The translations under genes were made by a program, and so were the position numbers. This document shows positions 1 through 64,000 of a stretch of DNA of 64,000 nucleotides, one piece after another. Every line of letters starts with the position of its first letter. Positions within the stretch are counted from its first letter, which is position 1. The DNA is from an uncultured Gammaproteobacteria bacterium (GTDB lineage: Bacteria > Patescibacteriota > Microgenomatia > Levybacterales > GWA1-39-11): NCBI GenBank assembly GCA_964450885.1, contig CAYVFE010000002.1, forward strand, positions 15,192 through 79,191, in the 5' to 3' direction. The notes beneath the pieces were generated by a model that did not search any database, was not told where the DNA came from, and saw nothing but the letters and a program-made list of their open reading frames with translations.

Positions 1-524
1 AGAGGATCATGTCCTTCAAGGATTCGCGGGATTATGAACTTTATTATTACTATAAAACTGATACCAAGTCCGATCAATGACCCTAGGCCTTTCCACCTGG
101 CTATAGCAAGTACTATAAGAACAAATAAAATAGCAGCCCACATTAGCTTGTCGAGTCTGTATTTGTCGGTGACGATGTATTCTGTAGAATTGTCTGGCCG
201 TGAGAATTCAAGGATTACTACTTTGTCGTCTTGCTTAAGTAGCATATCATCACTTAGTGTAGCTAGATTTCCATGTGTCAAAACTATAATCTTTCCCTTA
301 TCAGGCCCGTCCAGTAGCTCGAGTCTTAGGTCCTGATACTTATTTTTGAATTCACCACTTCCGGTTTCGCCTTCATCAACAACCTCCAAAACCTTTGCTT
401 TATAAAGATTTTCTTTTGGCATATTCGAGTTAGGCTGATTTTCCGGGGTGTTTTGTGCATCTGCCGGAAGAGGCGTCAGGATGTAAAACACAAGTAATGC
501 TAAAAGACCAATAATAAATTTCAT
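1..524 (-). CDS. Partial CDS running off the window start. Secreted/membrane protein with an N-terminal signal peptide: MKFIIGLLALLVFYILTPLPADAQNTPENQPNSNMPKENLYKAKVLEVVDEGETG..., with hydrophobic segments further on.
   Basis: Hand reverse-translation from ATG (complement of 522-524) gives an open frame to position 1 with a signal-peptide-like N-terminus. Not in the ORF track because it is truncated by the window edge. The antisense ORF 34..336 looks spurious. Confidence 0.5.
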   Translation of the reverse strand, partial: MKFIIGLLALLVFYILTPLPADAQNTPENQPNSNMPKENLYKAKVLEVVDEGETGSGEFKNKYQDLRLELLDGPDKGKIIVLTHGNLATLSDDMLLKQDDKVVILEFSRPDNSTEYIVTDKYRLDKLMWAAILFVLIVLAIARWKGLGSLIGLGISFIVIIKFIIPRILEGHDP

Positions 525-592
525 AATTCTATTGTAACAAAACAAGCGTTAAAATTGACAAATGCAAATCATTCGCATAAACTATACAAAAT

Positions 593-1006
593 ATGCTTAC
601 AAGTATTGAGAAAACCGGTCTGAAAAAGACAAAGACTAGGGAGGCGCTTATAGATATCTTTCGGAGACAATCAAAGCCTATCGATGTCTCTGAATCGATC
701 AGCCTACTTAGAAAAAAGGGTGTTTATTCTGACCAGGCAACTATATACAGGAGTTTGAATACATTTTCTGATAGGGGACTTGTCCGAGAAGTCCATTTCA
801 ATGATGGAGTAGTGCGCTATGAACTTGCAGATGTACCAGAGCACCATCATGCAGTATGCGTACGGTGTCACGCCATAGAGGATATTATGGATTGCTCTGT
901 AGATAGAATCGAAACCCAAATTTCAAAGAAGAAGGGATTTTCAGTCTTATCGCATTCTCTGGAATTTTTTGGGTTATGTAAAAATTGTAAATCTAAAAAA
1001 TCATGA
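593..1006 (+). CDS. zur: Fur-family metal-uptake transcriptional regulator (Zur-like)
   Basis: 137 aa. Fur-like metal-binding motifs HHHAVCVRCHAIEDI and C-x2-C near the C-terminus. Stop overlaps the start of a ZIP zinc transporter (1003). Confidence 0.7.
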   Translation: MLTSIEKTGLKKTKTREALIDIFRRQSKPIDVSESISLLRKKGVYSDQATIYRSLNTFSDRGLVREVHFNDGVVRYELADVPEHHHAVCVRCHAIEDIMDCSVDRIETQISKKKGFSVLSHSLEFFGLCKNCKSKKS

Positions 1007-1830
1007 ATTTATTGACATATATTATCTTATTTACTGCATTAGGGGGTGTTTTGTCACTTATCGGCGGCACATTGCTCTTGATGAATCGGAAGCTTGTCAA
1101 AATATCCCACTTGCTTTCATCCTTTGCGGCAGGAGCACTATTGGGAGCTGTCTTTTTTGAATTACTTCCGGAGGGAGTCCATCAGGCAGAGGAATCCATC
1201 GGGATATTGATGTTCTTTGTATATGTGCTGGGCGGGATTATAGTGTTCTACCTGCTCGAAAGGGTTTTACACTGGCAACACAATCATGATAGCGAGAGCG
1301 TAAAGGAGCCGATAATACCTATGATCATAATAGGAGATACAATTCATAATTTTGTTGATGGTATTGCGATTGCTGCTGCATTTTTAGTGAATATTCCGCT
1401 GGGAATAATAACCGCCTTAGTTGTTGGAGCTCATGAGATTCCGCAAGAAATAGGGGATTTTGGGGTTCTTTTGAGAAAAGGCCTTAAGAGAAGAAAAATC
1501 ATACTTATAAATTTTCTCAGCGCATTGGTTTCACTAATGGGGGCAATACTTACTTTTTATATAGGAACGTCATTTATAAATCTTTCAGTAATTTTTATAG
1601 CTATATCAGCCGGATTTTTCATGTATATTTCGCTTTCAAATCTTATCCCTGAAATTCATCAGGAAAATAGACGCGGTTTTGCAGTTACCGAAACTGCCGC
1701 GCTTCTTGGCGGACTACTGATTACCTATATTGCGATCACAAGTCTTCACAATTTTATTCCGGAAGACGCGCATGGGCATAATGAAGAGATTCACATAGAT
1801 GAGAATTTGAAAGGTGAGGATCTGGAATAA
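1003..1830 (+). CDS. zupT: ZIP-family zinc transporter (ZupT-like)
   Basis: 275 aa polytopic membrane protein with the ZIP signature HEIPQEIGDFGVL and a His-rich loop (HWQHNHDSE). Translationally coupled to the Fur-family gene. Confidence 0.75.
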   Translation: MNLLTYIILFTALGGVLSLIGGTLLLMNRKLVKISHLLSSFAAGALLGAVFFELLPEGVHQAEESIGILMFFVYVLGGIIVFYLLERVLHWQHNHDSESVKEPIIPMIIIGDTIHNFVDGIAIAAAFLVNIPLGIITALVVGAHEIPQEIGDFGVLLRKGLKRRKIILINFLSALVSLMGAILTFYIGTSFINLSVIFIAISAGFFMYISLSNLIPEIHQENRRGFAVTETAALLGGLLITYIAITSLHNFIPEDAHGHNEEIHIDENLKGEDLE

Positions 1831-1853
1831 TAGTCTTTAGAAGATAATTAAAT

Positions 1854-2309
1854 TTACTCGGTAACGGTAAGCGTTCCGACCATTCCCATTTCGCGGTGAT
1901 TTCCTACTGAGCAATAATATTCAAATTCGCCTGCTTCTGTTGGGGTAAATTCAACCTCTACCGTTTCACCTGGGTTTGCAACATCTGATCTAACGTCCAA
2001 TTCATCTACCACAAAGTCATGGGGCATATCTACTGCATTTAATACTACTTTTACAGTTTCACCAACTTGCACTGAAATTTCTGATGGATCAAACGAAAAA
2101 TCTTCTCCAGTCATATCTATAGTTCTAACCTCCATCATCGCATCTTCCTCCATCATCATATCGTCTGTAGATTCCTCTTCGACTATCGTTTCTGTGTTTT
2201 CTTGGGTCTCTACTGCTGCATCAGGAGTATTTTGTGAGTTTAAATAAAAATAACCTGCTGCTGCGGCTATTACGATTATGACTATCGCTATGAGGATTTT
2301 GGAATTCAT
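1854..2309 (-). CDS. Membrane-anchored cupredoxin (plastocyanin/halocyanin-like blue copper protein)
   Basis: N-terminal TM helix, acidic linker, C-terminal type-1 copper ligand pattern (H...YYCSVGNHREMGM). Confidence 0.6.
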   Translation of the reverse strand: MNSKILIAIVIIVIAAAAGYFYLNSQNTPDAAVETQENTETIVEEESTDDMMMEEDAMMEVRTIDMTGEDFSFDPSEISVQVGETVKVVLNAVDMPHDFVVDELDVRSDVANPGETVEVEFTPTEAGEFEYYCSVGNHREMGMVGTLTVTE

Positions 2310-2350
2310 TTATTAAGTTTTAATATAATTTTATTGCTTTGTCAAATATG

Positions 2351-2421
2351 TGGACCCGAGGGGAATTGAACCCCTTTCTTATCCATGCCATGGATACATT
2401 CTACCGGTGAACTACGGGCCC
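2351..2421 (-). tRNA. tRNA-Cys (anticodon GCA)
   Basis: Reverse complement GGGCCCGTAGTTCACCGGTAGAATGTATCCATGGCATGGATAAG...GGGTTCAATTCCCCTCGGGTCCA folds as a cloverleaf. Anticodon loop TGGCATG, T-loop GGTTCAATTCC. Boundaries approximate. Confidence 0.65.
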
Positions 2422-2588
2422 TACGTCAAATCAAGAATATCGTCTTCGCAAAAAAGTAAACTTATTTTGCTGCGACATTTATTCTGATTCTCCTTATTTC
2501 GCCCCGCTAAGCGGGACGACAGGTCTAGAAGTAGATTTTATCAAATATAATAGTTATTTCCTAGACAAGCGGTGGTAAAATAGGGCAC

Positions 2589-3788
2589 ATGCATATACCC
2601 CTGGCAGAAAAACTAAGACCCCAGAATCTCGATGAGTTTATAGGCCAACAGCATCTGGTGGCAAAAGGAAAACCTATCCGCAGGATGATCGTGACTGGAA
2701 ATGTGACCAGTATGATCCTCTGGGGCCCTCCAGGCTGTGGCAAGACGACTCTTGCGACAGTCATCGCCAACAGCATAGACGCAAACTTCGTATTTTTCTC
2801 AGCAGTAACCAGTGGAGTAGAGCAGGTCAGAAAAATCATAAAAGAAGCAGAGGAGGTTAGGAAGGAAAAAAAGCAAAAGACCATACTTTTCGTGGACGAG
2901 ATCCATAGATTCAATAAATCCCAGCAGGATGCTTTCCTACCCCATGTAGAAAACGGAACTATAATCCTGATTGGAGCGACAACCGAAAATCCAGGCTTCA
3001 GGATCAACGCACCACTTCTGTCGAGGAGCCAGTTATTCGTTCTAAAACAACTTTCAGATGAAGACATCGAGAAGGTAGTCAAACGTGCAATTTCTTTTTA
3101 TCCCAAGGCAACAATCGATAATGAAGCCATTTCGCATATCATTCATTTTTCAAATGGCGACGCGCGGTTTGCTATCAACGCCGTAGAGACTGCAGTAACC
3201 GTAAAAAACAGAATAAATCTCAAAGTTGCAGAAGAAGCAATTCAGAAGAGGGCGGTATATTATGATAAAAAAGGGGATTATCACTATGACACGATTTCTG
3301 CATTTATAAAATCGATGCGTGGAGGTGACCCAGACGCGACTCTTCATTATCTCGCACGTATGATAAAGGCAGGTGAGGATCCGATATTTATCGCAAGACG
3401 CATGGTTATATTTGCTGCAGAGGACATAGGAAATGCCCAACCCACTGCATTAGTACTTGCTACAAGTTCTATGCAGGCAGTCCATATGATAGGTCTTCCT
3501 GAAGCACAACTTATACTTGCACAGACTGCAACTTATCTTGCTACGAGTAAAAAATCGATTGCATCAACAAATGGAATATTTGCAGCTCTCTCTGATATCG
3601 AGATAGAAAATCTTCCGCCTATCCCCATGCATTTGAGAAATGACGCAAATAAAGTAATGAAGGGCCTCGGATACGGAAAAGGACACATAAGATACGCATG
3701 GCGCGAAGAAAAAAAGGGCAAGAAAATAAACCAGAGCTATCTACCGGAGAGATTAAAGAATAAAAAGTACTACGAAAAAGATTGGTAG
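2589..3788 (+). CDS. rarA: Replication-associated recombination protein A (AAA+ ATPase RarA/MgsA)
   Basis: 399 aa. Walker A GPPGCGKTTLA, Walker B ILFVDEIHRFNK, C-terminal MgsA domain. Confidence 0.85.
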   Translation: MHIPLAEKLRPQNLDEFIGQQHLVAKGKPIRRMIVTGNVTSMILWGPPGCGKTTLATVIANSIDANFVFFSAVTSGVEQVRKIIKEAEEVRKEKKQKTILFVDEIHRFNKSQQDAFLPHVENGTIILIGATTENPGFRINAPLLSRSQLFVLKQLSDEDIEKVVKRAISFYPKATIDNEAISHIIHFSNGDARFAINAVETAVTVKNRINLKVAEEAIQKRAVYYDKKGDYHYDTISAFIKSMRGGDPDATLHYLARMIKAGEDPIFIARRMVIFAAEDIGNAQPTALVLATSSMQAVHMIGLPEAQLILAQTATYLATSKKSIASTNGIFAALSDIEIENLPPIPMHLRNDANKVMKGLGYGKGHIRYAWREEKKGKKINQSYLPERLKNKKYYEKDW

Positions 3789-3809
3789 AACTTTTGTTAC
3801 ACTAGTTCT

Positions 3810-4388
3810 ATGACCGGTAGAACCCATGATCTTGCAGCTTTCACAGCACTTACTGCGACTGTCGCATATTTTCCTCTGACAGAAATGACTCTCGCAACAG
3901 CGATAGTAGCGTTCACTGCAAACATGGTCGGCGCCTTAGCACCCGACATAGACCAGACAACATCTTCTATATGGGAAAAGGTGAGATTTGGAAGAATACT
4001 AAGCGGCATCGTATCTCCGCTTTTTGGGAAACACAGATTTTTGTCTCATTCTTTAGTCGGATTAGTCTTATTTGCTATAGGAGTTAGGTTTTTACTAGGA
4101 CTGATAGGTGCGGTGCTCTTGGTCGATATGAATATCGTATGGATCTCTTTTATGATTGGGTTTATTTCTCACCTTCTGACTGATATGCTGACTCGGGATG
4201 GAATACCACTTTTATTTCCCTTTCCAATAAAATTTGGCATCCCGCCAATTAGGGCCTTTAGAATCAAAACCAAAGGATTTGCAGAAAAAAGCATCATCTT
4301 TCCCGGCTTGATACTCCTTAATATGTATATCTTCTATATGAACTACGAAAAGTTTCTGGAGTTTTTCAGAGAATACTTAATACGATAA
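3810..4388 (+). CDS. YdjM-like membrane-bound metal-dependent hydrolase (DUF457)
   Basis: Pattern LAPDIDQ...HRFLSHSL...SHLLTDMLTRDGIPLLFP parallels E. coli YdjM (LPDIDH...HRGFTHSL...SHILADMLTPAGVPLLWP). Confidence 0.55.
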   Translation: MTGRTHDLAAFTALTATVAYFPLTEMTLATAIVAFTANMVGALAPDIDQTTSSIWEKVRFGRILSGIVSPLFGKHRFLSHSLVGLVLFAIGVRFLLGLIGAVLLVDMNIVWISFMIGFISHLLTDMLTRDGIPLLFPFPIKFGIPPIRAFRIKTKGFAEKSIIFPGLILLNMYIFYMNYEKFLEFFREYLIR

Positions 4389-4398
4389 AATCTGTAAT

Positions 4399-4416
4399 CC
4401 CGCTTGCGGGATTAAG
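4399..4416. terminator. GC-rich hairpin AATCCCGC-ttgc-GGGATT between ydjM-like (+) and tRNA-Leu (-); T-run on the minus-strand side
   Basis: Perfect 7-bp inverted repeat followed on the minus strand by ACAGATTTTAT. Likely terminator for the minus-strand tRNA transcript and/or the convergent plus gene. Confidence 0.35.
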
Positions 4417-4492
4417 TAAGGAGGAATAGACGAGAAACCGAAGTTTTTTGATTTTTCAAAAACGAAGGTGTGAAGTCTTAGTTCCGACGTAG

Positions 4493-4574
4493 TGCCCGGG
4501 GAGGGATTCGAACCCTCAAGACCAAAGGTCACAGGATTTTAAGTCCTGCGTGTATACCATTCCACCACCCGGGC
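4493..4574 (-). tRNA. tRNA-Leu (anticodon TAA)
   Basis: Reverse complement GCCCGGGTGGTGGAATGGTA...CAGGACTTAAAATCCTG...GGGTTCGAATCCCTCCCCGGGCA. Long variable arm, anticodon loop CTTAAAA. Confidence 0.7.
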
Positions 4575-4615
4575 TAGCTAATAAGGGAATTATACTAAAT
4601 ACGACAATGAAGATA

Positions 4616-5338
4616 CTAGTCGTTTAGATGTTCTTTTTTGAGGGTCTTTTTAATATCCTTGTACGTTGCATGCTCCATTTGTTTTTTTGTAAGTCTAAGC
4701 TCTCTTTTATACTTTATATACTCGATTACCATCGGCAGGATAGAAATCACGATTATAACCACCACTGCATAGTGGAAATTGTGCTGTATAAATGGCAGCC
4801 CACCGAAAAAGTACCCCGCGAAAGTAAATAAAGTTACCCAAAGAAAACCACCTACTATATTATATAAAAGAAAAGTGCGGTAGTGCATTTTCCCTACACC
4901 TGCTACAAATGGAGCAAACGTTCTTAAAATAGGAAGGAAGCGCGCCAAAATTATAGTTTTTCCGCCATGTTTATCATAGAACTCACGGGTTTTTTCCAAA
5001 TATGCTTTTTTGAATATCCTTGAGTTTTCTTTACTAAATACTCGAGGCCCTATGTGATGTCCTATCCAATAATTTACTGTGTCTCCGAGTATCGCCGCAA
5101 CAAGTAGAGATAAATAAGTAATAACTATATTTAAATGACCTGCTCCAGAAAGAGTTCCTGCTACAAAAAGCAATGAATCTCCAGGTAAAAAGGGAGCAAC
5201 TACTAGTCCTGTTTCTGCAAATACTATCCCAAAAAGGATCACGTATGTAAAAGGCCCGAACGCGTTTATGATGTTTGCCAGATGCTCATCCAGGTGAAGA
5301 AAGAGGTCGAATAGAAAGATTATTAAATCCATTTTCAA
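4616..5338 (-). CDS. DedA/SNARE-associated family membrane protein
   Basis: 240 aa. DedA hallmark [18 protein letters not shown] and a multi-TM profile. Confidence 0.7.
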
Positions 5339-5380
5339 ATAGTATCAAAAAATCCCCGAAACTAAAATACCCAGAATTAT

Positions 5381-6322
5381 CTATTCGTGCACAGGTGGAG
5401 TCTCACCAAGCTCGATAAGAGTGTAGTCGAGTAGGTCTTTCATCTCCTGTCTTCTGTTCTGGCTATTCAAAAGCACCGCGATAATAGTTCTATCGTTATA
5501 CTCCAGATAGGTAATGAGACACAGTCCTGCTTCCCAGGTAAATCCCGTCTTTACTCCTATAACCCCAGGATAGGAAGTCAAAAGGTTGGTGTCGTTATAT
5601 AAGTAAAAATACTTGTGATATTTAGTAGCGGGCAGTTCTTTTTCATATGTTCCTACAACTTTTCTAAATGTTTGGTTTTCCATGGCAAGCTTTGTAAGTT
5701 TTAGAAGATCGACCGCAGTTGAGTACTGATCACCATCACCCTCAAGACCAGAGGGATTAGTAAAATTAGTGTCATTCATGCCGAGTTGTTTTGCACGAAT
5801 ATTCATTTCATCCACAAATCCATTTCGTCCATAATAACTTCCCTCAGCTATGACCTCTGCGGCATCGTTTCCCGACGGAAGAAGAAGTCCATACAATAGC
5901 TCTTCAAGCCTAAAAACCTCCCCCTCAGAGACCCCCATAGAATTTTCGCCAACCGACGCAGCGGACTTGCTGACTCTATATATTTTGTCAGCTCCCTCCT
6001 CTAGGGCGAGAAAGGCAGTCATTATTTTCGTAAGAGACGCCATAGGAAGCTTTTCATTTATGTTTTTTGAGAACACCATCTTTCCGGAAGACATGTCATA
6101 AGAGGCTGCAGACTGTGCAGAAAGTACTAATCTTTGATCGAATATACCACCCACTTGAGGAGTATTGGGCGTCCAAGTTGGGTAGACAGGATCCAGCTCC
6201 TCTTCAGGCTGTGCAACAGGAGAAAGCATAGAGCCTAAAGATAGATTGGGGTTTTTCAAAAAAAGCTGCGCGGAAAACAAAACGAATGCGATAACCACTG
6301 CTACAAATATACCTTTTAGCAT
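5381..6322 (-). CDS. dacA: D-alanyl-D-alanine carboxypeptidase (S11 peptidase, PBP5/DacA-like)
   Basis: Signal/TM anchor, SxxK active site (ASLTKIMT), SGN motif (LPSGNDAA), KTG motif (GVKTGFT). Confidence 0.75.
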   Translation of the reverse strand: MLKGIFVAVVIAFVLFSAQLFLKNPNLSLGSMLSPVAQPEEELDPVYPTWTPNTPQVGGIFDQRLVLSAQSAASYDMSSGKMVFSKNINEKLPMASLTKIMTAFLALEEGADKIYRVSKSAASVGENSMGVSEGEVFRLEELLYGLLLPSGNDAAEVIAEGSYYGRNGFVDEMNIRAKQLGMNDTNFTNPSGLEGDGDQYSTAVDLLKLTKLAMENQTFRKVVGTYEKELPATKYHKYFYLYNDTNLLTSYPGVIGVKTGFTWEAGLCLITYLEYNDRTIIAVLLNSQNRRQEMKDLLDYTLIELGETPPVHE

Positions 6323-6391
6323 TAAATCATTATAAAAATATATGATGTGTGTTGCAACAGAATACTACAAAATGTATTATTAGAAGAATAA

Positions 6392-7684
6392 ATGTCAAAG
6401 CAACTAGATGTTTTTCTCGAAACAGCACAACTTATAAAAAACGTAGGGAAAAAGTATAACTACAAAGAAGATGTTATCGAGGCATTCATCAATCCAAATA
6501 GGATAGTCGAGGTATCGTTGCCTGTGGAAATTGACGGGAAGATCAAGGTATTTAAAGGATTCAGGTCTCAGCATAACAACACACACGGCCCCTATAAAGG
6601 TGGAATAAGATTCCATGAAGAAGTAACACGTTCTGAAGTAATGGCGCTTTCGATATGGATGAGCTTAAAAACAGCTGTAATAGGACTTCCTTACGGCGGA
6701 GCAAAAGGCGGAGTAATCGTTGATCCAAAAGAATTATCCGAAAAGCACTTGGAGAATTTATCCCGCGAATATGCAAGAAAGATATACGATATGATAGGCC
6801 CAGACAAAGATATTCCAGCGCCTGATGTAAATACAAATCCAAAAATCATCAACTGGATGGTAGATGAATATGTAAAAATCGCAAAGGAAAAGGAAAGTAC
6901 GTATTCGGAAGAAGCGCTTTATGGGACTTTTACAGGAAAATCTATCAAAAATCATGGGTTAGATGGACGTGAAGAGGCGACTGGATTTGGAGGAGCAGTG
7001 ATCCTTCGTGAGCTCGCAAAAAAGCAAGGTAAAAATCCATCTGATATGACTGTGGCAGTCCAGGGATTTGGAAATGTGGGTTATTTTTTCAGCAAATTTG
7101 CTTCAGATTTTGGATTCAAGATAGTTACCGTTAGTGACTCGAAAGGTGCTGTTACGGATAAATCAGCAGCCCTGCACACAGGACTTGATATCGAAAAAGT
7201 ATATGCATGTAAGTTAGAAAAGGGAATGATTTCAGGATGCTACTGCGTTGGAGGAGTCTGTGACATAAATGAGGGGAAAGAGTTATCAAACGAACAGCTT
7301 CTTACACTTCCTGTTGATGTTCTGGTGCCATCAGCGCTGGGTAACGTAATAAATGAAAATAATATGAAAGACATAAAAGCAAAAACGATAATCGAGATGG
7401 CAAATGGCCCAGTCAGCCCTGATGCTCATAAATATCTTACAGAAAAAGGTGTTGTAATTGTCCCTGATATCCTAGCAAACGCGGCAGGAGTTACAGCTTC
7501 ATATCTCGAATGGAGACAAAATGTGGAGGGCATAAGGATGCAAAACAAAGAGGTTTTGGACGAACTTGAAAAAATACTTTCAAAGGCTTTTTCAAATGTC
7601 TGGAAAGAGTCTGAGGATAGAAATATCGACTTGAGATATGCCTCTTATGGAATAGCCTTCAAAAGGTTACTAGGCAATCCCTAA
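6392..7684 (+). CDS. gdhA: Glutamate dehydrogenase (NAD(P)+)
   Basis: 430 aa. GDH glycine-rich substrate motif GLPYGGAKGG and Rossmann motif GFGNVG. Confidence 0.85.
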   Translation: MSKQLDVFLETAQLIKNVGKKYNYKEDVIEAFINPNRIVEVSLPVEIDGKIKVFKGFRSQHNNTHGPYKGGIRFHEEVTRSEVMALSIWMSLKTAVIGLPYGGAKGGVIVDPKELSEKHLENLSREYARKIYDMIGPDKDIPAPDVNTNPKIINWMVDEYVKIAKEKESTYSEEALYGTFTGKSIKNHGLDGREEATGFGGAVILRELAKKQGKNPSDMTVAVQGFGNVGYFFSKFASDFGFKIVTVSDSKGAVTDKSAALHTGLDIEKVYACKLEKGMISGCYCVGGVCDINEGKELSNEQLLTLPVDVLVPSALGNVINENNMKDIKAKTIIEMANGPVSPDAHKYLTEKGVVIVPDILANAAGVTASYLEWRQNVEGIRMQNKEVLDELEKILSKAFSNVWKESEDRNIDLRYASYGIAFKRLLGNP

Positions 7685-7688
7685 TATT

Positions 7689-8279
7689 ATGAGCACCACA
7701 AATTACAAAAAACACAGCTCGCCCAATCCTATTCAAAAAAAACTGATAGATAATTTCTATTCGACTGTAATAAAGATCCTAAGGCCACTTGAGGTAGATA
7801 GCATTCTGGATGTCGGGTGCGGAGAGGGTTTTACTTTAGATAAATTCAAAAAAGAGGGTATAGGTAAAAAGTTATCAGGAATCGACTATTCGGATGATGC
7901 ACTAGAACTAGGAGCAAAAATCTACCCAGATCTCGATCTTAAAAAAGGAGATATATATGACATAAAAGCAAAAGAAAATTCTTTCGATCTTGTCATGGCA
8001 ACTGAGGTTCTTGAGCATCTGGATGATCCGAATAAAGCTCTCAAGGAACTTATCAGGGTAAGCAGAAAATATATAATGCTTTCTGTCCCAAATGAACCAT
8101 TTTTTATAGGAGCAAATTTTTTGAGAGGGAAATACCTCAAAAGCTTTGGAAATCACCCAGAGCACATAAACCATTGGACATTTATTGGTTTTGAAAAGTT
8201 TTTAAAGAAAAACGGGCTGAAGATAGTTGAGAGCAAACATCCTTTTGCGTGGACACTGATACTTGCAGAGAAAAAATAA
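7689..8279 (+). CDS. Class I SAM-dependent methyltransferase
   Basis: SAM-binding motif I LDVGCGEG and motif post-I. 196 aa. Confidence 0.6.
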   Translation: MSTTNYKKHSSPNPIQKKLIDNFYSTVIKILRPLEVDSILDVGCGEGFTLDKFKKEGIGKKLSGIDYSDDALELGAKIYPDLDLKKGDIYDIKAKENSFDLVMATEVLEHLDDPNKALKELIRVSRKYIMLSVPNEPFFIGANFLRGKYLKSFGNHPEHINHWTFIGFEKFLKKNGLKIVESKHPFAWTLILAEKK

Positions 8280-8297
8280 TCCCTATTTTGACAAAGA

Positions 8298-8330
8298 AAA
8301 AACCCATCGGTTAAGATGGGTTTTTATCAC
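8298..8330. terminator. Bidirectional rho-independent terminator between convergent methyltransferase (+) and corA (-)
   Basis: AAAAAACCCATC-ggttaa-GATGGGTTTTTAT: perfect stem flanked by A-run and T-run, so it functions on both strands. A second 9-bp inverted repeat TTTTCTAAA/TTTAGAAAA lies at about 8351-8384. Confidence 0.6.
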
Positions 8331-8457
8331 TAAGGTAGCCCAACATATTTTCTAAAAAACTACTTTAGAAAATATGACTAACTTTATAATATTTTCCAAG
8401 TCTTCTTATGTCAAGATGGAAAAAACGCAAAAATAGGCTTATATTAATTTTGCTAGA

Positions 8458-9414
8458 TTAAAGCCATTTTTTGTAATAGAAGATCAAAAATGCGATACCC
8501 CAGATAATAAGAGTTCCCCATATGAGATATGCAAATATAAATGGGTTATCCTGAAAAGGAAGTGCGATGTTCATTCCGTAAATTCCTCCTATCACCGTCG
8601 GAATTGATAGTAAAATAGTCATAACTGTCAGAAGCTTAATTATCTTATTCAAATTATTTGTAAATATAACCTGATAAGAATCCCTGACACCACGAATACT
8701 CTTGACACTTAGTTTACAAAGATCTGCCGACTGTCTAAATCCGATCATAAGGTCCTCTAGAATGTCTTTATCCTCTTCATGAATACTTATATATTTCTTG
8801 GCGACAATCGTCTCAAGAGAATTATTCATCAAAACGAGTGCCGAAATATATTGATTTAGTATTTCTTCGCTTTCCGCAAGCACAATAAAGTCTTTACTAT
8901 CGATTCTTTTTAACTCGCGCCTTCCACGGGGAACCTTATTACTAACTTGTTTCGTTTTTAACGTGTACTCCTGCGCAACCCTAAGTAGAAGCTTTAGGAC
9001 AAGCTTGATTTTCTGGGTAGTAGCTATCTTTGTGGCCTGATCTATCATCTTGTCGATGAGGGGATTTACAGTCGGAGATATCGTAATTAGATATTTGTCT
9101 GTAAGAATTATCGCCATAAGCTCTGTATAAAGCTCTTCGTTCTCTCCGGTTGGGTAACGGGTGTATATGATAAATCCCTCTTCCTGTCTCTCTACGCGGG
9201 GTAGTTCGTAACGATCAAGTGCGTCCCGAAGATCCGCCACCTGCAGACCTGTAAGCTCAGCAATCTTTTCAATATCCTCATTCGTCGCTTTATCGACATT
9301 TATCCAGCTTCCTGGTTTTGGAGTGCTCGTTTTCTTGAATTTCTTGTCTTTTAATGTTTTATAAAAAATCGATAGCATGAATTTATTGTAACAAAAAAGA
9401 AGACTTGTCAACAA
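8458..9414 (-). CDS. corA: CorA-family magnesium/cobalt transporter
   Basis: C-terminal two TM helices with the YGMN signature (IYGMNIALPF). Start may be the downstream Met (MLSIFYK). Confidence 0.8.
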   Translation of the reverse strand: MLTSLLFCYNKFMLSIFYKTLKDKKFKKTSTPKPGSWINVDKATNEDIEKIAELTGLQVADLRDALDRYELPRVERQEEGFIIYTRYPTGENEELYTELMAIILTDKYLITISPTVNPLIDKMIDQATKIATTQKIKLVLKLLLRVAQEYTLKTKQVSNKVPRGRRELKRIDSKDFIVLAESEEILNQYISALVLMNNSLETIVAKKYISIHEEDKDILEDLMIGFRQSADLCKLSVKSIRGVRDSYQVIFTNNLNKIIKLLTVMTILLSIPTVIGGIYGMNIALPFQDNPFIFAYLIWGTLIIWGIAFLIFYYKKWL

Positions 9415-9425
9415 ACGTTTTAAGA

Positions 9426-9881
9426 TTAGGAGCGCCTGACGAGTTTTGCGGAGTAAACGATTTCCTGGACTTGTCCTTCGGCGGTCTCAAACTGTCTCTG
9501 TCCTGTGAGTCGTGCGTATTCCTGTAGATATTCGGAAAGAGAATCTTTTGCTTCCTTAAGATCTGTCTTCTTGTCTTTTACCTTGGCAAAGATATTTGAC
9601 ACGTCAGGTCTTTTCATTATCTCTGCTTTTGTAGCATTTTTAACCTTACTTGCTTGCTTTGCATCCTCTACATGCTTTTTATAGACTTCATCATTCTCGA
9701 GAACGCTATTTATCATCTCGTCGAGTGGCTTTACCTCATCACCGATAGTATCGATCCTATTTAGAGTTTCATTTATAAGATTCTGAAGGTTGGTTATCAC
9801 TATCGCATCAGATCCTTCTGAGCTCTCTGATTCCTCAATAATCTCACCATCCTGTATTTCTTCTTGGTTATTTTCGTCCAT
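9426..9881 (-). CDS. Hypothetical acidic coiled-coil protein
   Basis: 151 aa, highly charged, no recognisable motif. Upstream of corA on the same strand. Confidence 0.35.
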   Translation of the reverse strand: MDENNQEEIQDGEIIEESESSEGSDAIVITNLQNLINETLNRIDTIGDEVKPLDEMINSVLENDEVYKKHVEDAKQASKVKNATKAEIMKRPDVSNIFAKVKDKKTDLKEAKDSLSEYLQEYARLTGQRQFETAEGQVQEIVYSAKLVRRS

Positions 9882-9927
9882 AGAATACTACTTTAATCAA
9901 AGTAGCGGTAAAAAATCAAGTCCCTGA

Positions 9928-11331
9928 TTGAGCTTTTTTGTTGTGCTGAGGTATAATATTAGAGCTGTGAGAAAATATCTGGCTTTATTTGTATTGTATT
10001 ACTTGCGTTTTTTCGCAAAGAAAACGCTTAGGAAAAATAGACCAATTACTATCGGGATTGCTGGATCTGTAGGCAAGTCCTCACTTCGTAATGCAACCGT
10101 TGCAATACTAAATAACAACGCAAAAACGCTAGCTCTTGGTGGGAATTCCGAAACTGGAATTCCACTGGGTATACTTGGGCTGGATCCTCATGATTATTCG
10201 TATGTGAATTGGTTAAAGAATATGTTCAAGGCCCCTTTTAGAACAAATCATCTTCGTGGTTATAAATATTTGGTTGTAGAGATGGGGATAGACGATCCGT
10301 ATCCGCCTAAAAATATGGATTATTTACTGACGATTCTAAAACCAGATATTGCCATAAACCTAAACGTCTCAGCAACCCACACACAGCAATTCGAAAAAGC
10401 TATTCCAAAAAATAAGAAAAAAACACTAGATAATCTAATCGACGCGATAGCCTTTGAGGACACGAAGATAATCACTAAGTCGAACTGCAAGGTAGGTATT
10501 TACAATTCCGATAATCCATACATTAGAAAGTATATAGAAAAGTTCAAAAAGGAAAATCCGGAAGCATTACTAAAATCCTTTGGGAGCGGTAAGAGTGATT
10601 CGATAAAACTCATCTCTTATGAAGTTACGTTAAAAAAGACTAAGTTCACTTTTAGACTATATGAGAAAAACGTACGCGAATTCACTGTTACGTTCAGAAA
10701 TTATTGTCTTCCGAAAGCCTACTCAACAACATTTGAGGCGGCAATATTGGCTGCAAGGGAGCTAAAGATCCCCCTCAAAGTAATTCAGGAAGGGCTCGAG
10801 GAAAATTTCAGCCTTCCAAAAGGCAGGGCAAGTGTCATAAAAGGAATCAAAAACAGCATAATTATAGACTCGTCTTATAATGCATCAAAAGAGTCGATGT
10901 TGACCTTTCTGGAGCTTTTGAGGACTCTTCGAAAAACGACTAAAAGACCGGCAGTCTTTGTGTTTGGTGACATGCGGGAGCTGGGAGCAGCAAGTAGAGA
11001 AGAACACGAAGAAGTCGCGCATTTTGCAAAAGATTGCGCAAATTATATATATACGCTAGGCCCGCAGACTCAAGAATTTGTATTGCCGATCATAAAGGAG
11101 TCGAACAAGAGGATATACAAGGACGCGTCAAAGAATTCTGTACAGCTAGGCCTTCACCTAAAGGAGTCTTTGCCAGAAAATGCGATAATCCTATTTAAAG
11201 GGTCTCAGAACGAGATATTCCTTGAGGAGGCGATTAAATTCATTCTCGAAAATCAAACTGATGAAAAAAAACTGTGTCGTCAATCAGAATACTGGAAGAA
11301 CAAAAAGTCCTCATACTTCAACTTGAACTAG
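9928..11331 (+). CDS. Mur ligase family protein (MurF/FolC-like ADP-forming amide ligase)
   Basis: P-loop of Mur ligases ITIGIAGSVGKSS near the N-terminus. 467 aa. Exact substrate not assignable from sequence alone. Confidence 0.55.
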   Translation: MSFFVVLRYNIRAVRKYLALFVLYYLRFFAKKTLRKNRPITIGIAGSVGKSSLRNATVAILNNNAKTLALGGNSETGIPLGILGLDPHDYSYVNWLKNMFKAPFRTNHLRGYKYLVVEMGIDDPYPPKNMDYLLTILKPDIAINLNVSATHTQQFEKAIPKNKKKTLDNLIDAIAFEDTKIITKSNCKVGIYNSDNPYIRKYIEKFKKENPEALLKSFGSGKSDSIKLISYEVTLKKTKFTFRLYEKNVREFTVTFRNYCLPKAYSTTFEAAILAARELKIPLKVIQEGLEENFSLPKGRASVIKGIKNSIIIDSSYNASKESMLTFLELLRTLRKTTKRPAVFVFGDMRELGAASREEHEEVAHFAKDCANYIYTLGPQTQEFVLPIIKESNKRIYKDASKNSVQLGLHLKESLPENAIILFKGSQNEIFLEEAIKFILENQTDEKKLCRQSEYWKNKKSSYFNLN

Positions 11332-11349
11332 ACACACATCTACGTTAAC

Positions 11350-12228
11350 ATGGTACCCATGCAACCTATACTTGAAGTTAAAGATAGTATTATGAACAAT
11401 TTTGCGCCTTGGATTCTAAATCATGGCATCCAGATCCTCATAGTTATTGTAGCCGCTTTAGTTGTCGGTAAAATATCTAAAATAGTTGTCGAGAGGATCA
11501 TCAAGAAAACGATCCGCACATCAAAATACGAATCGAAAGCTGCCGAAGAGCAGCGAGAAAACACGTTGATTCTTGTATTCAACTATGCCTTCAACATAAT
11601 ACTTATCGTAATAGTTGTACTCACGATTCTTTCAGAAGTGGGTGTAGACATAGGTCCTCTTATCGCAGGCGCTGGGATCGTTGGGGTAGCTGTAGGATTT
11701 GGGGGCCAGTATTTTATACGTGATATTATCGCCGGATTTTTTATAATCCTTGAAAATCAATATAGGGTGGGAGATGTTGTTGAGATTAATAATAAGGGAG
11801 GTCTCGTGGAAGATATTACTCTGAGGCTTACTGTAATTCGTGATCTTGATGGGGTAGTGCACAGCATACCTAATGGCGAAATCACCTACTCGTCTAATAT
11901 GTCGAAGGAATTCTCAAGAATTAACCTTGATATCAGAGTCTCGTACGATAGCGATATCGAAAAAATTATTAAGGTAATTGACGAGACAGGCAAGGCTATG
12001 GCCAAAGATAAAGAATGGAAGAGCCAGATAACTACAGCTCCTCATTTTTTACGGGTTGATGATTTTGCTGACTCTGCAATTATCGTTAAAATACTGGGAG
12101 AGACTCAGCCATTGAAGCAATGGAGCGTTGCCGGCGAATTCAGAAAAAGACTAAAAATTTCCTTTGATAAAAATAGAATAAAGATCCCATATCCTCAAAG
12201 AGTAATCCACCAACAGGATACGGCCTAG
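11350..12228 (+). CDS. Small-conductance mechanosensitive channel (MscS family)
   Basis: N-terminal TM helices then the MscS beta-domain pattern ([43 protein letters not shown]). Confidence 0.75.
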
Positions 12229-12608
12229 TTCTTTTTTTCAGGAATAAAATCGAGTGCCAGCGAGTTTATACAGTATCGCAACCCGGTAGGTTTTGGGCCG
12301 TCATTGAATACGTGCCCCAGATGAGCATCACAATTTTTGCAAACAACCTCAGTCCTGCTCATGCCTTGCGAGTCATCGTCATCAAGTTTTATGTTCTCTT
12401 TTTCTGTATCCCAGAAGCTCGGCCATCCTGTTTGACTATCAAATTTCGTGTCAGAGTCAAATAACTTTTTGCCACAATTTACACAAACATACTCTCCCTC
12501 TTTCTTATTATCAGTATACTTTCCACTAAAAGGCGGCTCTGTTCCTTTTAAGAAGCAAATATTGTATTGTTCCTGAGTCAGTTTGTTTTTCGGGTCTTTG
12601 TTATTCAT
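12225..12608 (-). CDS. msrB: Peptide-methionine (R)-S-oxide reductase MsrB
   Basis: Two CxxC zinc motifs ([20 protein letters not shown]), signature [10 protein letters not shown], and catalytic Cys in RYCINS. Confidence 0.85.
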
Positions 12609-12960
12609 CTTGCTTCACTTTGACATATACGGGCCTGAGTAGTTGTGTTCCGATTGATGAAATCTTTCCTCCTGCAAATATAATAAGTCCTACCAATGCA
12701 GAATTTGCCCCGAGATTTAATACGGTGTTTATAAGGTCTGCCGGAAGTATCTCAACCCTCATGCCCCTGGTTAGACTCTCTGGTAATTGTGGAAATAGAA
12801 TCTTCCCATCTATTGCAAAATCCGAAGATTCAAATGAGAATAGTTGAACAGGTTCGATAACTGCTGTAAACACCAGAACTACCTGAAGAATGCTGCCTAC
12901 AATCATAATGATTCCTGCAACCAAAAGCGCATAACCAGTTTTCTTGATGCTACTATCCAT
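12601..12960 (-). CDS. Hypothetical membrane protein
   Basis: 119 aa with N-terminal TM. Overlaps the msrB start by 8 nt (operon). Confidence 0.35.
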
Positions 12961-12991
12961 GACTCCAGTATAGCATGGTTATTTTAAAGAA

Positions 12992-13132
12992 TTAGAAAAC
13001 CAATCTCCAAATAAGAACCAAAAGAACGATAGCTACGATCGTTCCGAGTATTCCTCTTGGAATCGGTACAAATGAAAAAACTATGTTAACGATAAGCACA
13101 AAGAGTATTATTCCTAGAATTAATTCAAGCAT
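12992..13132 (-). CDS. Small hydrophobic protein (46 aa, two predicted TM helices)
   Basis: Below the ORF-track length cutoff. ATG preceded by a perfect SD (AAAGGAGGTGATATTAAATG). Translation MLELILGIILFVLIVNIVFSFVPIPRGILGTIVAIVLLVLIWRLVF. Confidence 0.4.
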   Translation of the reverse strand: MLELILGIILFVLIVNIVFSFVPIPRGILGTIVAIVLLVLIWRLVF

Positions 13133-13283
13133 TTAATATCACCTCCTTTCGATTTATTACTAATGTTAGCAGTACGCATATAAAATCCTTGTAAGAAAAC
13201 TAACATTAATGTGTAAGTTGAAAGTCTTAGAGAAATTATTGTAATATTAATCTTTGCACAAGGGGAGGTGAGTGGTTGAACTC

Positions 13284-13733
13284 ATGGATAAAAATAAAAA
13301 CCTAACAACAGGAATAGTTATAGTTGCGATAATCGTTGTTGTGACTGTTGCTGCCGCTTTTTATCAGCAGAGTGTAACTACCCAAACATCGGAACTTGTC
13401 GTAAATGAACAAGAATTAAATCATACCAATCCATCAAATTATGAAAGTGGTACATATGAGGCTACTGGAAATTATATTTCCCCGGGGGGAGCTGAAGAAA
13501 TAGATGTAACGCTTACGATCGAAGATGGTGTTGTTGTAGATTCACATGTGGAGCCGAGAGCAACAAGAGACATCTCTGTAGTTATGCAAAATGACTTTGC
13601 AGATAACTACAAAGAATTTGTCATAGGAAAAAGTATTGATGAGGTTAGTCTCACAAAGGTCTCTGGATCATCGCTTACTCCAAATGGATTTAATGACGCA
13701 GTCGAGAAAATCAAAGGACAGGCAAGATCGTAG
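13284..13733 (+). CDS. Membrane-anchored FMN-binding domain protein (candidate ApbE substrate)
   Basis: N-terminal TM anchor. C-terminal KVSGSSLTPNGF resembles the FMN_bind flavinylation motif D-x-x-(S/T)-G-A-(T/S). Encoded immediately upstream of apbE. Start ambiguous: GTG 13272 (ORF track) or ATG 13284. Confidence 0.5.
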   Translation: MDKNKNLTTGIVIVAIIVVVTVAAAFYQQSVTTQTSELVVNEQELNHTNPSNYESGTYEATGNYISPGGAEEIDVTLTIEDGVVVDSHVEPRATRDISVVMQNDFADNYKEFVIGKSIDEVSLTKVSGSSLTPNGFNDAVEKIKGQARS

Positions 13734-13739
13734 TGACCC

Positions 13740-14609
13740 ATGAAGACTTTTTCTTTCGAGTCCATCGGCACGAGATGGCAGATTGATATACTGGAGAATA
13801 TTTCTAGAACAAAACTCGAGGAAATAAGAGTGAACGTACAGTCATTCCTTGAGGAATTTACAGTCACGTACTCTAGATTTAGCGCAGAATCAACTGTCAC
13901 CAGGATTTCTGAAAAAATTGGGAGATATAAATTCCCTGAGAGTGCACGCGAACTCTTTTCTATATACAAAAAGCTATACGATTTGAGTGATGGGAGATTT
14001 ACGCCACTTATTGGAGATACCCTAAGCTTAGCTGGATATGACCGAAAGTACTCGCTAGTTTCCAAAAAAATGACCAGACCGAAAAAGTGGGAAGAGGTTA
14101 TGCAGTTTTCATATCCATATCTTTCAACCCACGAAAAGGTAATACTTGATTTTGGAGCATGCGGAAAGGGATATGCGATAGATAGAATATCGCACCTACT
14201 AAAAGAGGCAAAAATTAAATCATACATAATTGATGCAAGCGGAGACCTATATATAAGTGAGGCTAAGAATACGAGAATCGGGTTGGAAAATCCGCTAGAC
14301 CCCAAGCAAGTCATTGGCGTTGCTACTATAAACAACGTTAGCATCTGTGCTTCGTCTTTAAATAGACGAAAATGGGATAAGTATTCACATATCATCGACC
14401 CTCGCACCCTTGCCAGCCCTGAGGGAATACTGGGGGTCTGGGTAATAAGTAAAAAAGCTGTTCTCGCTGATGCTCTTGCTACAGCATTATTTTTAGACCG
14501 ACCGGACAAGTTTAAAAAAGATTTTAAATTTGAATATTTGATTTTGTACTCAGACTTTTCTATTTCAAAGTCTATGAAATTTCCTGCAGAAATTTACTAT
14601 AATAACTAA
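13740..14609 (+). CDS. apbE: FAD:protein FMN transferase (ApbE family)
   Basis: 289 aa. ApbE motifs DFGACGKGYAIDRI and GDLYISEAK. Confidence 0.8.
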   Translation: MKTFSFESIGTRWQIDILENISRTKLEEIRVNVQSFLEEFTVTYSRFSAESTVTRISEKIGRYKFPESARELFSIYKKLYDLSDGRFTPLIGDTLSLAGYDRKYSLVSKKMTRPKKWEEVMQFSYPYLSTHEKVILDFGACGKGYAIDRISHLLKEAKIKSYIIDASGDLYISEAKNTRIGLENPLDPKQVIGVATINNVSICASSLNRRKWDKYSHIIDPRTLASPEGILGVWVISKKAVLADALATALFLDRPDKFKKDFKFEYLILYSDFSISKSMKFPAEIYYNN

Positions 14610-14610
14610 G

Positions 14611-16128
14611 ATGCAACGAGTAGACGAATTCTTAAACTCCTTGACCATGTACAAAACAGTCCTATATGGGCTTATAACTCTTGTAGCATGCACTCTAATA
14701 GTTTCTATCCTCGGATCTATTTCTTTCACGCCTTTTATGCTTTTGGCATCTCTTGGTCTCCTTGTAGGCATTTGCGGAATAACCAACTTTATTTTCGCAA
14801 AAATATTCAAAGCCCAAACGAATACCGAGTCATATATCATTAGCGCGCTTATTCTATTTTTTATAATGACTCCTGATGTAAGCAGAGCAGAGGATCTAAT
14901 TTCTTTGATTGCCGTAGGGTTTTTTGCAATGGCATCAAAATACATATTTGCGATCAAAAAAAAGCATCTATTCAACCCTGTTGCGATTTCTGCAGTTCTC
15001 ATCGGCCTTACTGGATTGACGGGAGCAAGCTGGTGGATAGCAACTCCCGTCATGTTACCAGCGGTTACCATAGTAGGGCTTCTTATCATCAGAAAGCTTA
15101 GAAAGTTTTCGATGTTTTTTGCCTTTCTGGGAGTAGTAGCTATAGAAATGCTATTTTTTGGTTTGGTCTATAACACCAGTTCCGTGGATGTAATAACCCA
15201 GCTCATTCTCTCCTGGCCTGTGATCTTTTTTGCGACAATCATGTTGACAGAGCCTCTAACTATGCCCCCAACGAGAGTCTTGCAGATGATGTATGGAGGA
15301 CTGGTCGGATTTCTATTCGCATTTCAACTGCCTTTGGGTCCGATCCTGATGTCGCCGGAATTAGCTCTAGTTATAGGCAATATTTTTTCTTACTTTGTGA
15401 GCTCCAGACAAAAAATCATTCTCACCCTGAAAAGCAAAGAAAAACTTTCAAAAACGATCTATAGCTATGTCTTTACCCAAAGCGAAAGACTCAATTTTAC
15501 AGCTGGTCAGTATATTGAATGGACTCTTCCTCATAAAAATCCTGATAGCAGAGGGAACAGGAGATACTTTACGATAGCATCGTCTCCTACAGAAGAGGAC
15601 ATCATGCTGGGGGTTAGAATTTCTGATGACGGAAGCAGCTTTAAAAAGGCATTACTTGAGCTTGAAAAAAACGCCAGACTTTCAGCAGGAAGTTTAAAGG
15701 GAGATTTTACACTTCCAGACAACAAAAATAAAAAGCTTGTATTTCTGGCAGGGGGGATAGGCATCACACCTTTTAGAAGCATGATTAAATATCTACTGGA
15801 TAAAGGAGAAAAACGCGACATAATACTTTTTCACACATGCTCTAATGGAAGTGATTTTGTATATGCGGATCTATTTAAGGAGGCTGAACAGAAAATGAAC
15901 ATGAAAATAAACTACCTACTCAGCGAGAAGGAAAACGTACCTGCTAATTACGAGGGTAAGTTTGGCCACCTAACAAAAGAAATGATCAAAGATGCGGCTT
16001 TAGATTTTAATGAAAGGATATTTTATATTTCAGGATCAAGCGTCATGGTAGATGCTTATAAAAAAGCTCTAAAGGAACTCGGTGTACCAAAGACAAATAT
16101 AGTAACCGACTACTTCTCCGGGTACTAA
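14611..16128 (+). CDS. Polytopic membrane protein fused to a C-terminal ferredoxin-NADP reductase-type FAD/NAD(P)-binding oxidoreductase domain
   Basis: About 10 predicted TM helices (residues 1-270), then the FNR-family FAD-binding motif RRYFTIASSP and NAD-binding motif FLAGGIGITPFRS. Adjacent to apbE and the FMN-binding gene. Confidence 0.6.
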   Translation: MQRVDEFLNSLTMYKTVLYGLITLVACTLIVSILGSISFTPFMLLASLGLLVGICGITNFIFAKIFKAQTNTESYIISALILFFIMTPDVSRAEDLISLIAVGFFAMASKYIFAIKKKHLFNPVAISAVLIGLTGLTGASWWIATPVMLPAVTIVGLLIIRKLRKFSMFFAFLGVVAIEMLFFGLVYNTSSVDVITQLILSWPVIFFATIMLTEPLTMPPTRVLQMMYGGLVGFLFAFQLPLGPILMSPELALVIGNIFSYFVSSRQKIILTLKSKEKLSKTIYSYVFTQSERLNFTAGQYIEWTLPHKNPDSRGNRRYFTIASSPTEEDIMLGVRISDDGSSFKKALLELEKNARLSAGSLKGDFTLPDNKNKKLVFLAGGIGITPFRSMIKYLLDKGEKRDIILFHTCSNGSDFVYADLFKEAEQKMNMKINYLLSEKENVPANYEGKFGHLTKEMIKDAALDFNERIFYISGSSVMVDAYKKALKELGVPKTNIVTDYFSGY

Positions 16129-16135
16129 GCCAACT

Positions 16136-16441
16136 CTATTTCCTTGCTGCCTTTTTGATCATTTCTGCCTTATTGCGTGCTTTGTCAGCAGATTTTTCTA
16201 TACTGCGCTGTGCCTTATCAGCTTTTTTTTCAAGGTCGTCTGCCAACTCCTGCGTGTCCTTTGCAGTTTTGCCAAGAAATTTTTTACTCTCATCTCTAGC
16301 ATCATCGATCATTTTTTTTGCTTTTTCTCTATTTTCTTTTTTGGAGAGCACTACAGCTGCAGCAGCGCCAGCCGCCACTGCCGCTCCTGCAAGACCCGCC
16401 GCGACTGCTTTTTTTGTATTATTATTTTTTTTCCTAACCAT
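16136..16441 (-). CDS. YtxH-like small membrane-anchored Lys/Ala-rich protein
   Basis: Glycine-zipper TM (AVAAGLAGAAVAAGAAAAVVL) followed by a charged coiled coil. Paralog of 19277..19618. Confidence 0.45.
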   Translation of the reverse strand: MVRKKNNNTKKAVAAGLAGAAVAAGAAAAVVLSKKENREKAKKMIDDARDESKKFLGKTAKDTQELADDLEKKADKAQRSIEKSADKARNKAEMIKKAARK

Positions 16442-16565
16442 AAATACTTATCACCCCCTTTTGATAGTAAATAAATTATAAAATTGCACTTTGAAGATTA
16501 TGTAAGAATCACAAAGGTTTTTTATTACATATAGTTAATGTTTTTTTGGTATAAAAAGTAGAATA

Positions 16566-16991
16566 GTGAGAAAAAAACGGGCAATAATCTGTGATATTGA
16601 TGGGACTCTGGCACTTCTTCAAAGTAGAAATCCTTATGATCCCACAAGCGGAGAAGATATATTGAATGATCCAATAGCAAATATTCTGGAGGTCTATGAC
16701 AATCAAAAGGCTTTTGACGTTTCTCTTATTCTTATATCAGGCCGTGAAGAACGTTACCGCGAGCATACCATCAGATGGCTAGAAAAATATGGCATTACAA
16801 ACTATAAAAAGCTTTTTCTAAGAAAAAACGGTGATAGGAGAAAGGACTTTGTCATAAAAAAAGAAATATATAATAATTTCATAAAAAATAGATACGATGT
16901 CTTATTTGTGCTGGAAGACAGAGATCAGGTTGTTAAAATGTGGAGAGATGAGGGGATAACCTGCCTCCAGGTTGCATATGGAGACTTCTAG
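16566..16991 (+). CDS. HAD-superfamily phosphatase (polynucleotide 3'-phosphatase-like)
   Basis: DxDGT catalytic motif at the N-terminus (AIICDIDGTLAL). GTG start. 141 aa. Confidence 0.5.
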   Translation: MRKKRAIICDIDGTLALLQSRNPYDPTSGEDILNDPIANILEVYDNQKAFDVSLILISGREERYREHTIRWLEKYGITNYKKLFLRKNGDRRKDFVIKKEIYNNFIKNRYDVLFVLEDRDQVVKMWRDEGITCLQVAYGDF

Positions 16992-17126
16992 AACTGCGAT
17001 TTTAATAGAACTCACAATGGTAGTATTATGAAAAACGTCTTCTTTTGACTCTCTTACATCAATTTCCTATTTTTCACAATAAAGACATCTAGAGTAGGTA
17101 AAAGCGCAGAAAGGAGGTGGAAGAGC

Positions 17127-17261
17127 ATGAACGACACATATACTTGCAGTTGTGGAGAAATATTTGAAAGCAAAGAGGAGCTTAAGGAGCACAATCTTGA
17201 AACACATGGTGATGAAATGGCCGAAAAAGTTGACCAGATGGAGCCAGATCAGAACATCTAA
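17127..17261 (+). CDS. Small C2H2-type zinc-finger protein (44 aa)
   Basis: Below the ORF-track cutoff. Strong SD (AAAGGAGGTGGAAGAGCATG). Translation MNDTYTCSCGEIFESKEELKEHNLETHGDEMAEKVDQMEPDQNI carries C-x-C-x12-H-x4-H. Confidence 0.4.
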   Translation: MNDTYTCSCGEIFESKEELKEHNLETHGDEMAEKVDQMEPDQNI

Positions 17262-17311
17262 GCAGTTAGTTTTTGTAATTTAATCAACTTAAAATATTTA
17301 GTTGGTATAAT

Positions 17312-18286
17312 TTGTTTGTGAGGAAAAAAGTAATAGTAGGTCTTTTTATCGCTGTTATATTGCTCGTTGGACTGAGTATAAATAGACTACCCGAATATTC
17401 AAAGATTGCAAAAAGTACACCTGAAGAGAGTGTGGAATCATTTACTATGATCTCAACTGGAGATGTAGGACTGGGAAGATACGTCAACTACATGATACAT
17501 TTGAATAATGATCCCACTTATCCATTCACAAATGTGGCAAACTACACGCAAAATGCAGATCTGACCATAATCAGCCTGGAAAATCCACTTATAGAGAATT
17601 GCCCGATTGTTGTAACTGGCTTTAAATTTTGTGGCAAAGACACGAATGTTGAAGGCTTGCTTTATGCTGGCGTTGATGCAGCAAATCTCGCAAATAACCA
17701 TACGACAAATTACGGACACTCAGGACTTGAGGAAACAGTAAGAGTTTTAAAAGAGGGTGGAATAAAAGGCTATGGATTAGACAACTCTATTGAATACATT
17801 GAACTAAAGGGCCACCAGATAGCCCTAATAGGTTTTGTCGAGCTGGGAAACAACTGGGCAGGACTTAACAATGCAAGCGAGGAAAATATTTTAGATCTGA
17901 TAGGCGAGGCGAATGCGAAAGCTGATATAGTCATCGTTTCATTTCATTGGGGCAACGAGTATACCCATACCCCTAGTGAGGCCCAGGTAAGACTGGGTAG
18001 GCTGGCTGTAGATATAGGAGCTGACATAGTTCTTGGTAACCATGCTCACTGGATCCAACCATATGAGATCTACAAAGATAAATTCATAATTTATGCGCAA
18101 GGCAACACCGTATTCGATCAGGATTGGTCGCAAAAGACTAAAGAAGGAGTGCTATATAAGTTCAAATACAATAGCGGAGCATTCGAACTTATAGACAAGA
18201 AATATACTGTTATCGAAAATAACGCGCAGCCTAGATTTGCGGCGACTGACGAGACAAATAGAATCGGGAGCTATTTGGTCAATTAA
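17312..18286 (+). CDS. CapA/PgsA-family metallophosphoesterase (poly-gamma-glutamate/capsule biosynthesis type)
   Basis: N-terminal TM anchor. Metallophosphatase motifs (LANNH, SFHWGNEY, GNHAHW) in CapA arrangement. Confidence 0.7.
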   Translation: MFVRKKVIVGLFIAVILLVGLSINRLPEYSKIAKSTPEESVESFTMISTGDVGLGRYVNYMIHLNNDPTYPFTNVANYTQNADLTIISLENPLIENCPIVVTGFKFCGKDTNVEGLLYAGVDAANLANNHTTNYGHSGLEETVRVLKEGGIKGYGLDNSIEYIELKGHQIALIGFVELGNNWAGLNNASEENILDLIGEANAKADIVIVSFHWGNEYTHTPSEAQVRLGRLAVDIGADIVLGNHAHWIQPYEIYKDKFIIYAQGNTVFDQDWSQKTKEGVLYKFKYNSGAFELIDKKYTVIENNAQPRFAATDETNRIGSYLVN

Positions 18287-18909
18287 ATTTCATTTACCTC
18301 AACAAGCTCGGAATATACGACCGTCCTGTCAGAATAATCGCTTAAAGTACTATCAAAAGTTCCTGCACACGTTATTAAATTTAGTCTCTGTTTTTCATAA
18401 GAACCAAAGACCTCTAAAAGTGGAAATTCTTCATTATCATAGGTTTTTACGTCAACCACAGCAAAGACATATTCCGTCCCTTTCTCATCGATGGTGATTA
18501 TCTTATCGCCCACATTAAGGCTGTCTATATCATAAAACACAGACGGGTCACCACTTGGAGTATCCAAATGACCGGCAATAACAGCATTACCTTTCTCTCC
18601 AGGCATCGCCCCTAACGAGTACCATGCTGTATTTAATGGATCTTCGGGCACATCCATGCGACCCTCATCATCTTCGGTAACACTTTCTATATTTGCAGCA
18701 ACTCCTAGTGAAGGTATTTTTATTGACTGTGGGATAGAGGGACTTGGTAATTTTTCCTCTTGGTGTGGCGAAACAGACTCAGAAATAGCAAGCACTTTGT
18801 CATTTACCTCTGATGAAGGTGCATTTTTATTAACGAAAATACCTGCACATACGCCACCAACAAGCAGAATAAAAAAAATAAATTTCTTCATAAATTCTAA
18901 AGGCGACAC
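18283..18909 (-). CDS. Sortase-family transpeptidase (class E/F-like)
   Basis: N-terminal TM. Catalytic His (NAVIAGHLDT), Cys in the TLxTC-type motif (LNLITCAG), downstream Arg (YSDRTVV). Confidence 0.7.
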   Translation of the reverse strand: MSPLEFMKKFIFFILLVGGVCAGIFVNKNAPSSEVNDKVLAISESVSPHQEEKLPSPSIPQSIKIPSLGVAANIESVTEDDEGRMDVPEDPLNTAWYSLGAMPGEKGNAVIAGHLDTPSGDPSVFYDIDSLNVGDKIITIDEKGTEYVFAVVDVKTYDNEEFPLLEVFGSYEKQRLNLITCAGTFDSTLSDYSDRTVVYSELVEVNEI

Positions 18910-18933
18910 ACAGGCCGCCTTTATCGCGTAAGA

Positions 18934-19110
18934 CTAGTACCCAAATCCAGTTTTGGGGGCAGCATCTGGAACATCGTCTTCGCTATCGTCTTGTGTCACG
19001 GTAGGAGTTGGTGAAGGTGTATCAGTTGCCTCTTGCGCATTTATGTATGAAGCACCTACAAAAAAGGCCATAGCAACAGTAAGTACACCTAATACGATTG
19101 TCTTAATCAT
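18934..19110 (-). CDS. Small secreted Thr/Pro/Asp-rich protein (59 aa) immediately upstream of the sortase gene
   Basis: Hand translation MIKTIVLGVLTVAMAFFVGASYINAQEATDTPSPTPTVTQDDSEDDVPDAAPKTGFGY. Strong SD AAAAGGAGGTGATAATAGATG. The opposite-strand track ORF 18953..19138 lacks an RBS. Confidence 0.4.
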   Translation of the reverse strand: MIKTIVLGVLTVAMAFFVGASYINAQEATDTPSPTPTVTQDDSEDDVPDAAPKTGFGY

Positions 19111-19276
19111 CTATTATCACCTCCTTTTCGTGTTTTAGATTATCAATAAAAAATAAATTCGAAGATAAAAATATGTAAGATTTTAGATAGGAGAACTACT
19201 GTAACGAATAAAAAATAATCTGTCAAGTTTTGAACAGAATCAACATCCTTTATAGATATTTACTGGTATCCTAGCG

Positions 19277-19618
19277 TTATTTTTTGACTACCTTTTTAAC
19301 AGCCTTTGCTTTTGGCTTCGCTTTGACCTTTGTCTTGGTCGCAGCTTTTTTAGCACTTTTTTTAGTACCTCTTTTAACGTCGTTTGATGCTTTTTTCGCC
19401 TGAGCTTTTACTTCTGATAACAACTTTGATCCCTCTCTTTTTGCATCATTAAGGATTTTTTCAGCCTTCTTCCTGTTTTTTTTGTTGGAAAGAGCTGCAG
19501 CGGCCGCTCCAGCTAGAACAGCAGCTCCTGCAACACCCGCAGCTATCGCTGCTTTACCAGCAGTATTGTTTTTCTTTTTTCCTAGTTTCATAATTACACC
19601 TCCTTTCCTTTTATTCAC
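19277..19618 (-). CDS. YtxH-like small membrane-anchored protein with a histone-H1-like Lys-rich C-terminal tail
   Basis: N-terminus KKKNNTAGKAAIAAGVAGAAVLAGAAAAALSNKKNRKKAEK parallels 16136..16441. C-terminal KKSAKKAATKTKVKAKPKAKAVKKVVKK. SD GGAAAGGAGGTG upstream. Confidence 0.45.
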   Translation of the reverse strand: MNKRKGGVIMKLGKKKNNTAGKAAIAAGVAGAAVLAGAAAAALSNKKNRKKAEKILNDAKREGSKLLSEVKAQAKKASNDVKRGTKKSAKKAATKTKVKAKPKAKAVKKVVKK

Positions 19619-19622
19619 TTAA

Positions 19623-20093
19623 TTAAACAAGTAGCTTTTTTATCTCATCACGATTTTTGGCTAGAAAGTATTTAGTAGAATCATTTAGTGTTAGCTTTTC
19701 TGTTTCTTTTAATTTAAAAAATTCCAGTCTCTGCCTAGAGCGTCTGTCTATCTGATTTACATCATCATCGGTAAGTCTTACAGAGTAGAACCTGTCCATA
19801 ATTTTATCCTGGGAATTAGACAGAATGGGTTTGATATTTTTGAGGGTAAGATTAGTAGTATGTTTTATGATCCTATATATTGCGTCTTCAGAAGTTTCTT
19901 TTGGTAACTGTCTATTCCCCACAAAAGACCACACGTTTTGAGTAATATCATCTATATCTATATCATGGGAAAAAAGTAGGAGTTTACCTTTATAGGCAAG
20001 AATTACATAATTTGAGGAACCCATAATTAGTACATAATTATAACACTTTTTACTCGTGGGAATCCTAGCATCGTGCAAAAACTTTACAAACAA
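19623..20093 (-). CDS. Hypothetical protein
   Basis: 156 aa ORF, no recognisable motif. Start uncertain. Confidence 0.3.
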   Translation of the reverse strand: MFVKFLHDARIPTSKKCYNYVLIMGSSNYVILAYKGKLLLFSHDIDIDDITQNVWSFVGNRQLPKETSEDAIYRIIKHTTNLTLKNIKPILSNSQDKIMDRFYSVRLTDDDVNQIDRRSRQRLEFFKLKETEKLTLNDSTKYFLAKNRDEIKKLLV

Positions 20094-20124
20094 TATCTAT
20101 CCAATCCCTGCTATAATATAGGAT

Positions 20125-21096
20125 ATGGCGTTAATTGATGACATAATTATTAAAGTGAAGGCGGGAAGAGGGGGAAATGGCGGCAGGTCGCATAAGGTCT
20201 ATTATGGTAGTACAAAAACTCATCCTGATGGGGGAAATGGCGGTCGTGGGGGAAATGTCTTCTTTGAAGGAACAACGAATTTAAATGATCTTAGCGAATT
20301 CCGATTCAAAAAGGAAATAAAAGCAGGGGATGGAGAAAAGGGAATGAATAAGGACCTGGATGGAAAATATGGAGAAGATGTCACGGTACTTGTCCCCCTT
20401 GGAACAACTATCATAGATATGGATACCCAAGAGACTGTAGAGATTTTGGAAGAAAATTTGCCGATAAAAATAGCTCGTGGCGGACGTGGAGGGATAGGGA
20501 ACCATGATCAAAAGATCGTTCCTGGACGGATAACGCGTACGACTATTGAAGGGCGACCGGGCGAGCAAAAAGAACTTCATCTAATTTTGAATCTGATAGC
20601 AGACGTGGGCTTGGTAGGCCTCCCAAATGCAGGCAAGAGTTCGCTTCTTACATCGCTTACGAAAGCTACTCCGAAAATAGGAAATTACCCGTTTACGACC
20701 CTTGAACCAAATCTGGGAACTATGGACGAAAATAAAAAGAGAGTAGTTATCGCTGATATTCCTGGTCTGGTCGAGGGCGCGTCAATGGGTAAGGGTCTGG
20801 GGATACAATTTTTGAAACATATCCAAAAAACAAAGGTTCTACTTCATATGATAGACATAACAACTCCGGATCTTATGAACACCTACCAGACGATCCGAAA
20901 AGAGTTCGAAGATTATGATCCGTCTTTGCTTTCAAAAAAAGAGATAATCCTTTTGACCAAAATCGACCTAACAGACAAAGACTATATCGAAAAAGCAATT
21001 AAAAAGCTTGAGAAAACGAAAAAGGAAATACTTACGGTCTCGATCTATGATGAGAAAAGCCTTAATGAATTAAAGGACTTTTTGTCGAGAATATAA
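20125..21096 (+). CDS. obg: GTPase Obg/CgtA
   Basis: Gly-rich Obg fold repeats (GGNGG) at the N-terminus and G1 motif GLVGLPNAGKSS. 323 aa (no C-terminal TGS/OCT extension). Confidence 0.9.
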   Translation: MALIDDIIIKVKAGRGGNGGRSHKVYYGSTKTHPDGGNGGRGGNVFFEGTTNLNDLSEFRFKKEIKAGDGEKGMNKDLDGKYGEDVTVLVPLGTTIIDMDTQETVEILEENLPIKIARGGRGGIGNHDQKIVPGRITRTTIEGRPGEQKELHLILNLIADVGLVGLPNAGKSSLLTSLTKATPKIGNYPFTTLEPNLGTMDENKKRVVIADIPGLVEGASMGKGLGIQFLKHIQKTKVLLHMIDITTPDLMNTYQTIRKEFEDYDPSLLSKKEIILLTKIDLTDKDYIEKAIKKLEKTKKEILTVSIYDEKSLNELKDFLSRI

Positions 21097-21368
21097 TGGA
21101 AACAAATTCTCCCACATTCTACGTCTACATGCTTAAATGTGCTGACGGAACTTTTTACATAGGCCAAACAAACAATCTAGAAAAAAGACTGAGGGCGCAC
21201 AATGGAACACTTAAGGGTGGAGCAAAATACACAAAATACAGATCCCCGGTAACGATTGTTTACTCTGAAAAGAGCATTTCTAAGTCTGCCGCGCTGCGCA
21301 GAGAGCTTGCACTTAAAAAACTGACAAGAAAACAAAAAGAAAGCCTGATAAATAGTGTTTCAAAATGA
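21096..21368 (+). CDS. GIY-YIG nuclease-domain protein
   Basis: YVYMLKCADGTFYIGQTNNLEKRLRAHN matches GIY-YIG. Start ATG overlaps the obg stop (TAATG). Confidence 0.7.
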   Translation: METNSPTFYVYMLKCADGTFYIGQTNNLEKRLRAHNGTLKGGAKYTKYRSPVTIVYSEKSISKSAALRRELALKKLTRKQKESLINSVSK

Positions 21369-21423
21369 CGAATAGCCTTAGTTGCTTTACTTCGGGTATT
21401 TTCGTACTATACTAGTAGTTATT

Positions 21424-21768
21424 ATGGACAAAAAAATCAAAAGAGAGAAAATGACAACTCCGTTCGGAAAATACTTTAGGGAGCTCGAACAGATCGATTC
21501 TGAGTTAAAGGAATCGAGAGAATACGGTTCTATCCTCATCCTGTCGCTAGTAGAGGAAATCGGGGAAATGGCCAGAGCATACCTGGCTGAACACGGTAGA
21601 AAAAAAACCAACCTGGCTGCTCAGCAGGATGAGACCTACGAACAGGAGCTTGGAGATATTTTGGTTACAATCATAAGATTCGCCCGTATAAAAAATATCG
21701 ATCTCGATAAAAGAATTGCCTATACACTTGGGAAAATAAAGAAAAGAAAAACTCAACCAAAACTTTAA
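21424..21768 (+). CDS. MazG-like nucleotide pyrophosphohydrolase (small, single-domain)
   Basis: EEIGEMARAY...ELGDILVTIIRFA resembles the MazG EExxE/D metal-binding helices. Start trimmed to the internal Met (MDKKIK). Confidence 0.5.
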   Translation: MDKKIKREKMTTPFGKYFRELEQIDSELKESREYGSILILSLVEEIGEMARAYLAEHGRKKTNLAAQQDETYEQELGDILVTIIRFARIKNIDLDKRIAYTLGKIKKRKTQPKL

Positions 21769-21967
21769 TTGTTCTCCAGAAGAAATTTGATCTGCTCAGA
21801 CTGAGCTCTATTTTGGGTGATTATCCTTTTAAACACATAAGCATTGAATATTGAAGAGAGAATTATTGCTATTAAAAACCCTATAATAACCCCCACAAGT
21901 AGGTCTCTTCCATTAATTTTTTGCTTTTTAGCTTTCACTCTAGTTATAGGTTAATGATATTTACCAG

Positions 21968-22432
21968 CTAAGTCAAATGCGGCACATGGCTATACTTTTT
22001 AAATAAAGATTTATACTTTTTCATGGATATACTTGCACCGGTATGAAATGGTTTTGGAAATTTTCCAAGTGGAAATACTCCAAGCTCACTAAACTTATGA
22101 GGTTCCATAATCTTTACTTTCGAAGTGTCAACTAAAATGAAAAAGGGGATTGCTACCCAATGTGTTGTTATATCATCAAATGTCCTTATTATGGAATGTG
22201 CAGGCACTTGCTCTTGAATCTTGCCTTTTACTCCATATTCCTCATAAAGCTCCCGCAAGACTCCTTTTTCGATATCCTCCCCGAAATCGAGCTGTCCCGC
22301 TCCAAAATCCCACATGCCTTTTTCATCGCGTGCATTTTGAGTCCTTTTATGCAGGACAAAATTACCTTTTCCATCATTGCAATAGAACGGAGTAGATATG
22401 CCTATATAGTCGATTCCAGGGGTAAGATTCAC
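21968..22432 (-). CDS. NUDIX hydrolase
   Basis: Nudix box GAGQLDFGEDIEKGVLRELYEEYGV (Gx5Ex7REUxEExGU). Confidence 0.65.
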   Translation of the reverse strand: MNLTPGIDYIGISTPFYCNDGKGNFVLHKRTQNARDEKGMWDFGAGQLDFGEDIEKGVLRELYEEYGVKGKIQEQVPAHSIIRTFDDITTHWVAIPFFILVDTSKVKIMEPHKFSELGVFPLGKFPKPFHTGASISMKKYKSLFKKYSHVPHLT

Positions 22433-22449
22433 GAAACTAGTATAGCAGA

Positions 22450-23868
22450 TTAGTTGTTAATTCCTTCTTCTATAATCGATTCTTTTATGACTTTATCCTC
22501 AAGTGGAGTAGTTACGAGAGAGTGTTTACTTTTCCAACTTCCACTCTTGAACCAAAGAATCGTAACTATTGCCATAATGATATTTGCTACAGGAAATGCT
22601 ATCCAGACACCAAATTCATTAAATCCAGATGTGTGGGAAAGAATATAAGCTATGGGAAATTGAAGAACCCACACACTAATTACCGTCAGGATCATAGATG
22701 CGAACGTATTTCCGGAACCTTGAAAAGCTCCCGCAAGCGATAGCTGCATTCCTATAAATCCGAATGTTAAGGCCATCACCTTCACAAAAGTTACACTACC
22801 TTCAAGAGCGTGGGGATCTCCAGTTATGAAAACTGAGGCAATATTCTCAGCGAAGACGAATGCAAGAACCCCAATTATCGTTAGCGAAACAAAACCTATA
22901 ATTGCACTTAAATTTGCTGTTTGTTCAGCCCGTCTTAACTTCCCTGCCCCTATATTTTGTGCCACTATTGTAGATGTCGCCATAGAAAGTCCTATCGCAG
23001 GTATTATGACAAAACTCAAAATTCTCGTTCCGATCCCATAAGAAGCTATCACTGATGTTCCAAATCCCGCGACCAGTATGGTCATCACCGTAAATCCTAG
23101 CGCTCTCATCGACTGCTCGATGGAAGCAGGCAGTCCCAATTTAAACATCTTCATAATAAGTTCTTTATCTGGCTTAAACTCATTTAGCTTTAGGTGTATG
23201 CCATACTTGCCGCTAAAAAGAATAAAAAGACCGATAATCGTTGCTATAGCTTGTGTCAAGACTGTGGCTCCTGCCGCACCCGCAACCCCAAAACCAGGAA
23301 TAGGTCCATAGCCAAATATAAATAACGGATCCAAAATTGAATTAAGTATAACTGTCCCAAGTACTATATAGATGGGCGTTTTGACATCACCGACTCCACG
23401 AAGCAGAGCTTGAAAAGCAAAAAATCCGAATACAAAAATAAGACCTATAAAAGATACTTGAAGATAATTTGTAGCAAGAGGTAATACATTTGCATCGGCT
23501 CCCATAAACTTCATCAATGGACCAGATATAGATATCCCTATGATTGTGAGAGGAATAACAATAGCTAAAATCATGAGCAAGGTTTGGCCTGCTATGTGAT
23601 TTGCTCTTTTGATTTCTTTCGCACCTATCGACTGGGCGACCATTATACTTCCGGCGATCGTCAAACCGCCGCCCACCGCAAACATCAGAAATATTATTGG
23701 AAATGAAAGAGAAACGGCAGCAACAGCTTGGGCACCAAGTCTTCCCACCCAAAAAGTGTCTACAAGTTGGTACGCACTTTGAAGAATATTTGAAAAAACT
23801 ACAGGAATGGAAAGCGCGATAAGCGCTTTAAAGATAGAACCGTCTGTAAAGGTCTTTGCTTTTTGCAT
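22450..23868 (-). CDS. MATE-family multidrug/oligosaccharidyl-lipid efflux transporter
   Basis: 472 aa, 12 TM, duplicated MATE halves. Confidence 0.8.
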   Translation of the reverse strand: MQKAKTFTDGSIFKALIALSIPVVFSNILQSAYQLVDTFWVGRLGAQAVAAVSLSFPIIFLMFAVGGGLTIAGSIMVAQSIGAKEIKRANHIAGQTLLMILAIVIPLTIIGISISGPLMKFMGADANVLPLATNYLQVSFIGLIFVFGFFAFQALLRGVGDVKTPIYIVLGTVILNSILDPLFIFGYGPIPGFGVAGAAGATVLTQAIATIIGLFILFSGKYGIHLKLNEFKPDKELIMKMFKLGLPASIEQSMRALGFTVMTILVAGFGTSVIASYGIGTRILSFVIIPAIGLSMATSTIVAQNIGAGKLRRAEQTANLSAIIGFVSLTIIGVLAFVFAENIASVFITGDPHALEGSVTFVKVMALTFGFIGMQLSLAGAFQGSGNTFASMILTVISVWVLQFPIAYILSHTSGFNEFGVWIAFPVANIIMAIVTILWFKSGSWKSKHSLVTTPLEDKVIKESIIEEGINN

Positions 23869-24055
23869 AGATTAGACTTGAGTTAACCACAACTTTTCCT
23901 GGGAATGCCTGCTAGAATTCTTTCAGAAGAGATTTATTATAACAAATTCTGCTCCCGGACTTGGATTTCCCACATGGGGACTAGCTATTTCCCTCAGGAG
24001 GACTACCTATTTTATAGGGTCGCATAGCGTCGCTTCTCATCCAGCCCAAGCTTTG

Positions 24056-24126
24056 CTTCGGGACTTGGATTCGAACCAAGATAAACAGCTCCAAAGGCTG
24101 TTGTCCTACCATTAGACGATCCCGAA
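24056..24126 (-). tRNA. tRNA-Gln (anticodon TTG)
   Basis: Reverse complement TTCGGGATCGTCTAATGGTAGGACAACAGCCTTTGGAGCTGTT...TTGGTTCGAATCCAAGTCCCGAAG. Anticodon loop CTTTGGA. Confidence 0.7.
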
Positions 24127-24188
24127 TTATCAGTTAATTATAATCTAAAGGGTAGTCAGCTTCAAGAAAGCAATGTTATAATATTTTT

Positions 24189-25901
24189 ATGCCGAAAAGA
24201 AAAGTTTCCCCGGAAGAACTCGACGAAATACTCATAGAAAAGAATATCGAAGACAACCTTTGGTACAAAGATGCTGTTTTCTATGAGCTTCATGTCAGAA
24301 CTTTTTTCGACAGTAACGGAGATGGCGTTGGAGATTTTAAGGGTCTGACTTCAAAACTGGACTATATCCAAAGTCTGGGAGTGGACTGCATCTGGCTTTT
24401 GCCTTTTTTTCCCTCTCCCTTGCGCGATGATGGATACGACGTATCTGACTTTTATAATGTCCATCCTGATATAGGGACACTTGAAGACTTCAAGCAATTC
24501 ACCGAAGAAGCACACAATAGAGGACTGAGGGTGATATCTGATATGGTATTCAATCATGTCTCAAACGACCACGAATGGTTTCAGCAGGCTCGCTCAGACC
24601 CCAATAACCCCAAGAGAGACTGGTTTGTTTGGGCTGACGATGACAAGAAATATAAGGATGTAAGAATAATATTCACAGACACTGAGACCTCCAACTGGAC
24701 ATGGGACCCCGTCGCAAAGCAATATTTCTGGCATAGATTCTTTAGAAACCAGCCTGATCTAAATTATGACAATCCTGAGGTAAGAAACGAGATAAAAAAC
24801 GTGATCAGCTATTGGATGGATTTAGGACTAGATGGAATGCGGTGCGATGCCGTTCCATATCTATTCGAAAGGGAAGGAACCTCTGGAGAAAATCTACCTG
24901 AAACTCATGAATTTTTTAAAGACGTAAGGCGGATGATGGATGAAAAATATCCTGGCAAGATACTTCTTGCAGAAGCGAACCAGCTCCCTGACGAAACCAT
25001 TCCCTACTTTGGCACAAATGAAGAGAACGAATTCCACATGGCGTTTAACTTTCCACTGATGCCGCGCATTTTTATAGCTCTTGCAAGAAAAGACAGAAGC
25101 GCTATAGTCGACATACTGGAACAGACTAAAAATATTCCCAAAAAAGCTCAGTGGGCAACATTTTTGCGTAACCATGATGAATTAACACTTGAGATGGTGA
25201 CTGACGAAGAGCGGGATCTGATGTATCTGGAATACGCAAAACATCCCAAGATGAGGATAAATCTGGGGATACGCCGTAGACTGGCACCGCTTGTCGACAA
25301 CGACAGGCTCACCATGGAGATGCTTACGGCTATGCTTCTTACTTTTCCGGGCAGCCCCGTCATATATTATGGTGACGAACTCGGAATGGGAGACAACCTC
25401 TTTCTGGGAGATAGAAATGGCGTAAGAACCCCTATGCAATGGAGCAGTGACCTAAATGCAGGATTTTCGATTGCTGATCCCGAGCACTGTTACCTGCCGC
25501 CTATCACTAACCCTGCTTATCATTATGAAACCTTAAATATCAGGACGGAGGAAAAGATGCCTTATTCATTCCTGAACTGGGTAAAAGCCAGACTTTCTGT
25601 CAGACGCAAGACAAAAGCCTTTGGGCGGGGAACTTTCGAGATCCTCGAACCTGAGAATAAGAAGATCTTTGCATTCATAAGAGAGTACAAAGATGATACA
25701 GTCCTTTGTATCTATAACCTCTCGAGACGTCCCCAGTATTGTGAACTTGATTTATCCAGATATAAAGGACTTTATCTATTCGAACTAAATGGAGAAGTAC
25801 AATTCCCGAAAATTACAGATGATAAAAACGTATTCACCATGACAGGTCACAGATTTTTCTGGTTTCATATCTCCAAGGAAGAAATCGAAAGTGAATTTTA
25901 G
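24189..25901 (+). CDS. treS: GH13 alpha-amylase-family enzyme, trehalose synthase/maltose alpha-D-glucosyltransferase-like
   Basis: N-terminal [65 protein letters not shown] is near-canonical TreS. GH13 regions with catalytic Asp (GMRCDAV) and Glu (LLAEANQ) present. 570 aa. Confidence 0.75.
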
Positions 25902-25902
25902 G

Positions 25903-27012
25903 TTATAAACTCTCCAGTGCCTCAACCGAGGGCTTGTAATTATGCTTGTAGAGCAGAGCAGTCTCAAATTCTTGTCTTGCCAAATCTAAATTGCCCTGTT
26001 TCTGATATATCAAGCCTCTGAGATGATAAAGCTCGGAAAACGCGCGGTTTTGATTGTTGAGTATGTTTGTGGTCAAGTTGAATACACGATCGTAATTTCC
26101 TGCTTCGTAATAACTTCGAATCGGTTCTATTTGATACCACAGAGTACGGAAAGAGAGCCTATTTTCAACTTTTTCAAATTCATCTATAGATTTCTCATAT
26201 TCATCTAGGTAATAGTAGATTCGTGATTTTGCGAATGTCAGATGCCAGTTGTCTGGATCCTGCAAAATTTCATCTTCGATTCTGGTCAGCGCATTCTGCC
26301 ACGCGGTTTTTTCATTCAGCTCCTCACCCAAGATCTGCTCCACAAGTTCCTTCTTTTCCTCATCCACTATGACTAGATATTCATAGTTAAAGGGTCTCCA
26401 GATATCGTCGAAATCGCTGTATGTGTAGGTCAAGTTCTTACCCTGAAGGGAATCGTCCTGGATCAATGTCTGAGTTGATCTGTCATATCCTCTTATAACC
26501 CTATAATGACCTATGTCTTCATCTGCCTTAAGCCATGTTCTGGCAACGATCGGTATGCCGCTAGATATGAACTTTTCAAGCATTTGAGGCGTACCATTTG
26601 GTCTCAAATAAGAATACAAACCATACTCTTGCGCTTGGTCTGCAACTTCTTGAAGAGTTACAGATTTATCGTCATTGTCTCCTCCTACGACCTGATAAGG
26701 CCTCAGAATATCTCCAAGTTCCTGTTGGGAAATATTCATACCCCAATAGGAAAGTGCCATGGAAAGAGTTGCAGGCCCACAATTATTGAAAGATTGAAAG
26801 ACATGGTGTCTCTGAGTAATCGTGTAGCTTTCGGGGACAGCAATAGTCGGGGTAGGAGAAAGCTTTGCTGCAGTCTCCGCTATCTTTTCCTTTATAACGC
26901 CTACCGGTGATTTCAAATCATTACTTTGCTTAGAAATTAAAAAATACACGGTCAAACCGAAAAAAATCAGCAAAAAAAGTATAATTATTGTACGCTCAAT
27001 ACGTGGATTCAT
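25903..27012 (-). CDS. Membrane-anchored C39-like (papain-fold) peptidase-domain protein with C-terminal TPR repeats
   Basis: N-terminal TM. Peptidase_C39-like Cys motif NCGPATLSMALSYWGMN with a downstream His. C-terminal TPR-like repeats. Convergent with treS. Confidence 0.5.
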   Translation of the reverse strand: MNPRIERTIIILFLLIFFGLTVYFLISKQSNDLKSPVGVIKEKIAETAAKLSPTPTIAVPESYTITQRHHVFQSFNNCGPATLSMALSYWGMNISQQELGDILRPYQVVGGDNDDKSVTLQEVADQAQEYGLYSYLRPNGTPQMLEKFISSGIPIVARTWLKADEDIGHYRVIRGYDRSTQTLIQDDSLQGKNLTYTYSDFDDIWRPFNYEYLVIVDEEKKELVEQILGEELNEKTAWQNALTRIEDEILQDPDNWHLTFAKSRIYYYLDEYEKSIDEFEKVENRLSFRTLWYQIEPIRSYYEAGNYDRVFNLTTNILNNQNRAFSELYHLRGLIYQKQGNLDLARQEFETALLYKHNYKPSVEALESL

Positions 27013-27038
27013 AGGATAAATAAGATCGCGATAAAATA

Positions 27039-27479
27039 TTACTCTCTGCTATATAGGCCGATAAGCGTAGCTTCATCAAAGATATGGGGCTTGATGGCTT
27101 CTTCGATTTCCTCCGATGTCATATCTTCCTCAAGCTCAGGCTCTCCGTCCAACGCATAAAGCTTGAATCTATATCTGTGAGTTCCTCTCGGCGGACAAGG
27201 TCCTCCCCATTGTGTATGCCCAAAATCATTCATTGCAAGAATACTTCCCTCAGGCACGCTATCTTCGTGTATGCTTTCAGTATCAGCCGGGATATTTAGC
27301 ACCACCCAATGAGTCCATGTCTTTCCTGTAGCGTCAGGATCATCAACTATCAAAGCGAGGGACTTTATATCCTCAGGAACATCCTCGAAATTGAGGGTAG
27401 GATTTATATCCTCACCATCACAAGTATATTCCGCAGGAATCATCTCATTATTTGAAAATGCTGGACTTGTTATTCTCAT
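27039..27479 (-). CDS. YbhB/YbcL-family phosphatidylethanolamine-binding protein (PEBP/RKIP-like)
   Basis: HWVVLNIP and GGPCPPRGTHRYRFKLYALD match the PEBP signature. Confidence 0.75.
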   Translation of the reverse strand: MRITSPAFSNNEMIPAEYTCDGEDINPTLNFEDVPEDIKSLALIVDDPDATGKTWTHWVVLNIPADTESIHEDSVPEGSILAMNDFGHTQWGGPCPPRGTHRYRFKLYALDGEPELEEDMTSEEIEEAIKPHIFDEATLIGLYSRE

Positions 27480-27708
27480 AATTTATTTATAGACTCTTCT
27501 TGCTGTAATATGCAAATTTGCTTGTTGCATATTCAGCTTAGATGAGTGGTACCCGACCTATAAATATGTTAAGTAGGGTAAACACTATTTACGACCTTTC
27601 AAAAATAGGGCCGAAGACTACATTGTAAGCATATTTGACTATTTGTCAAGTCTTATAGGATAGATTGTAAACTGATCAATATCTGCTAAAATATGAAGGT
27701 GCGATTTT

Positions 27709-27790
27709 GCCGAGGTGGTGAAATTGGTATACACGCAGCCTTGAGGTGGCTGTGCCGCAAGGTGTGCAGGTTCAAGTCCTGTCCTCGGCA
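27709..27790 (+). tRNA. tRNA-Leu (anticodon GAG)
   Basis: GCCGAGGTGGTGAAATTGGTA...CAGCCTTGAGGTGGCTG...GGTTCAAGTCCTGTCCTCGGCA. Long variable arm. ORF-track CDS 27746..28999 overextends across it. Confidence 0.7.
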
Positions 27791-27883
27791 CCTAGTAAAA
27801 GCTTAGGCTTAGCATTTCGGCCAGATGAAACATCAGGCCTCAATTTGACAGCCTGCATTTACTTTTTCAAAATGCTAAAGCAT

Positions 27884-27988
27884 TTTGACTGTCGTAAATT
27901 CGATAGAATTTACGAAATAAGGAGGATGAGGATAAATGTTGAAGATCCGATCTATCGGATCGAAAACGATATCCTGCATCCGACGCTT
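27884..27988 (+). repeat. tRNA-leader structured element, copy A (immediately 5' of tRNA-Val TAC)
   Basis: Hairpin CGTAAATTC/GAATTTACG, conserved core AAATAAGGAGGATGAGGATAAATGTTGAAG, hairpin ATCCGAT-ct-ATCGGAT, conserved tail CGAAAACGATATCCTGCATCCGACGC. See finding. Confidence 0.6.
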
Positions 27989-28062
27989 GGACGATTAGCT
28001 CAGCTGGCTAGAGCACCTCGTTTACACCGAGGGTGTCGGGGGTTCAAATCCCTCATCGTCCA
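27989..28062 (+). tRNA. tRNA-Val (anticodon TAC)
   Basis: GGACGATTAGCTCAGCTGGCTAGAGCACCTCGTTTACACCGAGGGTGTCGGGGGTTCAAATCCCTCATCGTCCA. Confidence 0.75.
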
Positions 28063-28066
28063 CTGG

Positions 28067-28999
28067 ATGCTTATAGTTACAGGAACAGTTGCATATGACT
28101 ACATCATGGACTTTCCTGAGAGTTTTTCGGATCATATTCTTCCAGACAGCCTTCATAAGATAAACCTTTCATTTATAGTAGATAGATTCGAAAAAAGACG
28201 TGGAGGAACCGCAGGGAATGCGTCATATTCACTAGGTTTACTTAAGATCCCGCATAAATTAGTCTCATTTGCCGGCAAAGACTTTGATGACTACGCAAAA
28301 ACCTTCAAAAAATTAAAAATCGATATCTCGAAAATCAACATCGACAAGAAAAACTATACGGCGACAGGTTTTGCTATGACTGACAAATCGGATAACCAGA
28401 TATGGGGGTATTTTTATGGGGCAGCAATTAATTCCTCGAAGACAAACCTGAGCTTTGCAGACCCGGAAAAAGACCTCGTGCTGGTAGGTCCCAGTGGTGC
28501 AAGAGGATCTATGGCTACTGTAAATGAATGCATAAAGTATAAGATCCCCTATATGCTGGACCCTGGATTCATCTTGACCGAGGTTAGTGCTTACGATCTT
28601 ACAAAAGCTGTCAAAAACTCTACCTATGTGATAGGTAATGATTATGAAATTGAGCTTATTTCAAATAGAGTCAAAGGCTGGGAAAAGATAAAGAGAAAAA
28701 AGACTGTGATAAAGACTCTTGGAAAAGACGGCGCAGAGATAGAAGAGGATGGTAAAACGATAAAAATAGAACCCTCAAAAGCAAAAAGGGCAGTAGACCC
28801 CACCGGAGCGGGTGACGCGTGGAGATCGGGGTTTCTGGCAGGGTTACACATGAATTTAGACCTCAGAACTGCAGGCAGGATGGGAGCAGTTGCAGCATCT
28901 TTTGCGGTAGAGCACTATGGAACACAAGAACATAGATATTCTATAGCAGAATTCAAAAAACGGTATAGAAAAAACTATAATGAAGTGTTAAACTTTTGA
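28067..28999 (+). CDS. PfkB-family carbohydrate/nucleoside kinase (probable adenosine kinase)
   Basis: C-terminal PfkB signature DPTGAGDAWRSGFLAG. Start trimmed to Met 28067 (MLIVTGTVAYDY), downstream of the two tRNAs. Directly followed by ahcY, suggesting adenosine salvage. Confidence 0.65.
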   Translation: MLIVTGTVAYDYIMDFPESFSDHILPDSLHKINLSFIVDRFEKRRGGTAGNASYSLGLLKIPHKLVSFAGKDFDDYAKTFKKLKIDISKINIDKKNYTATGFAMTDKSDNQIWGYFYGAAINSSKTNLSFADPEKDLVLVGPSGARGSMATVNECIKYKIPYMLDPGFILTEVSAYDLTKAVKNSTYVIGNDYEIELISNRVKGWEKIKRKKTVIKTLGKDGAEIEEDGKTIKIEPSKAKRAVDPTGAGDAWRSGFLAGLHMNLDLRTAGRMGAVAASFAVEHYGTQEHRYSIAEFKKRYRKNYNEVLNF

Positions 29000-29002
29000 C
29001 TT

Positions 29003-30274
29003 ATGGCGACGGGAAAAGACTACGATGTAAAGGATCTAAAGCTTGCTGAGAGTGGAAAATTAAAAATAGAATGGTCAGAACAACAGATGCCGGTCCTGCG
29101 ATCGATATCCGAAAGATACGCGAAAGAAAAACCTCTAAAAGGACTTACCATCGCAGCTTGTCTCCACATAACCTCAGAAACAGCAAACCTGCTTATAACA
29201 CTTAAAAAAGGTGGCGCAAAGGTTGTCGCCACTGCCTCAAACCCACTTTCTACCCAAGACAATGTAGCAGCAGCACTCGTGAAGCACTATGGAATATCAA
29301 CCTATGCGATAAAAGGAGAAAATAGTAAGTCTTATTATTCACATTTGAACTCAGCGTTAGATAGCAGACCACAAATCACTATGGATGATGGAGCAGATCT
29401 AGTCCATCTCCTACATACAAAAAGACAGGATCAGCTCAACGGGATCTTAGGATCCTCAGAGGAAACAACGACAGGAGTTATCAGACTCAAGGCTATGGAA
29501 AAAGATGGAGCACTAAAGCTCCCTGTCATCGCGGTAAATGATTCGGACACGAAGCATCTTTTTGACAACCGTTATGGAACTGGCCAGTCGACCATAGATG
29601 GCATAATAAGAGCTACAAATATCCTTCTCGCCGGTAAAACCTTTGTCGTCTGTGGATATGGCTGGTGCAGTAGGGGAATTGCTATGCGTGCAAAAGGAAT
29701 GGGCGCTCACGTCATAGTGACGGAGGTCGATCCGGTCCGCGCGCTGGAAGCTGCTATGGATGGATTTATGGTCATGAGGATCAAAGAAGCTGTCAAAAAT
29801 GGAGATATCTTCGTAAGCGCAACGGGCGACAAGCACGTGATAACCGTAGACCATGTAAATAACATGAGGGATGGTGCGATCATCGCAAATTCCGGTCATT
29901 TTGATGTCGAGATAGATATGGCAGGGATAGAAAAGGAGAAAAAGAGCAAAAGAAGGATCCGAAATTCACTGGACGAATATGTCCTCAAAAACGGTAAAAA
30001 ACTTTATATCCTGGGTGAGGGTAGACTGGTCAATCTCGCAGCAGCTGAGGGTCATCCTGCAGAGGTTATGGATATGTCGTTCGCGAATCAGGCATTTGCC
30101 GCAGAATACTTTATCAAGAATAAAGGAAAGCTTGAGAACAAAGTATATGTGTTACCAAAAGAACTCGACAAAAAAGTCGCCAGTATCAAGTTAAAAGCCA
30201 TGGGAATATCCATAGACACGTTGACGAAAGAGCAATCGACCTACCTCTCCTCATGGAACGAAGGCACGCAATAG
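29003..30274 (+). CDS. ahcY: Adenosylhomocysteinase (S-adenosyl-L-homocysteine hydrolase)
   Basis: 423 aa. NAD-binding [11 protein letters not shown], and AhcY-conserved regions throughout. Confidence 0.9.
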
Positions 30275-30350
30275 TTCTTCTTGCAATAAAAATCGCACAG
30301 TGAAATAATATTCTAAGTATCTGTAATTTACGGAAGGAGGTGAATAAAAC

Positions 30351-30761
30351 ATGATGGACGTAAATTGGATCGCAATTATTATCGCTGCTATTGTCTACAA
30401 TGCCATAGGATTCTTCTGGTACTCTGACTCTCTTTTTGGAAAAATGTGGAGAGCCGAATCAGGCATGACAAAAGACAAAATCACAGAGGGATCAAAGAAT
30501 ATGGGTCGGATGTTCGTATTCATGGCAGTAGGATCTATAATCATGGCATATGTTCTCTCCGTAGTCTTTTCTGTATTTGAGGCAAATACGCTTTCTGCGG
30601 GTCTAACAGGAGCTTTTTGGCTTTGGCTGGGATTTGTAGCAACTATAATGTTAAATAGCGTAACTTACGAGATGAAATCCTGGCGTTATTATTTTATAAA
30701 TGCTGGTTATCAGCTCGTTGGGATTCTTGCTATGGGAGCAGTTCTTGTGCTTTGGGTATAA
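30351..30761 (+). CDS. Hypothetical 4-TM membrane protein (DUF1761-like)
   Basis: 136 aa, hydrophobic. SD AAGGAGGTGAATAAAACATG. Confidence 0.4.
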   Translation: MMDVNWIAIIIAAIVYNAIGFFWYSDSLFGKMWRAESGMTKDKITEGSKNMGRMFVFMAVGSIIMAYVLSVVFSVFEANTLSAGLTGAFWLWLGFVATIMLNSVTYEMKSWRYYFINAGYQLVGILAMGAVLVLWV

Positions 30762-30841
30762 AAGCGATTTGAACCCAAGAAAACAATTCCGCTGATGCGG
30801 ATTGTTTTCTTTTTTTAAATTCTCAAATTTGACTAACAAAC

Positions 30842-31129
30842 CTACGCTATCATCAATGATATTAGCGCAATAAGTCCTAATGATTCCCAATAGTTGATCT
30901 CCCTAAAGCCAAATACGAGTGGTACTATATTATTCCACAAAGCCTTGAACCAGAAATTTAAGACGGGAATAAGAATAAGTGCGATAGCATAGACTGCTAT
31001 GAATTCACCGAATGAACCGATCGGCTCAGTAGGCAACAGATATGGATCAGCAACCATCCCGAACAGAAGAACAGCAAGAATGGAAATCGCAACCAGCGGT
31101 TTGTTGACCTTTTTTTCTTTAGTGGCCAT
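30842..31129 (-). CDS. Hypothetical small membrane protein
   Basis: 95 aa, 3 predicted TM helices. Confidence 0.3.
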   Translation of the reverse strand: MATKEKKVNKPLVAISILAVLLFGMVADPYLLPTEPIGSFGEFIAVYAIALILIPVLNFWFKALWNNIVPLVFGFREINYWESLGLIALISLMIA

Positions 31130-31159
31130 ATAATATCACCTCCCTCTAGATTTAAACTG

Positions 31160-31231
31160 AGCGGGAGACGGGATTTGAACCCGCGACCTCCTCGTTGGCA
31201 ACGAGGCGCTCTACCACTGAGCTACTCCCGC
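31160..31231 (-). tRNA. tRNA-Gly (anticodon GCC)
   Basis: Reverse complement GCGGGAGTAGCTCAGTGGTAGAGCGCCTCGTTGCCAACGAGGAGGTCGCGGGTTCAAATCCCGTCTCCCGCT. Confidence 0.75.
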
Positions 31232-31330
31232 AGCGTCGGAACGCAGAATGATGCTTTCGATCTGTTTAAAATCAGATCTTCAGCTTTCATTCTCTTCCTC
31301 CTTATTTCAAAACTCTAAAGAGTTTTGACA
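31232..31330 (-). repeat. tRNA-leader structured element, copy D (5' of tRNA-Gly on the minus strand)
   Basis: Minus-strand sense: TGTCAAAACTCT-tt-AGAGTTTTGAAATAAGGAGGAAGAGAATGAAAGCTGAAGATCTG-attttaaa-CAGATCGAAAGCATCATTCTGCGTTCCGACGCT then the tRNA. Confidence 0.6.
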
Positions 31331-31511
31331 AATTGCTGCGCAATTTATGTATTTTAATTTTTAAAAGACCTTTTATCTTCCTTATTTAGACTCCGCTATA
31401 CGTAATCGGCAGTAATCTCGCAAAGCGAGATTAAGTTGCGAAAAAGCCGACATGATGAATGAAGTCAGGTGTTCCACCTGACGAAATGTGAATGTCGTGA
31501 CTTTTTCGCTG

Positions 31512-31584
31512 TGCCGAGACCAGGAATCGAACCCGGATAACGTGTTCTTCAGACACGCGCCTTGACCAACTTGGCAATCTCGGC
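31512..31584 (-). tRNA. tRNA (anticodon GAA, Phe) - assignment tentative
   Basis: Reverse complement GCCGAGATTGCCAAGTTGGTCAAGGCGCGTGTCTGAAGAACACGTTATCCGGGTTCGATTCCTGGTCTCGGCA. 73 nt, T-loop GGTTCGATTCC. Unusual D-arm. Confidence 0.5.
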
Positions 31585-31683
31585 TCGTCGGAATGCAGGA
31601 TAGCGTTTTCGAATTTAGCTAAAACTAAATTCTTCAACATTCATCCTCATCCTCCTTACTTCAAAATACTTAGTATTTTGACA
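31585..31683 (-). repeat. tRNA-leader structured element, copy C (5' of the tRNA at 31512-31584 on the minus strand)
   Basis: Minus-strand sense: TGTCAAAATACT-aa-GTATTTTGAAGTAAGGAGGATGAGGATGAATGTTGAAGAATTTAG-tttta-gCTAAATTCGAAAACGCTATCCTGCATTCCGACGAG then the tRNA. Confidence 0.6.
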
Positions 31684-31856
31684 ATTAACTTGTTAAATTG
31701 CAAAGCAATTTTTCTCTAAAAAAGTAATTCCGTTTCAGCGAAATTAAGTTGCGAAGCAGCAAGCCAGAAAGCGAAAATCCGATCTAGTCGGATTGGAACG
31801 TCAAGGCTTTGACTGATTCGTATGTAGTATAGTGAATTTTCAGGCAAAACTCAATA

Positions 31857-32171
31857 TTAAGAAAGTTTTCTAGCTCTTCTATAATGGAAGGCAAAAAGCG
31901 CAGATCCTACCACGAGGAATGTAATTGAGCTTGATATATCAGTAACTTCTTTAACCTTTCTTTCACGCGAAAGCTCTTCTAGACATTTATCTTGAGGCTG
32001 AGGGTAGCTGCAGCGTCCTGCTTCATAAGGCAAATAGTAGTTATCCAGAAACACCTTTCTGACTCCGTAGTCAGACAATTTGAATACGCCTATTATGAGA
32101 AGAATTATCCCTATGGCTGAAAAGACATAAAAGTATGCAGTTCTTATAGAATGGCCCAAATTAGTTGCCAT
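31857..32171 (-). CDS. Hypothetical small membrane protein
   Basis: 104 aa, two TM helices and a Cys-containing loop. Confidence 0.3.
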   Translation of the reverse strand: MATNLGHSIRTAYFYVFSAIGIILLIIGVFKLSDYGVRKVFLDNYYLPYEAGRCSYPQPQDKCLEELSRERKVKEVTDISSSITFLVVGSALFAFHYRRARKLS

Positions 32172-32226
32172 AACTAAATAATAGTAAAAATTGCCAAAAT
32201 ATACAAACTTTCTGTCGAAAATCGTT

Positions 32227-32308
32227 GTGCCCGGGAGAGGATTTGAACCTCCACATCCATGGGATACAGCGTTCTGAACACTGCGCGTCTACCATTTCGC
32301 CACCCGGG
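32227..32308 (-). tRNA. tRNA-Leu (anticodon CAG)
   Basis: Reverse complement GCCCGGGTGGCGAAATGGTAGACGCGCAGTGTTCAGAACGCTG-long variable arm-GGTTCAAATCCTCTCCCGGGCA. Confidence 0.7.
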
Positions 32309-32443
32309 CATAAAAATCAGTTAACTTTTTTAATTTTACCTCATTTTGACTTTAGAATAAACCAAATATCTGTATTACTAATTTATAGTTTGATTACCTT
32401 AAATACCTTGACACCAAAACGTGAAAATGGCAGGATGTAGGAT

Positions 32444-33037
32444 ATGGGTAGGAAAATCATTTTAACCGGTGCTTATTTCTTTAGCTCACTAGTACTACTT
32501 CTAATACTCACAGCAGCGCTGCTTTCGACGCTTTTTAGCTCAAATGAGCTACACAAGACACTAATCTACGATAGTGATGTTCAAAAACCCAAATATCAGG
32601 CATTACCCGAAAAGGTCAAAGAAGTTACTACAACTGCTACGACAGAAGATGGCAGGGTAGGAGCACTTGAAAGATTTTTTGCTGGTTACGAGTCGCCACT
32701 TGAACCACATGCTCAGCTAATTGTCGATGAAGCTGATAAGTATGGCATGGACTATAGACTGGTTCCAGCTATCGCAATGAAGGAGAGCACGCTTTGTCAT
32801 AAGATAATCAAAAATACACACAACTGCTGGGGATACGGGATATATGGAGACAAAGTAACTTACTTTGATAACTACGAAGAGGGAATCCGTACGGTCTCCA
32901 AAGGTCTGGGAGAAAGATATATCGGGATCGGACTCGTCGATCCATATGAAATTATGACTAAGTATAATCCAGTAAGTACTGGTTCGTGGGCCGAAACTGT
33001 CACTTTTGTGATGGAAAAGATATCCACACGTCTATAA
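32444..33037 (+). CDS. Membrane-anchored putative peptidoglycan hydrolase-like protein (glucosaminidase/GH73-like fold), paralog 1
   Basis: N-terminal TM. Region LERFFAGYESPLEPHAQLIVDEADKYGMDYRLVPAIAMKESTLC resembles the ESxxG-containing helix of FlgJ/GH73-type muramidases. Paralogous to 33238..33801. Low certainty. Confidence 0.35.
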   Translation: MGRKIILTGAYFFSSLVLLLILTAALLSTLFSSNELHKTLIYDSDVQKPKYQALPEKVKEVTTTATTEDGRVGALERFFAGYESPLEPHAQLIVDEADKYGMDYRLVPAIAMKESTLCHKIIKNTHNCWGYGIYGDKVTYFDNYEEGIRTVSKGLGERYIGIGLVDPYEIMTKYNPVSTGSWAETVTFVMEKISTRL

Positions 33038-33237
33038 TTAGCCTCAAAACTGGCCCAACAGCCTGTAGTTTTACCCCTTGACAAACCCATAGTTACTGCT
33101 ATAATACGCATTAGGTCCTAAGGTAGCCCAAAACTACTTTAGGATTTTTTTATGGTTTGACTATAGTAATTCTATAGATAAGCCTCTTCTATATTTTCCC
33201 CAAAGTTTTAGTAATCATCAATCTGCCTTTTGACGGA

Positions 33238-33801
33238 TTGAAAGTTACAAAAACTATGAAAAGAATACTTATAACAGTCGTGATAATTATTATTACGGCC
33301 CTAGTATTGCCACAAAATGCAATGGCTTTTGAGAAGCAACAAACAGCTTCTGCGAGGCTTGCTATAACTATTGAAAACGAAAAGTCTGACGATATACGTG
33401 TGCAGGCTTTAGAGAACATCTTTGCAAAATACAATTCACCACTTGCAGGAGAGGGTAAATCGTATGTTGAACTTGCCGATAAGAACGGCGTTGACTGGAA
33501 GTTACTTCCGTCTATCGCAGGGCTTGAGTCATCTTTTGGTAAGCGCCTGATGCCTAATTCATATAACGCGTATGGGTGGGGTGGAGGACACATTTACTTT
33601 GACTCATGGTCGGATGGAATTGACACTATCACAAAGTCTCTTAAGACACGCTACTATGCACGTGGGGCGGATACAGTGTGGACGATCGGTCCTATATATG
33701 CTGAGTCTCCAACATGGGCTGTACGCGTAAACTCTTTTATGGAGAAAATCGAGAAAGAATACGTCGATCTGCTTCGCAATGAAGTAGTGATGACTATCTA
33801 A
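33238..33801 (+). CDS. Paralog 2 of the putative peptidoglycan hydrolase-like protein
   Basis: LENIFAKYNSPLAGEGKSYVELADKNGVDWKLLPSIAGLESSFG ... YGWGGG parallels 32444..33037. Confidence 0.35.
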   Translation: MKVTKTMKRILITVVIIIITALVLPQNAMAFEKQQTASARLAITIENEKSDDIRVQALENIFAKYNSPLAGEGKSYVELADKNGVDWKLLPSIAGLESSFGKRLMPNSYNAYGWGGGHIYFDSWSDGIDTITKSLKTRYYARGADTVWTIGPIYAESPTWAVRVNSFMEKIEKEYVDLLRNEVVMTI

Positions 33802-33848
33802 TTTGTTGATTGGAAAAACTGAGCGTTTTCATAGTATAATTCACCTTA

Positions 33849-33929
33849 CGCCCGGGTGGTGAAATGGTAGACGCGCTGGTTTTAGGAACCAGTACCGAAA
33901 GGTGTGAAGGTTCAAGTCCTTTCCCGGGC
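33849..33929 (+). tRNA. tRNA-Leu (anticodon TAG)
   Basis: GCCCGGGTGGTGAAATGGTAGACGCGCTGGTTTTAGGAACCAG-long arm-GAAGGTTCAAGTCCTTTCCCGGGCA. Confidence 0.7.
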
Positions 33930-33930
33930 A

Positions 33931-34027
33931 CTACGTCGGAATGCAGGATAGCGCTTTCAATCCGATAAATCGGATTTTCAGCCTTAATCCTCATCCTCCT
34001 TACTTCAAAAAGCTGATGCTTTTTGAC
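33931..34027 (-). repeat. tRNA-leader structured element, copy E - inverted, abutting the 3' end of tRNA-Leu(TAG)
   Basis: Minus-strand sense: TGTCAAAAAGC-atca-GCTTTTTGAAGTAAGGAGGATGAGGATTAAGGCTGAAAATCCGAT-tt-ATCGGATTGAAAGCGCTATCCTGCATTCCGACGTA. Same architecture as copies A-D but not followed by a tRNA on its own strand. Confidence 0.55.
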
Positions 34028-34102
34028 AGAAAAATATAACATTAGAGCTCTTAGGAAAAAGTCTAACTTTACAAACCTAACCTCAAACACTATAATATCC
34101 AA

Positions 34103-34987
34103 ATGGCAAAAGACACGAAAACAACCAAACAAAAAAGCCCTGCTGCAAAACAAGAGCAGAAAAAAGAACTCGTGCGCCGCGATGACGGCACTATCGAATT
34201 AAATATTACGGTTCCTGCTGCAACAGTCCAAAAGGAAAGAGGCAAGATCGAAGACGCACTAGTCAAAGGCATAGAGCTTCCTGGTTTTAGAAAGGGAATG
34301 GCACCAAGAGATCTAGCGTTAAAAAAAATCTCTGAGGAAAAAATCCGCGAAGAGCTGCTTCGTGAAGTAATTACAAATGAATATAGAAAAGCAGTTGAAA
34401 AGCACAAACTTCAACCTGTTATAAATCCACAGATACATATCGAGGCATTCGAGAATGGTCAGGATTTGCAGTTTACTGCAGAAATTGCCGAAGAACCCAA
34501 GGTTGAATTAGGTGATTACAAAAAAGCCATAAAAGATGTCAGCGCAAAAGGAAAGATCGTCACAGAGAAAGGCAAAGAGCCGCAGAAACCGTCAATCGAT
34601 GCTGTGATTGCCGCCGGAATGTCTCAGGTAACCGTCAAAATCCCCAACGTAATCATCGAACGCGAGGTCAGCAGACTATTATCCCAAGTAATTGATGAAG
34701 TAAAACAGCTAGGCATGACTCTGGAAAACTATCTTGATTCAAAAAAGATCTCTGTAGAACAGCTGAGAGAAGAGTACAAGAATAGGGCGGAAAGAGACAT
34801 AAAACTTGAATTCTTCTTGAGAAAAGTCGCTGATGAAGAAAAGATAACGGTCACAGCAGACGATATTACTGCTGCTATCGCAAAAATTGAGGACAAGGAT
34901 CAACAGGAAGAAATCAAGAAAAATCCATACCTTGTGGCAAGTATCATAAGACAACAAAAAACTATTGATTTCTTGACTCAAATTTGA
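34103..34987 (+). CDS. tig: Trigger factor (short form, apparently lacking the PPIase domain)
   Basis: Ribosome-binding signature LPGFRKGMAPRDL (TF GFRxGxxP motif), then a TF C-terminal-like arm. Only 294 aa. Confidence 0.6.
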   Translation: MAKDTKTTKQKSPAAKQEQKKELVRRDDGTIELNITVPAATVQKERGKIEDALVKGIELPGFRKGMAPRDLALKKISEEKIREELLREVITNEYRKAVEKHKLQPVINPQIHIEAFENGQDLQFTAEIAEEPKVELGDYKKAIKDVSAKGKIVTEKGKEPQKPSIDAVIAAGMSQVTVKIPNVIIEREVSRLLSQVIDEVKQLGMTLENYLDSKKISVEQLREEYKNRAERDIKLEFFLRKVADEEKITVTADDITAAIAKIEDKDQQEEIKKNPYLVASIIRQQKTIDFLTQI

Positions 34988-35019
34988 GGAATTAGCCTCA
35001 ATATGTTATAATCTAGGGC

Positions 35020-35631
35020 ATGAAATCCAACGCCAACATAATAGGCTCAAGCCTTACAGAGGCAGGAGAAGGTCTATCACAAGGCCTTAAGAGTCTATTT
35101 GAACAAACTCACAAAACAGCTACCGGACAGCTGAGCGAAGCACGAAAAGATGCTCAATCCCAGGTATTTGGACTTGAAAAAGACCTAAAAGAAGGAGATG
35201 AGATGGATCTATCGGGAAGTGAGGCAGAAACAAAAAAACCTATCAGCGCTGAGCACCAATCATACTTTAGAGAAATCATTTCTACCCCGACAAGAGCGGA
35301 ACACGAAGACCGGGCTCAGCTAAAGGTACAGATTGAGGAAATACGAATCGAAATAAAAAAGTTAAAGGATGCATCAGCAGAGATGGAGATAGTCTTTAAA
35401 GAGGTCTCTACCCAGCAGACTCCTGAAAAACCTGGCAAATATCACCTCAATTTTTATGAGTGGGTATTTCTGACTATCCAGAATGCAAGACAAAGGATGG
35501 AAGAAGTAAATACACTGGGATCAATGGTAAGCAATAGGAAGAAAGAAAAACAGTATCTTGCGATGAGCAAGAAGCACGGAACGAGCTTCTCACTAAATAA
35601 TGAGCGCGCGATAGCACGACAGTCAGGCTGA
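35020..35631 (+). CDS. Hypothetical coiled-coil protein
   Basis: 203 aa, charged, no recognisable motif. Confidence 0.35.
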   Translation: MKSNANIIGSSLTEAGEGLSQGLKSLFEQTHKTATGQLSEARKDAQSQVFGLEKDLKEGDEMDLSGSEAETKKPISAEHQSYFREIISTPTRAEHEDRAQLKVQIEEIRIEIKKLKDASAEMEIVFKEVSTQQTPEKPGKYHLNFYEWVFLTIQNARQRMEEVNTLGSMVSNRKKEKQYLAMSKKHGTSFSLNNERAIARQSG

Positions 35632-35691
35632 TAAATTTTTCATTCTCAATTCTCCTTTATTAGTTTTTTTTTCGTGGGAAAAATAGGTAGA

Positions 35692-35775
35692 GGAGACGGA
35701 TTTGATGTATTGGGGCCGCGAAAATTCGCGAGCGTTTCGTGATGTGCACGACCCTTTTATCAAAATCCGTCTCCG
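35692..35775. repeat. Large inverted repeat GGAGACGGATTTTGAT...ATCAAAATCCGTCTCC enclosing an inner CGCGAAaaTTCGCG palindrome, at the left edge of the GC-rich island
   Basis: 15-16 bp arms read directly from the sequence, about 50-nt spacer. Lies 3' of the minus-strand ORF 35799..36275. Confidence 0.5.
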
Positions 35776-35798
35776 CATCTTTGCGAAATCAGTCGCCC

Positions 35799-36275
35799 TT
35801 AGGCGAGTGCGTAACCATGCCCGCGTCGGTACGAGCGTTCCCTGCGGTCCAGACGGGCCTTCCTGCGCTTGTTGCGCGAGTTCTCAGTCCTGTTGTGGAC
35901 CAGATGATTGAGGGCGGTAACCCTCACAGCCTTGCTGCCAAGCGTGGTGCGTGTCTCGATGACGAGAATGCCGGGTTCGTGCACGAATGCACCTGAACGG
36001 GACTGCGGCTTGCGCAACCTGACGATCTTGTACGCCACGAGCGGTTCGTTTCCCTCGAGAGGGAAGAGCGACAGTGCGACCATCTGGTCGTTGACTGGGC
36101 GCTCCCATACCGTCAGGTCCACACGGACACGATGGACTTCCCAGTTGCCCTCCTGAGCGGGTACCACCTCATAGGTGATGCCGTCCCCGAATATCTTCGG
36201 CAGGATGCCCCCTTCGACGACCGCCGAAAGGTTGTTGATGGCAACGGGAAGATCCGTAAATGGCCTCTTTGCCAT
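35799..36275 (-). CDS. Hypothetical 158-aa protein with an Arg/Lys-rich C-terminal tail, encoded in a compositionally foreign (GC-rich) island
   Basis: Good SD (GGAGGTGTAGAAAATGGC). Non-repetitive, beta-rich-looking sequence ending ...NRTENSRNKRRKARLDRRERSYRRGHGYALA. Other-frame ORFs in this block look like GC-driven noise. Confidence 0.4.
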   Translation of the reverse strand: MAKRPFTDLPVAINNLSAVVEGGILPKIFGDGITYEVVPAQEGNWEVHRVRVDLTVWERPVNDQMVALSLFPLEGNEPLVAYKIVRLRKPQSRSGAFVHEPGILVIETRTTLGSKAVRVTALNHLVHNRTENSRNKRRKARLDRRERSYRRGHGYALA

Positions 36276-36540
36276 TTTCTACACCTCCAGGTGTACTGAA
36301 CTCTGGCGTTGACGATAGGATGGTGCGCCATGCGGCGCAGGGTCTTTCTGACCGGAAAGTTGATGATTGATGTCTTTTATTCCCGGAGAGTTTTTTGCCG
36401 GGAAAACCAATATCCCAATAACACCTCTTTCTTTTGGGGCTGGATTTGTTTGGTTCCCCAATTCTGAGTATATAGTCTATACCCAGAGTAGGAGAACCAA
36501 ATAATAATTTCGCAAAGATTTTAATGTGCAAAAAGACAAT

Positions 36541-36575
36541 AAAAAAACTCCCCGTGCATTTTGGGGAGTTGTTCG
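36541..36575 (-). terminator. Rho-independent terminator (minus-strand sense AACTCCCC-aaaatgcac-GGGGAGTTTTTTTATTG) upstream of the island promoter region
   Basis: 7-bp GC-rich stem plus a U7 run on the minus strand. Would insulate the island gene from read-in. Confidence 0.5.
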
Positions 36576-36715
36576 ATTGGTCTTTTAATTATTCGACAAA
36601 TAACTCCCCCTACGCCCCAAGGACGAAACGGAAAGTATTTTTAATCGAATAATTGCAAACCATAACGCAATGTTAGCAAACGAAATGACCGCCGTCAAGA
36701 CCTTTATGCTGGATA

Positions 36716-36868
36716 TTGACATACATTTTAATGAGTGTTATTCTACATTTAATGAACACGATACTTTCTCACAAGCTGTCACTTAGCGCTCTTCTGGAGC
36801 TTGAGTAACCGCTTGGGAGGAAAGTACTGATTTTCTTATAAACCTCCCACTAGGGGAGGTTTTTTTTG
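36716..36868 (+). promoter_or_regulatory. Candidate promoter (TTGACA-17-TATTCT) plus attenuator-type leader for the small-ORF cassette
   Basis: -35 TTGACA at 36716 and -10 TATTCT 17 nt later. The leader contains CTTGGGAGG (segment 1), CCTCCCAC (segment 2), GGGGAGG plus T7 (segment 3), forming mutually exclusive antiterminator (1:2) and terminator (2:3) helices. Segment 3 doubles as the SD of ORF 36874. Confidence 0.45.
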
Positions 36869-36873
36869 TGGTT

Positions 36874-37101
36874 ATGGAAAGAAATAATTATATACCTGAA
36901 GACCAAATCTCGCATTACGATGCGATGGGTAATCCTGTAGCAAAGCCTGAGTGGAGAGCGCAATACAGAAAATCAGCAGAAACATTTGTCGTAAACGAAA
37001 TCGTAGACAGGCAAATCAGCGAAATATTGGAGGGCGAATTCATAATTAATCCTACAGTAGACACTCAGATAGAAGAGATTATGAAAGAAGCAGATTTTTA
37101 G
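36874..37101 (+). CDS. Small acidic hypothetical protein (75 aa), first of three
   Basis: ATG 36874 (the track lists GTG 36868). MERNNYIPEDQISHYDAMGNPVAKPEWRAQYRK... Confidence 0.4.
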   Translation: MERNNYIPEDQISHYDAMGNPVAKPEWRAQYRKSAETFVVNEIVDRQISEILEGEFIINPTVDTQIEEIMKEADF

Positions 37102-37117
37102 AAGGAGGTGATAATTT

Positions 37118-37375
37118 ATGGAAAGTAGAGAAACGGGTCCAATTTTTAATCTACAAGCCAGTGAAACAAGAGGGGGTGGATATAAGGCCTTGGAAGTGGA
37201 GGCGATAGAAAATAGCGTCTCAAGATATAACTTAGAAAAAGAACGGGAACAGAGGATGGAAGAAGCGGGTTATGATCCCAGGATCTTGGCTACACGTGCA
37301 GAAATGGAATATAGAGGGTTTGAGATGCAACAAAGCGCAGAATATCCAGTTGGAGAGAGCGCCCAGAATATATAA
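37118..37375 (+). CDS. Small acidic hypothetical protein (85 aa), second of three
   Basis: Preceded by AGGAGGTGATAATTTATGGAA, identical to the initiation region of the third ORF. Confidence 0.4.
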   Translation: MESRETGPIFNLQASETRGGGYKALEVEAIENSVSRYNLEKEREQRMEEAGYDPRILATRAEMEYRGFEMQQSAEYPVGESAQNI

Positions 37376-37488
37376 TATTGACAGACACTGCCGGCAGTGT
37401 TAAATTAGTCATTAATGAAAACAGGCTTGATAGTAAATAGTTATTGGTTTAGCTTCCGCTAACGCGGAGGTATTAACCTGTTTTAAAT

Positions 37489-37526
37489 TACCTTCGCAGA
37501 CTCAAAAGAGTCGGGGCGGAGGTTTT
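37489..37526 (+). terminator. Intrinsic terminator/attenuator hairpin (CCTTCGC...GCGGAGG plus T7) in the leader of the third small ORF
   Basis: Upstream alternative hairpin CTTCCGC-taac-GCGGAGG (37452-37470) can compete, giving an attenuator-like arrangement. Confidence 0.4.
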
Positions 37527-37551
37527 TTTATTTGAGAGGAGGTGATAATTT

Positions 37552-37821
37552 ATGGAACAAAGATTAACCGGGCTAGCTTGGATAACGAAAACGAAGGAAG
37601 TATATGATTCTATCCCTGGAGGTTCGAACTACCTGATAGACCCTTGCGAGATAAATATGGAACTTGTCAGAGAGAAGTGTGAGAACTGGACTGGCGAGGA
37701 ATGCGCTCTGGGCGTAGTTATGAAAGAAGGAATAGCGTATTGTCCGCTTCAAGAACAAAAACAAATTACTCTTAGAAATAGTTTTGGCTCTAACGAAGCC
37801 CCAACCCAAGATACTGCTTAG
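37552..37821 (+). CDS. Small Cys-containing hypothetical protein (89 aa), third of three
   Basis: MEQRLTGLAWITKTKEVYDSIPGGSNYLIDPCEINMELVREKCENWTGEECALGVVMKEGIAYCPLQ... with four Cys. SD AGGAGGTGATAATTTATGGAA. Confidence 0.4.
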   Translation: MEQRLTGLAWITKTKEVYDSIPGGSNYLIDPCEINMELVREKCENWTGEECALGVVMKEGIAYCPLQEQKQITLRNSFGSNEAPTQDTA

Positions 37822-37870
37822 CTTCATTGTCTAGGTTATTTTATTCTGGTAAAATACGAATGCTTTAAAA

Positions 37871-37969
37871 GTCAAAAAGCATCAGCTTTTTGAAGCAAGG
37901 AGGATGAGGATAAATGTTGAAGAATTTATCTCTGGTAAATTCGAAAACGATATCCTGCATCCGACGCAA
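37871..37969 (+). repeat. tRNA-leader structured element, copy B (5' of tRNA-Val GAC)
   Basis: GTCAAAAAGC-atca-GCTTTTTGAAGCAAGGAGGATGAGGATAAATGTTGAAGAATTTA-tctctgg-TAAATTCGAAAACGATATCCTGCATCCGACGCAAG then the tRNA. Confidence 0.6.
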
Positions 37970-38043
37970 GGACGGTTAGCTCAGTTGGTTAGAGCGTCGC
38001 ATTGACATTGCGGAGGCCACTGGTTCGAATCCAGTATCGTCCA
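37970..38043 (+). tRNA. tRNA-Val (anticodon GAC)
   Basis: GGACGGTTAGCTCAGTTGGTTAGAGCGTCGCATTGACATTGCGGAGGCCACTGGTTCGAATCCAGTATCGTCCA. Confidence 0.75.
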
Positions 38044-38100
38044 CTAAAGCAGTCTGAGCGTCGTGCCCCAAGGGCACTTGCCGACACTCGGTGGCGCATA

Positions 38101-38141
38101 CACATTGCGGAGGCCATAGGCATCGATCCAGTATCGTCCAC
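38101..38141 (+). pseudogene. Degenerate duplicate of the 3' half of tRNA-Val(GAC)
   Basis: CACATTGCGGAGGCCATAGGCATCGATCCAGTATCGTCCAC versus the tRNA's GACATTGCGGAGGCCACTGGTTCGAATCCAGTATCGTCCAC. T-loop destroyed, acceptor 3' strand identical. Confidence 0.5.
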
Positions 38142-38163
38142 AAGTGTTTGATATACTAGAATC

Positions 38164-38736
38164 ATGACCCGAGATGGCGCATATCAAACACTCACCGTAT
38201 ACGTACAGTCCCAAAACCTCATAAGGCATCACCTAGCTACAGAGGTTGCAATGCGCTCACTTGCGCAGCACTTATCAAAATCAAAGAATCAACTACTGGA
38301 CATAGAGAAGTGGGGAATAACAGGCCTATTACATGATGCTGACTATGAACTGACAAGAAAGACTCCAGAAAAGCACACCTTGTATCTTGAGGAAAAGCTC
38401 GGAGAGCAAATCCCGAAAGACATAATGTATGCTATAAAGGCGCATAACTATGCTTACACTAAAATCGAACCAACGAGTCTCATGGATTGGGCGCTTTATA
38501 CATGTGATGAGCTGACAGGATTTATAGTTGCTTGCACACTCGTCCTCACGGATAAAAAAATCAAGAGTCTATCTACCGATTTCGTACTAAATAAGATGAA
38601 TGATAATGCATTCGCAAAAAGCGTGAACCGTGAACAGATAAAACTTTGCGAGAAAAGTCTGGGAATTCCTCTTTCCGAGTTCATTATGATAGTCCTTAGC
38701 TCAATGCAGGCTATTGATACTACGCTTGGACTTTAG
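38164..38736 (+). CDS. HD-domain phosphohydrolase
   Basis: HD motif region (ITGLLHDADYE) and additional His/Asp residues. 190 aa. Confidence 0.55.
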   Translation: MTRDGAYQTLTVYVQSQNLIRHHLATEVAMRSLAQHLSKSKNQLLDIEKWGITGLLHDADYELTRKTPEKHTLYLEEKLGEQIPKDIMYAIKAHNYAYTKIEPTSLMDWALYTCDELTGFIVACTLVLTDKKIKSLSTDFVLNKMNDNAFAKSVNREQIKLCEKSLGIPLSEFIMIVLSSMQAIDTTLGL

Positions 38737-38749
38737 GTAAAATGAATCT

Positions 38750-38980
38750 ATGACACAGCCGAAAGATAAATCGACAGAGATATACCATAAAAAACTATCA
38801 GAAATACTTATCCATAATTTTTTTGCTGGAATCATGTGGGGTCTTGGAGTCACGATAGGAGCGGCTATCGTTCTAGCATTTGGAGGTTTTATTCTCTCAA
38901 AAATCAATCTGATTCCATTCATCGGTGAGTATGTGAAGGAGATTGCCGAATATGTCCAAGACGCTAGCCCCAGATTGTGA
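38750..38980 (+). CDS. Small hypothetical membrane protein (76 aa)
   Basis: One or two TM helices (FFAGIMWGLGVTIGAAIVLAFGGFILS). Confidence 0.35.
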   Translation: MTQPKDKSTEIYHKKLSEILIHNFFAGIMWGLGVTIGAAIVLAFGGFILSKINLIPFIGEYVKEIAEYVQDASPRL

Positions 38981-38997
38981 TACAATACTAACCTCAA

Positions 38998-40239
38998 ATG
39001 GATTCAAATCTAAAAGACCACAAACAAATAGGACAGGAACAGGAATTATTTTTTACGAATGAAATAGCACCTGGAGCTCCATTCTGGCTTCCAAATGGCA
39101 TGATAATCTTTAAAGAGCTTGAGAAATATATCCGTGAGATAACTACCGAAAATGGATATCTTGAAACCTCAACTCCTATCATGGTGAAGACAGATCTATT
39201 CAAACAGTCTGGTCATTGGGACAAATTCGGCGAGAACAATATGTATAACCTTGAACTGAAAGATGACGAAGCAGATTCTCACCCGCAAAGCTTCACCCTA
39301 AAACCCATGAACTGTCCTGAATCGACAGTCCTGTATCGCTTTAGGCCACGAAGCTACAGAGAACTTCCACTTCGCCTGTCTGAGATAGGAAGACTTCACA
39401 GACGCGAAAAATCCGGAGAAGTGAATGGGCTGCTTCGAGTAAGACAGATTACTATGGATGATGCACATATATTTGCTGCTGAAGAACAGATATTTGACGA
39501 AATCGACAACATTTTAAAGATGATGATGGAGTTTTATGATAAATTGGGGTTCGAGTATGACTTTCGGCTGGCAACACGTCCTGAGATGTATGCCGGAACT
39601 ACAGAAAATTGGAGTAGGGCTGAAAAAGATCTGGAGGAAGCATTGAAGAAAAACAATCTCAAATATAGCATCAAGGATCAGGATGGGGCTTTCTATGGGC
39701 CCAAAATTGACGTCCACATAAAAGATTCTCTGGGACGCGAATGGCAGCTTGCAACAGTACAGCTAGACTTCCATCAGCCAGAAGCATTTGATCTGAAATA
39801 TATCGATAACGACGGCGCTGAAAAGCGTCCTGTCATGATTCATCGAGCCATCACCGGATCATTCGAAAGATTCATAGGGATCATGACCGAACACTTCCAA
39901 GGAGCGTTCCCTGTCTTTTTATCACCTATTCAAGCCGTAATAGTTCCCATTTCCGAAAAACAGAATGAATATGCCAAAAAGATCGAGGATGAACTCAAAA
40001 AAGCAGGTATCAGAGTGAAATTAGATGCCCGAAATGATACAATGCAAGGGAAAATACGAGAGGCTACTTTACAAAAAGTACCCTTAATCTGTATAATAGG
40101 CGGTCAGGAAGAAAAAGAGGCAAACGAAAGCAACGATTTGATAGTAACGGCAAGACACAGAGACGGACAGCAAGAGAAAAGTGTATCCCTGAAATCTCTT
40201 ATCGAGAAAGTTAAAAAAGACATTGAGAAAAAGAACTAA
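38998..40239 (+). CDS. thrS: Threonine--tRNA ligase, catalytic plus anticodon-binding domains only (no N-terminal TGS/editing region)
   Basis: Starts at the class II core (DHKQIGQEQELFF...APGAPFWLPNGM). Motif 2 region RLSEIGRLHRREKSGEVNGLLRVRQITMDDAHIF. Followed by infC-rpmI-rplT as in canonical operons. 413 aa versus about 640 typical. Confidence 0.8.
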   Translation: MDSNLKDHKQIGQEQELFFTNEIAPGAPFWLPNGMIIFKELEKYIREITTENGYLETSTPIMVKTDLFKQSGHWDKFGENNMYNLELKDDEADSHPQSFTLKPMNCPESTVLYRFRPRSYRELPLRLSEIGRLHRREKSGEVNGLLRVRQITMDDAHIFAAEEQIFDEIDNILKMMMEFYDKLGFEYDFRLATRPEMYAGTTENWSRAEKDLEEALKKNNLKYSIKDQDGAFYGPKIDVHIKDSLGREWQLATVQLDFHQPEAFDLKYIDNDGAEKRPVMIHRAITGSFERFIGIMTEHFQGAFPVFLSPIQAVIVPISEKQNEYAKKIEDELKKAGIRVKLDARNDTMQGKIREATLQKVPLICIIGGQEEKEANESNDLIVTARHRDGQQEKSVSLKSLIEKVKKDIEKKN

Positions 40240-40756
40240 CACACAGAACAAGCTGCCCTTCTATAGGAAGAATAATCAGATTAGGGCACAGGAGGTAAGA
40301 CTTATCGATAATGAAGATAAGCAAATAGGGATAATGAGTCTTAGCGATGCTTTTAAGCTTGCTCAGGAAAAAGAATTGGATTTGGTAGAAATCGCACCAT
40401 CGGCAAAGCCGCCGGTAGTAAAAATCATAGATTTCTCTAAATTTATATACTATCTGAACAAGAAGAAAAAAGAAGAAAAGAAAAACACTAAGACGTCACA
40501 GACAAAGCAGATAAGGTTCGGACCATTTATCGGGGAACACGATCTGGACATAAAACTAAAAAAGGCACGTGGATTTTTGGATGATGGCGATAAAGTAAAA
40601 TTTGCGGTAAAATTTGCAGGCCGCCAAATAACGAAGAAGGAATTAGGAGAGCAGGTGCTAAATAAGGTCTTACAAAGCCTTGACGATGTGGCAAAGGCTG
40701 AAAAAGAGATGAGGATGGAAGGACGACAACTAGTCGTAATATTAACAAAAAAATAA
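40223..40756 (+). CDS. infC: Translation initiation factor IF-3
   Basis: IRAQEVRLIDNEDKQIGIMSLSDAFKLAQEKELDLVEIAP... matches IF-3 N and C domains. Start codon uncertain (infC commonly uses non-ATG starts). Confidence 0.8.
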   Translation: MRKRTNTQNKLPFYRKNNQIRAQEVRLIDNEDKQIGIMSLSDAFKLAQEKELDLVEIAPSAKPPVVKIIDFSKFIYYLNKKKKEEKKNTKTSQTKQIRFGPFIGEHDLDIKLKKARGFLDDGDKVKFAVKFAGRQITKKELGEQVLNKVLQSLDDVAKAEKEMRMEGRQLVVILTKK

Positions 40757-40758
40757 AT

Positions 40759-40962
40759 ATGGCAAAAAATAAGATAAAAGTTAAAAAGTCAGTAAGTAAC
40801 CGTTTTAGGGTAACTAAAAAGGGTAAGGTAATGCGTGGAAGCAAAGGGCTTTCGCATTTGCGCTCAAAAAATTCAAAAAGGAAATTGAGACGGATGACTG
40901 AACCAAAGCAGCTAGAAGGAAAATTCGCTAAGAAAGTAAAACAGATGCTGACAGCAGCATAA
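40759..40962 (+). CDS. rpmI: 50S ribosomal protein L35
   Basis: 67 aa basic protein MAKNKIKVKKSVSNRFRVTKKGKVMRGSKG... in the infC-rpmI-rplT context. Confidence 0.8.
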   Translation: MAKNKIKVKKSVSNRFRVTKKGKVMRGSKGLSHLRSKNSKRKLRRMTEPKQLEGKFAKKVKQMLTAA

Positions 40963-40968
40963 TATAAT

Positions 40969-41319
40969 ATGGCAAGAGTAAAAAGAGGGACAGTGTCCCG
41001 ACAAAAACACAAAAAAGTACTGGGTCTTGCAAAGGGCTATAGAGGAACACGAAGCAAACTCATAAAGACGGCACAGGAGGCGGTTTTGCATGCTGACGCA
41101 TATGCTTTCCATGGAAGAAAGAGAAAGAAGCGCGACATAAGACGTCTCTGGATCACCAGAATAAGCGGCGCACTAGAGGAAAAAGGACATTCATACAGTA
41201 AGTTCATAAATGCTCTCAAAGTAAGCAAGATAGAAATAGACAGAAAAATAATGGCGAAAATCATTTCTGACGATCCAAAAACCTTTGGACAGATAGTCGA
41301 TAAAGTCTTCGGAAAATAA
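40969..41319 (+). CDS. rplT: 50S ribosomal protein L20
   Basis: MARVKRGTVSRQKHKKVLGLAKGYRGTRSKL... is the canonical L20 N-terminus. Confidence 0.85.
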   Translation: MARVKRGTVSRQKHKKVLGLAKGYRGTRSKLIKTAQEAVLHADAYAFHGRKRKKRDIRRLWITRISGALEEKGHSYSKFINALKVSKIEIDRKIMAKIISDDPKTFGQIVDKVFGK

Positions 41320-41365
41320 TCAGCTTCTCTTTTTTTTCTCCCTCAGGCGTGTATAATACATATAC

Positions 41366-42412
41366 GTGGAAGAGGAATTATTAAATATCAAAAACGATGC
41401 AGGAGCGCTCATTATGGACGCGCAGAGTCTTTCGGAAGTGAATCAAATTTATATTGCCTTTCTGGGACGAAATGGAAAGCTCACGAATGAGCTTAAAAAT
41501 CTCAAAAAAGTACCTATCGAAAAACGTCCTGAAGTGGGCATGCTTGCGAACGAAATAAAAAATACCATTGAAATACTGATTTCCGATAAGAAAAAATCTC
41601 TTAAAGAAGGAAAGCATGAGCAACGGACGCAAAAGCTTGACATCACCAGGCCCGCATTGCTTCCGGAGCTAGGATCGCTGCATCTTGTGACCCAAGCCAT
41701 AAAGGAGATCTCCCAAGTGTTTGAAAGTATCGGATTCGAGCGTGTGCGTCATCCCGAAGTCGAGTGGGACTGGTATGCGTTCGAGGCGTTAAATTTTCCC
41801 GAGGATCATCCTGCAAGAGACGACTGGGAAACGTTTTTTATAGACGAAAAACCGGATCCTAAAATGGGCCCTATGATTCTCACTCCACACACTTCATCTG
41901 GTCAGGTAAGAGAAATGCTCGAGAAGGCGAAGGGGCAGGGTACTTCAATAAGGATGTTGAATCTCGCCAAATGTTATAGGCGTCAATCTGACGTCTCACA
42001 CACCGAGATGTTCCACCAATTCGAAGGGCTTGTAGTAGACGAGAATATAAATATCGGACACCTCAAGGGAGTACTTGAGTATTTCGTCAAATCTTACTTT
42101 GGAGAAAACCGAACTTCAAGGATCAGACCCTACCAATTCCAGTTCACTGAGCCGTCATTTGAGATAGATATAAGCTGCGGAATCTGCAACGGCAAAGGGT
42201 GTAAATTGTGCAAAGAAGGGTGGCTTGAGATAGGAGGAGCTGGCATGGTGCATCCAAATGTCCTGAAAGCAGGCAGAATAGATCCTGAAAAATATAGCGG
42301 GTTTGCATTCGGATGGGGAGTCGAAAGGGTTCTGATGATGAAAGAGGGCCTTAATCTACCTGACTTGAGGCTGATTTATTCAAACCGGATAGAGTTTCTC
42401 AAACAATTTTAA
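41366..42412 (+). CDS. pheS: Phenylalanine--tRNA ligase alpha subunit
   Basis: Class II motifs (FRRQSDVSHTEMFHQFEGLVVDE, GAGMVHPNVL, FGWGVERV). GTG start. Confidence 0.9.
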   Translation: MEEELLNIKNDAGALIMDAQSLSEVNQIYIAFLGRNGKLTNELKNLKKVPIEKRPEVGMLANEIKNTIEILISDKKKSLKEGKHEQRTQKLDITRPALLPELGSLHLVTQAIKEISQVFESIGFERVRHPEVEWDWYAFEALNFPEDHPARDDWETFFIDEKPDPKMGPMILTPHTSSGQVREMLEKAKGQGTSIRMLNLAKCYRRQSDVSHTEMFHQFEGLVVDENINIGHLKGVLEYFVKSYFGENRTSRIRPYQFQFTEPSFEIDISCGICNGKGCKLCKEGWLEIGGAGMVHPNVLKAGRIDPEKYSGFAFGWGVERVLMMKEGLNLPDLRLIYSNRIEFLKQF

Positions 42413-42414
42413 TC

Positions 42415-44364
42415 ATGAATATACAAATACTGGATAGCAATTTACGTGAACATATAAATACTCAGGCAAAGCCTTCCGAGATATCAAAGATTTTGTCCTT
42501 AACCAGTGTATCTGTCGAAAGGCTCGAAAAACTTCCCAACGACTATCTCTACGACATCGAAGTTACTACAAATAGAGTTGACCTCATGTCTGTCATAGGA
42601 ATCGCCCGAGAGCTAGACGCAGCCCTTTCTCAAAACGGAATAAAGTCACAGTTTATCGAAAAGAAATATCCTCCTCTCAAATCAGGGAAAAATGACCTTC
42701 TGGACATACAGATAGACAAAAGACTAGTAAATAGGGTTAGTGCTGCAATAATTGATGTAAAAACTGGAGAATCTCCAGCATTTATGACAGAGATGCTGGA
42801 AAAAAGCGGGATCCGACCTCTTTCAAATCTTATTGATATCACAAACTTTATCATGCGTGAAGTCGGCCACCCTGCACACATCTTCGATTATGACAGGTTA
42901 AATGGGCAGAAAATAATTATCCGTGAATCGGAAAAAGGAGAAACGATAACAACCCTCGATGGCAAGACCCACATCCTAAAAGGAGGAGATATCATAGCAA
43001 CCGACCAAAATGGCAGAATCATAGACCTTTTGGGAATAATGGGGCTTGAAAACAGCGTCGTCACTGACGATACGACTAGGGCCGTACTGTTTTTTGATAA
43101 TAATAACCCTAAAAAAATCAGAAAGACCTCAATGGGTCTTGGTATCCGCACAGAAGCCGCGGTTCTTAACGAGAAGAATGTAGATCCGGAGCTTATTACA
43201 ACCACCATGCAACGCGGCATCGAGCTTTATGAAAAATATGCTGGAGGAAAAGTGGTCGGAAATATCATAGATATCTATCCGTCAAAACCCGAGGCAAAAA
43301 GAATAAACGTAAGAAAATCAAGAATCTCTCAGATAATAGGCGTAGACATAGACGATAAAACTATCACTCAGATACTTGAAAAGCTTTCATTTAAAGTGGC
43401 TGACGGGAAAGATACGATTACGGTAATTCCCCCCTCCTTTAGGGCATCTGACGTCGATATCGAAGAGGACGTAATCGAGGAAATCGCCAGAATCTACGGA
43501 TATCACAAAATACCAAATAGTCTTCCACCTATAAATTATAAATCTCCAAATAACATAAAGAGTGGCTTTTTCTACTGGGAAAACCGCGTAAAGGATGCGA
43601 TGAAATACTGGGGATTTAACGAAGTATATACGTATTCTATGGTCGCAGAAAGCCTATTTGAAGGACCACTTACTACTGCTTTAAAAATCGCAAACCCTCT
43701 TTCTGAGGATCATGCCTACATGAGAGCGACGTTGGTCCCAAGTCTTCTTGAGGTTACTGAGAATAACTACACTGAGGAGATAAGGCTCTTTGAGATAGCA
43801 AATGTCTATAAAAAAAGGAGCGGTAATCTTCCTGATGAGATACCACATCTTGCAGCGGTGATAAAAAAAAGCAGTGAAGATATATTCTTTGAAGCAAAGG
43901 GGATTCTGGTTGGAATCTTCGAAGATCTAGGCATAAAAAATTATAACTTTAAAAAACGCGATGAGGGTGGAGCAGGCGCTGACGTATTTGTAGACACCGT
44001 AAAAATTGGTGACATAGAACTTTTGGAGCAGGATCTGGTAAATTTTGAGATAAATTTTCAACTACTTTCCCAAAAGGCTACTGATAAAAAGGTATTCAAG
44101 CCAATCCCTCTATATCCTCCTATAATCGAGGATATTAGGATAGAGGTAAAACCCGAAATAGAGTATCAGAAAATAATAGACACGATCTACGGATCGAGTG
44201 AAATCGTAAATAACGCAGTACTCATAGATGAGTATGAGAACAAAAAAACATTCAGAATAAGCTTTCAGGACGAAAGAAAAAGCCTTTCCAGTGTCGATGT
44301 GACACCAATAAGAGAAAAACTTATAGAAGACCTCAGATCAAAGCTCAAAGCCAAGATAGGATAA
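42415..44364 (+). CDS. pheT: Phenylalanine--tRNA ligase beta subunit (short form, 649 aa)
   Basis: Immediately follows pheS. B3/B4 and B5 region similarities, C-terminal FDX-ACB-like end. Shorter than the about 800 aa typical bacterial PheT. Confidence 0.8.
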   Translation: MNIQILDSNLREHINTQAKPSEISKILSLTSVSVERLEKLPNDYLYDIEVTTNRVDLMSVIGIARELDAALSQNGIKSQFIEKKYPPLKSGKNDLLDIQIDKRLVNRVSAAIIDVKTGESPAFMTEMLEKSGIRPLSNLIDITNFIMREVGHPAHIFDYDRLNGQKIIIRESEKGETITTLDGKTHILKGGDIIATDQNGRIIDLLGIMGLENSVVTDDTTRAVLFFDNNNPKKIRKTSMGLGIRTEAAVLNEKNVDPELITTTMQRGIELYEKYAGGKVVGNIIDIYPSKPEAKRINVRKSRISQIIGVDIDDKTITQILEKLSFKVADGKDTITVIPPSFRASDVDIEEDVIEEIARIYGYHKIPNSLPPINYKSPNNIKSGFFYWENRVKDAMKYWGFNEVYTYSMVAESLFEGPLTTALKIANPLSEDHAYMRATLVPSLLEVTENNYTEEIRLFEIANVYKKRSGNLPDEIPHLAAVIKKSSEDIFFEAKGILVGIFEDLGIKNYNFKKRDEGGAGADVFVDTVKIGDIELLEQDLVNFEINFQLLSQKATDKKVFKPIPLYPPIIEDIRIEVKPEIEYQKIIDTIYGSSEIVNNAVLIDEYENKKTFRISFQDERKSLSSVDVTPIREKLIEDLRSKLKAKIG

Positions 44365-44829
44365 ATGAATATTCTTGCAACCCTGGTCTATGTCCAGAAG
44401 GACGATAAGACGCTTATGATCCTTCCAGGCCCGCATAAACACGATCTCTATAAAGGGAAATGGAATGGTCTGGGTGGAAAACTTGACCCGGAAGAAACCC
44501 CAGAACAGTGCGCGATACGTGAGGTCAAAGAGGAATCAGGGCTAAAGCCCGCCAAACTAAAACTCGCAGGAATCCTGACATTTCCGAAAGTCGATCGCGA
44601 GAATAACTGGTACACATTCGTGTATACTTGCAGCGAATTTACAGGTAGGCTCAAAGAGTCAACAGAGGGGAAGCTCAAATGGTGCCAAACAGACAAACTG
44701 CTCGAACTAAATCTCTGGGAGGGAGACTACATATTTCTACCGTGGATATTTGAGAGAAAATTGTTCTCCGCAAAATTCATCTACGATGAAGGGAAACTAC
44801 TATCTCACGAAGTTGTCTTTCACAGTTAG
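44365..44829 (+). CDS. NUDIX hydrolase (MutT/8-oxo-dGTPase-like)
   Basis: Nudix box GGKLDPEETPEQCAIREVKEESGL. Confidence 0.65.
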   Translation: MNILATLVYVQKDDKTLMILPGPHKHDLYKGKWNGLGGKLDPEETPEQCAIREVKEESGLKPAKLKLAGILTFPKVDRENNWYTFVYTCSEFTGRLKESTEGKLKWCQTDKLLELNLWEGDYIFLPWIFERKLFSAKFIYDEGKLLSHEVVFHS

Positions 44830-47042
44830 TCGTATTTATAATCTGACTTTTCTGTAGGAGGGTAGTATTCAGGGCGATCAGCAGCATAGTGCTCTTTGAT
44901 CCATTCATCTATCGCTTCTTTCCATCTATTTCTTCCGTCTGTTGAGACAGGATCCTCCTCGTCAAAGACTATGAATTCTTTCGTATCATAATCATTGCGC
45001 TCTATTTCTTCGTCCGACGCGAGCTTTCCGTCATCGTGCTTTGAGAGCTTTACCGTCTTATAGATCGCAGACTTTCCCGAGGGCTGTGTTCCTTTGACAA
45101 AATATTCGACCCGAGTTGGCTGATCTCCTACAGGCAATCCTCCCGAATAAGCATCGATCTGCATAGCCTCCACATTTGATGGAACCTCAAAATCTTCATT
45201 GTCTGTGCCGGAAAGCACCGCTTTCATTATTCCTGCCCAAATAGGAGATGCACCGGTGACACCTGATGCGATACGTGGATCAAGCGGCGTGCTGTCATTG
45301 TTTCCCACCCATACACCTACCGTGTACGAGGGAGTGTAGCCGATTGTCCAGTTATCTTTTTTTTCATCAGTTGTACCTGTTTTTGCAGCAACCGTTCTTC
45401 CTGCAACATTCAGATACGAGTTGGTTCCAAAAGCATCAGCACGCGCATTGTTATCAAGCAATATGTGCGATATCAGAAATGATACTTCTTCCGATAGAAC
45501 CCTTTCGGGACTTTGAGGGGTATGTTTGTAAATCGTCTTGCCTTTCCTGTCTTTCACTTCCAAGATAGCAAAAGGGTCCAACTGTTCACCTTTTCTGGCA
45601 AATACCGAATATGCTGACGATATATCAAGAAGTGTTGCTTCGCGTCCTCCCAACACCAAAGAAAGACCGACATTCGCTAGATTCCCGCGCGTTGGCTCCC
45701 AGTTGGTAATTCCCATATCATAACCTTTCTGCATCACAGGCTCTATCCCGACCCGCGCAAGCATCTTTACAGCTGGGACGTTCAAAGAGTTACCGAGTGC
45801 GAACCGTAGCTGCACCGGCCCTCTGTATTCACCGTCATAATTTACGGGAACATATTCTGCCTCCCCAGGGACACCCGTCTGAAACCCTGTCTTTACATCC
45901 ATCACCAGCGTCGCGGGAGTATAGCCTTTTTCAAATGCCACAGCATAGGTAATAGGCTTTAGAGACGATCCTGGCTGACGTAGGGCAGTTGCAGCATTAA
46001 AATTTCCGTCATTTTCTGTATCGAAATAATCGACACTTCCGACCATCGCAAGTATTCCTCCTGTCTCTACATCCAACACAACAGCTGACGCATTATTTAC
46101 GTCATAGTCCTCAAATTTCTCGAATTCCTTTGTGATGACGTCCTCAGCTTTCTCCTGAATATCCTGATCCAAAGTGGTTGTTATGACTAGATTTCCGTTC
46201 TCGACAAGATTTTCCCCGAGCTGATCTATCAATAGTTGTCTAACATACATCACAAAATGCGGCGCCTTGATGCTTCCCGTTTTTTGTTCGAATTTGAAGT
46301 TCTTTATTTCTTCAAGCGATTTCTTCTCCTCGTCTTCACTGATGTATCCGTCCTCACGCATACGACGCAGGACAACGCTGCTTCTATCTATATAACTATC
46401 TCCACCGCTAACCATAGGGGAGTAGAGAGAGGGTGCTTGTGGAAGTCCAGCTAGAAATGCAGACTCTGACAAGGTTAGATCCTTTGCGTTCTTCTCAAAA
46501 TAAAGATTACTTGCCGCCTCAACTCCAACAGCAGCTCCTCCATAAGGGATATTATTAAGATACATCTCGAGTATCTCGTCTTTACTAAACCTACTATCTA
46601 CCTGCACCGCAAGTATGAGCTCCTTTAGCTTTCTCGTGACTGTCCTTTCAGGAGAGAGCAGCGCGTTTTTGACAAGCTGCTGGGTAATGGTGGATCCTCC
46701 AGCAATCCTCCCCCTAAAAATAGGATCTATCACAAGACCACGGATATATCCTGTTATAGAAAATCCTTTATTTGTGTAAAAATCTTTATCCTCGACGGCG
46801 ATTGTCGCTTCACGCAAATGTACTGGAATGTTGTCCAAGTCAACATATATCCTATTTATATCCTTAAAAAATGAGAACAGAAGCTCTCCGTCTTTGTCGA
46901 GGATTCTTGTAGAATCCTTTAGGTCCGGATTCGTCAATTTACCAGGGGTAGGAAGGTCACGGCTTACCCATAAAGCATATAAAAACCCTACAACAAGAAA
47001 GATTATCAATCCGAAAAAGATATATTTCATACCTTTTCCCAT
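44826..47042 (-). CDS. Class A penicillin-binding protein (bifunctional glycosyltransferase/transpeptidase, PBP1A-like)
   Basis: GT51 motifs (EDKDFYTNKGF, GGSTITQQLVKN, RKLKEL), transpeptidase SxxK (SSLKP), SxN and KTGT (AAKTGTT). Start trimmed to MGKGMKYIFF (the track ORF starts at 47126). Acidic C-terminal extension. Confidence 0.8.
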   Translation of the reverse strand: MGKGMKYIFFGLIIFLVVGFLYALWVSRDLPTPGKLTNPDLKDSTRILDKDGELLFSFFKDINRIYVDLDNIPVHLREATIAVEDKDFYTNKGFSITGYIRGLVIDPIFRGRIAGGSTITQQLVKNALLSPERTVTRKLKELILAVQVDSRFSKDEILEMYLNNIPYGGAAVGVEAASNLYFEKNAKDLTLSESAFLAGLPQAPSLYSPMVSGGDSYIDRSSVVLRRMREDGYISEDEEKKSLEEIKNFKFEQKTGSIKAPHFVMYVRQLLIDQLGENLVENGNLVITTTLDQDIQEKAEDVITKEFEKFEDYDVNNASAVVLDVETGGILAMVGSVDYFDTENDGNFNAATALRQPGSSLKPITYAVAFEKGYTPATLVMDVKTGFQTGVPGEAEYVPVNYDGEYRGPVQLRFALGNSLNVPAVKMLARVGIEPVMQKGYDMGITNWEPTRGNLANVGLSLVLGGREATLLDISSAYSVFARKGEQLDPFAILEVKDRKGKTIYKHTPQSPERVLSEEVSFLISHILLDNNARADAFGTNSYLNVAGRTVAAKTGTTDEKKDNWTIGYTPSYTVGVWVGNNDSTPLDPRIASGVTGASPIWAGIMKAVLSGTDNEDFEVPSNVEAMQIDAYSGGLPVGDQPTRVEYFVKGTQPSGKSAIYKTVKLSKHDDGKLASDEEIERNDYDTKEFIVFDEEDPVSTDGRNRWKEAIDEWIKEHYAADRPEYYPPTEKSDYKYD

Positions 47043-47196
47043 AATAAAAAGCTTGAGCGAATTTATTTTTCCTCCGCTATTTCCGCTTCTTACTCTAACT
47101 CTTCTTCTGGGTCTGTAGTGTTGCATAAAATTATTATAATGGAAAAAGGCTCTTTATCGTTGCAAAAATCGGTCGCAAATAAGTATAATTAAGCGT

Positions 47197-48357
47197 ATGT
47201 CCGAATTGCAAGAGCTACTCACGCGTGGTGTCGCAAACATTATACCAAATAGGAAGGAGTTAGAAAAAAAACTGTCATCGGGTGAAAAGATCAATATTTA
47301 TCTGGGAATCGACCCAACTGCAACAAATATCCATCTGGGACATGCTGTTTCGCTGAGAAAACTTAAAAAATTTGCAGAGCTGGGACATAACGTCACATTC
47401 CTCGTAGGGGATTTTACGGCAAAGATAGGAGACACTTCGGATAAAGAAACAGAGCGTCCACAGCTTAGTGATGAGCAAATAAAAGAAAACCTAAAAACCT
47501 ACAAGCAGCAGGCCGGAAAAATCATAGACTTTGATAAGGTACAGATAAGATTCAACAGCGAATGGCTGTCACGTCTCACTTTTGAAGAAACGATAAGGCT
47601 AATCGGTAAATTCAGCTTGAATGATTTTATCTCGAGAGAGCTTATAAAAAAACGTTTGAATGAAGGCAAAAGCGTAGGGCTACTTGAGACAATCTATCCT
47701 ATCATGCAGGGTTACGATAGTCAGACACTTGATACTGATCTACAAATAGGTGGAACTGACCAGACATTTAACATGCAGGCAGGACGCGCGCTCATGAAAG
47801 GTAAAAAGGAATCATTTGTGATGACTACGGAATTCCTATCTGGCACTGATGGTCGCAAGATGAGCAAGACCTGGGGGAATGCCATCTGGCTTACGGATAG
47901 CCCAGAGGATATGTTTGGGAAAGTCATGTCAATTAAAGACGACGTTATAATTGAATACTTTATACTTGCAACAGACGTACCTATGGATACGATAAAAGAA
48001 CTAAAAGAAGATGTCAAAAAAAACCCAATGACACTAAAAATTGATTTGGCAAACAAAATCGTTACTGAAATCTACGGCGGCGAAGCTGCCCACAGTGCTC
48101 AGTTAAATTTTCAAAAAACAGTACAGAACAAAGAAATACCAACTGATATCAAAGAGCTTAGTGCCACAAAGGATACCTTGATGCTGGATTTTATGGTTGA
48201 AAATAAACTTGCAGAAAGTAAATCCCGAGCAAAAAGTCTGATAGATCAGGGTGGGGTAGTATTTGACGACAATAAAATAGATGTTTTTACAAAAATAGAA
48301 AAAAGTGGTATCTTAAAGGTTGGAAAAAGAAACTTTGTAAAAGTAAATATAGACTAA
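47197..48357 (+). CDS. tyrS: Tyrosine--tRNA ligase
   Basis: HIGH-type motif (NIHLGHAV), KMSKS-type (KMSKTWGN), C-terminal S4-like domain. Confidence 0.8.
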   Translation: MSELQELLTRGVANIIPNRKELEKKLSSGEKINIYLGIDPTATNIHLGHAVSLRKLKKFAELGHNVTFLVGDFTAKIGDTSDKETERPQLSDEQIKENLKTYKQQAGKIIDFDKVQIRFNSEWLSRLTFEETIRLIGKFSLNDFISRELIKKRLNEGKSVGLLETIYPIMQGYDSQTLDTDLQIGGTDQTFNMQAGRALMKGKKESFVMTTEFLSGTDGRKMSKTWGNAIWLTDSPEDMFGKVMSIKDDVIIEYFILATDVPMDTIKELKEDVKKNPMTLKIDLANKIVTEIYGGEAAHSAQLNFQKTVQNKEIPTDIKELSATKDTLMLDFMVENKLAESKSRAKSLIDQGGVVFDDNKIDVFTKIEKSGILKVGKRNFVKVNID

Positions 48358-48477
48358 TATGGAATTTATAAGAAAAAATAAATGGTTTTGGAGGATTTTT
48401 GCAGCGATTCTGATACTCGCTATGGCCGCATCTCTTATCCTGCCTTATCTTCCAGGAATGGGACTTTACTAGATTAA

Positions 48478-50490
48478 ATGACACTAAATACTCCGGTAGC
48501 AAGCCTCGGCTTTGTATATAAGGCCAAGAAAAAACCTCTGGAAAAAATAGGGATTACGACCCTAAAGGATTTGCTGTATTATCCACCTACAAGATACGAA
48601 ATGTATCCAGATCCAAAACCGATAGGAAAAACACTCGATGGAGAGGATGTCGTCATCGAAGGAAAAGTTGCAACCATAAATAATCAGTACCTAAAGCGCA
48701 AATTATCCATTCAAAAGGCCACCATATGGGATGATACCGGAGAAATAGAATGCGTGTGGTTTAACCAGATCTATATTGCAAAAATAATACACGAAGGAGA
48801 CACGCTGCGAGTAACAGGAAAGGTAAAATACTCTGGTAACAAAAAAAGTCTTTCTGTTAAGGATTATGAGCTGATCGTCGCAGGCAAAAAACCTATCCAT
48901 ATCACTAAAATTGTCCCGATATATAGCGAGACGCGGGGCATCTCGTCCAAATGGCTGAGAAACAGGATATTTGAAAGGCTAAATAGCAATCTGGAATTTG
49001 AAGACATAATTCCCTCAGGGATCCTGACCGAACACGATCTGCTACCGATCGAGGAGGCGATAAACATCATCCACTTTCCCAAGAGTATGAACGAAGTAGA
49101 TAAAGCAAATCTGAGACTTTCATATGAAGAAATTCTCCTGAAGCACCTTGCCAGCCTGAAAATAAAGGAAGAATGGAACAAAAAACTTACTGCGCCAAAA
49201 TTTGAATTAGAAAAATATGCCAAAAAAGTTGAAAAGGTCATAAAATCTCTGCCTTTCGAGCTGACATCTGCACAGAAAAAGGCTATCGACGCCATCTTTT
49301 TGGATCTTCAAAAGGAGAAGCCGATGAATAGACTCCTTGAGGGAGATGTCGGATCGGGAAAGACGATAGTCGCAGCACTTAGCGCTTATCTGGCGCATCT
49401 CAACGGCTTCCAAAGCGCTATCATGGCGCCGACCGGAATACTTGCAGGACAACACTACAAAACATTGGAAAACCTTTTGATCCCGCTTGGTATACGCGTA
49501 GAACTTTTTACCTCGAGCACTAAAAAGACAGGAGACTTTGACATAGCAGTAGGAACTCATGCTCTTATACATAAAAAGGTCAATTTCGAAAAACTGGGGC
49601 TAGTTGTCATAGACGAACAGCAGCGGTTTGGGGTGGAGCAACGCGCGATACTAAGAGAGCGGGGAAATAGTCCGCACGTTCTGACGATGACGGCAACACC
49701 CATCCCCCGCACGATCCTTCTTACTGCCTATGGTGATTTGGATGTGTCGATCCTTGATGAGATGCCAAAAGGAAGAAAAACGATTAAAACCTGGCTCGTG
49801 CCAGACGAAAAAAGGGAGAGCGGGTATGCGTGGATAGAAAAAAAGGTGAAAGGCGGCGATCAGGTATTTATCGTATGCCCTTTTATAGAGTCTTCTGAAA
49901 ATATGACTACTGTAAAAGCTGCAACTGAGGAGTTCGAGCGGCTCAAAAGTGATGTGTTCAAGAATCTCAAACTCGGTCTTTTACATGGAAAAATGAAAGC
50001 TGACGAAAAAGACGCCATCCTGAAAGATTTCAAGGATAAGAAGTTTGACATACTTGTGTCGACTCCAGTAGTAGAGGTCGGAATCGATATACCGAATGCA
50101 ACAATCATGCTCATAGAGGGTGCGGAGCGGTTCGGACTAGCACAGCTTCATCAGATGAGAGGGCGGGTAGGACGCGGAGAAAAGGAATCCTTTTGTCTGC
50201 TTTTCTCAGACAACCTAAATCCAAATACTGAAAAAAGGCTCAGATCTATGGAGAAAATCTTTTCCGGTCCACAACTGTCAGAGATAGATCTGCAGCTGCG
50301 GGGCCCTGGAAATATCTATGGCACAGCACAGCACGGACGCATGGAATTTAAATTCGCCTCAATCTTCGACAAAAGTCTCATAAATCTGGTAAAAAAAGAT
50401 GCTGAAAGATTGATCAAAGAGCTTTCCAAACACAAACTATTGCGTGATGAGGTGAAATATTCTATAATACAGAAAGTTTCACCTGATTAA
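48478..50490 (+). CDS. recG: ATP-dependent DNA helicase RecG
   Basis: Wedge/OB N-domain, helicase motifs I (GDVGSGKT), II (DEQQRFG), VI (QMRGRVGRG), RecG TRG region. Confidence 0.85.
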   Translation: MTLNTPVASLGFVYKAKKKPLEKIGITTLKDLLYYPPTRYEMYPDPKPIGKTLDGEDVVIEGKVATINNQYLKRKLSIQKATIWDDTGEIECVWFNQIYIAKIIHEGDTLRVTGKVKYSGNKKSLSVKDYELIVAGKKPIHITKIVPIYSETRGISSKWLRNRIFERLNSNLEFEDIIPSGILTEHDLLPIEEAINIIHFPKSMNEVDKANLRLSYEEILLKHLASLKIKEEWNKKLTAPKFELEKYAKKVEKVIKSLPFELTSAQKKAIDAIFLDLQKEKPMNRLLEGDVGSGKTIVAALSAYLAHLNGFQSAIMAPTGILAGQHYKTLENLLIPLGIRVELFTSSTKKTGDFDIAVGTHALIHKKVNFEKLGLVVIDEQQRFGVEQRAILRERGNSPHVLTMTATPIPRTILLTAYGDLDVSILDEMPKGRKTIKTWLVPDEKRESGYAWIEKKVKGGDQVFIVCPFIESSENMTTVKAATEEFERLKSDVFKNLKLGLLHGKMKADEKDAILKDFKDKKFDILVSTPVVEVGIDIPNATIMLIEGAERFGLAQLHQMRGRVGRGEKESFCLLFSDNLNPNTEKRLRSMEKIFSGPQLSEIDLQLRGPGNIYGTAQHGRMEFKFASIFDKSLINLVKKDAERLIKELSKHKLLRDEVKYSIIQKVSPD

Positions 50491-50504
50491 AGGAGGTAAA
50501 TTTA

Positions 50505-50630
50505 ATGCCACAAGAACCAAAAAGAAGACATTCTACTGCAAGAAAGGGCAAGCGCCGTGCAAGTATAAAACTTGAAATCAAAAGCGCTTCCCATAAGTTA
50601 TCTCACGCAAAAAAGAGAAAACTTATCTAG
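50505..50630 (+). CDS. rpmF: 50S ribosomal protein L32
   Basis: 41-aa ORF MPQEPKRRHSTARKGKRRASIKLE... (L32 PKRRxSxxRxxKRR motif) with SD AAAGGAGGTAAATTTAATG. Below the ORF-track cutoff. Confidence 0.55.
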   Translation: MPQEPKRRHSTARKGKRRASIKLEIKSASHKLSHAKKRKLI

Positions 50631-50636
50631 CCTCTA

Positions 50637-50993
50637 ATGAAAACTGCCAGCGATCCACGACACACAGCACGACAAGAAGTTGTGCAAGGACTGTTCTCTC
50701 AAAGCTTTTTATCTCAAAAGACGAAAAACGAAAAGGTAAAATCTATCGTCGAAAAATTTGACCAGATTGATGAAATCATAAAAAAGGTCGCACCCGAATT
50801 TCCAGTAGATAAGATAAATCGCGTGGACTTGGCTATACTAAGACTTGCTGTCTTTGAGATAGAAATCGAGAAGAAAGAGCCACCAAAGGTAGTAATAGAT
50901 GAAGCTATAGAACTAGCGAAAGAATATGGAGGAGATTCATCTCCTGGATTTGTAAACGGAGCACTAGGAAAACTAATAAAGAAAAATGACTAA
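50637..50993 (+). CDS. nusB: Transcription antitermination factor NusB
   Basis: N-terminal RHTARQEVVQGLF and C-terminal ELAKEYGGDSSPGFVNGALGKL are NusB-like. 118 aa. Confidence 0.7.
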   Translation: MKTASDPRHTARQEVVQGLFSQSFLSQKTKNEKVKSIVEKFDQIDEIIKKVAPEFPVDKINRVDLAILRLAVFEIEIEKKEPPKVVIDEAIELAKEYGGDSSPGFVNGALGKLIKKND

Positions 50994-51645
50994 CATACCA
51001 GAATTTATAAATCCGGAATTATTTGATCTAGCTTTTACACATAGGTCTTATCTAAATGAATCAAATGGTGCAACTGAGTCAAATGAAAGGCTTGAGTTCT
51101 TGGGGGATAGTATCCTCTCATATATAGTCTCGACCCACATATTCAACGAATTCAAGGATAGAAAAGAGGGAGAACTTACAAGTCTTAGGTCTGTGCTTAC
51201 GAATACCGAGACTCTTTATGAGGTCGGAAAAAGGCTCAATCTAGGTCAAAATCTTAAGTTATCCAAAGGAGAAGAAGAGAGTGGAGGACGTGAAAGCAAG
51301 ACAATACTGGCAAATACTTATGAGGCTGTCGTAGGAGCTTTGTATCTTGACCAAGGAATAGATGCTGTCCGAAAATTCATCGAGGAAACGATAATATCGG
51401 ACATCGATAACATTGTTGCCTCACAGGGACTAAAGGATCCAAAAAGCGCTTTACAGGAATTCCTGCAGGAGAACCGGAAGATGTCTCCACGATACGAGGT
51501 ATTGGAGGAGAGTGGACCAGATCATGATAAGTTGTATGTGGTCGGGGTATTTGTGGAAGCAGAGCTCCTTTCAAAAGGCCAGGGTAAATCAAAGCAGGAT
51601 GCGGAAAAAAAGGCAGCTCACAACGCCCTAAAAACCCTGAGCTAA
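50986..51645 (+). CDS. rnc: Ribonuclease III
   Basis: RNase III signature ERLEFLGDSILS, catalytic acidic residues, C-terminal dsRBD. Confidence 0.9.
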   Translation: MTNIPEFINPELFDLAFTHRSYLNESNGATESNERLEFLGDSILSYIVSTHIFNEFKDRKEGELTSLRSVLTNTETLYEVGKRLNLGQNLKLSKGEEESGGRESKTILANTYEAVVGALYLDQGIDAVRKFIEETIISDIDNIVASQGLKDPKSALQEFLQENRKMSPRYEVLEESGPDHDKLYVVGVFVEAELLSKGQGKSKQDAEKKAAHNALKTLS

Positions 51646-51700
51646 GAAATCACCAATTTGAATTGAAAACTTACATTAAACATGATAAACTATCAACCTT

Positions 51701-51964
51701 ATGTCATTAGTAATTAGATTTGCGAAAACAGGTAGAAAAGGCGAGCGAAAGTATCGTCTTGTCGTGCGTGAGAAGAGAAGCAGGCGTGATGGAAAACCAG
51801 TCGATACCCTAGGTTATTACGAAAAAACCATAAATAGCATCAAAAAAGAGATCGACCAGAAAAAGGTTGATTACTGGATCTCAAAAGGAGCAAAAGTGAG
51901 CCCGGCTGTAGACAATAAGTTGTACGATAACAAGTATTCAAAACAAAATGCAACAACTGCTTAA
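51701..51964 (+). CDS. rpsP: 30S ribosomal protein S16
   Basis: MSLVIRFAKTGRKGERKYRLVV... is the canonical S16 N-terminus. rpsP-KH-trmD context. Confidence 0.85.
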   Translation: MSLVIRFAKTGRKGERKYRLVVREKRSRRDGKPVDTLGYYEKTINSIKKEIDQKKVDYWISKGAKVSPAVDNKLYDNKYSKQNATTA

Positions 51965-52181
51965 ACACATAACAGACTCGCTATTTCCTGAAAGCAATAT
52001 AACTATCGAAGAGAGTACCAACGAAGGAACGACATTATTCACGATTTATGCACCTCAAGCAGAAATCGGAAGGATAATCGGCAAAGAGGGGAAAGTTATA
52101 AATGCCATGAAGCAACTTCTCAAAATAAAGGCCATGAAAGATAATGTTTTTGTTGATCTTGAAATAAAAGAACAGCAATAG
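51948..52181 (+). CDS. KH-domain RNA-binding protein (YlqC/UPF0109 family)
   Basis: GRIIGKEGKVINAMKQL is a KH GxxG loop. Conserved position between rpsP and trmD. Confidence 0.7.
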   Translation: MQQLLKHITDSLFPESNITIEESTNEGTTLFTIYAPQAEIGRIIGKEGKVINAMKQLLKIKAMKDNVFVDLEIKEQQ

Positions 52182-52188
52182 TTTTCTC

Positions 52189-52887
52189 ATGAAATTCTCC
52201 ATAGTCACACTTTTTCCCGAAATTTTTTCTGGTGTCTTCGAACACTCTATAATAGGCAGAGCGGTTAAAGAAAGCAGGGTTCAGATAAATTTAGTAAACC
52301 TGAGGGATTTTGGCATAGGTCCTCATAAGATAGTAGACGACAAGCCTTATGGCGGAGGAACGGGAATGGTTCTGCGTGTAGACGTACTCAATAGTGCTAT
52401 CAACTCAGTTAAAGAAAATGAAGGAAATGAAAAGGTAGCGATTCTTGACGCGCGAGGAGAAGTGTACTCACAAAAAATAGCCGAGGATTTTTCAAAGCTT
52501 GACCACTTGATACTTATCTGTGGAAGATACGAAGGCTTTGACGAACGAATCAAGGAATTTGTGGATTTTTCGATTTCGATAGGTGACTATGTTTTAACAG
52601 GAGGGGAAATTCCTGCAATGAGCATAGTGGACTCAACTGTCCGGCTTATTCCCGGTGTGCTCTCGAAAGATGATGCTACGGTAAATGAATCTTTTTCTCA
52701 GAGTGAGCATGGCAGAATACTTGAGCATCCACAATATACCAGACCAGAAAATTATGAAGATCTGAGAGTTCCTGAGGTCCTTTTGAGTGGACATGCCGCT
52801 AATATCTCAAATTATAAATCGGAAGAATCATTGAGAGTAACCTCCAAAAATAGAAAAGATATTAAAGTGACCACTCCCTCAAAGTAG
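52189..52887 (+). CDS. trmD: tRNA (guanine37-N1)-methyltransferase
   Basis: MKFSIVTLFPEIF... DDKPYGGGTGMVL ... GRYEGFDERI are TrmD SPOUT motifs. Confidence 0.9.
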   Translation: MKFSIVTLFPEIFSGVFEHSIIGRAVKESRVQINLVNLRDFGIGPHKIVDDKPYGGGTGMVLRVDVLNSAINSVKENEGNEKVAILDARGEVYSQKIAEDFSKLDHLILICGRYEGFDERIKEFVDFSISIGDYVLTGGEIPAMSIVDSTVRLIPGVLSKDDATVNESFSQSEHGRILEHPQYTRPENYEDLRVPEVLLSGHAANISNYKSEESLRVTSKNRKDIKVTTPSK

Positions 52888-53515
52888 AAAGCAGAGATTG
52901 TTGCTGCGCGTTAAGTGGCGCAACCAGAGTCTGAGCCTGAAATCCGGCAGGGTTCATGGGCTTGAAATAAAAATTCACGTCAAATCTTGCATCACTTTCG
53001 CTGGCTTCAATCGAATTTATCTCAACTACGGGAACCGACTCGTAAAGGACTTGGGCAAAGTTAGTAAAATCTGCAGCGCTTTGGCCAGTCGCGCGCACGA
53101 GTATATTCAAATATGGAACCCCGTCCACGTTATTTTTTTCGACTCCTTTCGCATTCTGCTCATAGACTGTTCCGACCTGTACATTTAGACTTCCTATGAC
53201 GACATTTGACCGCAGTGCTGCTGAATTTAACGCTTCAAATATGGATCCGATACTTTTACTAAGTGGCAGGGCGGAAAGAACCAGATCATAATCATCATCC
53301 AACTGGCTATCTGAGATCGACGATAAAGTGCTATCCGAACTCCTCAGTCCCTCATTTGTATCTTCCTGTACGTCTATTTGAGTCCGTAGGTCCCCAATAT
53401 CATTAAATTGCGGCAGGATAATAAAATTCGCAAGCATGAGCGCGGCAAGAATTAGCGCTGCTGGCAGCAAATCCTGCCTGTAACGTCTTAGGTATAATTT
53501 TAGTTGCTTTTCCAT
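52862..53515 (-). CDS. pilO: Type IV pilus assembly protein PilO-like
   Basis: N-terminal TM then a periplasmic domain. Positioned after pilM-pilN on the same strand. Confidence 0.45.
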   Translation of the reverse strand: MEKQLKLYLRRYRQDLLPAALILAALMLANFIILPQFNDIGDLRTQIDVQEDTNEGLRSSDSTLSSISDSQLDDDYDLVLSALPLSKSIGSIFEALNSAALRSNVVIGSLNVQVGTVYEQNAKGVEKNNVDGVPYLNILVRATGQSAADFTNFAQVLYESVPVVEINSIEASESDARFDVNFYFKPMNPAGFQAQTLVAPLNAQQQSLLSTLREWSL

Positions 53516-54052
53516 CTAAATAAATTCTATTGTGAAATTTGCCTTATACTGATTTGTTTCTGTGTCCAAACCAAAACTACTCATCTCGACTCTCTTGACC
53601 GTTTTTTGACTTTCCGTGGCATACTCCTCAATCTTGGTTTCGATCAGAGTATTCAACGAAGACAGGTCGCTGGCTACAACCTGGAGCACAACCTTTTCCT
53701 CATCACCCTCGATAAGCGAGATTCCGACATCAAGAGGAAGAGTCTGCGAAACCGATACCAAGCGGGAGTTGATGTTTTTTCTCTTACTTATCACTTTTTG
53801 GATTTCAGCTAATCTCTCACGAACAGAAAGATACTTTATCTTCTTCTCAGGATTGCTGTTTATGACAGACGTTAGACGTGCTTCTTCTTCCTTAAAATTG
53901 CTCAATTCTCCTGCAAGATAAAGCCTATACACGATAAGCCCCGCAGAAATCAAAAAAGCGAGAGAGAAAATAACGACCGCTCCCGTAAAAAAACGCTTAT
54001 GGAAAGCGTTTGGTGTCCTCCTTTTTGAGACTAGATTTATCGAAGTTTTCAT
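53516..54052 (-). CDS. pilN: Type IV pilus assembly protein PilN-like
   Basis: Short cytoplasmic N-terminus, single TM (AVVIFSLAFLISAGLIVY), coiled-coil. Follows pilM. Confidence 0.5.
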   Translation of the reverse strand: MKTSINLVSKRRTPNAFHKRFFTGAVVIFSLAFLISAGLIVYRLYLAGELSNFKEEEARLTSVINSNPEKKIKYLSVRERLAEIQKVISKRKNINSRLVSVSQTLPLDVGISLIEGDEEKVVLQVVASDLSSLNTLIETKIEEYATESQKTVKRVEMSSFGLDTETNQYKANFTIEFI

Positions 54053-55080
54053 ACTAAATCTTTAATTCCAAGACCTACTACAGTATTAAATGATGAAGAC
54101 TCGCGCGCAAGCTCCTCGGGAACTTTTCCAATGTTATATATCTGAAACGCATTCCCAAGCATAACCTGTATATTGAGTTGATTTGTGAAGTAGACATCTA
54201 TTCCTGGCAAAAGCGCAGTTCCTCCAGAGAGTATTATTTGATTTATCTGCTTATCTGTCGCCTTTTGTTTGTACATAAGCATCGTCTTTCGTACATCTCC
54301 CATGATAGATTCGAGGATCGGGAAAAGAGAGCGTCCGATCTTACCCTCAAAAGTCTCCTTGTTCAATCCGTAAACTTTTTTGAAAGATTCTGCTTGTGCA
54401 AAATCTATTCCGAGATCAGAAGATATAGCACGGGTTATAGCCAAGCCTCCTTGATCTATTGTAAAAGTAGACAGAATAACCCCATTTTGTACAAGCGCAA
54501 TGCTGGTAGTCATAGCTCCCATATGAACGACGATGCTGGGGTTCGGGTTATACAAAAGAGGGTAAAGCGACCTATATACAGAAATCATTTCTGTCTCGAT
54601 ACTGCTTGTCAAAAGTCCTGCAGCCTCGACAACTTTTTCATATTTATTTAAAAGTGCAATAGGTGCTGCCACCAAAAAAACGCTTGTTATCTGTCTTCCT
54701 TCGACATTGCTTGTCCCCAGTATTTGCCAATCAGTTCTTACTTGCTCAAGAGGAAGCGGAATATATTGTTCCATCTCGTACTTGAGCGATGCAGCAAGCT
54801 CGCGTTCAGAAAGGGATGGCATGTCGATAATTTTCGTATATACCTGATTATCGGAAAGACACAATGCGACCTCGTCAGACTTGATACTTGCTTGACTGAT
54901 GACTTCCTTTACATGACGCGAAAGGGTCTCCAGATCACTTTCCGAATCAGAAGTAATTCCGCGTTCAGGAGCTGGACCCACACCGATAGATTCCACCTCA
55001 ATACCGCTTCCGCTTCTCTTGAATTTGGCAGCTTTTATAAAAGTTGAACCTATGTCTAAACCAAAAAGGTTAGTCTTCAT
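54049..55080 (-). CDS. pilM: Type IV pilus assembly ATPase-fold protein PilM
   Basis: Actin-like N-terminus LFGLDIGSTFIKAAKF and second ASKHA phosphate motif. Confidence 0.8.
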   Translation of the reverse strand: MKTNLFGLDIGSTFIKAAKFKRSGSGIEVESIGVGPAPERGITSDSESDLETLSRHVKEVISQASIKSDEVALCLSDNQVYTKIIDMPSLSERELAASLKYEMEQYIPLPLEQVRTDWQILGTSNVEGRQITSVFLVAAPIALLNKYEKVVEAAGLLTSSIETEMISVYRSLYPLLYNPNPSIVVHMGAMTTSIALVQNGVILSTFTIDQGGLAITRAISSDLGIDFAQAESFKKVYGLNKETFEGKIGRSLFPILESIMGDVRKTMLMYKQKATDKQINQIILSGGTALLPGIDVYFTNQLNIQVMLGNAFQIYNIGKVPEELARESSSFNTVVGLGIKDLV

Positions 55081-55910
55081 TGGGACAGGATGTTATATGG
55101 AAATAACTCGACTGGCATTTGAGGGTACGACTGATAATAAGTGATCTTTCTAACGGTCTCCCCTGATGTTCCTGTTGATTCTACTACTGACCCCTGAGAG
55201 GGCAATAGAAGCGCTTCTCCCGATAAGTCAGTCGCGACTACAGCGACTTTCGTGGAATTGTATAAAGGAATAACTTTCATGATAATCCCATTTGTAATAG
55301 ATATGGGGGTTGATGTCCTGTTCAAAAATACCTCCCCCGGTAGCCCTGAGACATTATAACTCCCATAGCTACTTCCATCTAGAGTACCCAGAGTACGGGA
55401 CGCACACGTATCATAAAGGTATTTGGAATATGTAGGATTGTTCAAATCGGCTCCTTGCAGAACGACTATCTCAAGAGCTGGTCTGACTGGATCTGTCGAG
55501 CTACAATTCGTCTGCCCCTCTTCTCCCCAATAGACAGTAAGCCTTGCGTTTGCGATCTTATTTGAATAATCTGGATAGTCAGAAAGCCATACATCGGCCC
55601 CAAAATCCTGATCGACCTGTTCACCATTATTGAGAAGTGTCTCCGAACCCCCATATTGCGTAGCGCTGACAACAAAATTAGAGTTATTTCCCAAGGATTC
55701 CTCCAACACGATTTCTCCTCCTTGCTGCAAGACCCTGTCGATTCCAGCCTCGGCTGCGTTAAATGCCCTCTGACTTTCCTCATTTTGCCTCGAAATCCTA
55801 AGCTCTGTAACGGTTCGGGAGGCAACAGAAAGTCCTACAGTCAACGCAACAATCATAGTAATAACGACAATAAGCAGTATTTGTCCTTTTTCGTTCATTT
55901 TTTGATACAT
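55077..55910 (-). CDS. Pilus-associated hypothetical protein with degenerate prepilin-like N-terminus
   Basis: N-terminus MNEKGQILLIVVITMIVALTVGLSVA resembles a degenerate class III signal. Gly/Ser/Thr-rich body. In the pilin gene run. Confidence 0.35.
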   Translation of the reverse strand: MYQKMNEKGQILLIVVITMIVALTVGLSVASRTVTELRISRQNEESQRAFNAAEAGIDRVLQQGGEIVLEESLGNNSNFVVSATQYGGSETLLNNGEQVDQDFGADVWLSDYPDYSNKIANARLTVYWGEEGQTNCSSTDPVRPALEIVVLQGADLNNPTYSKYLYDTCASRTLGTLDGSSYGSYNVSGLPGEVFLNRTSTPISITNGIIMKVIPLYNSTKVAVVATDLSGEALLLPSQGSVVESTGTSGETVRKITYYQSYPQMPVELFPYNILSQ

Positions 55911-55964
55911 AAAGCCTATTTTTATAATAGACTGGGAGGCCTCTACAAGTCAAGCTAAAACTGA

Positions 55965-56537
55965 CTAGTTTGGGGTATAATTCCGCATGAGAACTGATGT
56001 CTTGAATGGAGCAGAATCCCGGTTCTCGAAAAGTGCATCAGGCGATTTCTGGGTCAGCGTAAAACCAAACTCGACGATAGGTGGAGTATAGGGATCGTTA
56101 TTTTGCTGTCTACAAGTAAAATAACAAGCATTTGGATCCGAGCTGTCAACACGCACTCTTGAAGTGTCAAAAAGCGATGCGCTATTTGATGAGATAGTAT
56201 CGCTCGCGCATTCGTACAGAATCGTTCCCTGTTCCTGTGATACCAAAATTTCTATCGAATTACCCGTCGGACTAGGGTCACCTGTGCAGTCTGCAACGGC
56301 ATCTCCGTCTATGGCAACGATATCTTCTGCTGAGATTATTTCGTTTGAGATAACTGTACTCGCATAATTACCAGCCTGGGCAATCCGATTTGTAATATTT
56401 GTTCTGCTTGTTCCTCTGAGAGTCTGGGTTATGAGCGCTGAAATAATTCCTGTCACTGCAACAAGGATCGTAACTACAGCAAGGAGCTCTATAACCGTAT
56501 AACCGGCATTTTTGTTACCAGGATTATGGATAAACAT
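55965..56537 (-). CDS. Prepilin-type N-terminal cleavage/methylation domain protein (minor pilin-like)
   Basis: GYTVIELLAVVTILVAVTGI class III signal motif. Confidence 0.55.
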   Translation of the reverse strand: MFIHNPGNKNAGYTVIELLAVVTILVAVTGIISALITQTLRGTSRTNITNRIAQAGNYASTVISNEIISAEDIVAIDGDAVADCTGDPSPTGNSIEILVSQEQGTILYECASDTISSNSASLFDTSRVRVDSSDPNACYFTCRQQNNDPYTPPIVEFGFTLTQKSPDALFENRDSAPFKTSVLMRNYTPN

Positions 56538-57012
56538 TTACGCTCCTTTCGTACGGAATACAAGAAACCAGGGTAGTATTATGACAGAATCTTTCTTCCG
56601 CTCCACATTTGCCGCTTGACCACTGAACGACAACTGTCACTTTTTTTAGATTTAAAGCATCGCCATCTTCTTCCAGGCATGGCGACTCATCGGTTGTGAT
56701 ATTTATATTGCGGATATGAGAATTTCCGATATTTACTTGCTCGGTCGCGCCAGGACTAAGCTGCAGATCGTTCTCTCCATACGCATAATCTCCATTTAGA
56801 GTCGCGAATATATCTATTTCTTCTGCCTGAACCCGTCTCATATGCTCCATGCCTTGCTGTGCATATTTGTTAGCAAGATTCTGATTCTTTACAAATTGAG
56901 AATTATTTAAAGAGTTAGTGATAGCTATCGTTATTGCCGCAACTATCGTAAAGACAGCGGCAAGAGCAACAACCGCTTCAACTATCGTCTGTCCTGATTG
57001 ATTGAACTTCAT
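56524..57012 (-). CDS. Prepilin-like protein (minor pilin candidate)
   Basis: N-terminus QSGQTIVEAVVALAAVFTIVAAI (G-x-T-x-x-E pattern). Confidence 0.5.
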   Translation of the reverse strand: MKFNQSGQTIVEAVVALAAVFTIVAAITIAITNSLNNSQFVKNQNLANKYAQQGMEHMRRVQAEEIDIFATLNGDYAYGENDLQLSPGATEQVNIGNSHIRNINITTDESPCLEEDGDALNLKKVTVVVQWSSGKCGAEERFCHNTTLVSCIPYERSVNVYP

Positions 57013-57558
57013 TTAGATAATGTTAACATTTCCCAGCTCATTTATACGTATCGTTTTTGTCTGTCCAAAGCCTTCTATGTCGATATCGCATGGCAATAAG
57101 GGGAGTCCACTTACCTGAAGCCTTACAGTCTCGTACACGACCTCATCACATGTAGTACCGACTCCCATATTTAGGTTTGAGGGCAGTTCGAACGTCTTTA
57201 CCAGTTCTTCGGAATTGTTACAAATCATATGAAGCTCTATCGAATCGTTACCGACCGAGGATGGCAGTACGTCCACCCTATATGCAGTAACGTCTGTATC
57301 GCATGTTATTGCCTGACCAGTTGCGTCTACTTCAAGCTTCACTGACGAAACAGCATTAAACTTTGCCTCATCAAAAATACTTTTCGTGTTTCCAACCGAT
57401 TGTTCGATTAGTTGAGTATTCCCATAATTAACCATCGAAAAAATTCCTATTCCTGATACCAGTCCCACCAGGGTTATAACCACAAGTAACTCGATGATAG
57501 TAAATCCACTAGAAGATTCTCTAATTTTTTTCTGTATCAATAAATTTATTAATCGCAT
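57013..57558 (-). CDS. Prepilin-type protein (minor pilin-like)
   Basis: SGFTIIELLVVITLVGLVSG class III signal. Confidence 0.55.
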   Translation of the reverse strand: MRLINLLIQKKIRESSSGFTIIELLVVITLVGLVSGIGIFSMVNYGNTQLIEQSVGNTKSIFDEAKFNAVSSVKLEVDATGQAITCDTDVTAYRVDVLPSSVGNDSIELHMICNNSEELVKTFELPSNLNMGVGTTCDEVVYETVRLQVSGLPLLPCDIDIEGFGQTKTIRINELGNVNII

Positions 57559-57572
57559 TGATCATTTCCAAT

Positions 57573-58013
57573 TTATGGATTTGTTAAGGTGAATGAAGCC
57601 GGTGTAGTGCAATTACTCGCAGTGTATATTGCCTCTTCATCCGCATCACCATCATTTTCATTCTCCAGACATGCAACTAATGTATATGTGGATCCATCTG
57701 CACTAGTATATGCATAAGGCGCATCCGTTAACGAGTCACAAGGAATCTCTGATAAATAAACTGCATCACCGCTTGAGAGGGCTCCTCCACATGTAAGCGT
57801 GAGGGGATAGCTGCCATTGTCTGCGCGATATAGCTCTAAGGCCGTCTGTATGTTGAAAAGGTTTGATTTGCGTTGTCCGTCACGGCCTCTTTGACGAATA
57901 CCGACAAAATTTACCATAAGTAAAGTAGTAAGTACTGCAATAACTGATATCACCACTAAAAGTTCTATTAGAGTAAAACCTTTTTTGTTATTCTCCGAAC
58001 GCCTAGTATTCAT
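57573..58013 (-). CDS. Type IV pilin
   Basis: KKGFTLIELLVVISVIAVLTTLL canonical prepilin leader and hydrophobic helix. Cys pairs in the C-terminal domain. Confidence 0.65.
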   Translation of the reverse strand: MNTRRSENNKKGFTLIELLVVISVIAVLTTLLMVNFVGIRQRGRDGQRKSNLFNIQTALELYRADNGSYPLTLTCGGALSSGDAVYLSEIPCDSLTDAPYAYTSADGSTYTLVACLENENDGDADEEAIYTASNCTTPASFTLTNP

Positions 58014-58056
58014 ATACTAATTCATTGTAGTCCATATGTTTTTTTAATTGCAAATC

Positions 58057-58731
58057 CTATGGAGAAATATTCGGACTCGTGACTCCATAATTACATATCT
58101 CATCTCCTATTCCGCATCCACTGACTCCAGCAGGCAAATTTGCGCATGCAAGACCACCGTTGCAAGAATCCGGATCACTATCGCCTCTATCAAGTGATGC
58201 ATATATCCTATATGACTGGAAATTATTCAATTCGTCAGACCAATAGATATAAAATTTATTGGAGTTAGGCTCAACAGGCAATATATCGATATATGGGGCC
58301 CAGGTGTTACCCCAATGCAAAGCGTCATCACCTTCACCATCTAATTCATTTATGGTGTAGGGGAATGCGCCTGTATTTGTGGCACCACAGCACCCAGTAA
58401 ATGAAGGATAACGCCCAAAATCTTGATAATAAGCCTCCAACGCCCTTTGTAGTTGCGCTAGGTCACTTTTTCTCTTACTATCCTGAGCTTTTCGGAATTG
58501 TTCGATAGGGTTAAGGGCTGTAAATGCTATGGTCGCAAGGATAGCAAGGACACCGATGGCTGTTATCACTTCTATCAAAGTGAAGCCTTTTGAATTAATG
58601 GGAAAATCTAGAATATCATTCTGGCTATTGGCAAAATTACTTTTTCTCCAAACAGAAGTGCGAATACTGTCGATCCAACCAGAAATGGTCCGAAGGGCAC
58701 CGTGCCCGTCCGAAAGCTTTTTTTCTTCCAT
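58057..58731 (-). CDS. Prepilin-like protein with an unusually long (about 45 aa) predicted leader
   Basis: SKGFTLIEVITAIGVLAILATIAF motif begins about 47 residues after the only in-frame ATG. The 5' 124 nt overlap the 3' end of pilD. Confidence 0.45.
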   Translation of the reverse strand: MEEKKLSDGHGALRTISGWIDSIRTSVWRKSNFANSQNDILDFPINSKGFTLIEVITAIGVLAILATIAFTALNPIEQFRKAQDSKRKSDLAQLQRALEAYYQDFGRYPSFTGCCGATNTGAFPYTINELDGEGDDALHWGNTWAPYIDILPVEPNSNKFYIYWSDELNNFQSYRIYASLDRGDSDPDSCNGGLACANLPAGVSGCGIGDEICNYGVTSPNISP

Positions 58732-59429
58732 AAAACCAGTATGATAGAGACAGTAGCGCCTGTCAAGAAAGCAAGGTAAAGCCCATAAATTACCATCGGG
58801 AATCCTAGAATCAATCCTAAAGCGAAGGATATCTTCACGTCCCCAAAACCCATGCCGCGCCCTTTTGTAAAGAAATAGAGTGCTGCGAAAAATAAAAGGG
58901 CACCAAGTGCCGCCTGCAGATGATTTAGGGGGTCGAAATCTCCTACATAGACATAAATTACGGCAACTAAAGTAAGAAAAATGGTCAGCTTGTCGGGAAT
59001 TATTCCATACTCAAGGTCGATGAAAAATATCGCGATTGACGTAAATACGATTAAAGCCAAAATAATGAATACAACGGAAAGCCCAAATTGCATATAAAGA
59101 AAAAGCAACGCTATAGCGCATCCAAGTTCGACTAAAAGTATTCTGGGTGGAATCTGTGCTTTACAATGTCTACATCTGCCTCTTAGAAAGAGGTACGACA
59201 ATATGGGCACCAGCTCGATAGGACCAAGAGTCTTTTTGCAGCTCTCACAATAAGATCTTCCTTTGGTGACTGACCTGTTTGTGGCAAATCTATCGATTAT
59301 CACATTTAAAAAACTTCCTACAACAGAACCAAGAATAAAAAATAACAAACTAAGAAAGAGTAGAATAGGGGGATTCACTATCGTGTACACCAGTAGCAAG
59401 TACCATCTGCTGCAGATGCATCTGGGCAA
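58608..59429 (-). CDS. pilD: Prepilin peptidase (A24 family)
   Basis: N-terminal zinc-binding Cys pairs (CESCKK...CRHCK), polytopic membrane, catalytic Asp in FIDLEYGIIPD and a second GMGFGDVK region. Confidence 0.8.
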   Translation of the reverse strand: MPRCICSRWYLLLVYTIVNPPILLFLSLLFFILGSVVGSFLNVIIDRFATNRSVTKGRSYCESCKKTLGPIELVPILSYLFLRGRCRHCKAQIPPRILLVELGCAIALLFLYMQFGLSVVFIILALIVFTSIAIFFIDLEYGIIPDKLTIFLTLVAVIYVYVGDFDPLNHLQAALGALLFFAALYFFTKGRGMGFGDVKISFALGLILGFPMVIYGLYLAFLTGATVSIILVLWKKKSFRTGTVPFGPFLVGSTVFALLFGEKVILPIARMIF

Positions 59430-59947
59430 CTGTCAGGTGCTCCGGTATTATCTGCTCCAGTTTCATCATAGATAGTCTCAGGTGAAGCCTTTTGAGATTT
59501 TGATGTTGGGGCGAAGCAAATCGCGACATTTGATCCGTCTCCAGAATCCCAATTTACCTGAACCTTCGCTAGATCAGCAGTATTTGTTGTAAATGCTGAC
59601 TTCAATTCTCCCTCAGCAACAAGAGAATTAGTTATACAAGAGGTCATCCCAGCATCGTTAAGCGCAACCGGGTCAATACCAGATGTCGCAAGATCAGTGC
59701 AGGCAGTATCTGAATTACCAGGGTCATTCCATGGAAATGCTCCATGAGTAGTGTAATAACGGATAAGCGAAGTCTGGAACTCAACTGCCATATTCTTTAT
59801 TTTTGCGTCATCTCCTTTTTTCAACTGTTCGAATGGGTCAATTGTTGCAACAAGTGCAGCAGCTAAAATTCCGAGGATTCCGATAACTACAAGAAGTTCG
59901 ATAAGAGTGAAACCTTTTTGTAAAGTTTTGCGGGCAGATAAATTCAT
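59378..59947 (-). CDS. Type IV pilin (major pilin candidate)
   Basis: QKGFTLIELLVVIGILGILAAAL. Cys-rich C-terminal domain (D-region-like disulfides). Confidence 0.65.
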   Translation of the reverse strand: MNLSARKTLQKGFTLIELLVVIGILGILAAALVATIDPFEQLKKGDDAKIKNMAVEFQTSLIRYYTTHGAFPWNDPGNSDTACTDLATSGIDPVALNDAGMTSCITNSLVAEGELKSAFTTNTADLAKVQVNWDSGDGSNVAICFAPTSKSQKASPETIYDETGADNTGAPDSCPDASAADGTCYWCTR

Positions 59948-60018
59948 TAAATTTAGCTAATCATATTAAAAAATCTTTGTCAAGAGGTTATTTTGAAGAA
60001 AAATTTTGGGCCATATAG

Positions 60019-60663
60019 CTACAAAATAGCACTTTCTAATCCTAATCTTATATTTAAGTTGTTGAATTTCACGAAATTTGAGACATCCAAAAGCTTCCTC
60101 AGAATTCCTGTATGTTTTTTTAACGCGACGCGATCATTGCTATCCAAAACCTTCATCAAGGCCTTTCTATATGACTGGATAAAGATGTCCATCTGCTGAC
60201 CAGAGGAGACGTCTTTGTTACTATTGAGAAAACTGTCTATGGCAAGCAATCTTTGCGGTAGGTCGTCAGAGAGAATACCGTCGAGCTGTACTCCTAGATC
60301 ACCTGCATCTGGGATACCAAGTTTTACTATAAAAAAACGTGACTTTATAGTGTCGATAATCTCACTTAGATCCTGTTGGGACAGTATTACCGATACGTTG
60401 TCAGAAAGCTCCTCAAAACTTTTAAGAAGGAGGTTTTGAGCAACCAAATTTATCTTCGCATCAATGACGATAAGACGCTTAGTAGAGTACTTATTCGATA
60501 AATCCTTTCTTATGGCTTTTGCCTCAATAATCTTGATTTCATCAGAATAAACTGTAATAGAATGTGAGGGAATGTTCTCGGTGGCGGCAAATTCTTCTAT
60601 ATATCGCAGTCTTTCTACCGAGTCTCCTGTAATTATGAAGCTTCTCATCTTGACTGTCTGCAT
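60019..60663 (-). CDS. holB: DNA polymerase III delta'-like clamp-loader subunit (degenerate AAA+)
   Basis: LLLKSFEELSDN (clamp-loader LLKTLEEP box) and IKSRFF (sensor-1 SRC-like). Start trimmed to MQTVKMRSF (60663) to remove the overlap with pilB. TATAAT-like -10 upstream. Confidence 0.45.
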   Translation of the reverse strand: MQTVKMRSFIITGDSVERLRYIEEFAATENIPSHSITVYSDEIKIIEAKAIRKDLSNKYSTKRLIVIDAKINLVAQNLLLKSFEELSDNVSVILSQQDLSEIIDTIKSRFFIVKLGIPDAGDLGVQLDGILSDDLPQRLLAIDSFLNSNKDVSSGQQMDIFIQSYRKALMKVLDSNDRVALKKHTGILRKLLDVSNFVKFNNLNIRLGLESAIL

Positions 60664-60684
60664 TCTATCGAATACGATTATATA

Positions 60685-62463
60685 GTGCAACAGACTGCCC
60701 AAAATAATGCAGTAGGTAATGTTGGTGGAAATAATTTCTCCCACGACAGTACTTACAAAACAAACAAGAACATCGGAGACATCCTCATAGCAGAGGGTAT
60801 CCTCAAACCTGAACAGGTAGAGCAGATAAAGATCGAGGCCGCAAAACGCGGTATCGATATGGAAAAGCTCATCCTCGAAGCTCAGATCGTATCTGAGGAA
60901 CAATTTTATGAAGCACGTGCAAAGCTTTACAATATCCCCTTCGCATCAGTTGCGACTCTCCCTTTTTCGCCGGAAGCACTAGGCTCAATCCCCAGATCTG
61001 TTGCCGAACGCTTCAAGCTTATCCCATTTGCGATAGACGACAACACGAAGACACTTTCTGTCGTAATGTCTAACCCCTTAGACCTTGACGCAATAACCTT
61101 TATAGGACAAAAAAGCGGAAAGCAAATAAAGGCCTTCCAGGGGATACCGACAGAGATTGCCACAGCTATCCAGAACCAGTATAGTTTCGGATTGGTCGGT
61201 GAGGTCAAAGCCGCGCTTAAAGAAAGCGAACAAATCCAAAAAGTAAGAACTTTTGACAAAGACACTATCTCCTCTGTTATTAAAGAGGCGCCTATCGCAA
61301 AGATCGTATCGACGATTTTGGAGTACGCTGTAAAAAGTAGGGCGTCTGATGTACATATCGAACCTCAAGCCGACAGGATGAGGGTCAGATATAGAATTGA
61401 CGGAATACTTTATGAAAGATTATCTCTTCCAATAGGCGTTAGAGAGGCAGTCATATCGCGCATAAAGATACTTTCCCAGATGAAAATAGATGAACACAGA
61501 ATACCTCAGGATGGAAGGTTCAACTTTAAAGTAGGTCAGGAAGAGGTCGACCTCCGTGTAAGCGCTTTGCCTACTGCATTCGGAGAGAAAATCGTCATGA
61601 GACTTCTTAAAAAATCCGGCGGAGTTCCGACTCTTCAAGACCTGGGTCTGAGAGGCACGTCACTAAGAACACTTGAAGCATCGATCCTCAGGCCTCACGG
61701 AATAATACTTGTCTGCGGACCTACAGGATCGGGTAAAACGACGACACTTTATTCTGTCTTATCAAAGCTAAATACGACCCGTGTCAATATCCTCACACTG
61801 GAGGATCCTATCGAGTACCAGATAGCAGGAGCGAATCAGGTCCAGATAAACCCAGATGTTGGGCTGACATTTGCCTCAGGTCTCCGTTCATTCCTACGTC
61901 AGGATCCTAATATTATCCTTGTAGGAGAGATCAGAGACCAGGAGACAACGGAGCTTGCAATACAGGCAGCCCTAACTGGACATTTGGTATTCTCGACACT
62001 CCATACGTCTAGTGCTGCAGGAGCACTTCCTCGTCTCATAGACATGGGCGCCGAAACATTTCTTCTTGCATCGACGATAACTGCATCACTGGGCCAAAGG
62101 ATTTCCCGAAAGATTTGCGAAGGCTGCAAGACGTCATATACACCTCCACGCGAAATCGTAGCTGAAATCAGGAAAGCGCTTGGTGACATGATGCCAAAAG
62201 TCGAAGACTCTCAGGTCAAACTTTATAAAGGGACGGGGTGTGAAAGATGTGGTCACTCAGGATTTTTGGGGAGAATTGGAATATATGAAGTCATGGCTAT
62301 CTCAGAGGCTATCGCAAAACTTATCCTGCAACGCGCCGATAGCACGTCGATTGAAAAACAGGCAAAGCTTGAAGGGATGATAACCATAAAACAAGACGGA
62401 TATCTAAAAGTGTTGGATGGATTGACTACAATAGATGAGATATTGCGTGTAGCTCAAGAATAA
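60685..62463 (+). CDS. pilB: Type IV pilus assembly ATPase PilB (GspE family)
   Basis: GspII_E N-domain, Walker A GPTGSGKTTT, Walker B, His box, tetracysteine motif CEGC...CERCGHSG. Confidence 0.85.
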   Translation: MQQTAQNNAVGNVGGNNFSHDSTYKTNKNIGDILIAEGILKPEQVEQIKIEAAKRGIDMEKLILEAQIVSEEQFYEARAKLYNIPFASVATLPFSPEALGSIPRSVAERFKLIPFAIDDNTKTLSVVMSNPLDLDAITFIGQKSGKQIKAFQGIPTEIATAIQNQYSFGLVGEVKAALKESEQIQKVRTFDKDTISSVIKEAPIAKIVSTILEYAVKSRASDVHIEPQADRMRVRYRIDGILYERLSLPIGVREAVISRIKILSQMKIDEHRIPQDGRFNFKVGQEEVDLRVSALPTAFGEKIVMRLLKKSGGVPTLQDLGLRGTSLRTLEASILRPHGIILVCGPTGSGKTTTLYSVLSKLNTTRVNILTLEDPIEYQIAGANQVQINPDVGLTFASGLRSFLRQDPNIILVGEIRDQETTELAIQAALTGHLVFSTLHTSSAAGALPRLIDMGAETFLLASTITASLGQRISRKICEGCKTSYTPPREIVAEIRKALGDMMPKVEDSQVKLYKGTGCERCGHSGFLGRIGIYEVMAISEAIAKLILQRADSTSIEKQAKLEGMITIKQDGYLKVLDGLTTIDEILRVAQE

Positions 62464-62465
62464 AT

Positions 62466-63545
62466 ATGGATCAAAACGTTTCTATACAGGATTTATTGAA
62501 TAAGACGATCGAGCACAAGGGTTCTGATCTGCATATTGTGGCGGGTTTCAAACCGATAATAAGGGTAGACGGAACTCTTAGACAGGTAGACACCTATCCA
62601 GAGCTTCCTAAGGAGCTGACACAAAAAATAGTATTTGAACTTTTGACGGAACAGCAAAAGGAAATGCTTGTAGCAAATAGGAGTATCGACTTTTCATATG
62701 GATATGGAAGTGGTGATTATGGCGACAAAGGAAGATTTAGGGTAAATGCATATTACCAGAGAGACACCTTGGCAGCCTCTCTAAGACTTCTTCCATCTAC
62801 TGTAAAGACTATAGAAGAACTAGGACTGCCGGATATCTGTCATACATTTGCATCCTACAAACAAGGCTTTATTCTTGTTACAGGACCGACAGGTCATGGA
62901 AAAACAACAACGATCGCATCAATGGTCAATGAGATAAATATGACCCGTTCTGAAAATATAATCACTATCGAAGATCCTATCGAGTATGTCTACGGAAAAG
63001 GGAAAAGTGTTCTTTCGCAAAGAGAAATAGGCCGCGACACTCATTCGTGGAACGAGGCATTGAAGAGCACACTCCGCGAAGATCCGAATATCGTAGTGAT
63101 AGGCGAAATGAGGGACCCTGAGAGTATCGCGTCAGCTATCACTATAGCCGAGACCGGACATCTGGTATTTTCGACACTACACACAAATTCCGCCTCGCAA
63201 AGCATAGATAGGATTATCGACTCGTTCCCACAAAGCCAGCAAAACCAGGTGAGGATCCAACTCTCATCTGCGCTGGCAGGAATTCTTTCTCAAAGACTTA
63301 TTCCAAGTATAAATGGCGGAAGAGTAGTAGCATCAGAAATACTCATGGCAACAAATGCGATAAAATCAAACATCCGCGAGGCGAAAACGCATCTTATCGA
63401 TTCGATCATAGAGACGTCAAATGATGCTGGAATGATTTCTATGGAAGCATCCCTTGCTTCACTTGTCAGAAAGGGAGCAATTACACTTGAAACTGCAAAA
63501 GGCTATGTTTTGAGGCAGGATCTATTTGAAAGACTCTTAGGATAA
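62466..63545 (+). CDS. pilT: Twitching motility/retraction ATPase PilT
   Basis: Walker A GPTGHGKTTT, GEMRD Walker B region, PilT AIRNLIRE-like helix (AIKSNIRE). Confidence 0.85.
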   Translation: MDQNVSIQDLLNKTIEHKGSDLHIVAGFKPIIRVDGTLRQVDTYPELPKELTQKIVFELLTEQQKEMLVANRSIDFSYGYGSGDYGDKGRFRVNAYYQRDTLAASLRLLPSTVKTIEELGLPDICHTFASYKQGFILVTGPTGHGKTTTIASMVNEINMTRSENIITIEDPIEYVYGKGKSVLSQREIGRDTHSWNEALKSTLREDPNIVVIGEMRDPESIASAITIAETGHLVFSTLHTNSASQSIDRIIDSFPQSQQNQVRIQLSSALAGILSQRLIPSINGGRVVASEILMATNAIKSNIREAKTHLIDSIIETSNDAGMISMEASLASLVRKGAITLETAKGYVLRQDLFERLLG

Positions 63546-63547
63546 AT

Positions 63548-64000
63548 ATGGAATTTAAATATACAGCGGTAAGTCTTGACGGCAAAAAAGAAACGGGAGA
63601 GCTGGATGTAAATACAGAGAAAGAAGTTCTGGAATTTTTAAGATCAAATAAATTGACACCCATTAAAATAGAGCTCCTCGAAAAGACCGAATCAACCATA
63701 CTTGCATATTTTAATAGGGTAACAAATAGCGATATCGTGCTATTTACCAGACAGCTTTCATCTATGGTCCTTACCGGACTGACGCTTATAGAATCTTTAA
63801 ATATCCTGAAAAAACAGTCAGTAAAGCCTAAGATGGCTAAGATGGTTGAAGATCTTATCGCTGATGTCTCGGAGGGAAAATCCTTCTCACAGGCTTTAGA
63901 GCGCCACAAAGAAGCATTTTCCCCAGTCTATATCTCGCTCATCACTGCAGCTGAGGAGGGCGGACTACTTGATAAGGTCCTTTTGCGTCTTGCGGACAAT
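63548..64000 (+). CDS. pilC: Type IV pilus inner-membrane platform protein PilC (GspF family), N-terminal part; continues beyond the window
   Basis: MEFKYTAVSLDGKKETGELDVNTEKEVLEFLRSNKLTPIKIE... and the T2SSF first repeat (LSSMVLTGLTLIESL). Confidence 0.75.
   Translation, partial: MEFKYTAVSLDGKKETGELDVNTEKEVLEFLRSNKLTPIKIELLEKTESTILAYFNRVTNSDIVLFTRQLSSMVLTGLTLIESLNILKKQSVKPKMAKMVEDLIADVSEGKSFSQALERHKEAFSPVYISLITAAEEGGLLDKVLLRLADN

Follow-up and report, generated by a model that had tools for sequence, protein, structure and literature searches.

Three predicted leader-peptide attenuators with leaderless mini-ORFs in a conserved module of orphan genes from a probable CPR-type bacterium

Positions 35690–37830 of the window, the whole 64,000-nucleotide stretch of DNA analysed here, appear to form a single module that is conserved and lineage-restricted and comprises three transcription units with four orphan genes, whose function-unassigned proteins are predicted to be under the control of ribosome-mediated (leader-peptide) transcription attenuators. 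The attenuation would be of the trp/leu/phe type, with a leader peptide translated from a leaderless 5′-terminal AUG; we hold this combined reading to be reasonably probable. Unit A, on the minus strand, would drive a GC-rich gene for a basic 158-aa protein, unit B would drive ORF1 and ORF2, and unit C would drive ORF3. The three putative attenuator units are packed into 1.2 kb, and a scan of the 64-kb window located units of this kind in this cluster alone, recovering A and B and overlooking C because of its bulged stem. The features of the module are as follows.

35692–35774, minus strand: compound hairpin GGAGACGGATTTGAT...ATCAAATCCGTCTCC past the GC-rich gene, conserved, with ~80% identity to relatives
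35799–36275, minus strand: GC-rich gene, 158 aa, pI 10.5, GC3 0.74, SD GGAGG 9 nt before the ATG
36452–36498, minus strand: long 5′ UTR hairpin between terminator A and the GC-rich gene, conserved, with compensatory changes in the alignment
36538–36570, minus strand: terminator A, ACTCCCC-N9-GGGGAGT and then T7
36610–36663, minus strand: mini-ORF A, MVCNYSIKNTFRFVLGA and stop, predicted leaderless, ATG 6 nt past the −10
36670–36698, minus strand: promoter PA, TTGACG-17-(TGc)TAACAT, facing the GC-rich gene, conserved in the related lineages L014, L011 and L002
36716–36744, plus strand: promoter P1, TTGACA-17-(TGt)TATTCT
36752–36808, plus strand: mini-ORF B, MNTILSHKLSLSALLELE and stop, predicted leaderless, ATG 7 nt past the −10, Leu-rich
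36813–36870, plus strand: antiterminator arm CTTGGGAGG (36813–36821) and terminator B (hairpin 36840–36862 and T8)
36868–37101, plus strand: ORF1, 77 aa from GTG 36868 or 75 aa from ATG 36874, acidic, 1 Leu
37103–37375, plus strand: SD AGGAGGTGAT and then ORF2 (37118–37375), 85 aa, acidic
37378–37406, plus strand: promoter P2, TTGACA-17-(TGt)TAAATT
37415–37462, plus strand: mini-ORF C, MKTGLIVNSYWFSFR and stop, predicted leaderless, C-terminal half aromatic and Phe-rich
37452–37533, plus strand: hairpin 1:2 (37452–37470) and terminator C (37489–37526 and T7)
37537–37821, plus strand: SD AGGAGGTGAT and then ORF3 (37552–37821), 89 aa, acidic, four invariant Cys

In all three promoters, the −35 element (TTGACA/G) is separated by 17 nt from a −10 with a TGn extension, and an ATG follows after 6–8 nt. 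The candidate promoter placed at 36716 in an earlier note on this DNA is present as stated (TTGACA-17-TATTCT, 36716–36744) and carries the TGn extension, as does the second plus-strand promoter, TTGACA-17-TAAATT (37378–37406). A mini-ORF of 15–18 codons, with its ATG 6–8 nt past the extended −10, is present in all 11 leader copies from four lineages, and because of this spacing the mini-ORFs are predicted to be leaderless. The stop codon is situated 0–7 nt before the antiterminator arm in each of the 11 leaders, and the arm is a copy of the terminator 3′ arm. In unit A, the arm GGGGGAG lies directly 3′ of the mini-ORF stop codon, and in unit C, region 2, GCGGAGG, repeats the 3′ arm of terminator C. 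The attenuator-type leaders of the earlier note hold up, in that the promoter, the alternative antiterminator and terminator pairings and the T-run are kept in relatives with compensatory changes. Its description contained neither the leaderless mini-ORFs nor the third unit, A, on the minus strand facing the GC-rich gene, and it is because of these mini-ORFs that the leaders are read here as ribosome-dependent attenuators.

All three units possess canonical terminators. In the case of terminator B, the hairpin is confirmed, at 36840–36862, and the T-run has 8 nt, not the 7 previously given. For the ORF3 leader, the bulged hairpin with T7 (37489–37526) and the hairpin at 37452–37470 both recur in minimum-free-energy folds, with z-scores of −5.0 and −5.6. 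The GGGAGG of the terminator B 3′ arm, 7 nt before the ORF1 GTG, may plausibly double as the SD of ORF1, as was proposed, so that masking of the SD is plausible in unit B; in units A and C, the SDs are separate from the terminator.

The start sites, mini-ORF translation, termination or read-through and amino-acid specificities of the following scheme are predictions from sequence and folding models. Transcription would start at the A of the mini-ORF ATG. When no ribosome is loaded, most of the mini-ORF would be folded into a long 1:2 hairpin, the 3:4 terminator would form next, and transcription would stop at the U-run. Smooth translation to the stop codon would also allow the terminator to form, because region 2 begins 0–7 nt past the stop and would be covered by the ribosome standing there. 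A ribosome stalled within the mini-ORF would occupy region 1, leaving region 2 to pair with region 3; this 2:3 pairing would block the terminator, and the downstream genes would be transcribed. In unit B, stalling would simultaneously release the ORF1 SD embedded in the terminator 3′ arm. Unit B would probably respond to scarce charged tRNA-Leu, and unit C to a scarcity of tRNA-Phe, or of aromatic tRNAs, in charged form.

Six leaders were folded and adopt one shape, a long 5′ hairpin containing the mini-ORF and then the terminator, with z-scores from −5.0 to −7.5 and 0 of 200 shuffles as stable. Four pairs of the long helix in unit A and four pairs in unit C are altered on both sides, and two sublineages differ in the sequences of helices 1:2 and 2:3 of unit B with the pairing retained, in a comparison set of only 3–4 lineages for which covariation statistics are weak. 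The effect of a ribosome footprint was simulated by a co-transcriptional proxy, in which transcripts are cut before region 4 and dinucleotide shuffles serve as controls; this proxy replaced a full-length equilibrium simulation, which was ambiguous. In the proxy, the terminator 5′ arm is mostly free if the ribosome is absent or stands at the stop codon, and is sequestered once the ribosome sits earlier in the mini-ORF. The switch score is positive in 11/11 leaders and is equalled by 0–5 of 100 dinucleotide shuffles per leader. Sequestration in unit C of L011 and L002 is maximal at the N-F-Y/F-F codons. Under full-length equilibrium folding, two of the six leaders tested (B of the window and A of L002) retain the terminator at every ribosome position; hence, the model requires a kinetic, co-transcriptional competition.

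The codon content of the mini-ORFs differs among the units. Mini-ORF B contains 6–8 Leu in 17–18 residues (P = 8e-5 to 5e-3) and mini-ORF C contains 2–5 Phe in 15 residues (P = 0.15 to 4e-4), while mini-ORF A has no significant codon enrichment. The Leu-richness of mini-ORF B may partly come from pyrimidine-rich arms pairing with GGGAGG. Mini-ORF C of L002, MQQAKLFINFFFTFA, resembles E. coli pheL. A check of the leaders against Rfam, as the earlier note proposed, gave no riboswitch or attenuator model at the gathering threshold, where only tRNAs were returned; sub-threshold matches of Phe_leader (RF01859) fall exactly on unit B (28.5 bits) and unit A (18.6 bits), compared with a gathering threshold of 55.

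Alternatively, the terminators could be conditional on a protein factor (which the module itself might encode), on an sRNA or on a metabolite, or the ~120-nt leaders could be stable trans-acting sRNAs, the mini-ORFs being incidental in both cases. The leaders are highly structured with strong terminators, so terminated products could accumulate, and rnTrpL (PMC6614838) offers a precedent for an attenuator-derived trans-acting sRNA; furthermore, the mini-ORF peptides are only loosely conserved between lineages, and the missing codon enrichment of mini-ORF A would fit as well. However, the ATG at the predicted start site and the stop codon abutting the antiterminator arm, both found in 11/11 leaders, are needed by neither a ligand nor a protein switch. 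Even when Rfam matches with E up to 10 are admitted, models of riboswitches, T-boxes and protein-binding leaders are absent, the segment 35500–38300 giving chance-level matches only, and riboswitch, T-box and known-leader identities were dropped. In addition, leaderless translation appears, as far as start-site layout tells, to be common in this window. A first ATG 6–9 nt past the −10 is found at 11 of 32 strong promoter matches in the window, including those of tig and the DUF5665 gene, and among the 63 ORFs that reach 120 aa, ~19 begin in a leaderless-type layout and only ~10 have an SD match of at least 5 nt. Control by another ligand or by sRNA is accordingly rather unlikely.

The genes that leader-peptide attenuation would control in units B and C are the three ORFs of 75, 85 and 89 aa (36874–37101, 37118–37375 and 37552–37821) already reported in the earlier note, with the N-termini MERN, MESR and MEQR and acidic compositions (pI 4.3–4.6). 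All four Cys noted in ORF3 are invariant in relatives, and the protein is possibly metal-binding. The earlier note would have given up the ORFs if relatives lacked amino-acid conservation; ORF1–3 are instead conserved as protein with a coding-like substitution pattern (pN 0.10–0.29 against pS 0.47–0.83, indels in-frame), which points to genuine genes. ORF1 probably starts at GTG 36868 and not at ATG 36874, because the GGAGG of the terminator 3′ arm lies 7 nt upstream of the former and 13 nt upstream of the latter; L011 and L014 have kept the GTG. The only hint tying the genes to the amino acids presumably sensed comes from composition, with few Leu in ORF1 and ORF2 (a single one among the 75 residues of ORF1, P = 0.005) and few Phe in ORF3 (1 Phe, in all three lineages).

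No known family had been recognised for ORF1–3, and none was found in Pfam, NCBIfam, PHROGs, PADLOC or PDB. For the GC-rich protein, too, Pfam, PHROGs, NCBIfam and PADLOC contained nothing significant, and profile searches of PDB with the module proteins gave nothing useful. The AlphaFold models are poor (pLDDT: ORF3, 45; GC-rich protein, 53), the Foldseek structure search was uninformative, and no family emerged from these remote-homology and structure checks. Matching no family, ORF1–3 and the GC-rich gene show no link to amino-acid metabolism.

The identical 21-nt initiation region described for ORF2 and ORF3 is real: two exact copies of AGGAGGTGATAATTTATGGAA, and no more, lie at 37103 and 37537, with a match in 0 of 100 shuffles, and the motif is retained at both positions in relatives. 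As evidence of duplication, the shared 21-mer was rejected, because the proteins are unrelated and the layout recurs at other strong-SD genes; AGGAGGTGAT-N5-ATG is also found at 19126(-) and 13148(-), and the strong-SD gene at 31143(-) carries GGGAGGTGAT. The earlier claim of duplicated proteins fails, since comparisons among the ORF1, ORF2 and ORF3 families reveal no kinship by BLASTP (no alignment or E = 1.9) or hhalign (probability ≤0.5%). Paralogy of the three leaders is undemonstrable, the covariance model of unit C matching unit B only at E = 0.5–0.8.

What had been described as an acquired GC island is, judging from its protein alignment, a conserved protein gene belonging to the module, and not a bare acquired island. 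Across lineages, the gene has 34–36% identity, a dN/dS of ~0.35 and a GC3 of 0.68–0.74, and the C-terminus of the protein is an invariant Y(A/S)LA. Gene callers place ORFs on different strands in near-identical relatives, from which the idea of a structured non-coding RNA arose; it was rejected because the minus-strand protein aligns across lineages with pN < pS. An exhaustive HMMER search with the protein found two true relatives only, and the remaining matches (short, to repeat proteins with Big_13 or DUF7507) were treated as uninformative. Compensatory changes in the hairpin at 36452–36498 include T-A to C-G and G-C to A-T. The compound hairpin at 35692–35774 retains its ~80% identity, whereas the adjoining coding DNA did not align by blastn, and it is probably the 3′ end or terminator of the GC-rich gene.

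The same module is situated between tig-DUF5660 and tRNA-Val-HD-DUF5665 in four related lineages, and the order tig-DUF5660-module-tRNA-Val-HD-DUF5665 is identical in these lineages, which have diverged to synonymous saturation; because they share the module at the same syntenic place, a recent insertion is ruled out. The co-occurrence of island and cassette, which the earlier note had suggested checking, holds, with the GC-rich gene at the same spot in every related contig that reaches it. Two scans of genome contigs yielded no more relatives, a metagenome scan returned solely a contig already in the set, and three IMG/VR viral scans and three GenBank phage tblastn searches gave no match.

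These results bear on the earlier suggestion of a phage-derived, anti-defence or toxin/antitoxin module. Such a cassette, with a phage or another mobile element as its source, would act in defence, in anti-defence or in the manner of a toxin/antitoxin pair; for example, the basic GC-rich protein could be the toxin and the acidic small proteins its antidote. The opposite charges (pI 10.5 and 4.3–4.6), the divergent transcription, the atypical composition and fast evolution of the basic gene, and the nearby tRNA genes and partial duplicate of the tRNA-Val 3′ half would be in keeping with such a cassette, but PADLOC, PHROGs, GenBank phages and IMG/VR contain no relatives, mobility genes, integrases included, are absent, and the synteny amid housekeeping genes is conserved at synonymous saturation. 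Moreover, seen from the module, the tRNA fragment sits beyond the tRNA, and it is restricted to the lineage of the window; a cassette of this kind is improbable. It is still less probable that the mini-ORFs are themselves functional products (small bioactive or membrane peptides) simply ended by hairpin and T-run, with ORF1–3 expressed independently. A short leaderless ORF with a terminator does resemble a stand-alone small-protein gene, and the window and L014 share a well-conserved mini-ORF A, in which 7 of the 10 sense codons that differ are synonymous. However, the peptides, of 15–18 aa, do not look like transmembrane segments and differ strongly from one lineage to another, the terminator arm is the only promoter or SD element available to ORF1, and the duplicated arms (region 2 copying 4, region 1 resembling 3) would be pointless in a plain terminator.

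The DNA probably comes from a tiny symbiont of the CPR type that makes few amino acids itself, on the basis of the DUF5660 and DUF5665 families, which we take to occur in CPR/Patescibacteria; CPR genomes lack most amino-acid biosynthesis. Going beyond attenuation itself, we tentatively put forward as a possibility that the module is a 'ribulon' for tRNA charging in a genome-reduced CPR-type symbiont, in which three leaderless leader peptides would gauge the supply of Leu- and Phe-tRNA, itself dependent on host-scavenged amino acids, and switch on a response of orphan proteins. The output would be three acidic small proteins together with a basic one whose tail is degron-like and whose codons are GC-rich and atypical for this genome, and the whole might represent a starvation or host-interaction programme without a described counterpart, its targets not being biosynthetic genes. 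If the attenuator reading is correct, these organisms use the ribosome as an amino-acid sensor despite lacking most amino-acid biosynthesis, and the output of uncharacterised small proteins would provide a handle on how an episymbiont might sense host nutrient supply. To our knowledge, little is known of gene regulation in CPR/Patescibacteria, and full-text literature searches found, among their best-ranked matches, no report of leaderless translation or leader-peptide attenuation in these bacteria. Meanwhile, the window indicates that leaderless starts are frequent in this genome, which bears on the annotation of genes and small ORFs in genomes of this kind.

Compared with the enterobacterial leader-peptide attenuators (trpL, pheL, leuL, hisL, thrL and ilvL), the units share a promoter-proximal ORF of 15–18 codons (in units B and C with an apparent bias towards one residue class), four regions whose 1:2, 2:3 and 3:4 helices exclude one another, an intrinsic terminator immediately ahead of the first structural gene, and a stop codon placed so that the terminating ribosome blocks the antiterminator. 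However, the leader peptide here would be translated without an SD from a 5′-terminal AUG, and the host is probably a CPR-type bacterium. Nearly all classical attenuators regulate amino-acid metabolism genes, whereas the targets here are four orphan proteins and not amino-acid biosynthesis enzymes.

In the case of the antibiotic-sensing leaders (ermCL and the cat leader), a ribosome stalled on a short upstream ORF likewise opens a downstream hairpin, and the response reports translation itself and not a specific metabolite; in contrast, the units here are terminator-based, with no resistance gene downstream and no known arrest motif recognised. Sinorhizobium rnTrpL/peTrpL (PMC6614838, PMC7298713) shares a terminated leader of ~110–120 nt, potentially a stable sRNA, together with a leader peptide, and is cited solely to illustrate that the leaders here might have a second function.

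In mycobacteria, leaderless polycysteine sORFs (the 'Cys ribulon', Canestrari et al., bioRxiv 10.1101/834739) sense the supply of charged tRNA via ribosome stalling, and the switch is translational, with RBS sequestration and no intrinsic terminator. As predicted for the module here, the mycobacterial system places a leaderless short ORF at the operon 5′ end to remodel the downstream RNA, and applies one logic in several independent units. By contrast, each unit here has a canonical terminator with a U-run, SD sequestration would be added in unit B only, the codons concerned would be Leu and Phe/aromatic instead of Cys, and the targets are non-metabolic. Leaderless sensory sORFs and classical terminator-based attenuation, previously described separately, would thus be combined in this module.

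The three leaders of this locus, unit A on the minus strand before the GC-rich gene, unit B before ORF1 and ORF2, and unit C before ORF3, are best explained as a cluster of transcription attenuators that depend on the ribosome, carry leaderless leader peptides, and control four orphan genes. No unit of this kind lies elsewhere in the 64-kb window. The cluster is arranged as follows.

35692-35774, minus: compound hairpin just 3' of the GC-rich gene stop, closed by a 15-bp helix
36275 to 35799, minus: GC-rich gene, 158 aa
36452-36498, minus: long hairpin in the GC-rich gene 5' UTR, in which lineages differ by compensatory changes
36570-36538, minus: terminator A, the GC-rich gene following ~250 nt further on
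36698-36670, minus: unit A promoter
36716-36744, plus: unit B promoter (P1), TTGACA-17-TATTCT with TG before the -10 (consensus scan)
36840-36862, plus: terminator B, then a T8 run (consensus scan)
36874-37101, or from GTG 36868, plus: ORF1
37118-37375, plus: ORF2
37378-37406, plus: unit C promoter, TTGACA-17-TAAATT with TG before the -10 (consensus scan)
37552-37821, plus: ORF3

The scan thus recovers the P1 candidate and the terminator before ORF1 named in the earlier note, and both hairpins that it placed ahead of ORF3 reappear in the minimum-free-energy fold. The ORFs are likewise present. The acidic ORF1-3 (pI 4.3-4.6) align with their relatives with conserved residues along the whole length, including four unchanged Cys in ORF3 and an in-frame gap of ~20 codons in ORF1 of the related contig L011. 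Nei-Gojobori estimates give pN 0.10-0.29 against pS 0.47-0.83, with dN/dS 0.07-0.15 in comparisons with unsaturated dS; therefore, the amino-acid conservation expected of genuine genes is found. A duplication origin, read by the earlier note from an identical 21-nt initiation region, fares worse, as ORF1, ORF2, and ORF3 lack mutual similarity in BLASTP and profile-profile comparison. The 21-mer AGGAGGTGATAATTTATGGAA does occur exactly twice (0 matches in 100 shuffles), but is best explained, judging from its distribution, as this genome's optimal ribosome-binding site rather than duplication, because the same layout recurs at other small ORFs and the relatives retain the SD motif before both ORF2 and ORF3. 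At 19126(-) and 13148(-), small ORFs likewise open with ATG after AGGAGGTGAT and five A/T-rich bases, and the ORF at 31143(-) is preceded by GGGAGGTGAT. Strong SDs are rare in the window, and throughout it the perfect AGGAGGTGAT-N5-ATG is seen only at small ORFs (46-89 aa; 13148(-), 19126(-), 37103, 37537).

The GC-rich gene encodes a basic protein (pI 10.5) with 34-36% identity across lineages, invariant positions throughout, and dN/dS of ~0.35. Its 'GC island' was considered as a structured RNA, ORFs being called on either strand in near-identical relatives, and this was rejected because the minus-strand protein aligns across lineages. The C-terminal YALA is invariant in the aligned proteins and YSLA ends one further relative; we liken this Y(A/S)LA to an ssrA-type degron, and the window holds no tmRNA gene for comparison. 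GC3 is 0.68-0.74 in three lineages and 0.36-0.42 in neighbouring genes, synonymous sites differ at 36-69% between those three lineages, and the composition seems to be actively maintained. The compound hairpin keeps ~80% identity in relatives, the adjacent coding DNA being unalignable by blastn. An exhaustive HMMER search of 1.84 billion representatives yields only 2 true relatives of this protein, and each small ORF has only 1-3 among 5.8 billion clustered proteins. Consistent with the earlier verdict of no known family, Pfam, PHROGs, NCBIfam, PADLOC, and PDB sequences hold no match to the module proteins; IMG/VR and GenBank phages hold no relatives, which argues against the suggested phage origin. 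The AlphaFold models are too poor for use, and the fold search is uninformative. Speculatively, one basic and three acidic proteins under like control could interact.

The contigs of the ORF relatives add three further lineages (L001-L010; L011, L012, L013; L014). All lineages share the gene order tig - DUF5660 - GC-rich segment - (ORF1) - ORF2 - ORF3 - tRNA-Val - HD - DUF5665, which points to a chromosomal module kept in position. The supposed acquired island is thus a gene placed alike between the same neighbours, and the cassette and the GC-rich segment co-occur in the related lineages, a check that the earlier note had proposed. Trigger factor and the DUF5660 protein lie to the left; tRNA-Val(gac), the HD-domain protein, the DUF5665 protein, a short ThrRS, IF3, L35, and L20 lie to the right. 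DUF5660 and DUF5665 presumably point to a CPR/Patescibacteria genome. L001-L010 have no ORF1 and retain the five-codon remnant ATGGAAAAAAGGAGGTGA (ATG GAA AAA AGG AGG TGA; L002 6937-6954, also L001, L003-L010), which fuses the start of ORF1 with the SD of ORF2 and would leave ORF2 under the direct control of leader B there.

In addition, a conserved element of ~100 nt lies directly 5' of tRNA-Val(gac), tRNA-Val(tac), tRNA-Phe, and tRNA-Gly, and a fifth copy abuts tRNA-Leu(tag) (37858-37969 (+), ~27880-27988 (+), ~31585-31700 (-), ~31232-31345 (-), 33932-34045 (-)). It comprises hairpin 1, an invariant TAAGGAGGATGAGGATAAATGTTGAAGA, hairpin 2, TCGAAAACGATATCCTGCATCCGACGC, and the tRNA; the hairpin 1 stem and hairpin 2 covary between copies. 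It has no Rfam match and is absent ahead of tRNA-Val(gac) in L002 and L011. It could be a tRNA 5'-leader/processing element or a small mobile insert. Two copies form a 51-nt inverted repeat (33977-34027 / 37871-37921, 92% complementarity) enclosing the whole 3.8-kb tig - DUF5660 - module segment, whose inversion it could allow. The tRNA-Val 3' half (37998-38044) is repeated 97 nt downstream (38095-38141, 81% identity), not in L007, L009, or L013, and looks like an old integration/excision scar or a local duplication.

All six folded leaders (units A to C, window and L002) form a long 5' hairpin, in which the mini-ORF constitutes the 5' arm and apex and the 3' arm lies past the stop codon, followed by a terminator hairpin with a U-run (fold z-scores -5.0 to -7.5). 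Region 2, which lies just past the stop codon, nearly duplicates the terminator 3' arm (unit A, GGGGGAG and GGGGAG; unit B, TTGGGAGG and GGGAGG; unit C, GCGGAGG and GGCGGAGG), and hence can pair with the terminator 5' arm. Lineages differ in both strands of the unit A basal helix (AATTATTCGA/TCGAATAATT to AATTACTCAA/TTGAGTAATT to AATCTCTCAAT/ATTGAGAGATT), and units A and C contain 4 double-change pairs each. The unit B sequences differ between two sublineages that both keep helix 1:2 and the antiterminator 2:3; these are unalignable by MAFFT, so RNAalifold is uninformative for this unit. The unit C covariance model reaches unit B at only E = 0.5-0.8, and paralogy among the three leaders is not demonstrable.

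Neither unit A nor the mini-ORFs figure in the earlier note. In every lineage with each unit (A and B in four, C in three), an ORF of 15-18 codons opens with an ATG 6-8 nt past the -10 hexamer and encodes these peptides.

Mini-ORF A: window MVCNYSIKNTFRFVLGA; L014 MVCNYSIKNMFRFGLVA; L011 MVCNLSIKFTYHFGRMVA; L002 MVGNLSIKFTCYFGRIMA
Mini-ORF B: window MNTILSHKLSLSALLELE; L014 MNKILSHKLLLSALLGL; L011 MSRNLLLTLNLLLLGEA; L002 MSRNFLLTLNLLLLGEA
Mini-ORF C: window MKTGLIVNSYWFSFR; L011 MQQTKLFNNFYFTSR; L002 MQQAKLFINFFFTFA

Transcription should begin about at the ATG, and so the mini-ORFs are predicted to be leaderless. Such initiation appears credible in this genome: of the window's 32 strong promoter matches, 11 have their first ATG 6-9 nt past the -10, those of tig (34103) and of the DUF5665 gene (38750) among them, and a leaderless-type start is seen in ~19 of 63 ORFs of at least 120 aa, only ~10 having an SD match of at least 5 nt. 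Many ordinary genes, e.g., 34103, 35020, 38750, 6322(-), 14611, 24189, and 47197, are probably leaderless: a good -10 (often TATAAT), spaced 16-18 nt from its -35, precedes their ATG by 6-9 nt.

The ribosome was modelled as an unpaired block from -15 to +13 about each A-site codon. Under full-length equilibrium folding, the terminator is at least partly lost at mid-ORF positions in four of six leaders and never in two. In a co-transcriptional proxy, folding up to the terminator loop and scoring pairing of the terminator 5' arm, this arm is free with no ribosome or with one on the stop or last 1-3 codons, and sequestered (0.6-1.0) with one earlier in the mini-ORF. The switch score is positive in 11/11 leaders; when the upstream part is dinucleotide-shuffled, only 0-5 of 100 versions score as high. 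In L011 and L002, unit C sequestration peaks at the N-F-Y/F-F codons. The simulated behaviour matches trp-type logic: an untranslated leader, or a ribosome arriving at the mini-ORF stop, would terminate, and a ribosome stalled within the mini-ORF would permit read-through. With the conserved antiterminator/terminator pairing, this upholds the earlier view of attenuator-type leaders; that they are conditional terminators of some kind is very probable, and ribosome dependence is the somewhat favoured mechanism. In unit B, the terminator 3' arm lies 7 nt before the ORF1 GTG, so termination and ORF1 initiation would be coupled, as previously proposed. In P1 read-through transcripts, mini-ORF C would be an internal AUG without SD and termination the default. 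Terminator C is therefore likely to close the ORF1-ORF2 operon as well.

Against the proteome of the window as background, mini-ORF B is rich in Leu (6-8 per 17-18 residues, P = 8e-5 to 5e-3) and mini-ORF C in Phe (2-5) or aromatic residues (4-5) per 15 (P down to 4e-4), codon content being biased by the pyrimidine-rich arms; mini-ORF A shows no significant enrichment. Of the 75 ORF1 residues, 1 is Leu (P = 0.005); ORF2 contains 2-4 Leu, and ORF3 has one Phe in each of the three lineages. Leu sensing by B and Phe/aromatic sensing by C are tentative assignments. Since the arms drive codon bias and a stall at nearly any internal codon is predicted to give read-through, the leaders could also be general sensors of translation slowdown. 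tRNA-Leu (gag, cag, tag) and tRNA-Phe(gaa) genes lie in 27709-33931, 3-9 kb left of these leader peptides, a nearness that may be coincidence.

The leaders, as ribosome-dependent attenuators, match none of the Rfam leader models, a check the earlier note had proposed, and neither leader-peptide attenuation nor leaderless translation was found described for Patescibacteria among the top-ranked results of a limited full-text check. The mycobacterial polycysteine sORF attenuators (bioRxiv 10.1101/834739) share the leaderless start, but operate at the level of translation and have no intrinsic terminator, whereas terminators are predicted here. With classical leader-peptide attenuation, the agreement extends to every structural feature tested, although the genes regulated here have no tie to amino-acid metabolism.

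Follow-up and report, generated by a model that had tools for sequence, protein, structure and literature searches.

A decayed tRNA-Val(GAC) fragment beside its intact gene in a Levybacterales genome, probably left by replacement of the gene from within by miniature cassettes

The window analysed here is a stretch of 64,000 nucleotides of a Levybacteria-like (Patescibacteria) genome, and the locus of interest is a tRNA-Val(GAC) gene together with the short segments that flank it on both sides (Table 1). The genes that can be named around this locus are all housekeeping genes. They come in the order trigger factor, a DUF5660 protein, three small ORFs, the tRNA, an HD/HDIG-type hydrolase, a DUF5665 protein, ThrRS, IF3, L35, L20 and PheST, and the order tRNA-Val, HD, DUF5665, thrS, infC, rpmI, rplT, pheS is conserved in relatives. 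The HD protein has 1513 homologues, which are named phosphohydrolase in some sources and are labelled by the sources as Levybacteria or Patescibacteria proteins. Further upstream, at about 35.8-36.4 kb, lies an island of 60% GC with an ORF of 158 aa, for which no match could be found in Pfam, PHROGs, NCBIfam or PADLOC. This island occupies a slot in which the ORF varies while the flanks are conserved in relatives, and a distant counterpart of it is found in the related locus L004. A previous reading of the DNA, made from the sequence only, had taken the island as a marker of an integration site. It is located 1.7 kb 5' of the 5' end of the tRNA, beyond three conserved small ORFs, and it adjoins neither of the two repeats described below, so that no element delimited by these repeats is marked by it, and it was rejected as a part of such an element.

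The intact tRNA gene is preceded by a promoter-like site that probably drives the tRNA transcript. The corresponding string, TTTTATT(C/T)TG(G/A)TAAAAT, is also found 5' of the tRNA of the related locus L168, and 5' of the outer 5' halves in those relatives in which the tRNA gene is nested. The interval from this site to the tRNA (37856-37969) is made of a 30-nt hairpin region and of a leader repeat of about 83 nt; no tRNA-like sequence is present in it, which means that there is no 5' piece of an interrupted gene between the promoter and the tRNA. With nhmmer, seven copies of the leader repeat were found in the window (5 strong, 2 weak), each of them placed against a tRNA end, and none in the relatives, L168 included. 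It has no match in Rfam, and it folds as a long hairpin with compensatory changes at 8 pairs (RNAalifold). The possibility that it contains a small ORF was rejected, as the frame varies among the copies and it is the covariation of the hairpin that is kept instead.

Table 1. Features of the tRNA-Val(GAC) locus, in window coordinates
Feature	Position	Strand	Basis or remark
Promoter-like site TTGTCT, 17 nt, TAAAAT, with TG	37827..37855	+	consensus scan
Structured leader repeat of about 83 nt, ending 2 nt before the tRNA	37886..37969	+	nhmmer, RNAalifold
5' flank CCTGCATCCGACGCAA	37954..37969	+	resembles the cassette 5' arm CCTGCCCGAC... of relatives
Intact tRNA-Val(GAC), CCA not encoded	37970..38043	+	ARAGORN; Rfam tRNA model, 69.8 bits
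3' flank CTAAAGCAGTCT	38044..38055	+	resembles the cassette 3' spacer (C)AAAGTCCAGTC of L115 and L020
GAGCGTCG	38056..38063	+	same as 37992-37999 (D-stem 3' strand and anticodon-stem start)
GC-rich 31-nt segment with two small hairpins	38064..38094	+	sequence and fold
Degenerate tRNA-Val(GAC) copy, anticodon stem to 3' end; non-functional fragment	38095..38141	+	repeat search, shuffles, no ARAGORN or Rfam call
HD/HDIG-type hydrolase gene, downstream neighbour	38164..38736	+	weak HD and HDIG matches

Downstream of the intact gene, a repeat search of the window brought out a direct repeat of 47 nt (37998-38044 against 38095-38141, 81% identical without gaps, 97 nt from start to start), which covers the tRNA-Val(GAC) from the anticodon stem to the 3' end. 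The degenerate direct duplication that the sequence-only reading had placed at 38101-38141 is therefore real, and its start lies about 6 nt further 5', at the CGCAT (38095) that corresponds to the 5' strand of the anticodon stem. The gapped local alignment of the two copies has a score of 57, which none of 5000 shuffles of the 116 nt at 38045-38160 could match, the shuffle maximum being 26. No partial copy of any of the other nine tRNAs of the window is found anywhere in the 64 kb (best background score 29), and the degenerate copy is single in the window. That the acceptor strand is identical and the T loop broken had also been seen rightly: the 3' strand of the acceptor, CCAGTATCGTCCAC, is unchanged between the copies (38031-38044 and 38128-38141), and ACTGGTTCGAATCCAGT of the T arm has become ATAGGCATCGATCCAGT. 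A second unchanged block, ACATTGCGGAGGCCA, is common to both, and the anticodon loop reads TACACAT against TTGACAT in the intact gene. The repeat is not an accident of assembly, since L001, an independent assembly from the same sample, is identical to the window across 501 nt. Among 75 distinct tRNA-Val(GAC) sequences, the closest relative of the degenerate copy is the intact gene that adjoins it, and the strings TGCGGAGGCC and CCAGTATCGTCCA occur in these two and in no other tRNA-Val of the set. The copy is homologous to a tRNA gene but has lost the cloverleaf, no tRNA being called in it by ARAGORN or Rfam even at E<=10, and it is not conserved among close relatives: 38095-38141 is a real, decayed and functionless gene fragment. 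A split tRNA, an intron or a tRNA(CAC) pseudogene with a 5' half of its own was considered here and rejected, as the remnant has no complementary 5' acceptor strand before it and is called by neither ARAGORN nor Rfam.

The two copies are separated by exactly 50 nt (38045-38094), a little less than the 55 bp or so of the first estimate. Beyond the 3' flank of the intact gene, this spacer contains GAGCGTCG, which is collinear with the main repeat. The corresponding position is used as an insertion site in relatives, between GGTTA and GAGCG in L003 and L091, and between GGTTAGA and GCG in L020. The displaced older copy would begin with this short string, unless the string is an eroded 3' arm. It is followed by a GC-rich segment of 31 nt that splits the old copy between GAGCGTCG and CGCAT, and whose two hairpins are GTGCCC-CAA-GGGCAC (38063-38077) and GCCGA-CAC-TCGGT (38080-38092). 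The first of them had been described as GTGCCC-caag-GGGCAC; the hairpin does stand between the copies, but its loop is the 3-nt CAA. The 31-nt segment has no second copy in the window and none in viral contigs. Comparable secondary hairpin inserts are found in the dead tRNA copies of L020, L091, L100 and L017, and the segment may be a later insert.

With the HD protein as an anchor, 170 loci were fetched (here given L numbers), and about 80 distinct tRNA-Val(GAC) contexts beside the HD gene were compared. Across the group the tRNA-Val(GAC) gene adjoins the HD gene, in an orientation that varies. Of the relatives for which upstream DNA is available, L168 is the closest, with 84% identity in the HD protein, and its layout is plain: the promoter found in the window is followed by the tRNA and, after 40 nt, by the HD gene. 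Compared to it, the window has about 104 nt more before the tRNA and about 90 nt more after it. The partial repeat is absent from L168, and the other relatives have different fragments or none. The repeat is thus not a conserved structure, which is the alternative that the sequence-only reading had set against its own interpretation. Replacement of the tRNA-Val allele can, to judge from one pair of loci, also leave a clean site behind: L006 and L007 agree fully in the HD protein and almost fully in their flanks, and they carry different tRNA-Val(GAC) alleles in a swapped segment of 128 nt.

When 76 distinct contexts were strictly scored for extra pieces with a tRNA-Val(GAC) profile, 18 of them had such pieces around the intact gene, to which L003, L121, L126 and the window have to be added; about a quarter of the related loci have tRNA-Val pieces of this kind. 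In their arrangement, the 5' pieces are upstream of the intact gene (17/17), the 3' pieces downstream (8/8), and all pieces on the same strand as the intact gene (28/28). Read directly, the nested loci consist of a tRNA gene that is interrupted by another, complete tRNA-Val(GAC). The tRNA-bearing inserts are found after A37 of the anticodon loop (position 37/38) in L004, L005, L091, L115, L121 and L032, and in the D arm in L020, L126, L143 and L138, and the nesting is three deep in L091 and L143. These inserts are 98-109 nt long and are closed by a helix of 8-11 bp which pairs the first inserted base with the last, the commonest closing ends being CCTGCC(C/T)G...CAGGCGGG (in short, CCTGCC...GGCGGG). 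No target duplication is seen at any exact junction in the relatives, and no transposase was found in the loci examined. Once rejoined, the three outer pieces of L020 give the intact tRNA of L021, to the base. The rejoined outer pieces of L126 are identical to the intact tRNA of L025 and to the inner tRNA of L115, which means that a single tRNA sequence occurs alone, as the insert, and as the gene that an insert has split. Other junctions are imperfect, with a few outer bases lost in L013 and L035 and the arms missing in L035. The sequences that precede and follow the tRNA pair more strongly where fragments are nearby (median of -13.9 kcal/mol) than in simple loci (-5.9 kcal/mol; p=2e-6).

These cassettes do not carry any promoter of their own, as only about 17 nt precede the tRNA, and in the nested relatives the conserved promoter sits 5' of the outer 5' half. 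The expression of the inner tRNA would thus depend on the promoter of the gene that it interrupts. The interrupted outer genes seem to be mostly dead: after rejoining, those of L004, L091, L100 and L003 have lost the tRNA call, those of L005 and L126 are still called, and an uninterrupted tRNA-Val gene is kept at every locus. A neighbouring copy or fragment accompanies 21 of the 84 distinct tRNA-Val(GAC) genes, and none accompanies the other annotated types of tRNA in the same loci, with the exception of one tandem tRNA-Glu pair. The effect looks specific to tRNA-Val(GAC).

The duplicated 3' end of the tRNA had been taken as the footprint of an integrase. In its classical form, this reading makes the two copies the attL and attR of an element that a tyrosine integrase inserted in the 3' half of the tRNA and of which nearly everything was then deleted, so that 50 nt are left. 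The att duplications found in tRNA genes usually run from the anticodon stem to the 3' end. The direct repeat has this very extent, and its two copies are sisters, as the reading predicts. However, no integrase, transposase or phage family was found with Pfam and PHROGs in the ORFs of 29.0-48.4 kb, that is, within about 9 kb, and no more than 50 nt lie between the repeats. Exact scans of 2.9 million viral contigs gave no match to the 50-nt spacer or to the tRNA 3' half, and the window holds no further copy of the spacer either. A search of the same contigs for tRNA starts preceded by CCTGCCCG had 29 matches, all due to chance, since they are the T arm of a preceding tRNA or unrelated coding DNA, and a phage or viral origin was rejected on these grounds. 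Relatives have 5' halves and inserts of 98-109 nt at the same locus, and integrase chemistry makes neither. With no integrase, with these 5' halves and tiny inserts, and with a GC island that adjoins neither repeat, the classical att-scar reading is not supported, and we regard it as very improbable. What does stand of the earlier interpretation is an insertion or duplication of DNA at a tRNA gene that is a hotspot, and its mention of a very small inserted segment comes near to what the relatives contain.

Hairpins that do not contain a tRNA are inserted in the same group of loci. Short ones are found in the D loop (L003, L091), in the T arm (L020, L100) and at position 37/38 of a leftover copy (L017). 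The CCTGCC...GGCGGG ends are common to inserts in the D arm, the anticodon loop and the T arm of the tRNA and to inserts in HD genes, namely a hairpin of 21 nt in L128 and one of about 70 nt in L029; other palindromes are present in the HD genes of L121 and L160. As the data set contains no broken HD reading frame, all these hairpin inserts in HD genes are in frame, a pattern which fits DNA insertions that are translated and not sequences that are removed from RNA. When the inserts of the relatives are compared to MITEs and palindromic elements, shared inverted ends at unrelated sites are seen, and a target duplication and a transposase are not.

This bears on the idea that the partial copy belongs to a functional RNA, be it a spliced or split tRNA (and hence a bacterial tRNA intron of a new type), a terminator, or a structure in the 5' leader of the HD gene. 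Such a function would be in line with the many inserts of the relatives that are closed by a helix and placed at 37/38, the canonical intron position of archaea and eukaryotes, and with the outer genes of L020, L126 and L005, which are still perfect. Yet the piece is not conserved, being absent in L168, the outer copies are commonly decayed, and one uninterrupted tRNA-Val is kept everywhere. At the level of the window, a role of 38044-38165 as a terminator or stable structure was rejected, with a fold z of -1.2 against shuffles and no terminator-like site on the + strand. The bulge-helix-bulge junctions that were sought in the relatives turned out, on inspection, to be blunt helix ends at the boundary of exon and intron. 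The inserts are also far below the length of group I introns and are made of a tRNA and its arms, and no ribozyme is matched in Rfam. The lack of an Rfam ribozyme and the junction geometry, together with the in-frame hairpins of the HD genes, lead us to read the inserts as insertions at the level of DNA, which kill a gene and replace it. A functional RNA is the least probable of all the explanations weighed here, and we give it hardly any credence.

The explanation that we favour, with moderate confidence, is that 38095-38141, probably together with 38056-38063, is the leftover of an earlier tRNA-Val(GAC) in a gene that has been repeatedly overwritten by cassettes, without any integrase. A unit of 98-109 nt without a promoter would land in the D arm or the anticodon loop of the resident tRNA-Val(GAC) gene. 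This unit would consist of a complete tRNA-Val(GAC) with a short leader and trailer that form inverted repeats, mostly CCTGCC...GGCGGG. Once landed, it would be transcribed from the resident promoter and released by the normal enzymes that process tRNA ends, while the old gene, now split, would become dead DNA, which decays, takes up further small hairpins and loses parts of its length by deletion. In the window, a cassette copy would have landed in the lineage's own gene, or a copy would have been duplicated into it; the old 5' part would since have been lost, and the old 3' part would have decayed and taken up the further small insert of 31 nt, rich in hairpins. For the cassettes, we infer the mode of movement in its entirety.

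Two features of the window are those of a cassette: a complementary, cassette-like leader and trailer, and a 3' part that lies downstream on the same strand. When the flanks of the window tRNA are compared to 83 contexts, the best matches are the nested cassettes of L115, L020, L126, L032 and L005, and the duplex of leader and trailer, at -15.2 kcal/mol, is within the range of nested cassettes. However, the motif CCTGCATCCGAC of the 5' flank is part of the 83-nt repeat and is also found 5' of other tRNAs in the genome, so that its likeness to the cassette arms may be coincidental. The motif CCTGCCCGC is not enriched in the window (8 matches for 4.5 expected). The arms of the window are eroded and its left junction is absent; exact blunt-helix inserts are those of L005, L020, L115, L126 and others. 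As the window has no outer 5' piece, the argument for it rests on analogy and on the similarity of the flanks, and it is on this basis that we infer that the locus passed through a nested state rather than through a plain duplication.

Such a plain duplication would be local and in tandem, produced by slippage or microhomology, and would have copied a part of the tRNA and its 3' flank, followed by decay and with no mobile cassette in this genome. The remnant and the intact gene are mutual nearest relatives, with unique strings in common, and no 5' half is present upstream, as expected from such an event. That the remnant is a sister of the neighbouring gene fits a self-insertion and a simple duplication equally well. 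It is also true that CGCAT, with which the remnant starts, recurs in codons 5-6 of the HD gene, and that the 18 nt around it resemble the HD start (14/18). A duplication from the anticodon stem to codon 5 of the HD gene, with a junction at CGCATA, was therefore considered, and it was rejected because the two spacers are not significantly alike: without the shared CGCATA, their similarity is no better than chance (reached by 376-615 of 5000 shuffles, and equalled by 33% of the background segments of the window), and the spacer of the first copy has no alignment to the spacers of the relatives. A tandem duplication also leaves the cassette-type flanks and the strong pairing of leader and trailer unexplained. 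We hold a plain duplication, which would then be of some other extent, to be unlikely, though distinctly less so than an att scar.

A bolder version of the preferred reading, in which the gene is overwritten by cassettes, can be put forward tentatively, and we think it somewhat more likely to be wrong than right. Levybacteria would harbour a family of selfish, promoter-less tRNA-Val(GAC) cassettes of about 100 nt with inverted repeats at their ends, which copy themselves precisely and without target duplication into loops of the resident gene, destroy it, take over its promoter and its function, and become in turn the next target, all of this being moved in trans. The movement in trans would involve an enzyme that acts on hairpin DNA, or an RNA intermediate, and the remnant of the window would be one decayed footprint among others. 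Neither an enzyme nor a donor copy was identified for the cassettes.

Taken alone, the feature of the window is a functionless fragment, and its importance lies in the pattern that extends over the lineage, in which a single-copy tRNA gene of bacteria with tiny genomes appears to be serially replaced from within by miniature cassettes of the same tRNA. Should the cassettes really be mobile, no element known to compensate for the damage that it causes would be smaller; they would move without an enzyme of their own, and they would explain the turnover of tRNA alleles. There is also a caution here for annotation, since half a tRNA beside a tRNA is not always the att site of an integrase, and an insert at 37/38 in a bacterial tRNA gene is not always an intron.

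Among the known systems, the palindromic elements of Rickettsia and the GC clusters of yeast mitochondria insert in RNA genes and, in frame, in protein genes. To our knowledge, neither carries a complete tRNA gene or prefers a target gene that it can replace. They resemble the inserts described here in that they are GC-rich hairpins, non-autonomous and hosted by AT-rich genomes (PMC4478555). Archaeal tRNA introns, for which an "intron transposition" at canonical and non-canonical positions has been described in Thermoproteales (reviewed in PMC4090602), also offer a parallel, as they are short related inserts at 37/38 and in the D and T arms, with a helix and with apparent moves between positions. 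They are, however, bounded by a bulge-helix-bulge and removed by the splicing endonuclease, whereas the inserts described here end in blunt helices, are those of a bacterium, sit in genes that go on to decay and are always accompanied by an uninterrupted copy. Group I introns of Patescibacteria, which are reported to be self-splicing ribozymes at 35/36 in the anticodon loop of tRNAs (2026, PMC13011429), share with our inserts the phylum and the anticodon-loop site; unlike them, the present inserts have no ribozyme core and contain a tRNA. For nested or hairpin-interrupted tRNA genes in bacteria, these group I introns and the archaeal cases were all that our literature search brought up, and in the literature searched there was no report, for bacteria, of a hairpin-flanked, enzyme-less cassette of about 100 nt that contains an entire tRNA and is lodged in a gene for that same tRNA. 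The turnover of a tRNA gene by cassettes is apparently a mode that has not been described so far.

The closest precedent for the arrangement of the fragments comes from the tRNA-Thr(GGU) of Caldiarchaeum subterraneum. According to Sugahara et al. (2012, PMC3293823), the 5' fragment of one allele lies there upstream of a different, intact allele, the 1.8 kb between them encode a recombinase, the heterogeneity of the locus in the population is ascribed to a mobile element, and the tRNA introns are spliced. Compared to this account, the locus described here is that of a bacterium, its inserts are about 100 nt long, no recombinase is found and there is no sign of splicing. Finally, the integrative elements that target tRNA genes (phages, ICEs and genomic islands) have in common with the cassettes a tRNA gene as the target, incoming DNA that restores the tRNA, and a duplicated fragment that stays behind. 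The cassettes differ from them in having no integrase and no cargo but the tRNA itself, in 98-109 nt, and in bringing the whole tRNA rather than a 3' segment, with 5' halves that remain upstream, an insertion point that varies between the D arm and the anticodon loop, and ends that are inverted repeats.

The tRNA-Val(GAC) gene of the window (37970-38043, plus strand) is preceded by one copy of a structured, roughly 83-nt repeat that recurs in this genome and that consists of TTTTGAAGYAAGGAGGATGAGGATAAATGTTGAAGA, a variable hairpin and CGAAAACGATATCCTGCATCCGACGC. Its folding is accompanied by covariation at 8 pairs; it has no match in Rfam, and it was found in none of the related loci examined. 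A gap of 2-3 nt separates the window copies from the end of a tRNA gene. In most cases this is the 5' end, and repeat and gene share a strand; the two tRNA-Leu genes whose acceptor stem is palindromic instead have the repeat next to their 3' end, in the opposite orientation. The coordinates of these copies, and of several features described below, are collected in the table.

Features in the window and in related loci (L handles) fetched with the downstream HD/HDIG-type hydrolase (HD) protein as anchor
Feature	Sequence	Positions	Strand
~83-nt repeat	window	27909-27986	+
~83-nt repeat	window	31233-31313	-
~83-nt repeat	window	31586-31667	-
~83-nt repeat	window	33933-34012	-
~83-nt repeat, upstream of tRNA-Val(GAC)	window	37886-37967	+
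~83-nt repeat, weak	window	2424-2501	-
~83-nt repeat, weak	window	4414-4489	+
tRNA-like gene upstream of tRNA-Val(GAC)	L087	1932-1983	
Same	L122	161-225	
Same	L123/L125	475-544	
Same	L149	587-644	
Same	L108	~321-356	
T-loop lesion in dead 3' half	window (remnant)	38114-38127	
Same	L091	~2400	
Same	L004	~2606	
Same	L002	~85	
tRNA-Val(GAC) opposite HD strand	L008, L014, L025, L033, L038, L041, L045		
Same	L110, L113, L115, L126, L130, L138, L141		
In-frame GC-rich palindrome in HD gene	L128	2888-2908	
Same	L029	2882-2953	
Same (two)	L121	~2630 and ~2762	
Same	L160	~626	
60%-GC islet	window	35787-36450	
158-aa ORF in islet	window	35799-36275	-

Several relatives carry, immediately 5' of tRNA-Val(GAC), tRNA-like genes in which a 7-bp stem and a tetraloop (GTCCGAT-GGAA/GGGC/GAAC/GGAC-ATCGGAC) take the place of the anticodon arm; the acceptor and T arms of the one in L122 are apparently intact. 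We also observed that dead 3' halves derived from different tRNA lineages, including the window remnant (38095-38141), share one type of T-loop lesion, in which GGTTCRA becomes GG(T/C)ATCRA through an A after T54, and that the 5' strand of their T-stem is likewise changed. In other relatives, tRNA-Val(GAC) and whatever nested pieces accompany it occupy the same intergenic position but on the strand opposite the HD gene. Finally, two assemblies (L006 2751-3010 and L007 1-259) have identical HD proteins and nearly identical flanks (2 differences in 79 nt upstream, 0 in 53 nt downstream) around unrelated tRNA-Val(GAC) alleles, which lie within a cleanly swapped segment of about 128 nt; neither locus has a remnant.

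Relatives keep the flanks of the slot that, in the window, holds the GC islet. The ORF in the islet has no match in Pfam, PHROGs, NCBIfam or PADLOC; the slot holds a different ORF in L004, 25% identical to it, and none in L005.

The HD genes of relatives have received GC-rich palindromes that keep the reading frame and add peptide loops such as PASPAGG. Two of these palindromes, both at the same codon position, have the CCTGCC...GGCGGG ends that are commonest among the hairpin/tRNA cassettes of relatives.

In the window, the HD start codon (gene at 38164-38736) is enclosed by a perfect 12-bp inverted repeat (-15.5 kcal/mol), whose arms lie directly 3' of the remnant (38143-38154) and in codons 6-10 (38181-38192). 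This repeat is absent from 13 relatives and is therefore a recent change, confined to the window genome, which possibly originated in a template-switch event. A TATACT-like box is conserved 6-8 nt upstream of the ATG (window 38147-38166; L168, L003, L004 and L005); the window version is extended by TG. The interval between box and ATG is too short for a ribosome-binding site, which suggests, from the sequence, that the HD mRNA may be leaderless.
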